IMG/VR virus record: IMGVR_UViG_3300044911_002081
Span: 1 to 25,339 of that record
DNA: 25,339 nucleotides
Reading direction: 5' to 3' (one strand)
From: a virus
Lineage: Duplodnaviria; Caudoviricetes
Shown here: one piece after another, positions 1-25,339 of the stretch
How positions within the stretch are numbered: position 1 is the first letter of the stretch
Layout: each line of letters begins with the position of its first letter
Made by a program: the position numbers and the translations under genes
The notes under the pieces: generated by a model
The model's input: only the letters and a program-made list of their open reading frames with translations
Databases searched by the model: none
Told to the model about the DNA's origin: nothing

Positions 1-244
1 TTACGTAGCGAGGCTTCTTCACAGGAGGCGTAGGGGTCGCGGTGATAAACTCGTGGCGGGTGATTTCTTTGACTACCCAGGAGCGAATGGTGCTTCGGCG
101 CTTGGCGGGTGTAAACGCATCAGCAATAGACTGCAAGGTCCAACCAGCATCGTGTAGATCTTGGACGCGGCTCCACAATTGATCCTTCACAAGCGTGGCA
201 AGGAACTCTTGCTCACTCTTTGGAAGATCGGGTGTATGCGCCAT
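1..244 (-). CDS. HTH DNA-binding protein, runs off the window edge (MAHTPDLPKSEQEFLATLVKDQLWSRVQDLHDAGWTLQSIADAF...)
   Basis: Hand-translated open frame from ATG 242-244. GWTLQSIA resembles GWTLQAVG of 10821..11426. TGATATAGT lies ~6 nt upstream, suggesting a leaderless start. Confidence 0.7.
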   Translation of the reverse strand, partial: MAHTPDLPKSEQEFLATLVKDQLWSRVQDLHDAGWTLQSIADAFTPAKRRSTIRSWVVKEITRHEFITATPTPPVKKPRYV

Positions 245-441
245 AGTGAAACTATATCATCTTCGAAGACGTTTATGTACAAATTGCGGTGATAAGATGA
301 TGTACAATTCGAAGAATCGGTACCTTATGGTTAAGTACCTTGGACGAGAGAATGGGTAGTTGGTTGTTTTCGACAGTTCGTCAAGTGTCTCGAGCGTTTT
401 TTCTATAACGAATATTTTTTCTACTTTGTGAGAAAATAAAA

Positions 442-469
442 GAAGACCACCTGCTATGAGGTGGTCTTC
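442..469 (-). terminator. Intrinsic terminator
   Basis: GAAGACCACCT/AGGTGGTCTTC 11-bp stem followed by a T-rich tract on the minus strand, downstream of 483..956. Confidence 0.8.
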
Positions 470-482
470 CTTCTTTAAGAAT

Positions 483-956
483 TTATACGATTGGATTTAC
501 GTTTGGATCTCCAGCAAAGATAGCTAGGAATGTATTAACATCAACTGACTTGTCAGTGACGTCCAATCCTCTGTCTTGTTGGAACTGGTTGACTGACATC
601 ATGGTGAGTTCACCAAGCCAGCCATCACGATCTCCAACAACATCCTTGTAGCCAAGCTCTTCAAGGCGACGTTGAATATGATGAATGGTTAGAGACTTGC
701 GCTCGAACTTATTCTCATATACACATTTGCTGAGAAGGACTTCATCCACATCGCCAGTAACTGCAGCGTTAGCTACAGGCATTGGCTCTTGTGGTTGTTC
801 AACAGGAGCTGGTGTTGGTTCAGGCTGAGGCTCAGGCTCTGCAACAGGAGTAGGTTCTTCTACAACCGCAACAGGTACTTCCTCTACCGCAACCGCAACA
901 GGCTCATCAGCTACCGCAGGGGTGTCGATGTTTTCAATATCTTCCATATCTTCCAT
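483..956 (-). CDS. Acidic Pro/Glu-rich protein with C-terminal peptidoglycan-binding-like domain
   Basis: IQRRLEELGY...DGWLGELT...VNQFQQDRGL matches the PG_binding_1 pattern. Confidence 0.7.
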   Translation of the reverse strand: MEDMEDIENIDTPAVADEPVAVAVEEVPVAVVEEPTPVAEPEPQPEPTPAPVEQPQEPMPVANAAVTGDVDEVLLSKCVYENKFERKSLTIHHIQRRLEELGYKDVVGDRDGWLGELTMMSVNQFQQDRGLDVTDKSVDVNTFLAIFAGDPNVNPIV

Positions 957-971
957 AGGCTTATTTTAATC

Positions 972-1556
972 CTAACCTTTTGTTGTTGACTTAGGGAATT
1001 GCTTTTCCCATTTGGTAATGAGATGCTCACCCGCAGTGCCATCGTAGGCATTGGGTCCTAAGCCCCATGAAGACCAGTCCGTACCGCCTTGTGTCATGTA
1101 GTGCACGACTTGAACGTTAGTAACTGGGTCGAATAGCTCGGTAGGCTTTAGCATACCGAACTTCTCATTAAATAGAGCAAGACGGTCTTTACCCAAGCTA
1201 CCAATCATGTTAACTTGGAATATACCGTATGAGTTATCACCGGTACTTACCGTATCGTTGTGAGCCACTGGTCGGCCATTGGATTCTTTCATGGCGACAG
1301 CCCAGGCAGTCCGTAAGGCTTTGCCTTCGAATCCCACCGCAGACAAGAGCTCGATAAGCTCGTCGTTGGTAAGAGTCTTTGCACCTCTGAACTTGTCCAG
1401 AGGATCTACTACCTCTACCGCTTTGGCTTTGGTTGTAGGTGTAAGTTGTACTTCGGTTGCGTTAGCAGCTACTGCAGCTACTCCCGCAACACCAATTGTT
1501 AGAGCCGTAATATAGGCTACGGTCGACATTGCTATGGCACGTGTTGTGATTTGCAA
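972..1556 (-). CDS. Secreted or membrane-anchored lytic transglycosylase (SLT/lysozyme-like)
   Basis: Hydrophobic N-terminus; AVAMKESNG, YGIFQVN and DPVTN motifs; AAGGAGG RBS before TTG. Confidence 0.8.
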   Translation of the reverse strand: MQITTRAIAMSTVAYITALTIGVAGVAAVAANATEVQLTPTTKAKAVEVVDPLDKFRGAKTLTNDELIELLSAVGFEGKALRTAWAVAMKESNGRPVAHNDTVSTGDNSYGIFQVNMIGSLGKDRLALFNEKFGMLKPTELFDPVTNVQVVHYMTQGGTDWSSWGLGPNAYDGTAGEHLITKWEKQFPKSTTKG

Positions 1557-1574
1557 CGCTAGTTCGCCTCCTTA

Positions 1575-1735
1575 GGTCGGGGATGGGACAACCCATTGAT
1601 GTTCCAATGAGCTTCTTGCTACCGCTATGCTTCTCAGATTTGTGTCTGTCCTCTACCGCTTGCATAGGGCCGGAGATAAGAAGGGATGACATTGTCGTTC
1701 CTTTCGTCTCTCCGTAGTAGGCTGTTTGCCTGGTG
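1575..1735 (-). ncRNA. Candidate structured 5' leader of the transglycosylase gene
   Basis: Follows a TGGTATAGT promoter (1737-1748); successive stems CGGAGA/TCTCCG, CTATGC/GCATAG, CAGA/TCTG and CTCATTG/CAATGGG. Confidence 0.4.
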
Positions 1736-1760
1736 ATAACTATACCATAGTTAAAATGAA

Positions 1761-1782
1761 ACAGGCACCCGTAGGTGCCTGT
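1761..1782 (-). terminator. Intrinsic terminator
   Basis: ACAGGCACC/GGTGCCTGT stem, then TTCATTTT on the minus strand. Confidence 0.75.
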
Positions 1783-1798
1783 CCCACTGTAATTTATG

Positions 1799-1969
1799 TT
1801 ACTCCTTCATAGAGAGGAGTGCCAGCGTTACTGAGGCTAATCCCAAGGCCAAGAGGGTTTCCCCGCTCGTAGAGGTGATGAGCGCCAGAACGACGGTTAG
1901 TACCGCAAGGCTCATGGCAGACAAAGCTAGCCAAGCTACCTCGCGTAGATAGTTTAGTAGGTTACCCAT
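1799..1969 (-). CDS. Small membrane protein, 56 aa, two hydrophobic helices
   Basis: Hand-translated MGNLLNYLREVAWLALSAMSLAVLTVVLALITSTSGETLLALGLASVTLALLSMKE; fits between the neighbouring gene and the terminator. Confidence 0.7.
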   Translation of the reverse strand: MGNLLNYLREVAWLALSAMSLAVLTVVLALITSTSGETLLALGLASVTLALLSMKE

Positions 1970-1973
1970 TGGG

Positions 1974-2153
1974 TTACTTAGCCTTACGGGTTTTACCCTT
2001 AAGTCTATCGGAAGTGTTGCGGATAGGAGTCCCTGAGTCCGCGATGAGCTTACGAGCCTTACCGTATGTGATACCTAGCTCCTGAGCTACCTCTACTACT
2101 GATTTACCTGCTGTATAAAGTGATGCTGCTTGTACTGGTGTCGCTGTTGACAT
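1974..2153 (-). CDS. Small HTH protein, 59 aa
   Basis: MSTATPVQAASLYTAGKSVVEVAQELGITYGKARKLIADSG...; GAAAGGA RBS. Confidence 0.8.
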   Translation of the reverse strand: MSTATPVQAASLYTAGKSVVEVAQELGITYGKARKLIADSGTPIRNTSDRLKGKTRKAK

Positions 2154-2249
2154 CGGTATTCCTTTCTTCGTTTCTTCATTTTATGTGCAGTTGTGTTAAG
2201 CTGGTAAGTGCACAATTACTTACCCGCTTCTGTAAGCAGATGGTACTGC

Positions 2250-2708
2250 TTAAGATTTAGTGGCCTTTTCAGGCTTAGGTGGAGTTTTGCCATGTACGTT
2301 ACATAATGACTTTCCACCCCAGGCTCCGCGAGGTTTGATGTTGTCATCGCAGTCGGTGCCGTAGTTATGGAGATAGCATTGAACTCTTGGTTGTGTGTTT
2401 GGTAGTGCGTTGGTAAGAGCTACCAATGCTCGCTTGAACACAGTTGTTTTTACCTCAAGGACTCCGTTCTCATTGTGGCATGAAATACATAAGTACTCAT
2501 TACGACGATGAGCTGGATCCCGCACAGCTTTAGGAGCTCCACACTTGTCGCAAGGTTGCGTCCATGCGACACCACGGATAAGTGTACGGTAGTCAGTAGC
2601 ACACACAAGTATGTCATTGTGAGCGTAAAGCAAGACATCAGTCTCACCGCATAGTGGGCAGACCCCACGAACGTACTGTTGCTCACGCTGATTTGTTCCT
2701 TGCGTCAT
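2250..2708 (-). CDS. Cys-rich zinc-finger protein
   Basis: Several CxxC pairs; GGAGG RBS. Confidence 0.7.
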   Translation of the reverse strand: MTQGTNQREQQYVRGVCPLCGETDVLLYAHNDILVCATDYRTLIRGVAWTQPCDKCGAPKAVRDPAHRRNEYLCISCHNENGVLEVKTTVFKRALVALTNALPNTQPRVQCYLHNYGTDCDDNIKPRGAWGGKSLCNVHGKTPPKPEKATKS

Positions 2709-2759
2709 TTGTCCTCCATGTTAGGGTAGACTATAATCCTTCTACCTTTACTTGTAAAC

Positions 2760-3044
2760 TTAATCTTTCTTTGGACCTACGACTCCAAGAAGAGTCTTCG
2801 GCTGGTTCTTGCGAAGTGCGCGAAGGTTTGCGAATTCTTCCTTTGCGATGTACTCCGTGTGGCGAGACATTACCCACAATGGGATAGCTCCACCAGCTAC
2901 AAGGAATGAAGCCGCAAGGAACGAAGCAACACCTGGATAGATAAAGAATGTGTGAGCTGCGTACGGAATCCAAGCTAAAGCTAGGAGACGTAGAGCTACG
3001 GTGTAGCGACGGTACTTGTGTCCTCGGAAGTTACTGATTTTCAT
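2760..3044 (-). CDS. Membrane protein, two TM helices
   Basis: Hydrophobic segments; start moved to the ATG after the GACGAAAGGA box. Confidence 0.7.
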   Translation of the reverse strand: MKISNFRGHKYRRYTVALRLLALAWIPYAAHTFFIYPGVASFLAASFLVAGGAIPLWVMSRHTEYIAKEEFANLRALRKNQPKTLLGVVGPKKD

Positions 3045-3101
3045 TTTGTGTCCTTTCGTCATTTAAGATAATTATATTGGGATAATCAGGAAAAGTAAAC
3101 C

Positions 3102-3671
3102 TTAGCACCCGAATGCCTTTCGACATTCAGGTCCTAGGAAGAATGAACGGCTGGTTGGGTCTGTGAGCTCAGCGCCACACTTACCGCAGCAAGCATAGTG
3201 CTCACCGAAAAGGCGAGCGTACTTGTAAGGATGTGCGGCAATGATGTCAGCAACGATCTTTACATCAGCGGCAGGCATCTTGTCTCGGTTAAACCCACCA
3301 ACTGAGCCAGTAAGGCGACGCATGAAAAGAACCTTCTCATACTCACGAACCTCAACGAAGAGCAGGTCACCCGTAAGAGGAGTGTCCTGGAGTGGAGCAA
3401 TGTCTAGCTCATCAACGGGGACTGCATACTTAGACTTTGGGATACTACCCAAGGCGCGTTGAAGCTCAGATGTAGACTCCGCTAGCTTAGGCAAGCCAAG
3501 CAGCATAGAGATTACCGCAGAGGCTGAACGCTTAGTAATGGTGCTCAGCGCAGTGAAGCGGTCGTCGATAAATTGCTGGATGATTGGGTCACCCGTAGGC
3601 AAATCACGTGAGTCAAGCAGCTCGTTAATAAATGTAATCTGCTTATCACTTGCTGGAAATGTAGTACTCAT
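3102..3671 (-). CDS. DUF6011-like protein
   Basis: N-terminal ASDKQITFI motif; C-terminal CGKCGAELTDPTS...GPEC; ATGA overlap with the upstream gene. Confidence 0.75.
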   Translation of the reverse strand: MSTTFPASDKQITFINELLDSRDLPTGDPIIQQFIDDRFTALSTITKRSASAVISMLLGLPKLAESTSELQRALGSIPKSKYAVPVDELDIAPLQDTPLTGDLLFVEVREYEKVLFMRRLTGSVGGFNRDKMPAADVKIVADIIAAHPYKYARLFGEHYACCGKCGAELTDPTSRSFFLGPECRKAFGC

Positions 3672-3847
3672 GGACGAACTCCCCACCACTTAAGCCCACC
3701 AGTGTGAGCAACTGAACCTTCATAGGTAACCGCCCATGAACAAGCTTCATCATATGAGCGGCAGTCATGGAAGACTGGAGCCATACCGTAAAAGGTGTAC
3801 ATGTAGGTAACTGATGTACCGATTGGGTGCTTGACTGCTGTTGTCAT
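3668..3847 (-). CDS. Hypothetical protein, 59 aa
   Basis: Tightly packed between neighbouring genes. Confidence 0.55.
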   Translation of the reverse strand: MTTAVKHPIGTSVTYMYTFYGMAPVFHDCRSYDEACSWAVTYEGSVAHTGGLKWWGVRP

Positions 3848-3849
3848 TT

Positions 3850-3972
3850 TTACACCCAGTCCGCTCTGTGCGATTCGCACATGTTAGAAGGGTCTGTGTA
3901 CAAAGCTGGCAGGTGATGCGCCTCTGCAAAGCATATGCCGCATTCAATTTCAAAGTTGATTTTTTGAGTCAT
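3850..3972 (-). CDS. Small CxxC protein, 40 aa (MTQKINFEIECGICFAE...)
   Basis: Hand-translated; follows the promoter at 4001 and a GGAAAGGGA RBS. Confidence 0.6.
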   Translation of the reverse strand: MTQKINFEIECGICFAEAHHLPALYTDPSNMCESHRADWV

Positions 3973-4031
3973 TTTCGTCCCTTTCCGTGGTCGTTATAGT
4001 TAATTATAACAGGTAAATGGGGAAAATGGCA

Positions 4032-5426
4032 CTACCTGACCTTAAATGTTCCCCCGCCACGGAAGCTAGGCATACGTTTAGCCGAATGGCTCTTAGCCTT
4101 AATGGTTCCACCAACGAAACCTGCAGGTGGTTTAATAAGGAGGGCTGTGAGGGCATGGACCAGGGCGTCGACTCGGTCTGGGGATTTACCCTCGCCTGGA
4201 ATCCAAGCGCACATCTGGGACTCGAGGTCGCCCAGGTAGCCAACGTGGTGGACACGGTTCTGTTCGTAGGCAAGCGTGATTGGCTCAGCGCGTAGGGCTT
4301 TGCCGTACTTGGAGTGGACCTCAAGGACCTTTACAGTTGGGTCAATTGTGTTAATGGCGTTGCGAACCAGCGCACCACCTTGGTTTACTTCGGCTACCAC
4401 AGGGCAACCCCACTTGCGAGCCATTTGCACTACCTTGTTAGCCCAGACCTCTGGTGAACCGTGAATGGACGCGTCCTCAAGTACCCAGCTCTGTCGTTTG
4501 TATAAGTCTCGTTCACCGGTAGAAGCTACAACGACTATGCCGCATTCGTCTCTAGGATTCTCGGCTACTGATGGGTCAACGCCAATGCATCGCAAAGGAG
4601 TTCCCATTGGCAACTGCATCTCTCGACCGCGGTCGATGAGCTCCTGTGTCCAGAGAGCTCCTTCAACATCTGAAAGCATCTCACCGTAGAGCTCTTGTGC
4701 AGCTAAGCGAGTTCCTTCGTACACTCCAACGATTGCGTCGATGTAAGCTTGAGAAAGGTTTCCGCTGTTGTCTAGTGTAGAACCTTTTGTAATAACTACC
4801 TTGCCAGTCTTCTCAGCTTCAGCGATGAGCTGGTAAAGAAGCGGCACACGCTTAGGAGTTGTCGTAATCATAATTTTTGGATTCGCGCCAAGACGAGTAC
4901 CAACGCGTAAGTTGTCGAAGGCTGTCATGCCAGCTGCATCAGGAGTTTGTCTCCAGGCTGCAACCTCATCTCCCCAGGCGTGCGTGAATTGCGGACCACG
5001 AAGTGAGTCTGGTTCATCAGCTGTGAAGCATGTTGCCGTATTGCCGTTGGGCCAAGTTAGTCTTCGCTTAGATGGTTCGTACAATGGACGTTCGCTTGGA
5101 GGAGTTACGTTAATAATTCCAGATTCACCCTCAACGATTACGTCACGTACGTCAGCAGCTGTACGAGCTACCAAAGCAAAACGGCGTTGGCCATTTGTTG
5201 TGTACTTAGCTTCTTCACGCACCCACTCGGCTGCGGTACGAGTCTTACCAGCTCCGCGACCGGCGATGTAAGCCCAGATGTTCCAATCACCTGGCGGAGC
5301 TTGTTGCTCAGGGCGTCCCCACACTGACCAGTCCCAAAGGAGATTATCTGGGTCGAAACCCGCAAGGATTTCATTACGCTGCTCCTCAGGGAGATGCGCG
5401 AGCTGTTCCATTAGACTTTTAGCCAT
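4032..5426 (-). CDS. terL: Terminase large subunit
   Basis: Walker A AGRGAGKT, LRGPQF..AWGDE Walker B, ITTTP coupling motif, nuclease IGVDP and PDRVDA. Confidence 0.95.
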   Translation of the reverse strand: MAKSLMEQLAHLPEEQRNEILAGFDPDNLLWDWSVWGRPEQQAPPGDWNIWAYIAGRGAGKTRTAAEWVREEAKYTTNGQRRFALVARTAADVRDVIVEGESGIINVTPPSERPLYEPSKRRLTWPNGNTATCFTADEPDSLRGPQFTHAWGDEVAAWRQTPDAAGMTAFDNLRVGTRLGANPKIMITTTPKRVPLLYQLIAEAEKTGKVVITKGSTLDNSGNLSQAYIDAIVGVYEGTRLAAQELYGEMLSDVEGALWTQELIDRGREMQLPMGTPLRCIGVDPSVAENPRDECGIVVVASTGERDLYKRQSWVLEDASIHGSPEVWANKVVQMARKWGCPVVAEVNQGGALVRNAINTIDPTVKVLEVHSKYGKALRAEPITLAYEQNRVHHVGYLGDLESQMCAWIPGEGKSPDRVDALVHALTALLIKPPAGFVGGTIKAKSHSAKRMPSFRGGGTFKVR

Positions 5427-5443
5427 GTGTACTATAGTACATT

Positions 5444-5563
5444 AAAAAGAAAGAAGCTAGACGGTTAAGTCTAGCTTCTCTCCCCAGAAAGGCGTCTCTA
5501 GCAGATGGATTGGAGTACATCCGCGAGACCCTCAGCCGAGGAAATGCAATAACCTGGCTGAGT
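5444..5563 (-). ncRNA. Candidate ~120-nt phage small RNA (two hairpins plus terminator)
   Basis: Own promoter (5568-5580), no plausible ORF, hairpins at 5531-5562 and 5494-5529, ends in the terminator at 5452-5479. Confidence 0.7.
5452..5479 (-). terminator. Intrinsic terminator
   Basis: AGAAGCTAGAC/GTCTAGCTTCT stem followed by TTCTTTTT. Confidence 0.85.
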
Positions 5564-5575
5564 AGGCTAATTATA

Positions 5576-6505
5576 TCATGAAAAAATCATAACTTCGTCA
5601 TGAATCTTTGAGACTACGCTTGCCCAGATAGCTGGAGTATGGTCGAACGGTTGATAACCACCAGCTCCCCCGATGAGTACACGACCTTCCGAATAGGCAG
5701 AAGCAATACGACCGACTGTCGCAGCTGCATCTTCATATCCAGGATAGTCAAATTGTAAAGTAGATAGTGGATCTGACTTATGTGCGTCAGCTCCTGTAGC
5801 TACTAAAACAACATCTGGCTTTACCGTATCAGCAAGTTGTTCGATTTCTCCCATAGCTCTACGAAACTCATCATCACCGCTTGCTGGGTCTAATGCCCAG
5901 TTATAAACTCCGAGCTCAGGGAAGTGTCCCTTTAGCCCAGTGCCCGGGAAGATAACAGAATCGTGAATGCTGCAGGTAACCAAATCGGCAGAGCCTGACA
6001 GTAAGTTCTCGACGCCATCGCCGTGATGTGCGTCCCAGTCGATGTACATAACTTTCATACCGTTCTTCTGGAATTCACGTGCAGCCCAAGCCATATCGTT
6101 GAATACGCAGAAACCAGATGAGTGGTCGTACTGCGCATGATGCTTAGCTCCCTGAGGATTAAAGCCAACCTTCAGCTCGCCAGCTAACATCTTCTCAGTG
6201 AGACGAACAGTTCCCGCAAACATATGAAGAGCTACTTGTCCCATGTGCTTATTATCTGGGTACCATTGCCCACCTTTACCGCGGTCAATAACATCAGATA
6301 CATATTTCATATCGTGAATAGACTCAACACGTTCTCTGTCTCCAGCTTGAATATCTGGTTTTACAAGAACGATGTCTCTGTCTTCAGCAATAAGCTCCGT
6401 AGCGTACTTAGCTCTGACTGGATTAGTTGGGTGTGAGCTATCTGGCCCACCAAGCTTCCAGTCTAAGTAGATGTCGTCGTAAGCGACATGCAGTTTATTT
6501 TTCAT
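5576..6505 (-). CDS. Zn-dependent deacetylase, HDAC/AcuC family
   Basis: HPTNP, GAKHHA..SGFCVFND, IDWDAHHGDG, FPGTG, GADAH..DPL and GGY motifs. Confidence 0.92.
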   Translation of the reverse strand: MKNKLHVAYDDIYLDWKLGGPDSSHPTNPVRAKYATELIAEDRDIVLVKPDIQAGDRERVESIHDMKYVSDVIDRGKGGQWYPDNKHMGQVALHMFAGTVRLTEKMLAGELKVGFNPQGAKHHAQYDHSSGFCVFNDMAWAAREFQKNGMKVMYIDWDAHHGDGVENLLSGSADLVTCSIHDSVIFPGTGLKGHFPELGVYNWALDPASGDDEFRRAMGEIEQLADTVKPDVVLVATGADAHKSDPLSTLQFDYPGYEDAAATVGRIASAYSEGRVLIGGAGGYQPFDHTPAIWASVVSKIHDEVMIFS

Positions 6506-7007
6506 TTGTAGTTGTGTCCTTAATATGTAGGTAGTCAACAAAATCGTTGTTGAGTAACACTGCGTTAGATCTCTTGTCCCGCATCAACTGAATCGCATCA
6601 GCAGAAGAGTATCCTTCAAGCATGAGGGCAAGACCCATCGTTAAGCTAGAACGGTTAATCCCAGCTTGACAACGAATCAATACTCGCTTGCCAGATTTCC
6701 AAGCGGCATGTGCAAATGCAGCTGCCTCATGAAGTGAAGCGTAATCCGCATTGCCCTCAAGACCTGAGTCGTAAAAGCCATAACGAAGTTCTTGCACAAA
6801 CCAGTCAACTGGATTTGCCCAAGCGTAAAGAGTTACTACCGTATCGAAATCATCTTTAGTGATAGCACGAGATGTATGAATGTTTGCTGCATCCTCAATC
6901 GTGTCATCATCATCTGTTCCACCAAGAAATAATCCTGGAAGTATCTCACTCCATAGGGGGAAGTCCCAGTCAATATCGTGTACTGGTGCGTATGAAGCAT
7001 TAGTCAT
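6495..7007 (-). CDS. Dual-specificity protein phosphatase
   Basis: EILPGLFLG and VLIRCQAGINRS (CX5R); GGAGG RBS. Confidence 0.9.
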   Translation of the reverse strand: MTNASYAPVHDIDWDFPLWSEILPGLFLGGTDDDDTIEDAANIHTSRAITKDDFDTVVTLYAWANPVDWFVQELRYGFYDSGLEGNADYASLHEAAAFAHAAWKSGKRVLIRCQAGINRSSLTMGLALMLEGYSSADAIQLMRDKRSNAVLLNNDFVDYLHIKDTTTNEK

Positions 7008-7009
7008 TA

Positions 7010-7228
7010 CTACCCTCCGGTCATCTCTAACCAGCACTTAGGATGTATGCCAGAAATCATTTGTTCACGAATTGCAATGTCCATGTCTGGGAAAGCCTCT
7101 TGAATCAGCTTACCGAAATTCCACTCAAGGAATCCAATAGCTGGAACTTCGACAACTCCCTGCTCACCGCACATTCCGCATGCAGGAGTAGTGACTATGT
7201 AGGTTTCTTTTGATAGATCTGTAGACAT
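7010..7228 (-). CDS. Small zinc-binding protein
   Basis: CGMC...IQEAFPDM...REQMISGIHPKCW; promoter and start box upstream. Confidence 0.7.
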   Translation of the reverse strand: MSTDLSKETYIVTTPACGMCGEQGVVEVPAIGFLEWNFGKLIQEAFPDMDIAIREQMISGIHPKCWLEMTGG

Positions 7229-7291
7229 TTTCTTTGTCCTTTCGTCATTTGATATATCTATTATATCAGGTAATGTTACCCGCAAGTACCA

Positions 7292-7858
7292 TTACTCTTC
7301 TTGTATGTACGTATGAATCTCTCCACCGGAGTAGATGTCATGTTTGCAAGCAGCTTCAATAGCTCTCCGCAATACTTTCTCGGCAGCCTCCGGTGTCTTA
7401 ACCCTTTGGAAGTTAAGAGCTTCGAGAGCTCCAAGAGCTATATCGCCACCACTCCCTGAGTAGTAAACGTTCCTAGCTTCTCTGTCCCAGCTGTAATCAT
7501 TAAAGATAGGATAGATGACTCCGCGTACTGAAACTATTAAGTTAGAATCGTGCCAAGCTGCATCACCGTCTTCTTTACCTTCGAACCCAGCATCAACGAA
7601 AGCTTTGCGAAGTGACGGTATGAATTTTTTTGTCATAAAAACGTCGAGGTCTTCGCTACGAGTAGGAGTTGGAGGTTTCCAACCGAACTGCGCAATGTTT
7701 CCACCACGCGATGCACCAGACACAGCAATGAGAACTCCATTGTTGTCTACGATTTTATGAGTCGCAAGGTCCATGAAGCGACCGTCCTCATCAGATGCTC
7801 GTGAATCACAGCCGATGACTGACCAGCCATCACCTTGAATTGCCGCAAGCGTAGTCAT
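7292..7858 (-). CDS. HslV/proteasome-beta-like Ntn hydrolase
   Basis: N-terminal MTT (Thr nucleophile), DSR, GSGG..ALGAL, D.YSGG. Confidence 0.85.
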   Translation of the reverse strand: MTTLAAIQGDGWSVIGCDSRASDEDGRFMDLATHKIVDNNGVLIAVSGASRGGNIAQFGWKPPTPTRSEDLDVFMTKKFIPSLRKAFVDAGFEGKEDGDAAWHDSNLIVSVRGVIYPIFNDYSWDREARNVYYSGSGGDIALGALEALNFQRVKTPEAAEKVLRRAIEAACKHDIYSGGEIHTYIQEE

Positions 7859-7924
7859 GGTTCTCCCCTAGATGTGTCCAAGCGCCTAGGAAAACTGTAT
7901 CCTAAGCGCCCGGACTACGTCTAT

Positions 7925-8257
7925 TTAGACGAGATCTATAATTGCGATTGGCACTGTCACATTTGCAGAGTCAACCGCGCCTGTTGTTGGGTTTACCCTT
8001 GCGAATCTACCCATAGGTGTCTCAAGTCGAACAGTAACCTTTGTACGGTTCTTCCCTGAGATTGTGGCGTACTGCCCAACCATGTAACGAGTTCCTGTGG
8101 ACTCATTGAAACGTACACGCGCACCAATGTTGTAGTCATTGATGGTTAGTGCCGCACGTGCCTTTGGGGTACGTAAAGCAATGGCGTCCTTAATCTTGCC
8201 AAGGTCTGAGTCCATTGAACCAGAGTTGATGGCGTCAAGAATATCCTGAGTGTTCAT
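7925..8257 (-). CDS. Hypothetical protein, possible SH3-like beta barrel
   Basis: IGARVRF...ATISGKNRTKVTVRL; promoter and start box upstream. Confidence 0.65.
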   Translation of the reverse strand: MNTQDILDAINSGSMDSDLGKIKDAIALRTPKARAALTINDYNIGARVRFNESTGTRYMVGQYATISGKNRTKVTVRLETPMGRFARVNPTTGAVDSANVTVPIAIIDLV

Positions 8258-8294
8258 CCTACTTCCTTTCGTCGTTAGGATAATTATATCAGGT

Positions 8295-8540
8295 TTATCC
8301 GTCAACCTCTGCTCTAAAGTACTGGATTCCATCAGCCTTTTGTGCTTCGTCCTCTACCCATGGCAGGCGTGTTCGACTGAGGTCGAGGAGGCTGTTGGTG
8401 AAAGCTACCGCAGTCTTCTTGGCAGCGCCAAGAGAAGTGTGAGCTGCATGACGAGACTCACCGGTGGCGAGGTCCTTTACGGTTACAAGCCAAGCTGCCT
8501 GTGGAGCTTTGTTCTTTAACAATGTAGCTACTACGCTCAT
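8295..8540 (-). CDS. Hypothetical protein
   Basis: GGAAGGA RBS; operon position. Confidence 0.7.
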   Translation of the reverse strand: MSVVATLLKNKAPQAAWLVTVKDLATGESRHAAHTSLGAAKKTAVAFTNSLLDLSRTRLPWVEDEAQKADGIQYFRAEVDG

Positions 8541-8552
8541 TGGTTTTCCTTC

Positions 8553-8777
8553 CTAGTTAGTGTCATTGGGGTCGAACCATCCATCACGTGAATTAGCTTC
8601 GCCGCATGCGGAACAAGTCCAGTACGCATACCACTCTGTGATTCCGTGAGAATACTCTTGTTCTACTGTAACGCTTTGCTCAAAGCGGCAAGGGTCATTG
8701 CCGCACTCTAGCTCCATGTCTCCTTTAGTTGAAGTTGACAGCGCTACTGGATCTCCTGCGTAGTACGAGTCACTCAT
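8553..8777 (-). CDS. Small Cys-containing protein
   Basis: CxxxxC...CSAC; ATGA overlap with the upstream gene. Confidence 0.6.
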   Translation of the reverse strand: MSDSYYAGDPVALSTSTKGDMELECGNDPCRFEQSVTVEQEYSHGITEWYAYWTCSACGEANSRDGWFDPNDTN

Positions 8778-8965
8778 GAGAGAGCTAGGGCATCGCAGAT
8801 AGGCAATGCATGTTGTCGCCATTGCTGGATAACTCTGTCTACAGACTCGGCGTAGCCAACCTGCTCCTTCATAACAAGCATCACCGCGTAGTCTGTTAGC
8901 GAAGTGTTTTTAGCTATCATGCAGTCGTCGATTTGGCGAGAGCAGTAGTCGCAGTATTCACCCAT
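8774..8965 (-). CDS. Hypothetical protein
   Basis: TAATG coupling to the upstream gene; CDYC. Confidence 0.6.
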   Translation of the reverse strand: MGEYCDYCSRQIDDCMIAKNTSLTDYAVMLVMKEQVGYAESVDRVIQQWRQHALPICDALALS

Positions 8966-9135
8966 TACAGAGCCTCCGCATGAGCTGGCTTCGATGCACG
9001 AAACTTAACAAGGAGGTCTGAAACTTCATGAGCTGCCTCATGCATGCCAAGGTTCTCGTACGTAGCTTTCTGCTTGCCAAGAGCGGCAAGGATAATTATT
9101 AAATCAGCATTATCAATTTTAATGTTGTATTCCAT
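8965..9135 (-). CDS. Hypothetical protein, 56 aa
   Basis: Promoter at 9159 and ATGACGAAAGGA box. Confidence 0.65.
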   Translation of the reverse strand: MEYNIKIDNADLIIILAALGKQKATYENLGMHEAAHEVSDLLVKFRASKPAHAEAL

Positions 9136-9171
9136 CGTGCGTCCTTTCGTCATTGAGTAAATTATATCAGG

Positions 9172-9393
9172 CTAGGTAAGCTTTTGGTCCAGTTCAACGA
9201 AGCTAATCGCCCACTTAGTAAGAGCTGCCTCGCTACGATTCTTGTGATGACCGCAGAGGTAGATCTCTCCGTTAGCTCCAGTAATCTTCCATACAGCGCG
9301 AGCAACACGGCACGAGTCGCATTCGACCCAGCTGGAAAAAGTTTCTTTCGCTTCTTGTTCGAGCTGGACTTCTTCTTCCACAATCGACTCCAT
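9172..9393 (-). CDS. Small zinc-binding protein
   Basis: CDSC...LCGHH; AAAGGAG RBS. Confidence 0.7.
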   Translation of the reverse strand: MESIVEEEVQLEQEAKETFSSWVECDSCRVARAVWKITGANGEIYLCGHHKNRSEAALTKWAISFVELDQKLT

Positions 9394-9471
9394 GACTCTC
9401 CTTTGTTAGAACGAAACTATCATACTTACAGAGAGAAGACCAGAGCAGCGAACTGCCCTGGCCTCTCCGCG

Positions 9472-9714
9472 TTAAGCTGAGTAAGCGATTGTGTAACCTT
9501 TGTCGAGCTTTGATTGGATCTTATCCATCGCTGCCCAACGTGCTCCTTGTGCGCTTGAAAACGTTTTTACCTGACGTTGGCGACTTGGCTTCTCTGCCAT
9601 TCCCCACACTGCGGTAAACGAATTTCCATCAACTGAAAGTTCGTAAACTTTCTTCTTTCCTAGAGCTCCGCGTGTTCCATCGGATACTTTTACTAGGCAC
9701 CATTTTGTCTGCAC
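9472..9714 (-). CDS. WGR-domain protein
   Basis: KVYELSV...AVWG...F.SA..A...KI.SKLDKGY; GTG start after the ACGGAAGGA box. Confidence 0.75.
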   Translation of the reverse strand: MQTKWCLVKVSDGTRGALGKKKVYELSVDGNSFTAVWGMAEKPSRQRQVKTFSSAQGARWAAMDKIQSKLDKGYTIAYSA

Positions 9715-9810
9715 TTTGTGTCCTTCCGTCGTTTTCACCGGTTGTGGTGATAAGCTAATTATATCAGGTAAATCAGGAAGATAGTGCCATACCCACCAGT
9801 AACTTAGCTA

Positions 9811-9840
9811 AAGGTACCCTACTGGTGAGTAGGGTACCTT
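9811..9840. repeat. 13-bp perfect inverted repeat (probable terminator or operator)
   Basis: AAGGTACCCTACT-GGTG-AGTAGGGTACCTT. Confidence 0.7.
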
Positions 9841-9851
9841 CAACTAGGTAC

Positions 9852-10328
9852 TTAGTATGTATCTGGGAGAGTTTCCTTTAGCTCATCAAACTCACCGCTG
9901 AGGATTCTGTTTTGGACTTCTTCATCTGTGATGAGACCATAAGCCCAGAAAGTACTTTCTTTATTTAGGATATCTTGGAGGAAGTATAGGTATCTTTCTT
10001 CATCTTCATCCACTGATTCTGGGGATAGGTACTCGATACCATCAATCTCTTCATAGCCACCGATATCTAGGTGGTGGTAAGTATTATCTGGGTACCGAAG
10101 GAGGAACCCTTGACCATCATGCATTGCTATTACTACTGCTGTGTCTTGGGGTAGAGAAGGGTGCCAATACTGAATTGTGCCATCAAATTCCTTGATGCCA
10201 CCCTCAACTCGGTCTTCATCATTGATTCCTGCAAATCCTATGTTGCTGTAGATCTCTGAGAATGGTTTTCCTGGGACATCTTTGAATACTTGGTTAAAGA
10301 TTTCTGAGGGTGTTTGTTGATTCAACAT
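9852..10328 (-). CDS. Acidic hypothetical protein
   Basis: Long ORF behind the promoter at 10360. Confidence 0.75.
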   Translation of the reverse strand: MLNQQTPSEIFNQVFKDVPGKPFSEIYSNIGFAGINDEDRVEGGIKEFDGTIQYWHPSLPQDTAVVIAMHDGQGFLLRYPDNTYHHLDIGGYEEIDGIEYLSPESVDEDEERYLYFLQDILNKESTFWAYGLITDEEVQNRILSGEFDELKETLPDTY

Positions 10329-10403
10329 TAGAGGTTCCAATCATTAGTAGTTAGTAAGATAATTATATCAGGTAGAACTATATAATAGTACTACATTTGA
10401 AGA

Positions 10404-10664
10404 CTATTCTTCCCAGAGCTCAGACCGGAGTGCCGCTTCATATAGATCACCCCGGTAGGAATTTGAACCGAAGGAGATGTCCTCCTCCATGAGCTTGTTC
10501 AGGGACAGGACTGCGGTATGACCCTCAGCCTCGAACATGATGACCAGCTTCATATCAGATTCGTTTGCGTCATCAACTACCGCAACCTTGAAGGGTAGCC
10601 CAGCTACTCCATTGCGATGATAGTCCGCATCAACAATCTGAAGTTTGTTTGGATCTAAGCTCAT
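10404..10664 (-). CDS. Hypothetical protein (HRNGVAG.PF motif)
   Basis: ATGA overlap with the upstream gene. Confidence 0.7.
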   Translation of the reverse strand: MSLDPNKLQIVDADYHRNGVAGLPFKVAVVDDANESDMKLVIMFEAEGHTAVLSLNKLMEEDISFGSNSYRGDLYEAALRSELWEE

Positions 10665-10828
10665 TTCTTTTCTTTCCTCTCGGGTCTGCGGTCTGATATC
10701 TCGTGAACCAGGACGTCTTTTCCATGTTTGTGAAGCCACGCCTTAGCGACGTCTTCATTCACGAACTGACCAAGCCACTTGCCATCAGCATCGTACACAT
10801 TTACAAGTTCGTACAGTGGGTTACTCAT
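10661..10828 (-). CDS. Hypothetical protein, 55 aa
   Basis: Overlaps both neighbours in operon fashion. Confidence 0.55.
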   Translation of the reverse strand: MSNPLYELVNVYDADGKWLGQFVNEDVAKAWLHKHGKDVLVHEISDRRPERKEKK

Positions 10829-11426
10829 TATTTGGTCGATTCTCTCTTTTAATAACTTTGTAAGCTTTGCTCTGTCCAGTCTTAGTTTCCTTGTAACCGT
10901 ACCGAGTAAATCTAAACTGTATCGCGCCATGGGTAATACCCAGAAGCTTTGCAAGACGGTAGACGCTCACACCTTGCTGAGTATGAGCTTCCCAGAGGAG
11001 AGCGGTATACTCCTCAGCTTCAGCTCTTCCTTTTGTGTGGTCCCACCGAATCGATTGTGCGATTGGCTGTAGCTCTTTTAGTCGAGCAAGAGTTTCTGGC
11101 TTCGGTTCTGTATGCTCCGCTCCGGAGTACACTATAACTTCTTCAGTCGGTAACTCTGGAACTGGATAGCTTCCTGGAGCTTGCTGCACTAGGTACACCA
11201 ACTCGGGGATAGCTTGAGTTTCAAGTTGTCGCACCCGCTCGCGTGTAACTCCTAATGAGTCTCCCACAGCTTGAAGCGTCCAGCCTTTAGCTCGAAGAGC
11301 GTAGATGTAAGCCGCACGTAGTTCTCTTTCCTTCGCAGGAATAAGACCGAGCGCAGTAGCAACTACGCTAGGTAGTGTGAGATGCTGACGCTGCTGCACC
11401 AAAGATTTCTTATAGATTCTTTTCAT
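10821..11426 (-). CDS. Tandem HTH protein (sigma70 region-4-like)
   Basis: WTLQAVGDSLGVTRERVRQLE, and a second HTH VSVYRLAKLLGITHGAI. Confidence 0.8.
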   Translation of the reverse strand: MKRIYKKSLVQQRQHLTLPSVVATALGLIPAKERELRAAYIYALRAKGWTLQAVGDSLGVTRERVRQLETQAIPELVYLVQQAPGSYPVPELPTEEVIVYSGAEHTEPKPETLARLKELQPIAQSIRWDHTKGRAEAEEYTALLWEAHTQQGVSVYRLAKLLGITHGAIQFRFTRYGYKETKTGQSKAYKVIKRENRPNNE

Positions 11427-11584
11427 TAGTTGTGATTCAAGAAATCTTCAAGTGCCTGGTCGATAGCGTCCTTCACTAATTCGGAAAGCTTTGCCAGCTC
11501 TTCGAAAGAGAATGTTCGCTCTGTCATTTCTTCGAGGTCCTCAACAGAGAGACTTGAAACGTAAACCATTTTGCTTTTACTCAC
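11426..11584 (-). CDS. Small acidic protein, 52 aa
   Basis: Hand-translated; GTG start after the ACGACGAAAGGA box; TAATG coupling to the next gene. Confidence 0.65.
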   Translation of the reverse strand: MSKSKMVYVSSLSVEDLEEMTERTFSFEELAKLSELVKDAIDQALEDFLNHN

Positions 11585-11622
11585 GGTAGTCCTTTCGTCG
11601 TTTGTTGGTTAATTATAACATG

Positions 11623-11925
11623 TTACACTAGAAAATGTACACGTATTTGGTGCTCGACAGTAGCGAGTGCGATAGGCGACTCTCCGCCTACATGCCAATG
11701 ATACATTTCATCGAGTTCAGGCGTCCCATCTTCGTAACGCTTCCAGTCATAGATAGTTGCGACAGTTCCGTCGTCAAACTTAAGACACCATTCAGTGGTT
11801 ACCTTGTCGCCTTCACCGTAGTACTCAGGTTCGCCGAATACTTCGACGAGCTTACGCAGAGTAGTCTCTGTGTACCCTTGAAGGGAAGTCCCTACGGATG
11901 CTTCAAGATCTTTTGTAAACTTCAT
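11623..11925 (-). CDS. Phage hypothetical protein
   Basis: GTSLQG...FGEP...DKVTTEW...TIYDWK...WHVGG; promoter and start box upstream. Confidence 0.8.
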   Translation of the reverse strand: MKFTKDLEASVGTSLQGYTETTLRKLVEVFGEPEYYGEGDKVTTEWCLKFDDGTVATIYDWKRYEDGTPELDEMYHWHVGGESPIALATVEHQIRVHFLV

Positions 11926-11979
11926 TGTGTTTCCTTTCGTCGTTGTAAGTTAATTATATCATATAGGTATGACAAGTAA

Positions 11980-11997
11980 GGGCGCCTTTCGGCGCCC
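11980..11997 (-). terminator. GAAA-loop hairpin, probable terminator
   Basis: GGGCGCC-GAAA-GGCGCCC just after the stop of 12007..12261. Confidence 0.6.
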
Positions 11998-12006
11998 CTA
12001 CCTGCT

Positions 12007-12261
12007 TTAGTCTTCTATGTCTTGGATTGACTCGTTTAGAAGCTCTGTGAACTTTGTGCGGAACTCTTCGACTGCGGTATGAATTACAGCCTCGATGTCG
12101 AGAGACTTTAGGAAGTCTTCGATTTCAACTTCGCCTGCGAGGCTGAACATTTCTTCCTTAACGAGGAACTTTAGCTCACCATCAGCGTCGCGGTCTGCGG
12201 CGTCGATAATCTGCTGCACTGCGTTCTCACCGAGCGAGAGGCTGTTTGTCATGCTGGTCAT
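12007..12261 (-). CDS. Acidic hypothetical protein
   Basis: GGATTGGAG RBS; promoter at 12293. Confidence 0.75.
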   Translation of the reverse strand: MTSMTNSLSLGENAVQQIIDAADRDADGELKFLVKEEMFSLAGEVEIEDFLKSLDIEAVIHTAVEEFRTKFTELLNESIQDIED

Positions 12262-12370
12262 TTGGATCTCCAATCCGTAGGTGTTGTTAGGTTAATTATA
12301 TCATGGTTTTTAATAAATGCCTACGCGAAACGCGCGGCATGCAGAGCAGAGGCCGCGCGGACGCGATAGT

Positions 12371-12727
12371 TTATTCGAACGTGTCGACGTCGATTTGAGT
12401 TTCGAGGTTATACGAAAGTTCGGCGAAGTCAGTGTAGAGAGCGTAAACGTTATTTTCGAGCGGAACGAAAGTTTCGTTGTCGTCGAATTCGTCGAAGCCG
12501 GAATGGCCGATGAAGTGGTCAAGATGTTCGGCAGGGATGTTCAGGATTTGATAATCGTTGTAGCCGGCATTGACGGTGGAAACGAGTGTGATAGGCGAGT
12601 TAGGAAAGCGTTCGGCAAGAAATTGTAGAGCTACGGCGACGCAGAAAGCGTCGTTGAGCTTGACGTCGTGATTTGAGAGTGCAGGCATAGTTGCAGTTGT
12701 TTTTACGAAATCGTTTGCATTTTGCAT
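12371..12727 (-). CDS. Acidic protein, island family A
   Basis: Own promoter; MQNxNDF and LENxVY shared with 13171..13464. Confidence 0.8.
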   Translation of the reverse strand: MQNANDFVKTTATMPALSNHDVKLNDAFCVAVALQFLAERFPNSPITLVSTVNAGYNDYQILNIPAEHLDHFIGHSGFDEFDDNETFVPLENNVYALYTDFAELSYNLETQIDVDTFE

Positions 12728-12793
12728 GAAAGGCCCCTTTGTTTGTTTTTGTAATAATTGAATTATATCATGTTTAATTATAAATACGAACGT

Positions 12794-13063
12794 TTATAAA
12801 ATGTTAATTTCGTCGAGGAGTGCAGTTGGCAAGTGGGAAGCGCAGAAGGCGACGGAAGAGTCGATTGTGTAGAACGGAGTCGTAATGTTGAAGCTGGCAG
12901 AGCAAGCGTCGCAAGAAATGAGTGTGTCGTTTGTTTTTGCGAGAAGAAGAGAGAATTCAGAAAAGTCGAAGTCGATTTCAGAGTCGACGTAATCAGTAGT
13001 GAAGTCGATTTTTGCGTATGAGTCGTAATTGTTATTACGGATATTTGTTTGTGTGGTTGTCAT
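12794..13063 (-). CDS. Acidic Cys/His protein, island family B
   Basis: Own promoter and TTGGAG RBS; CxSHxPxALxDxIxxL terminus shared with 13567..13845. Confidence 0.8.
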   Translation of the reverse strand: MTTTQTNIRNNNYDSYAKIDFTTDYVDSEIDFDFSEFSLLLAKTNDTLISCDACSASFNITTPFYTIDSSVAFCASHLPTALLDEINIL

Positions 13064-13136
13064 GAAAATCTCCAATTCGTAATTTGTAATAAGTTAATTA
13101 TATCATGTTTATTATGTTTTTTGTAAATACGCGAAG

Positions 13137-13162
13137 GGCCGCGCAGTTGTGAGCTGCGCGGC
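13137..13162 (-). terminator. GC hairpin between island genes
   Basis: GCCGCGCAG/CTGCGCGGC stem, then a T-rich tail on the minus strand. Confidence 0.6.
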
Positions 13163-13170
13163 GCGAGCGT

Positions 13171-13464
13171 TTAGATGTAATCAGGAAACAGAGATTGAAG
13201 TTTAGAAATCGCAGCAGGGTTGAGATTTGCAGCGATTTCAGAAGGATTAGCGAGAAAAGAATAAACGTCGTTTTCGAGTTTTTCGTCAGTATCGGCGTTA
13301 AAGTAAAGATCGAGAAAGCCAGATGAGTCGGCAGGGATACGGAAAGTCATGTAGGTGTCGTAAGAGTTAGGGTACGAAGTATTTATGTATTCGATGTTTG
13401 TAAAGCCGGATTCAGAAATAAATTCAAAAGCTACGGAAGACGCGAAGTCGTTTGTGTTTTGCAT
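13171..13464 (-). CDS. Acidic protein, island family A
   Basis: Own promoter and TTGGAG RBS. Confidence 0.8.
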   Translation of the reverse strand: MQNTNDFASSVAFEFISESGFTNIEYINTSYPNSYDTYMTFRIPADSSGFLDLYFNADTDEKLENDVYSFLANPSEIAANLNPAAISKLQSLFPDYI

Positions 13465-13534
13465 GATGAAATCTCCAATTCGTTAGTTTGTAATATGTTT
13501 ATTATATCATGTTTATAATAAAATAAATACGAAA

Positions 13535-13554
13535 GGCCCAGCGTGAGCTGGGCC
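13535..13554 (-). terminator. GC hairpin between island genes
   Basis: GGCCCAGC/GCTGGGCC stem, then TTTCGTATTTATTTT. Confidence 0.7.
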
Positions 13555-13566
13555 AGTCGCGGCAGG

Positions 13567-13845
13567 TTACAGGGCTGCGATAAAGTCGCGGAGAGCTTGT
13601 GGCTGATGTGACAGGCAGTTAGTCATGATGGACTGGACAGGCGAGTCGTCGAGGAACGAAATTGACGGCAAGGTTTTTTTGTTGCAGTCGTCGAATTCGC
13701 AGTCGTAGTCAGTGTCAGTGAAGTTGATTTGGACGTTGTAGACGTCGTTGTTTTCGGCAGCGTCAAGGTCGTTGAAAAGCATTGGGTCGATTTCAAGAAC
13801 GAGTGCGTCAGCGGTTTTTTCGATGATTTTGATTTGTGCGGACAT
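13567..13845 (-). CDS. Acidic Cys/His protein, island family B
   Basis: Own promoter and GGAG RBS. Confidence 0.8.
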   Translation of the reverse strand: MSAQIKIIEKTADALVLEIDPMLFNDLDAAENNDVYNVQINFTDTDYDCEFDDCNKKTLPSISFLDDSPVQSIMTNCLSHQPQALRDFIAAL

Positions 13846-13959
13846 GATGTCTCCAGTCGTTATATTAACGTATTCGTTAATAAATGAATTATATCATGTT
13901 TATAATAAAAATATTACGAAAAGCCAGAGCGTTTTCGCGCCCTGGCCTCTCGCAACAAC

Positions 13960-14181
13960 TTACTTTATTTCGCCATCTTCGTAATCTGGAAAAATCTCTG
14001 AGAGACTTTGGTAGAATTTTTCAGAAGGTGAAGCGGTAAGCTTAATTGTTGGCCAGCTATTCGCGCCGTTCGCGCTTTCCAAAATCTGAACTGAAATTAC
14101 TCCATCAATTCCTAGGAGATTTTCAACTGTTTGGTCTAGGCTGATCTCTTCAGTAACTACATCGAATTCATACATCTTCAT
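13960..14181 (-). CDS. Acidic hypothetical protein
   Basis: GATTGGAG RBS; promoter at 14222. Confidence 0.7.
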   Translation of the reverse strand: MKMYEFDVVTEEISLDQTVENLLGIDGVISVQILESANGANSWPTIKLTASPSEKFYQSLSEIFPDYEDGEIK

Positions 14182-14224
14182 CTTAAGCTCCAATCAACTT
14201 ATAACGTAATTCGTTATAAGTTAA

Positions 14225-14518
14225 TTATATCATGTTTTCAGGAGCAAAGCCGGTACTTAGCCGCTTTTCTAGCTCCTGCATCTTTTCAACGACTGCAATG
14301 TCCCAGTTAACATCTGTCCGGCACTTCGGGCAGTACTCTGGCCAGAAGTCATCAGGAGTAGATGTGTCGATGATGACGGTAGACTCGCCGCAGAAGAGCT
14401 CGGGACTTTGATCTCTAAAAAGAAACCAGTTAAGACGCTGGTCCTTTGTTAAAGAGTTCCACGGACGCCCTGGACCTTTACAGTCAAGAGTCATAAGGAC
14501 CGGTAGCTCGCCGCTCAC
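14225..14518 (-). CDS. Hypothetical Cys-containing protein
   Basis: GTGA overlap with the upstream gene; CPKC. Confidence 0.6.
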   Translation of the reverse strand: MSGELPVLMTLDCKGPGRPWNSLTKDQRLNWFLFRDQSPELFCGESTVIIDTSTPDDFWPEYCPKCRTDVNWDIAVVEKMQELEKRLSTGFAPENMI

Positions 14519-14697
14519 TGCACAAGCTCAGCTTCTGGGAACCAGCGGAAGAATGTGAAGAGCAGCTGGGCGTAATCGCCAGCCGTCATCTCTTCAGTGA
14601 AGGCCGCAATCTCATCGTGGCGACCTAGCTTCTTTAACTCGCGCTGACCTGCCGCAATGATGGCAAACGCGTTGCCGTCTGAAATCTGTACTGCCAT
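14515..14697 (-). CDS. Small phage protein (DGNAFAII...GDY..LL)
   Basis: ACGACGGAGGA box before the ATG. Confidence 0.75.
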   Translation of the reverse strand: MAVQISDGNAFAIIAAGQRELKKLGRHDEIAAFTEEMTAGDYAQLLFTFFRWFPEAELVQ

Positions 14698-14724
14698 GTT
14701 GTCCTCCGTCGTTTGAATGTTAGG

Positions 14725-14800
14725 ACGCGGCAGGAGCTGGGATTGTTTCGTGCCTTCTGCAGAAGGTGGTTGTTTGACCACCAGTGCTTCCCTGCCGCGT
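14725..14800 (-). ncRNA. Candidate structured 5' leader
   Basis: Closed by the 10-bp stem ACGCGGCAGG/CCTGCCGCGT; lies between the promoter at 14806 and the start box. Confidence 0.55.
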
Positions 14801-14818
14801 TGGTTTAATTATATCAGG

Positions 14819-15007
14819 TTACTCTGTCTCGATGTACACAGTAGAGCCGTGTTTCGTGATGATGTCCTCGAACTTGTCGCCTTCAATGGATTCAAGCTCG
14901 ATGCCTTCCGGCAAGTCTGATTCCTTGAGTACGAATACGTAGTCCGCATCCGAGCCAACCCACCAGTCACCGTTAGGTGACGCGTACCACACTCTTTCCG
15001 TAGCCAT
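14819..15007 (-). CDS. Hypothetical protein, 62 aa
   Basis: Start MATERVW directly after the upstream stop. Confidence 0.65.
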   Translation of the reverse strand: MATERVWYASPNGDWWVGSDADYVFVLKESDLPEGIELESIEGDKFEDIITKHGSTVYIETE

Positions 15008-15009
15008 GG

Positions 15010-15162
15010 TTAACCCACCTGGAACGCATCGCAATAGCGACATTGGTACCAGTCGCCAAGCTTTGAGTCTTCTACGTACTCGTGGATGTAGTCGTGCTGG
15101 TCATCGGTAGCGCAAAAGATATCGTCACCGCGCCGTATAAAGCTGCGTGCCTTTGTTTGCAT
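15010..15162 (-). CDS. Small CxxC protein, 50 aa (MQTKARSFIRRGDDIFC...QCRYCDAFQVG)
   Basis: Hand-translated; ACGACGAAAGGA box. Confidence 0.7.
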   Translation of the reverse strand: MQTKARSFIRRGDDIFCATDDQHDYIHEYVEDSKLGDWYQCRYCDAFQVG

Positions 15163-15185
15163 GGTCGTCCTTTCGTCGTTTAGGT

Positions 15186-15297
15186 GTTCAAGGGCCGCGG
15201 TGATACTTCGGCCAATCTTGCCAGAGGTCTCTTGCGAGACGTGGACTCGGGCGTCGCATGTTCCGCCTAGTTTAACTAGTGGCTAGCACCCTTGAAC
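15186..15297 (-). ncRNA. Candidate multi-stem 5' leader RNA
   Basis: Closing stem GTTCAAGGG/CCCTTGAAC; internal CTAGT/ACTAG, GGCG/CGCC and GTCTC-GCAA-GAGAC. Confidence 0.6.
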
Positions 15298-15304
15298 GAG
15301 TTAA

Positions 15305-16225
15305 TTATATCAGGTTGTACTGCTTTTGGACCACATCTGTGACCGAACGGTAAGCCTTGTCCAGCTTGGACTGGATGGTTGCCCATAGGGAGTCGTATGT
15401 TCCACCTTCTGAGAGGGACTGAGTCCACTTAGACGCCACCGCAACCGTTGCTGCTGATGTTCCAAGCACAAGGGTGTTTGACCCATCAAGCAAAGTCGTG
15501 TTGTGACGGCCTAAAGCGTAGAGATCTAGGTCCGCGCCACCGTTAGAGTTTGGCATGATTGGATACACCCAACCGGTGACTGCACGAATCGTGTAGCGCG
15601 TATCCGTTGCTCCTACCGTAATTGCTTCTGGTATACATGCCGGATAGTCAACTTTGATTTGGTTCGAACGGTTGCCCGCTGCTGTGAACACACCAATGTT
15701 GCTTGCCTTAAGCTCTACAATACGAGACTGCAGTGGAGTTTCAATAGGGCATGCCGCTTCTTTGTACGCCCGTCCCATTGAGATAGAGACTGCACCGACG
15801 TTTAGTCGAGCTGAGTTAGCCGCAACCCAATCAAGAGCAAGCTGCACCGCTTTGGTTGTGTACGTATTGGCGAAGCCTTTGTCCGACTTGCCGATGATAC
15901 GAATCAACACGAATCTAGCAGAAGGGTTGACCGCGTTAGCTACCGACGCCATCTGCGTGCCGTGATTAAACGTCCTGTCCTTAGCTCCGTCCGTTGCCGC
16001 TAGTGCTGCTGCACCTGGGCCAGTCATTGATGCTTGCCCGTTAGGACACTTGCCGTGCTCGATAAAGCATGCCTCATCAACTACCTTGCCCGCAAAGAAC
16101 GGGAGCTGCGTGTTGAATCCGGAGTCAATGATGACTAGAGTCTTTGGTTGCGTTGCCTGCGCTGATGGAGTCAGCCCTGCCGCAAGAGCAAGAATGATTC
16201 CGGTGATTGCTAGTTTGGTTTTCAT
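15305..16225 (-). CDS. Secreted subtilisin-like (S8) serine protease
   Basis: Signal peptide; IIDSG, HGTQMA, AAGN and GTSAAT catalytic motifs. Confidence 0.9.
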   Translation of the reverse strand: MKTKLAITGIILALAAGLTPSAQATQPKTLVIIDSGFNTQLPFFAGKVVDEACFIEHGKCPNGQASMTGPGAAALAATDGAKDRTFNHGTQMASVANAVNPSARFVLIRIIGKSDKGFANTYTTKAVQLALDWVAANSARLNVGAVSISMGRAYKEAACPIETPLQSRIVELKASNIGVFTAAGNRSNQIKVDYPACIPEAITVGATDTRYTIRAVTGWVYPIMPNSNGGADLDLYALGRHNTTLLDGSNTLVLGTSAATVAVASKWTQSLSEGGTYDSLWATIQSKLDKAYRSVTDVVQKQYNLI

Positions 16226-16309
16226 GTTCGTCCTTTGTTTGTCGTTTGTCATTAAGTTAGCTCCGGTGCAGGTATGCTTTGACGGAAGAGTTCCCGCACC
16301 GGAATGTTG

Positions 16310-18133
16310 TTAGGCCGCGTTCCTGCGACCAATCTTTGATAGAGCTTCCGCAGCTGCCTGACCGATAGTCACTGCTGCATCCGTTGGGTCCTGAACCTTT
16401 GCAAGAACTACTGCTGATGTTCCTGAAGTGATTCTGTCTGCGTATCCACTGCGCTCGTACTTGTCGAACGGTAGCCACAGAACTGCAACACCTGCCTTGT
16501 CACATTCACGCACCCACTTTTTCGCATAGTCACGCTCTGCATCTGTGTAGCAACCATCGCTCACAACTACAAGTAGTCGAGCGCCAGTGCCATGTAGAAG
16601 ATTAAGTCCACCATCAAGAGCCTTGAATGCTTTGTCGAACTTTTCAGTTCCATCAGGCGCAGTATAGACGTTAACCTTGTCAAGGTGCTGACCTGGCTTG
16701 AGTGTAGGGAATACATCTTCGCCATAGTAGACCATAGCAGTCTGCGCTTGAACACGTCGACCTGCTTCAGACATCGCCCATGCAGTAACTGCCATGGGAT
16801 TCATCGCAGAAGACATTGAGCCTGAGATGTCTACCATCACACCAATCTTGAGTGTTGGGTCATCTGTGTGCTTGCGAACTGTACGCTTCCAAGGTTCTGC
16901 ATGCTGCATTGAACCTTGAGCGCGATATGCAGCTTCCTGCACAATCGAACGAGTGCGGAGACGTCCTGGTGGAAGAATACTAGAGATCTCGTGTTCATCG
17001 CGCTCACGATACTTCGCACGTTCTAAGAGATTCGCAATCTTGACTGCTGCTGCACGCTCAGAAGGTAGTGGCTCACGAATCTCAGCAAGACGTGAACGAC
17101 TGCCTGCAGTGACTCCCATCTCGGAAGTAGTCTTGCCAAAGACATCATTCGCAACCTTCTTGTGGTCCTTCTGCTGACTTGCAGCTTGGGAACGCATGTC
17201 GACAACCTTCTGCCAATCTTCCTTCTGCTCCTGGTTCTCGACTTCATCACCAACAGCAATTGCAACGTCACCTGCAGCTTCATCAAGAGCTTCCTTAATG
17301 TCTTCGATGATGCCATCAACAATGACAAGAATCTCTGACCCAGGTCCTCCTGGAGTTGGCTTCTCTGGTTCACCGCGCTCGACAGCAAGGTCTGCAAGAA
17401 GCTTTTCCCACTCGCGAGCAAGTTCGTAGAGGTTGCGTGGGTCTGTGTGATTGTCATGCGCTTGGAAGCGAATCCATATATCACGAAGACTTGCGTAGAC
17501 TTCATCGCCAAGAAAGTCGACGATGATAGCTTTGATCTCTGCAACATCTGCATTGTCAAGTGAACCTGCATCTGCACGAGCGCAAGTAAGAGCTGCGAGT
17601 CCTGCGACTGCACGCACGCCATGAGACAAGTGCTCATCTGCAGATGCGTTGATGTCATGTAGAACGATTTCCAACGCGCAAGCGCGAAGGAAGACTCTGT
17701 TAGCTGGGAAGTTCACAACACCATGATGTTCGATGCGTGATTCTTCGAGAGACATAAGGGCTCTGTACTCATTCATTGAAAGTTCTTCAAGAGCCTTCTC
17801 AAGATTAAAGCGCGAGTAGCGAGCATGGAGTGCCTCATGGAAGATAGCACCTGCAGCCTTCGGCCAATCGAAAAGTGTGTCGCGCTTGCTTAGGTCACCA
17901 ATAGTCTCTGGTGAAGTACCTGCGCCGAACGCAATATCAACATTGACCTCGACTTCAGCCACAGGTGGGTTGAAGCAAGCTGGGGTTGGTCCTCCAGCTC
18001 CGGGTCCTACGTATGCAACGATGTCTGAGCGTCCTGCCCAGATATTGACAAGGTTGCCAATCTGTGCGCCAACGGGGAGCCACTCAGCTGGAGTGCGCTC
18101 CGCGCGTGTCGCGGAATACTTAATGTGTCCCAT
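16310..18133 (-). CDS. VWA-domain protein (CobT/NorD-like) with N-terminal HExxH
   Basis: MIDAS VDISGSM and VVVSDG; FHEALH; adjacent to the AAA+ gene. Confidence 0.85.
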   Translation of the reverse strand: MGHIKYSATRAERTPAEWLPVGAQIGNLVNIWAGRSDIVAYVGPGAGGPTPACFNPPVAEVEVNVDIAFGAGTSPETIGDLSKRDTLFDWPKAAGAIFHEALHARYSRFNLEKALEELSMNEYRALMSLEESRIEHHGVVNFPANRVFLRACALEIVLHDINASADEHLSHGVRAVAGLAALTCARADAGSLDNADVAEIKAIIVDFLGDEVYASLRDIWIRFQAHDNHTDPRNLYELAREWEKLLADLAVERGEPEKPTPGGPGSEILVIVDGIIEDIKEALDEAAGDVAIAVGDEVENQEQKEDWQKVVDMRSQAASQQKDHKKVANDVFGKTTSEMGVTAGSRSRLAEIREPLPSERAAAVKIANLLERAKYRERDEHEISSILPPGRLRTRSIVQEAAYRAQGSMQHAEPWKRTVRKHTDDPTLKIGVMVDISGSMSSAMNPMAVTAWAMSEAGRRVQAQTAMVYYGEDVFPTLKPGQHLDKVNVYTAPDGTEKFDKAFKALDGGLNLLHGTGARLLVVVSDGCYTDAERDYAKKWVRECDKAGVAVLWLPFDKYERSGYADRITSGTSAVVLAKVQDPTDAAVTIGQAAAEALSKIGRRNAA

Positions 18134-18229
18134 GTCTATCCTTCCGTCATTGATTGATGAGTTAATTATATCAGGTGTAGAGGGGTCCCAGGCACCCACA
18201 CCGAGAACCCCTCCGGCCCACAGCCAAGA

Positions 18230-19222
18230 TTAAATCTTGGCTGGTTGGCAACCTTCACCGTAGACTCTAGTGAACACATCCGCAACGACGGGGCGGTCCA
18301 GTTCTGGAGCTGCTGCGATGATGTTCGCAATTGCGAACTTGGTGCCAAATGTCTTTGTGATGTCACGGAATGCGAGTAGTTCACGCATCTGTGGGCACCA
18401 GCCAGTTTCACCTGATTGCTGACGACGTGACAAGTTCTGTGCAACTGTCACAATCTGTTGAGGTGCGCCAAGCTTCTTGGCAAGCACCCAGTCGGTAGTC
18501 ATCTCTGCTTGTATTACGAAGCGAGATAGAAGAGCTTCAGAGAGTCGAACTCCGGGAGCATTCGGATTGGTTGCTGCGATTACGTAGAACCCTTCCTTAG
18601 CTTTTACAGTTCCGCGCTCTGGGTTTGCAGTGACAGTGTACTCACCACGACCATCCATGAGTCCATATACACCTGCCATGACCTTAGGGTCAACAAGCCC
18701 ACCTTCATCAATGAAGAATGGTCTGCCTTCTTCGGCAGCTCGAAGCAACGGACCATCGACCCATTCGAATCCACCTGTAGGTGTTTGCACATACCCACCA
18801 ATGAAGTCTGATAGTTCTGTATCGCCAGTACCAAGAACAGTGATAACTTCATCACCATACGCAGCTTCAACGAGTGCAGTCTTGCCACAACCTGGAGCTC
18901 CGTACAGAAGAATGTACTGCTGGTTCTTGCGCGCTTCGCGAAGGACCATGACGTCGTCATGCTCTCCCCACTTGCGGGCATGGTACTTGTCACCATTAGG
19001 GCGCTTGTATGTAGAGTCTTCCCCTACGAATGCATCTGCTGATATCACTGGAATAACCTTTGTCTTGGGTGTTGGACGATTGCCAACTTTACCCTGTGGT
19101 TGAACTAGTGAGTCGAGAGAAGATGAGAGTTCATCGTTCATCTGCTGAGCTGCAACAGTAAAGATACTGTCACTTAAGTTCGGGTAGATCTTGTTTAAAG
19201 ATTCTACTAATGTTGTTGTCAT
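18230..19222 (-). CDS. MoxR/CbbQ/NorQ-type AAA+ ATPase
   Basis: GAPGCGKT, WVDGPL, FFIDE, AATNP, ALLSRF. Confidence 0.9.
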   Translation of the reverse strand: MTTTLVESLNKIYPNLSDSIFTVAAQQMNDELSSSLDSLVQPQGKVGNRPTPKTKVIPVISADAFVGEDSTYKRPNGDKYHARKWGEHDDVMVLREARKNQQYILLYGAPGCGKTALVEAAYGDEVITVLGTGDTELSDFIGGYVQTPTGGFEWVDGPLLRAAEEGRPFFIDEGGLVDPKVMAGVYGLMDGRGEYTVTANPERGTVKAKEGFYVIAATNPNAPGVRLSEALLSRFVIQAEMTTDWVLAKKLGAPQQIVTVAQNLSRRQQSGETGWCPQMRELLAFRDITKTFGTKFAIANIIAAAPELDRPVVADVFTRVYGEGCQPAKI

Positions 19223-19258
19223 TTACTTTGTCCTTTGTCGTTTGTGGGTGGGTGTGGA

Positions 19259-19717
19259 TTAAGACACGAAGAGTGCTTCGCCGAACCCAAGGGAACGACG
19301 TACTCGTGTGATGCGTCCTAATACTTTGTAAGGAGTCTTTCCGGCACTGATGCCATCAAGGTCTTCAGCAGCAACCTCTACGAATATTGGTTGCTTGTAC
19401 AGTTGATAGTTGTAAGTAGCAAGCTGGTTGAATGTTGAAGCTACCATGTCAATGCGATGTTCGCCTAGGCGCATCGCTTCTTCCTTGGTACGCTTCTGAA
19501 ACACTCCGAACTCATCTACACTTGTAGTAGGTAGTCCTGTGTGCTTCCAACCCTTGCGAGGTTGTGATGCAGAGATCTGGCGTCGATATACCATCGAAGG
19601 TATATTTTTGCCAGCAGATGAAATCCCATCTGGAGTGATGAGAATCTGATATGTCTGGGTTCCTTGGCGGAGCTCCATATACATAGCTTTTCCTACAACC
19701 TTGTCTTTATCTGACAT
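19259..19717 (-). CDS. Hypothetical protein
   Basis: Promoter at 19752 and start box; first gene of the AAA+ unit. Confidence 0.8.
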   Translation of the reverse strand: MSDKDKVVGKAMYMELRQGTQTYQILITPDGISSAGKNIPSMVYRRQISASQPRKGWKHTGLPTTSVDEFGVFQKRTKEEAMRLGEHRIDMVASTFNQLATYNYQLYKQPIFVEVAAEDLDGISAGKTPYKVLGRITRVRRSLGFGEALFVS

Positions 19718-19768
19718 GGGTTATCCTTTCGTCGTTTGGGTGAATATGAGTTAATTATATCAGGTAGA

Positions 19769-20152
19769 TTAGATGCTTCCGAACAACTCTTGCGCTTCGC
19801 GAGAGATTTGTTGGAGAGCGTTTTCATCGAAGGGAAACTTTACAAGATTCCCTGATGCTGTGGCAGTGAGGTGAGTGTTAATCTTGAGGAGTCCTTGAGC
19901 GTCGAACTCAATGGTAGCTCCTGCAAGGTTGTTGTCAACGTAGCGCTTGAGCGCTTCGAGTGTCTTTAGGTCTTCTATATTGAGTTGCATGGGTGTACCT
20001 TTCGTCTCGTGGGCTTGAATCTCTTCATCAGTTAGGTGGTCGCAACCTTCGTCGCATACATAACAATACTGGCAGCGAGAGTCGTTGAAGCACTCCTGAC
20101 ATTCGAAGTGTTCTGCGTACTGGTCGCATCCATCGCATTCATAAATTGCCAT
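19769..20152 (-). CDS. Cys-rich N-domain fused to a second domain with an internal start
   Basis: Four CxxC-like pairs; internal GACGAAAGG followed by ATG at 19990. Confidence 0.65.
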   Translation of the reverse strand: MAIYECDGCDQYAEHFECQECFNDSRCQYCYVCDEGCDHLTDEEIQAHETKGTPMQLNIEDLKTLEALKRYVDNNLAGATIEFDAQGLLKINTHLTATASGNLVKFPFDENALQQISREAQELFGSI

Positions 20153-20190
20153 TTTGATTCCTTCCGTCGTTGAGTTAATTATATCAGGTT

Positions 20191-20490
20191 CTAGCAGTGG
20201 CAAGCGCCACTGCTAGAAGGGGTCACGAAGCAACCTGCGCAGACCACAGCCTTTGGGGCTGGTGGAGTGTTGCGAGGTGTGGTAAGCCCAGAGGTTGTGA
20301 GCTTATTAGATACTGAGTAGTAACTACGACCCAGCTGCTTTGCGATGTCCTTGATTGGCATATTGCCAGCTTTGAGGGTTTCAAGGGTGCGGATTTCCGC
20401 CAGTGTCCATTCCTCATTGAGGTTAATGGCTGTAGCTAGTGAGAAGCCCTGGGCTTCGCGTTGCCAGAGTAAAGGTGATTGGGTTTGCAT
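20191..20490 (-). CDS. HTH/Myb-like protein with C-terminal Cys cluster
   Basis: WTLAEIRTL...IKDIAKQLGRSYYSV; CAGC...CHC. Confidence 0.75.
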   Translation of the reverse strand: MQTQSPLLWQREAQGFSLATAINLNEEWTLAEIRTLETLKAGNMPIKDIAKQLGRSYYSVSNKLTTSGLTTPRNTPPAPKAVVCAGCFVTPSSSGACHC

Positions 20491-20521
20491 TTTCTTCCTT
20501 CCGTCGTTGTGTATGGTTCTA

Positions 20522-20764
20522 TTATATCATGTCTGAAAGATAAAGTACATCAGGTGCGAAAGCTTTTGCGCATTCGCTACCAACTGGCCAAAATCCTTGC
20601 GAGGAAGCTTCGCTTGCTGAATGGATAATAGCTCCTGAGGTTGACACGTGAACCAGGTACGATTTCTTTCCTACCTTACGTCCACATTGGACACAAGATG
20701 AATGGTCGCCTGGCTGCTTAGGCTCTGCCCAGTTAACGTGGTCGCCGTATGTAAGCTTTTCCAT
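20522..20764 (-). CDS. Small zinc-binding protein
   Basis: CVQCGR...VGSECAK. Confidence 0.7.
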   Translation of the reverse strand: MEKLTYGDHVNWAEPKQPGDHSSCVQCGRKVGKKSYLVHVSTSGAIIHSASEASSQGFWPVGSECAKAFAPDVLYLSDMI

Positions 20765-20952
20765 TTTGATTCCTTCCGTCGGTGTGATGGTTCAATTATA
20801 TCAGGGAAGATTGGGAATATGGGGTAAATAGGGTAAATAGGCAAAAAAAGTTTTTAGGGGGTTTTGGCATGTATTCCTGAAACTACATGATATAATTGAT
20901 CCATCAGACCAACCGGCCTGGTAACGACGTAAAGACAAAGGGAAGGGACCAT

Positions 20953-21285
20953 ATGTCCAGCACCGCAGTTCGCACCGAGGTTACGGAAATCACCGTAACA
21001 ACCACCGTAGCTCATTTGGATGAAGCGGTAGACGCTCTTATCCAGGAGTTCGCACAAGCTAAGAAGGATATGAAAGTCCTCGAGGCTAAAAAGAAAGCTG
21101 CCGAAGATAAGATTCGCCAGCTCATGGGAGACGCCAAGATTGGATTTATCAACGGCGTACAGCGTGTCGAGATTAAAGACCGCACCACAACCAAAATCGA
21201 CCGTGAGCTATTGCAGGAAGCTTATCCTGACGCTTACACAGCAACACTTAAGTCTACAGATTACACAATCGTAGACGCTAAGTAA
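20953..21285 (+). CDS. Coiled-coil protein resembling the C-terminal region of YqaJ-type phage proteins
   Basis: Plus-strand promoter copy at 20886, GGAAGGGA RBS and a downstream terminator; family assignment tentative. Confidence 0.75.
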   Translation: MSSTAVRTEVTEITVTTTVAHLDEAVDALIQEFAQAKKDMKVLEAKKKAAEDKIRQLMGDAKIGFINGVQRVEIKDRTTTKIDRELLQEAYPDAYTATLKSTDYTIVDAK

Positions 21286-21293
21286 GCTCACAT

Positions 21294-21330
21294 AAAAAAG
21301 CTCCCTGGCTAAACGCCAGGGAGTTTTTTT
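21294..21330. terminator. Bidirectional intrinsic terminator
   Basis: A6-G-CTCCCTGGC/GCCAGGGAG-T7 between convergent genes. Confidence 0.9.
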
Positions 21331-21337
21331 GTGTCTG

Positions 21338-21556
21338 TTAGTGGTCGACTACAGGAGAAGCGCAGTCGCTGCACACAAACCAGCAATTTTCATCTGCATC
21401 CGCAACAATCACACAAGAGAAGAACTTGCCGATTGCGAATCCAACTATGTCGCCGCAGCTACTGCATGTGTCACCATCATCAGAAAACTCCGTGGGCGCG
21501 TCGTTGTTCCGCGCCTCAACGGAGTCCTCTATTACATATAGTTCAAAACTTGCCAT
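21338..21556 (-). CDS. Small zinc-finger protein
   Basis: CSSC...CSDC. Confidence 0.65.
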   Translation of the reverse strand: MASFELYVIEDSVEARNNDAPTEFSDDGDTCSSCGDIVGFAIGKFFSCVIVADADENCWFVCSDCASPVVDH

Positions 21557-21578
21557 AGCGGCAAACTTAAACTACTTT

Positions 21579-22229
21579 CTAAAGAGCTGACTTAAGAAAT
21601 TCCTTGAGACGAGCAAGTTCTGTCTGAACCTTCTCTAGCTCGGCGGACATTTCTTTTGTACGCTCAGCAACGATCTTCTCGATTAGCATGTCGATAACTG
21701 GATTCGACATAACGCCCGCAGGGATATTCACTGGGGTAATATCTTCGAGAATAACTTCTTGAGCCTTAGCTGCTTTCTTCTTTGACCATGGGACTCCCCA
21801 GCTATCGCTAAGGAAGATGCCTGGTACAGCTTCTGCTTCTGTTCTTGCCTGAACTGGATTTTGTGTGGAAAAGAGCGCAGCTCGTATATTCCTAATCTTC
21901 TGTCCACAGGCTCTGAGAGAACGTTCATCTGACGTCTCATCGCGAGCGAACAGCTTGCCTCTTTCAACAAGTTCATTCAGTGCAATGCGCACGTGACTAT
22001 CATGGTAGCGATGATTTAGTTCTTGAACAATCATCTCTGTGATTTCTGTCACGCTGAGTGGTTGTGTTTGCTTCTGCATTAAATCTAATACTTGCGATGC
22101 AAACTTTGTGAGAGCAGGTGCCTGGGGTTCTTGCATAACTGTCTCTTCCTTTGGTGCCAGTGATTGATAAAAAGGATCTGTAGGTTTCACTCGAGTAGTG
22201 AACCTAGCTACCTGTTGGATTTTGGGCAT
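21579..22229 (-). CDS. Winged-HTH protein with C-terminal coiled coil
   Basis: PLSVTEI...VRIALNELVERGKL; promoter at 22253 and start box. Confidence 0.75.
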   Translation of the reverse strand: MPKIQQVARFTTRVKPTDPFYQSLAPKEETVMQEPQAPALTKFASQVLDLMQKQTQPLSVTEITEMIVQELNHRYHDSHVRIALNELVERGKLFARDETSDERSLRACGQKIRNIRAALFSTQNPVQARTEAEAVPGIFLSDSWGVPWSKKKAAKAQEVILEDITPVNIPAGVMSNPVIDMLIEKIVAERTKEMSAELEKVQTELARLKEFLKSAL

Positions 22230-22356
22230 AGCTTCCTTTCGTCATTGTGAGTTAATTATAACAGGTCGACTATGAAAAGCTCGGCAAGCTAGGGGCATCC
22301 CAGTTCTTAGTAGAGATCTCACCAAGAAGCTGAGATCAGATCAAGTCGATCGGAAG

Positions 22357-22376
22357 ACTTCTTAGTACTAAGAAGT
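22357..22376. repeat. Perfect 20-bp palindrome
   Basis: ACTTCTTAGT|ACTAAGAAGT, overlapping the stop codon of the CHAP gene. Confidence 0.85.
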
Positions 22377-23153
22377 TAAAGAAGCATCAAGCTGGAAAAT
22401 CCCAGTGCGTTGGCCGAGAACTCTCAAGCTTCGTTCATCCGGTACTCCGGTCGCATCGTTCCCGACGTACCCAAGGATTCGTTGCCAGTGGGAGTACGCC
22501 CGTTGAGTCTCAGTGTCGAACATGTCGACAGTTACTGGACCAAGTCCGACCGTCTTCGATAAAGCTAGCTGAACGAGCCCGATGGCTTTATTACGTCGGC
22601 CAGGCCGGCATGCCTCAATTGAAATCGCATGCCCGCTGCCCGTTGTAGCTTTTATAAGGCGACCAGGCCTTAATTTGAAAGACGCAGGCCGTCCAAAACC
22701 TAGAACCTCATGTTGTGTACGTACCCGCCAATACACACCCGCTACGGACTGGTCCGCCTTAGGCAGGCCTGAACCCGTGTCCGCCTCGATTGTTTGGACA
22801 AGCCCGTCCGCTTGCCATCGGTCCGTTTTAACGACCAGGCCGCAATGTGGCATGCCGTAGTTTGTGCCCGTTGCCTGTAGTGAATAAAAAGCTATATCGC
22901 CAGGCCGCGGTTTGTTGAAGAGCCGGTTATGCTTTACGAACTCCGCTATAGCTGTCGGAGTGTAAGCGCAGCTAGGGATAAGCACGCCCGCCTGATGAAA
23001 GATGTAGTCGATGAACATGCCCGCCCAAGGTTGACCGTTGTATCCGGCTGCCTCCGCGAACGGATTAAAGTTGTTACCGCGTGCCGTTGTGCCAAGCCAC
23101 CGCTCCGCCTCGGCTATAACCAGCCAGGCCTGCTTGTCGTTTGTCATCGTCAT
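22368..23153 (-). CDS. CHAP-like domain plus peptidoglycan-binding domain (endolysin-like)
   Basis: GQPWAGMF, PRPGDIAFY, HCGLV, TIEADT, GFGRP; C-terminal VQLAL...WQ..LG...ATGVPD. Confidence 0.8.
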   Translation of the reverse strand: MTMTNDKQAWLVIAEAERWLGTTARGNNFNPFAEAAGYNGQPWAGMFIDYIFHQAGVLIPSCAYTPTAIAEFVKHNRLFNKPRPGDIAFYSLQATGTNYGMPHCGLVVKTDRWQADGLVQTIEADTGSGLPKADQSVAGVYWRVRTQHEVLGFGRPASFKLRPGRLIKATTGSGHAISIEACRPGRRNKAIGLVQLALSKTVGLGPVTVDMFDTETQRAYSHWQRILGYVGNDATGVPDERSLRVLGQRTGIFQLDASLTS

Positions 23154-23163
23154 TGGCCGTCCC

Positions 23164-23355
23164 TTACTCTTGGCTTGCAAGCTCCTGAACCAGGAGTTGC
23201 TGAATCATATCACCTAAGTTCTCTGCTTCGTTCGCCCGTGCCGTTAGACGGATGTGCTCCTCACGAGTCGAGGCTAGCTCAACATCGTTTAAGAGCGAGG
23301 CCGCATGCTCCCTCATCTGGTAGGCGATTTCTTCAAGTGCTGTTATGTTACTCAT
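23164..23355 (-). CDS. Small helical protein
   Basis: GGAG RBS; overlaps the upstream stop. Confidence 0.65.
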   Translation of the reverse strand: MSNITALEEIAYQMREHAASLLNDVELASTREEHIRLTARANEAENLGDMIQQLLVQELASQE

Positions 23356-24247
23356 CGGTAGGGCTCTCCTCGACAACCGTCGCATCTTCTACTGCCTGGG
23401 CGTCATTAACTCCGTCATTCGAAAGCTCAACCGCTACGTTATACGCACCGCTGGATAGACGGGCAAGCCGCTCTGCAATAATTGAAGAGGCAGGCCGTGC
23501 GTCTGTAACGTTCAACGTCGCGTCGAACTCTACACCGCCTCGTATGCCAGCCCTGTCTAGAATCTCCGTAGATGCTTTTAATCTTACTGGCTCTGAAGCC
23601 GCATTGGTCATCAGGTCTTCTAAGATGTCTACCGCATAAGGAGCTGCTTGTGTTATCCGCTTGCGAGCTCTCTCGATATCCTCGCCTGGCTTCTTAGAGA
23701 GATGACGTAAGTGCACACGGCAGAGGCCGTCATCCTTTGGACGTCCGGAAGACCAAAGCATGCAGCGAATGCCGTCATCCTTAATGGTAGAACATCTGTG
23801 TGGAAGTGAGGTCGGCTTACGCTTGGAGCTCGCGATTGGCTCGTCCTGCTCCTTGCCCCACATCTTAGTAGCTCCGATTACCCAAGGTGGAACTAGCTTA
23901 TCCGTCATTGCCTCAACAAGAAGATCGTAGCCCGTTAGGTAATCTGAGTTCACATTGTCTGGGTCAACAAGGATTGGCTTCTTCTCCGCTAGGGAGAGGA
24001 GACGACGCTCCGTTGCCATGTCCTGTGACCGCGCCATGATGAGACCCGTAGGAACTCCATTGGTAGAGTACACAGTGTCCCAGCCCATGTGCGCCTTACG
24101 AAGTAAGGAGCGGTTCTCATAGGTGTCCTCACAGACACCGCGCTCCATCTCGATGATACCGCACAGTGAAAGGTCTGGCCTCAGGTTGACAGGTTCATCA
24201 ATCTGGATCTCTGGCTTCTCGTCTTCAGGTCCGGTAATCTCTAGCAT
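23348..24247 (-). CDS. Terminase-small-subunit-like protein
   Basis: C...KDDG.RC...LCRVH followed by AA..AV..L..LM..A.SE.VRLKA..EILDRAG, a pattern typical of actinophage TerS-like proteins; assignment tentative. Confidence 0.6.
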   Translation of the reverse strand: MLEITGPEDEKPEIQIDEPVNLRPDLSLCGIIEMERGVCEDTYENRSLLRKAHMGWDTVYSTNGVPTGLIMARSQDMATERRLLSLAEKKPILVDPDNVNSDYLTGYDLLVEAMTDKLVPPWVIGATKMWGKEQDEPIASSKRKPTSLPHRCSTIKDDGIRCMLWSSGRPKDDGLCRVHLRHLSKKPGEDIERARKRITQAAPYAVDILEDLMTNAASEPVRLKASTEILDRAGIRGGVEFDATLNVTDARPASSIIAERLARLSSGAYNVAVELSNDGVNDAQAVEDATVVEESPTDE

Positions 24248-24405
24248 GTTGTAATAGTACACTTGTACATAAAAAGAGACAGACCCCGTCACATCGGGGA
24301 GAGGTCTAGTGACGAGGTCTGCCTGAACTGCACAAGGATACGAAAACGAGACCACAGGCTCGCAATCGCGTCGCTTGAAGTCTCGCTGTCGTTAAAGCTG
24401 AGGTG

Positions 24406-24666
24406 TTACTTTTTCTTTGGTGCAGCCTTCTTCTTGACTGTCTTCTTCTCGAGTTCAGCTGCCGCTGCTGTCAGAACCTTCTGGGCGACTACGCCGAAGG
24501 CTGGATCTTTCTTATTGACAAAGCGGATAACCACAGGGATTACCGCGGCAATGCCTGCATTGAGAAGTACCGCAGGATCTGTTTCACCTGCAAGGTAGAG
24601 AGCTGTTGCTGCTGCAATGAATGAGCGTACATAGGACGCTGCCATTGCCTTGAGTTGTTTGTTCAT
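24406..24666 (-). CDS. Holin-like membrane protein
   Basis: Two TM helices, SYVRSFIAA, N.KD.AFG and a Lys-rich tail; GGAGG RBS. Confidence 0.7.
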   Translation of the reverse strand: MNKQLKAMAASYVRSFIAAATALYLAGETDPAVLLNAGIAAVIPVVIRFVNKKDPAFGVVAQKVLTAAAAELEKKTVKKKAAPKKK

Positions 24667-24805
24667 GAACTTCCTCCCGTTAACAACATTTACTGGAGCT
24701 GCCAACAAGAGAAATAGTAATACAAGTCTCGAAGGTTTATTGGGTGAGAGAGGAGAAAACGCCCCTAGATTACCCTCTTCAGAAACAGATTATCGAACTG
24801 CTTCT

Positions 24806-25018
24806 TTAAGGGTCCGTCTTAGTCTTCCTAGCAACCACTACATCTTTCGGTTCCCAGGTCGAATTACATGAGCAACCGCAGATCCAAAGCTTGTCGAACC
24901 AGGCTACTTCATGTGGACACTTGTCATGGAAGGTGTCGTTACAGAATCCACAAGTCCTCTCGGACTTGAACACTGTTCGGACTCCGTACCAGTCCAGGTG
25001 GTTTGTTTCTTTACTCAA
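24806..25018 (-). CDS. Small Cys/His zinc-binding protein
   Basis: CGFC...H..C...ICGCSC. Confidence 0.65.
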   Translation of the reverse strand: MSKETNHLDWYGVRTVFKSERTCGFCNDTFHDKCPHEVAWFDKLWICGCSCNSTWEPKDVVVARKTKTDP

Positions 25019-25339
25019 TAACGTAGACCGTCTGCTTGTGGTGGCGGAGCTTCACTGTGGGATCTACCCAAATCTTAAATCCTGACCGTTGAGCATTCCC
25101 ACACCACGAGTAATCTTCCCCAACGTTTACTCTCATCTCTGAGTCGTCCTTCCACTTGATCTTCCCGATAAGGAACCATGGTCTAGGAATACTTTCAAAG
25201 ACTCCAGCTTTCACCGCAACGAATCCAAATCCGACACCGCCTACTTGAACAGGAGACTCATGGAAGATAAACTCAACCTTGTTCATACGAGTTGGGACTC
25301 CTCTATCGTCTGGAAGTTGGGCGGCAACCGTTCCCGTCT
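25011..25339 (-). CDS. GT2/GT-A glycosyltransferase-like protein, 5' end outside the window
   Basis: GFGFVAVK..VFE....PWF...GEDYSWC..A...G.KIWVDPTV...H; frame open to the window edge. Confidence 0.75.
   Translation of the reverse strand, partial: TGTVAAQLPDDRGVPTRMNKVEFIFHESPVQVGGVGFGFVAVKAGVFESIPRPWFLIGKIKWKDDSEMRVNVGEDYSWCGNAQRSGFKIWVDPTVKLRHHKQTVYVIE

Follow-up and report, generated by a model that had tools for sequence, protein, structure and literature searches.

Genomic setting of the element

The stretch of DNA that we analysed, referred to as the window, is a phage fragment of 25,339 nt in which nearly all genes lie on the minus strand. A small structured element fills the gap between two of these genes, one of the histone-deacetylase family and the large terminase (Table 1). 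The terminase shares 79% identity with its counterpart in Actinomycetia phage DSL-LC01 and about 60% with those of Microbacterium phages. DSL-LC01 is itself a metagenome assembly from a lake, with a predicted actinobacterial host (PMC10611076). From this likeness and this host prediction we infer an actinobacterial host, and the carriers of the element are likely to be uncultured phages that infect freshwater actinobacteria.

The deacetylase-family gene belongs to a block of protein-modifying enzymes (5576-7858, minus strand) that also encodes an HslV/proteasome-like subunit and a dual-specificity phosphatase, and that lies directly upstream of the element. In one clade of relatives that carry the element, a tRNA gene stands upstream of this block (L146:3773-3845, L148:120-192 and L130:878-950); none was found in the 25,339 nt of the window. 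Further upstream on the same strand, positions 12261-13900 contain a series of cassettes that is rich in AT and in which the strong GC skew reaches 0.39. These cassettes encode small acidic proteins without Pfam match, and their gene content differs even from that of a near-identical phage (L131/G006).

Table 1. Coordinates of the element, its neighbours and its predicted target sites in the window.
Feature	Position	Strand	Remark
Large terminase (PF03237, PF17289)	4032..5426	-	downstream neighbour of the element
-10 element TACTAT, likely separate	5434..5439	-	7 nt before the terminase ATG
Terminator-like hairpin and U tail	5444..5483	-	loop sequence variable among homologs
Linker with CCUUUC(U)	5484..5493	-	copy of the 16S tail; complementary to GAAAGG-type ribosome sites
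Hairpin 2	5494..5529	-	GUCUC base helix; loop 5517-5508 carries CUCCAAUC(C)
Hairpin 1	5531..5562	-	loop 5552-5542 carries UUGCAUUU with CAU anti-start-codon core
Extended -10 promoter box TGATATAAT	5570..5578	-	same class as in the early-gene cassettes
Histone-deacetylase-family gene (PF00850)	5576..6502	-	upstream neighbour of the element
Best predicted loop-2 target, GGATTGGAG	12268..12276	-	9 nt, perfect; start at 12261
Predicted loop-1 target, AAATGCAA at 12722	12715..12727	-	first five codons of 12371..12727
Predicted loop-2 target, ATTGGAG	13070..13076	-	7 nt; start at 13063
Predicted two-seed target, ATTGGAG (loop 2) and ATGCAA start (loop 1)	13459..13479	-	both in one leader
Predicted loop-2 target, GATTGGAG	14188..14195	-	8 nt; start at 14181
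Predicted two-seed target, GGAAGG (linker, one G-U pair) and AAATGCAA start (loop 1, 8 nt)	20485..20503	-	

Promoter, fold and coding potential

The promoter box TG[AT]TATAAT has 23 copies on the minus strand of the window and one on the plus strand. Most copies are followed by a leader of 19-37 nt and then a small early-type gene, and the leaders are mostly of two start-box types, ACGACG[AG]AAGGA and [AG]ATTGGA[GA]. The box of the element shares its TGA with the stop codon of the deacetylase gene, and transcription is predicted to start near 5563. A strict box stands at most 30 nt upstream in 27/39 homologs and is degenerate in the other 12/39; a relaxed pattern fits 39/39 and is too loose to count. 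A generic consensus scan listed neither the promoter, which has no -35 match, nor the terminator. The predicted transcript (5562-5444, minus strand) folds into hairpin 1, hairpin 2, the linker and a terminator-like stem of 15-18 bp with a U tail. Its energy is -55 kcal/mol (z -6.12), and 0/200 shuffles were equally stable. The box and the fold thus bear out the description in the first-pass annotation, namely a consensus promoter driving about 120 nt with two hairpins and a terminator. Three segments are largely open in the predicted fold: the loop of hairpin 1 (loop 1; 0.83 unpaired), the loop of hairpin 2 (loop 2; 0.96) and the linker (0.62).

That annotation had also seen no plausible open reading frame. 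This holds in part: a 33-codon ATG frame does begin within hairpin 2, and its ATG is present in only 10/39 homologs. The frame is not conserved, as homologs range from 122 to 138 nt with varied indels. We rejected a reading of the element on the plus strand, as the promoter, the U tail, the G-U changes and the better folding of the minus strand in 32/39 homologs point to the minus strand. An Rfam search, proposed at the outset as a check, assigned the element to no family: with Rfam 15 the window had no match even at an E value of 1, and in six divergent loci none lay over the RNA.

The terminator ends 17 nt before the terminase start, and the terminase transcript is predicted to be leaderless. 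In several relatives a -10-like box likewise precedes the ATG of the terminase by 5-7 nt, also where the RNA is absent. A general rule that late genes are leaderless found no support, since the (crude) pattern occurs at only 0-3 of 10-52 long ORFs per genome.

Conservation and covariation

Related terminases were found in 505 viral stretches, of which the best 80 were fetched. A homolog model built from 22 homologs, which lacks the hairpin-1 pairs because these were mis-registered in its alignment, scored above 50 bits in 40/80 of these terminase-bearing loci. Further RNA-bearing contigs were reached through the deacetylase gene. In a metagenome pattern scan 15/31 pattern matches exceeded 60 bits, although such scans gave many chance matches. 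One sequencing run, probably of DNA, yielded 8 short contig pieces of relatives, uninformative about expression. The resulting working set comprises 39 distinct homologs, all of which fold well (z -3.6 to -10.3, median -6.5, with 30 shuffles each). A blastn search of 50,697 phage records with the element as query returned only four short chance matches, and 61 actinobacterial genomes held no full match and one partial match to the terminator only.

The stems covary. We picked 11 sequences in which hairpin 1 is in register in a plain sequence alignment, and 10/16 named pairs were changed on both sides while 99.4% of cells remained paired. This value was reached by 0/500 shuffles, a figure inflated by the relatedness of the sequences, and slid partners paired at 26-47%. 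With 22 sequences, 13/29 predicted pairs were changed on both sides. Hairpin 1 contributes both-side changes in 6/7 outer pairs, and the terminator helix (alignment columns 106-117) is 100% paired with 4/12 pairs changed on both sides. At the base of hairpin 2, GUCUC is present in 39/39 homologs and four base pairs never vary.

The open segments are kept as well. Loop 1 contains CAU in 35/39 homologs and CAU or CGU in 38/39, one lineage being without CAU. Loop 2 contains CUCC in 34/39 and CUCCAAU in 31/39. The linker contains CCUUU in 37/39, CCUUUC in 31/39 and UCCUUUC in only 10/39. The loop of the terminator is variable and often C-rich. The converse pattern, in which stems are kept and loops drift, was not what we found: loops 1 and 2 are fixed in most of the 39 homologs and, as first claimed, antisense to translation starts, and the stems covary. 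On this sequence evidence the element is real, conserved, strongly folded and non-coding, and about 120 nt long.

Genomic position and loss

The RNA directly follows the deacetylase gene in all homologs inspected, and what lies downstream varies. A second clade has it in front of another gene, one with a promoter box of its own, and in two loci (L009 and L080) about 4 kb separate it from the terminase. In a clade of 13 rows the deacetylase gene stands directly before the terminase, with no RNA between them and with TACTAT kept 7 nt before the terminase ATG. In a deacetylase tree (49 rows, midpoint root) this RNA-less clade nests among RNA-bearing rows, which suggests a single loss. Moreover, no match to the RNA was found in the complete relative G004, in G005 (90%) or in DSL-LC01, so that the RNA is dispensable for this phage group. 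Because it follows the deacetylase gene, precedes varied genes and was lost in one clade, the RNA is not a terminase leader. The claim of a stand-alone structured small RNA is therefore well supported, by the covariation, the differing downstream genes and the loss in a sister clade. With its own promoter and terminator and its independence from its neighbours, the element looks, at the level of sequence, like a trans-acting small RNA.

Complementarity to the start codon and likeness to the 16S tail

In an actinobacterial bin the 16S rRNA ends in CACCUCCUUUCU(A). The linker repeats 7 nt of this tail exactly and loop 2 repeats 4 nt; AAU(CC) in loop 2 has no counterpart there. Loop 1 holds the complement of AUG, and the change from CAU to CGU keeps pairing with AUG. 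In a post hoc test, all three anti-start or anti-Shine-Dalgarno motifs occurred together in 570/200000 shuffles of the same composition and in 5/200000 uniform sequences, while U/C-rich segments reached the single motif thresholds fairly often (0.18, 0.52 and 0.04). Within the RNA, the anti-AUG segment precedes the anti-Shine-Dalgarno segments, as it must if a single message is to be bound at both of its sites. Against fetched actinobacterial 16S rRNA the loops gave perfect runs of only 6-7 nt. At the site before the start at 12261, pairing is predicted to be stronger with loop 2 than with the 16S tail (-14.9 vs -9.4 kcal/mol); at GAAAGG-type sites the linker is weaker than the tail (-8.2 vs -9.8).

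Matches to early gene starts in the window

Loop 2 is complementary to ribosome sites of the (G)GAUUGGAG type. The first-pass annotation listed four such matches (12268-12276, 14188-14195, 13070-13076 and 13473-13479), and all are present, together with a fifth site of 7 nt at the gene starting at 10328. Both matches that it proposed for loop 1 were also located (AAATGCAA at 20492 and 12722, minus strand), although the one within 12371..12727 spans codons 2-5 and not codons 2-4; two further loop-1 matches are of 6 nt (13464 and 15162). The complementarity between the linker and the GAAAGG start box was likewise found, with 15 occurrences of GAAAGG on the coding strand of the window. At 13459..13479 the two seed sites stand in the order that fits the RNA.

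To these sites we applied a start set curated by hand, with 20 promoter-box (early) and 21 other starts (41 in total). At least 7 perfect pairs with loop 2 were found at 5/20 early and 0/21 other starts. At early starts, 10/300 shuffles equalled loop 2 on mean energy and 1/300 on the top four sites, and 67/4000 random loops with a fixed CUCC core reached 5/41 starts. By energy at window starts, neither loop 1 (220/300; 82/300) nor the linker (49/300; 94/300) did better than its own shuffles. The two 8-nt matches of loop 1 were equalled by 46/3000 random loops with CAU fixed. Scoring against shuffled controls thus places loop 2 above background, but not loop 1 or the linker. G[AG]AAGG stands before 13/20 early and 3/21 other starts, and 18/20 early starts carry a site of the linker or loop-2 type. 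Three of the four starts with at least 6 loop-1 pairs also carry a ribosome-site match (13464, 20490 and 15162). The early leaders are partly open (mean unpaired 0.58). Since the ATTGG sites repeat a single cassette motif, the four loop-2 matches first listed count nearer to one.

Loops and start sites across lineages

Covariation of loops and ribosome sites across related phages was among the checks first proposed. Loop 1 fits the start contexts of its own lineage better than under permuted labels (p 0.011, 26 gene families), while three control windows in coding regions gave p 0.70, 0.27 and 0.13. Leaving out the UGCAU lineage, which is one clade, weakens this signal to p 0.15, and the starts of the UUCGU lineage fit the UGCAU loop better than their own. 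Starts with ATGCA make up 13/53 in the UGCAU lineage, 4/150 in UUCAU and 0/29 in GUCAU, with 6/79 in relatives lacking the RNA. As a single gene, the WGR-domain gene (9472-9714 in the window, and orthologs) has a second codon that follows loop 1 in three lineages, with exceptions: ATGCAA with UGCAU, ATGAAA with UUCAU and ATGACT with GUCAU. It would make a good single-gene test case for loop-1 tracking.

For loop 2, lineages with ACUCCAAU have ATTGG in 24/124 leaders and GAGG in 1/124, whereas the lineage with ACCUCCAAU, which has one more C, has ATTGG in 0/75 and GAGG in 13/75. Covariation is thus suggested by the loop-1 permutation, which weakens once a single clade is set aside, and by this contrast between loop-2 classes, with counter-examples. 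Nonetheless, ATTGG also stands before 13/79 genes (11/32 families) in loci without RNA between deacetylase and terminase, on contigs that are mostly fragments. Three ATTGG-bearing contigs, RNA-lacking or neighbouring, were scanned whole and gave no RNA match within what are 14-21% fragments. Moreover, UUCAU lineages have ATTGG before only 3/150 genes, though their loop 2 mostly keeps CUCCAAU. With crude start calls, the top 20 loop-2 start sites include 1 promoter-box gene in G001, G002 and G003, and 5/20 are early genes in G006 and G008. The best loop-2 start sites differ between lineages, and no perfect loop-2 site occupies one orthologous place across five RNA-bearing genomes. A site like the phage ATTGGAG start box was also seen in an actinobacterial-bin contig (G010:C36:2058-2078), which is possibly a phage contig.

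For the linker, G[AG]AAGG precedes 55/84 promoter-box genes and 15/161 long ORFs (five RNA-bearing contigs, summed). GAAAGG boxes are equally common in the RNA-lacking G004 (11/15) and are simply strong ribosome sites. The base after GAAAGG does not track the linker variants.

Discussion

Antisense action of the RNA, whether directed at the phage itself or outward, is in our judgement probable. The more specific reading that we prefer, to which we give about an even chance, is that of a stable trans-acting RNA, made early, which damps translation of early messages at the ribosome site and the start codon. The RNA would be transcribed from its early-type promoter and, being stable, would accumulate. 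Either the linker or loop 2 may nucleate on a ribosome-binding site, and loop 1 might add a second contact at the start codon. Pairing at translation-start regions would block ribosome loading, and the outcome could be a delayed damping of the early cassette genes, in which short and partly open early leaders would be hit hardest; the likely main targets in this lineage would be the phage's own early messages. Long genes, about one tenth of which have a linker-type site, and the predicted leaderless terminase would largely escape. Any host message that carries such sites would also be affected.

The original claim was stronger, namely a multi-target RNA that shuts off the phage's own early genes. 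Such a role is plausible, and loop 2 does beat its shuffles. Against it, the sites amount to one or two copied cassette motifs; ATTGG sites occur without the RNA and are missing in one RNA-bearing lineage (0/75); and the linker, as a copy of the 16S tail, would fit host messages equally well. Additionally, the RNA and its supposed targets have promoters of one class, so that their levels would rise together. A delayed damper fits this better than an off-switch.

Alternatively, the RNA might be an anti-Shine-Dalgarno and anti-start RNA aimed outward, which depresses host translation or silences the cassettes of co-infecting relatives or newly acquired ones, its fits to the phage's own leaders being incidental. 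We consider this unlikely, though several features would suit it: the early-type promoter, the 7 nt that the linker shares with the 16S tail and the identity of CUCC/CCUCC to the core of that tail. Loop 2 is also kept in genomes without early ATTGG sites, and ATTGG cassettes are found in lineages both with and without the RNA. If the RNA were host-directed, the phage would be lowering host translation through an imitation of the 16S tail. However, the AAU(CC) of loop 2 is not part of the 16S tail, is kept in 31/39 homologs and matches a phage site class. We searched 41 proxy actinobacterial genomes, reached via the bin that holds a related terminase, and GGATTGGAG before a start was not clearly enriched (77 vs 63 in the reversed control, summed). 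Of 33 inspected matches 10 look like true starts, in nearly all cases of different genes. A conserved host target for loop 2 was not found, as only one gene recurs among these 10 starts in proxy genomes that may not be the host's.

A protein-binding RNA, acting as a decoy or as the scaffold of a ribonucleoprotein that is possibly tied to the deacetylase module, seems quite unlikely to us. Here the pyrimidine-rich loops and the invariant GUCUC helix would form the surface that a protein recognises, with the complementarity as a by-product. The invariant base of hairpin 2, which antisense pairing leaves unexplained, speaks for such a role, as do the constant adjacency to the deacetylase gene and the ease with which U/C-rich segments reach single motif thresholds. 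On the other hand, even sequences of the same composition rarely combine the three different anti-start-region motifs, the change from CAU to CGU still pairs with AUG, and the deacetylase gene persists without the RNA in the 13-row clade.

That the element works in cis, at the 3' end of the deacetylase message (in stability or termination) or as a leader or attenuator of the terminase, is improbable. It does occupy the gap between the two genes, close to the terminase start, and its promoter box is degenerate in 12/39 homologs. Nonetheless, the second clade has a different downstream gene, L009 and L080 carry the RNA far from the terminase, the -10-like element of the terminase stays where the RNA is absent, and a stabilising hairpin needs no fixed loop sequences. 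Finally, we give almost no credence to a packaging RNA of the phi29 type: the size of about 120 nt and the place beside the terminase in many loci would suit one, but phi29 pRNA requires loop-loop pairing and the open segments here do not pair mutually (0 to -1.6 kcal/mol between different segments), the complete relative G004 has no match, and the terminase is of the PF03237 type.

The early-made damper can be compared with several known RNAs. In Cuckoo/CcsR and in the staphylococcal UCCC-loop RNAs (RsaE, RNAIII), anti-Shine-Dalgarno motifs lie in unpaired regions of a multi-hairpin RNA; these RNAs are chromosomal, belong to other phyla and have repeated identical loops. The element shares the unpaired anti-Shine-Dalgarno motifs, but it is phage-borne and has no Rfam match. 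Closer to the presumed host is the 6C small RNA of Actinobacteria, a hairpin RNA that binds several mRNAs through open loops containing C (PMC6486639). Its loop pairing is reported there to need no chaperone, which offers an actinobacterial precedent. Unlike 6C, the element is carried by a phage and has three different motifs (one anti-AUG and two anti-Shine-Dalgarno types) and no C runs; its loops are of the UUCAU/UGCAU type and the CUCCAAUCC type, and the C-run loops that define 6C are absent.

Among phage RNAs, the c4 antisense RNA of P1 and P7 (RF01695) is likewise trans-acting, with seeds that likely lie in loops (PMC12197685, PMC2864571), and it prevents translation of a phage message by acting near the ribosome-binding site (PMC12197685). 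c4 has one dedicated target, the ant mRNA, and a role in the immunity of proteobacterial phages, whereas the candidate sites of the element are a repeated start box before many genes; a single dedicated target of the c4 kind was not found across five RNA-bearing genomes. The target boxes themselves resemble the Start Associated Sequences of cluster K mycobacteriophages, which likewise recur, with unusually strong conservation, where small non-structural genes begin (PMC3203893). They include bases that 16S pairing does not account for, and the paper leaves open whether their partner is a phage or host RNA or a protein (PMC3203893). Our boxes have another motif and belong to another phage group, and here a candidate RNA partner is encoded in the same genome, yet the boxes occur also in relatives without the RNA. 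A further-reaching version of the early-made damper is tentative and, in our view, rather unlikely: the anti-AUG loop and two alternative anti-Shine-Dalgarno seeds would form a three-part clamp that reads the early start boxes as one regulon, retunes its loops together with the array and times the early-to-late switch. It would then be the first partner for start-associated sequences in an actinophage.

The element represents an uncatalogued family of phage RNAs that likely act as antisense blockers of translation starts. In the literature searched, mostly open-access papers, we found no description of this RNA or of an anti-Shine-Dalgarno RNA aimed at a phage's own early array. Its motifs were not found in the searched supplements of PMC10690425, although that study may list it among its unnamed candidates. 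This RNA family is a compact and testable candidate for the so far unexplained means by which large actinophages reduce the expression of dozens of small early genes with strong host-type promoters, and its natural loop variants permit allele-specific tests.

Other candidate structured RNAs in the window

Two further candidates for structured RNAs were seen on the minus strand. One, at 15175-15300, is a promoter-driven leader of about 125 nt without an open reading frame, which precedes the small gene 15010..15162 and may be a second structured RNA. It gave 22 blastn matches and no Rfam match, and the 6 distinct versions among the fetched loci differ by paired changes and an insertion in an internal stem. 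The other, at 14700-14805, is a structured leader that likewise follows a promoter; it belongs to the gene that starts at 14697 and is a candidate cis-regulatory RNA. It has no Rfam match and gave 26 matches in 9 distinct versions, in which the closing stem is changed on both sides and the A-rich internal segments are conserved.

Follow-up and report, generated by a model that had tools for sequence, protein, structure and literature searches.

A group of small genes in freshwater actinophages avoids the dinucleotides AG and GG in the mRNA-sense strand unless they fall within the palindrome RGCY, and this ban is real, under selection and present in several lineages. It came to light in a window of 25,339 nt, the whole stretch of viral DNA analysed here, which is a fragment of a freshwater actinophage with a terminase 79% identical to that of Actinomycetia phage DSL-LC01. 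There it covers an island of four genes between positions 12323 and 13935. Full-text literature searches, with most subscription journals outside their coverage, returned no description of the pattern. As to the cause we infer, a probability of about 40% is given to the following reading: the island would consist of counter-defence cassettes whose template strand is free of predicted modified cytosines, the targets that a glycosylase or nickase of the host would act on.

The island genes, named g1 to g4, lie on the minus strand and encode short acidic proteins. The first, g1 (12371-12727, 118 aa, family A), contains five RGCY and no forbidden site, and its distant paralogue g3 (13171-13464, 97 aa) has no forbidden site either. 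The same is true of g2 (12794-13063, 89 aa), where C51-x2-C54 and C74-x2-H77 form a predicted zinc site; a similar site is predicted in g4 (13567-13845, 92 aa) from C49, C54, C77 and H80, and this gene carries a single breach at 13633. Each gene possesses its own Shine-Dalgarno site and its own predicted minus-strand promoter, recognized by consensus match to the extended -10 motif TGATATAAT. The motif occupies 13896-13888 in the g4 promoter (13888-13931), which has an A/T-rich tract upstream, and recurs at 13509-13501 for g3 (promoter 13501-13544), 13105-13097 for g2 (13097-13140) and 12770-12762 for g1 (12762-12805). Three of the four genes are followed by a minus-strand hairpin. The terminator-like one after g4 (13535-13554) has one breach in its stem at 13538, every RG of the one after g3 (13138-13162) lies within RGCY, and the one after g1 (12331-12359), likewise with RG in RGCY only, marks the lower end of the island.

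An exact recount of the 1,200 coding nucleotides of g1-g4 finds CC or CT 13 times on the + strand, a GACT at 13633 being the only case outside RGCY, in agreement with an earlier note made from the sequence of the window. The protein traits described there are also present: Trp is missing from all four products, Gly from those of g2 and g4, and the five Gly residues are each encoded by GGC followed by a pyrimidine (AGY, IGH and SGF three times). Over the entire island the mRNA-sense strand holds 20 RGCY, no RGCR and 11 other RG. The same note held that the hairpins almost all comply and that the other breaches are the Shine-Dalgarno sites. This is accurate for nine of the 11, which fall in the four Shine-Dalgarno sites (minus strand; GGGG at 12734-12738 for g1, and about 13070-13074, 13473-13477 and 13851-13855 for g2, g3 and g4); the remaining two are the breach in the terminator stem and the one inside g4. 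The opposite strand of the island is unconstrained.

The expectation that chance alone would produce several dozen such sites is borne out. A single AG or GG outside RGCY is observed in g1-g4, as compared with 56.1 expected under the codon usage of the genome (minimum 37), 57.3 after base shuffling, 31.7 after shuffling of codon order (minimum 19) and 14.4 after shuffling of the genes' own synonymous codons (minimum 6), so that the depletion survives all four controls of 3,000 draws each. Purine/G codon junctions number four, all in RGCY, against 31 expected. Since junction sites are depleted as well, the rule is frame-independent, which rules out codon-level tRNA effects and does not fit escape from a RelE-type ribosome-dependent mRNase, where avoidance would be tied to codon position. 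Only these four of the 47 genes tested obey the rule; the other 43 do not. The RGCY exemption is equally clear in the window, with an RGCY to RGCR ratio of 20:0 compared with 36:34 for YGCY to YGCR (p=1.7e-5). Avoidance of UV dimers would deplete all template dipyrimidines, TT first, and is contradicted by the abundance of TT and TC on the + strand of the island. Classical restriction-site avoidance resembles the present case in that selection removes a short motif, but it is two-stranded, genome-wide and directed against palindromes, whereas the island is one-stranded, specific to certain genes and tolerant of a palindrome. Contigs from four public runs together span the stretch piecewise, and these contigs, the four shuffles and the orthologues described below rule out an artefact or base composition as the source of the pattern.

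The same pattern was sought in related phages and found there. Scanning of 230 loci and the window yielded 6,456 distinct ORFs that start with ATG, a total that still contains spurious frames; 34 of them have fewer than 0.005 RG[AGT] per base and are separate from the bulk. A set of 31 genes of relatives was defined as ORFs below 0.02 RG[AGT] per base with the promoter motif upstream; shadow-frame or low-complexity-looking ORFs were left out, and the genes of DSL-LC01 and of record G014 were handled apart. These 31 genes (10,113 nt) contain 10 RG[AGT], 7 RGCR and 78 RGCY. When homologous sites are counted once, 6 RG[AGT], 5 RGCR and 31 RGCY remain and RGCY still exceeds RGCR (p=0.0012); with one gene per family the 12 RGCY and 4 RGCR are too few to separate. 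The rule is not absolute in relatives, as the 31 genes include six Trp codons. BLAST sorts them into seven families, with g3 falling with g1 (g1 profile, E 1.2e-7). Tentatively, g2, g4 and three other families may form one group aligned on C, C, P, C and H, at 21-25% identity and with profiles that do not cross-match.

Several observations show that selection maintains the rule. Among homologues of g1 (31 matches, 29 of them near full length and without Trp), four orthologues separated by 48-72 substitutions contain no forbidden site where simulation gives 5.3-6.0 (probability of zero at most 0.001); for the closest pair, with 19 substitutions, retention of zero sites is not significant (P 0.075). 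For g4, 21 homologues were found. The rule continues beyond the stop codon through the hairpin stems: in the 55 nt past the stop, RG[AGT] accounts for 16 of 315 G after island genes, while for control genes that share the promoter the figure is 347 of 855. Some of the 31 genes use the rule-compliant GAGCCC as Shine-Dalgarno sequence. A comparison of synonymous variability at purine-ending and pyrimidine-ending two-fold sites (1/9 versus 24/60, p=0.14) was not significant.

The exemption depends on the lineage. DSL-LC01 and G014 carry five dispersed, RG-poor single cassettes with 15 RG[AGT], 20 RGCR and 15 RGCY, so that any RGC is tolerated there, a significant difference from the RGCY clade (p=1.7e-4). 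Shine-Dalgarno sites break the rule, and the leader in DSL-LC01 contains about five sites. Methyltransferases of the M.CviJI type have RGCY specificity.

The island is built of one-gene cassettes that have been shuffled and are gained and lost. In relatives at 99% identity g4 is retained and another rule-obeying gene stands in place of g1-g3, a relative at 88% has g1 alone and one at 87% is empty at the island site. The joints lie at the promoter repeats in contigs from the four public runs, and in two runs the g3 cassette has been lost cleanly. Between 8 and 20 kb the window has 16 copies of the extended -10 motif; four precede the constrained genes and the 12 others precede unconstrained ones. 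The island promoters are A/T-rich (0.66-0.83 over 35 nt), although the claim that they are the richest of the window has to be softened, because one promoter outside reaches 0.71. An essential early regulon is ruled out, as only four of 16 genes with this promoter obey the rule and the cassettes are absent from close complete relatives.

The ban is also released when the protein domain changes its context. A search of 1.84 billion proteins with the g1 profile gave nine matches, one of which corresponds to residues 677-766 of a 2,021-aa protein (E 5e-21) encoded on contig G006, which carries a stand-alone g1 too. In the giant gene a direct repeat of about 33 nt borders the domain on both sides, and the domain has 18 RG[AGT] in 273 nt, compared with none in the 375 nt of the stand-alone g1 of the same contig. 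The fold therefore does not require the ban, which is tied to the stand-alone cassette. The counterpart of the giant protein in contig G005 lacks the g1 domain. Because its homologues are encoded behind the portal gene, the giant protein is predicted to be packaged and injected.

No function could be assigned to the products by homology. Sequence searches of Pfam and PHROGs gave no match, and the confident models of g1 (pLDDT 84.7) and g4 (pLDDT 87.5) gave none in PDB or BFVD, Foldseek and VIA included (best Z 4.7 and 4.2); the ESM Atlas returned only low scores for the island proteins; this lack of matches does not show that the folds are new. An anti-defence role is predicted from the anatomy and turnover of the cassettes, the acidity of their products and the fusion to the giant protein, and not from any match. 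A toxin injected by the phage itself was rejected as the cause of the ban: Pfam analysis of 16 large proteins or pieces gave ADP-ribosyltransferase domains only in Sixama (a Gordonia phage) and G015, both of them island-free.

The search for C5-methyltransferase and glycosyltransferase genes suggested in the earlier note was successful in relatives, where they belong to a cluster together with a dCMP hydroxymethylase gene, in a region that the window does not cover. In DSL-LC01 this cluster encodes a thymidylate-synthase homologue, a kinase, a glycosyltransferase, a UDP-galactopyranose mutase, a dUTPase-family protein and a C5-methyltransferase-like protein. The best PDB match of the thymidylate-synthase homologue is the CMP hydroxymethylase MilA (E 2e-18), and the cytosine-type hydroxymethylase motif is found in 11 records, the window and G005 not spanning the region. 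By our own mapping, its RSND motif keeps the Asp at residue 169 (numbering of PMC13326640), and the enzyme is accordingly predicted to be a hydroxymethylase and not a 5-hydroxy-dCMP synthase such as those of RB69 and RL38JI, where D169N is found. The arrangement recalls the hypermodification systems of T-even phages and RL38JI, with a cytosine-type Asp in the thymidylate-synthase homologue, a kinase, a dUTPase-family pyrophosphatase and glycosyltransferases, and RL38JI shares the UDP-galactopyranose mutase with DSL-LC01 (PMC13326640). It differs from them by the predicted hydroxymethyl product, by an extra C5-methyltransferase-like gene and by its location off the contig of the window. The putative DNA glycosyltransferase, GT1, is shared by relatives and T4-like phages and has no Pfam or PDB match.

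The C5-methyltransferase-like gene is present in most cluster-bearing records and absent from G013 and G031. With the canonical C5-methyltransferase motifs as reference, the catalytic motifs are kept, motif I is atypical and a Lys replaces the Asn of motif X. The competing GpC methyltransferase of the earlier note finds a candidate gene in close relatives; a conventional enzyme is nevertheless doubtful, since the cofactor site is atypical and a hydroxymethylase would already occupy C5. A parallel is offered by the cytosine carboxymethyltransferase CmoX, which acts on GC, the context exempt in the island, and has Arg at the position of M.HhaI N304, where our mapping places the Lys (PMC12783734). 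The fold is the same, but the enzyme lacks the CmoX signature: it has GCPPC and GKAV in place of SPPC and the Arg, motif I is atypical, and neither the DSL-LC01 annotation nor a Pfam scan of the neighbours names CmoA, CmoY or an amide ligase.

The representation of C-containing palindromes, compared as observed/expected ratios (o/e) in 26 records, serves as a proxy for modification. The 11 hydroxymethylase-positive records have mean values of 0.82-0.95 and nine records without the gene, which include G019 without its replication region, have site-avoiding values of 0.24-0.69; classical two-strand palindrome avoidance is seen in G017-G019. All eight island records range from 0.85 to 1.00, and the window (0.93) and G005 (0.90) behave as T4-type hydroxymethylcytosine phages do in not avoiding such palindromes. 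None of the nine site-avoiding records has a convincing RG-free gene, their low-RG ORFs being judged spurious by eye. The proxy is imperfect, as G016 and G021 score 0.86-0.87 without a hydroxymethylase match; G016 has one real-looking hydrophobic gene with four sites in 210 nt. The association of islands with modification (7/0 versus 7/9) has p=0.019 at face value only, since it is independent neither of phylogeny nor of the way in which contigs were found. Hydroxymethylase and glycosyltransferase genes occur together with RG-poor cassettes in DSL-LC01 and G014. The window's own island and a cluster were not found on one contig: the methyltransferase is in none of the five island contigs, all fragments, and no capsid-gene match extends G005. 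Island contigs do have cluster-bearing sister records, for in the terminase tree the island contig G007 pairs with G011 (100/100 support) and the island contig G006 with G012 (96/96). Nucleotide identity of G007 and G011 is 81% along 17.8 of 26.9 kb, but a 4-kb region of G007 is missing from G011 altogether. Both G011 and G012 are complete and contain the full cluster and no RG-free gene; Sixama, too, has the cluster and no RG-free gene.

Three observations speak for a cause acting on DNA: the exempt site is a palindrome, the terminator stems are constrained as well, and the islands go with genomes that look modified. The palindrome, the stems and the cluster of relatives thus lend support to the part of the earlier note that invoked template cytosines with a GpC exemption, and the strand-specific nickase that it listed as an alternative comes nearer to the reading preferred here than its main idea. 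In our scenario, the phage of the window would have modified cytosines like its relatives, and the cytosines of CY would bear its own hydroxymethyl-sugar mark. Whether a cytosine is marked, or its mark recognized, would depend on its neighbours, so that CY would be hit and GpC would escape, the exempt context being RGCY here and any RGC in DSL-LC01 and G014. A modification-dependent host glycosylase, nickase or binder would then damage or block the strand bearing the mark, and single-strand lesions at marked cytosines would stop transcription. A gene with a clean template would still yield mRNA, and its acidic product may inhibit the host defence; fusion of the g1 domain to a predicted virion protein could provide a second delivery route, as with the T4 internal proteins. 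Put more broadly, and with the same tentativeness, hypermodified-cytosine phages may keep clean-template counter-defence cassettes, entire transcription units whose recoding gives up Trp and nearly all Gly. The banned motif would then read out the specificity of the DNA chemistry, including that of a C5-methyltransferase-fold enzyme acting on hydroxymethylcytosine at GpC, and would flag new anti-defence families.

A conditional attack by the host fits better than a direct block of RNA polymerase by the mark, because the distribution of RG is two-peaked and other early genes display no gradient. An attacking enzyme would cost nothing in hosts without it, and in hosts that have it only inhibitor genes would need an intact template. 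Several points weigh against this explanation. No contig joins the island of the window to a modification cluster, neither g1 nor g4 could be matched to a known fold or family, and hits at CY outside the cassettes would at the same time harm the remainder of the genome. The Shine-Dalgarno sites break the rule, and every model needs a trade-off to account for them.

Known systems provide precedents for parts of the scenario. Brig1 is a DNA glycosylase that excises glucosyl-hydroxymethylcytosine, most of its homologues being in Actinobacteria, and its authors propose that abasic sites impede transcription (PMC11078745). A host enzyme making single-strand lesions at modified cytosines is the type of attacker required, but the available descriptions of Brig1 report neither CY specificity nor a sequence-level escape by phages, and those of the T4 glucosyltransferases do not report CY specificity either. 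The T4 proteins Ip1-3 are injected inhibitors of modification-dependent enzymes (GmrSD type IV restriction) and resemble the island products as small, variable, non-essential proteins, several per genome, of a modified-cytosine phage (PMC12373910). Their delivery with the virion is here predicted for the g1 domain only. The island proteins share no sequence or fold match with them and are inhibitors by prediction only, and stand-alone promoter-gene-hairpin cassettes under a strand-specific dinucleotide ban do not figure in the available account of the ip genes.

The main idea of the earlier note, which we consider unlikely although it fares best among the alternatives, is that a bulky mark at template CY itself stalls the host RNA polymerase. 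In such a model an injected factor or replication would bring relief, and the genes of the first minutes would be purged of the motif. T4 early genes, however, are transcribed from glucosyl-hydroxymethylcytosine DNA. All the DNA-level evidence (cluster, palindromic exemption, stems) is shared by this idea, and bulky major-groove modifications do inhibit bacterial RNA polymerase, those on the template strand being less tolerated by T7 polymerase; in the available text of that study the effect is mainly at promoters, which speaks against it (PMC11550810). A direct block should also leave a synonymous depletion in other early genes, and none is seen: the 12 further genes with the same promoter are undepleted, even synonymously. 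Together with the coming and going of cassettes and the intact cluster of the complete relatives G011 and G012, this weakens the claim that the island holds immediate-early genes bypassing a polymerase block. The glycosyltransferases of G011 and G012 are 70-72% identical to that of G014, yet neither phage has an RG-free gene.

An attack on the message in place of the DNA appears improbable. Here the host would have a toxin that cuts or modifies mRNA, where single-stranded, at AG or GG not followed by C, and the cassettes would encode its inhibitors in immune messages, much as ACA-less genes stand under MazF. The effect is indeed frame-independent and limited to the mRNA sense and to accessory genes, and the exemption of the Shine-Dalgarno sites, as if shielded by ribosomes, is the best point in favour of an RNA target. 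Against it stand the palindromic exemption in the RGCY clade and the lack of such genes in the nine unmodified-looking records. CmdT of the CmdTAC system shows that a dinucleotide-specific, frame-independent mRNA toxin exists, but it targets GA in single-stranded RNA and leaves double-stranded RNA unmodified (PMC11618068), whereas the island bans AG and GG and its double-stranded terminator stems obey the rule. Escape from CmdT itself would deplete GA, which is common in the 31 genes (CGA 451, TGA 129).

That the marked base is the coding-strand guanine of RG, with a mark of the 7-deazaguanine or ADP-ribose type, or that another chemistry is involved, is very improbable. From the sequence it is impossible to say whether the G or the C of the pair is the one that counts, and some giant proteins of relatives (Sixama gp75, G015) contain ADP-ribosyltransferase domains. 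These domains occur in island-free genomes and are absent from the giant proteins of G005, DSL-LC01 and G014; the cluster found acts on cytosine, and the annotations of DSL-LC01 and Sixama name no DpdA or queuosine-pathway gene. Finally, a composition inherited from a donor element, from acidic proteins or from mutation bias, which the low G content (11-16%) of these genes and the acidity of their products might suggest, is largely refuted by the shuffles preserving amino acids, codons or bases, by the site-free g1 orthologues, by the free use of RG in the giant protein and by a family that is RG-poor in DSL-LC01 (4 sites) and ordinary in four other phages (17-19 sites).

If the preferred explanation is true, the cost of DNA hypermodification is strong enough to rewrite protein sequences and phages have a way round it, of which the searches made found no mention in print. 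A strand-specific dinucleotide scan would then pick out homologue-less anti-defence genes and predict modification sites. Under any of the rival explanations, some activity specific for RG or CY is to be expected in freshwater actinobacteria or their phages.

A genome scan for the host returned one phage-like contig, at 60% identity, in a Limnocylindrus MAG, which was set aside.

An ordinary gene can come under the near-exclusion of AG and GG (RG, in the mRNA sense), since the family of L007:31713-31922 is RG-poor in the Actinomycetia phage DSL-LC01, with 4 sites, and normal in four other relatives (G013, G014, G015 and G019), with 17-19. An RG-poor cassette of G014 (G014:C1:54482-54733) is flanked by two similar hairpins and carries a -10-like motif just a few bases 5' of its ATG, so that this cassette is probably leaderless.

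A/T-only palindromes are avoided in DSL-LC01 (L007-L009), where ATAT and TTAA both have an observed/expected ratio of 0.00, and in G013 and G031, as would be expected if cytosines alone were protected. In contrast, AGCT and GATC are eliminated in G017-G019. GATC is under-represented in the whole window (observed/expected 0.41), in the related record G005 (0.57) and in G013 (0.17); AGCT is over-represented in the window (1.44) and in G005 (1.32).

Adjoining the hydroxymethylase pathway genes, L008:48374-49618 and its homologues L010-L032 form one conserved C5-methyltransferase-like family, in which motif I is atypical (DCNGL-x-x-F) and Lys replaces the Asn of motif X; the family also occurs in Gordonia phages Sixama, Forza, GodonK and GMA2 and Micrococcus phage Kurnik. 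The second glycosyltransferase-like gene of the relatives (GT2) is kept in G016, G017, G018 and G041-G043, all of which lack the hydroxymethylase, and hydroxymethylcytosine DNA may therefore not be the substrate of its product.

In the window's gene at 9852-10325, CG is depleted: genome codon usage predicts 22.7 occurrences, and 5 are present (z -4.9). ACG is absent from it (0 against 9.5 expected). This gene is replaced in relatives at 88% and 87% identity; it may have been imported recently from a low-GC source, or a second motif ban may act on it.

Giant post-portal proteins range from about 1,900 to 5,200 aa among phages and differ in their domains (kinase-like, ADP-ribosyltransferase, NUDIX, helicase or exonuclease). 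In G006, a contig that also encodes a stand-alone g1, two direct-repeat copies of ~33 nt, coding for a Pro-rich linker, bracket the g1 domain of this protein (G006:C1:25731-26080, locus L291), an arrangement suggesting capture by recombination.

The terminase-portal interval of relatives contains degenerate, strongly strand-biased repeat tracts, located at L007:46150-46800 in DSL-LC01, where the tract is CA/CG-alternating, at G013:C1:47400-47800 and at G015:C1:47350-47850; these are possibly genome ends or packaging signals. Upstream of the terminase in the window (5576-7858), histone-deacetylase-family, dual-specificity phosphatase and HslV/proteasome-subunit genes are neighbours.
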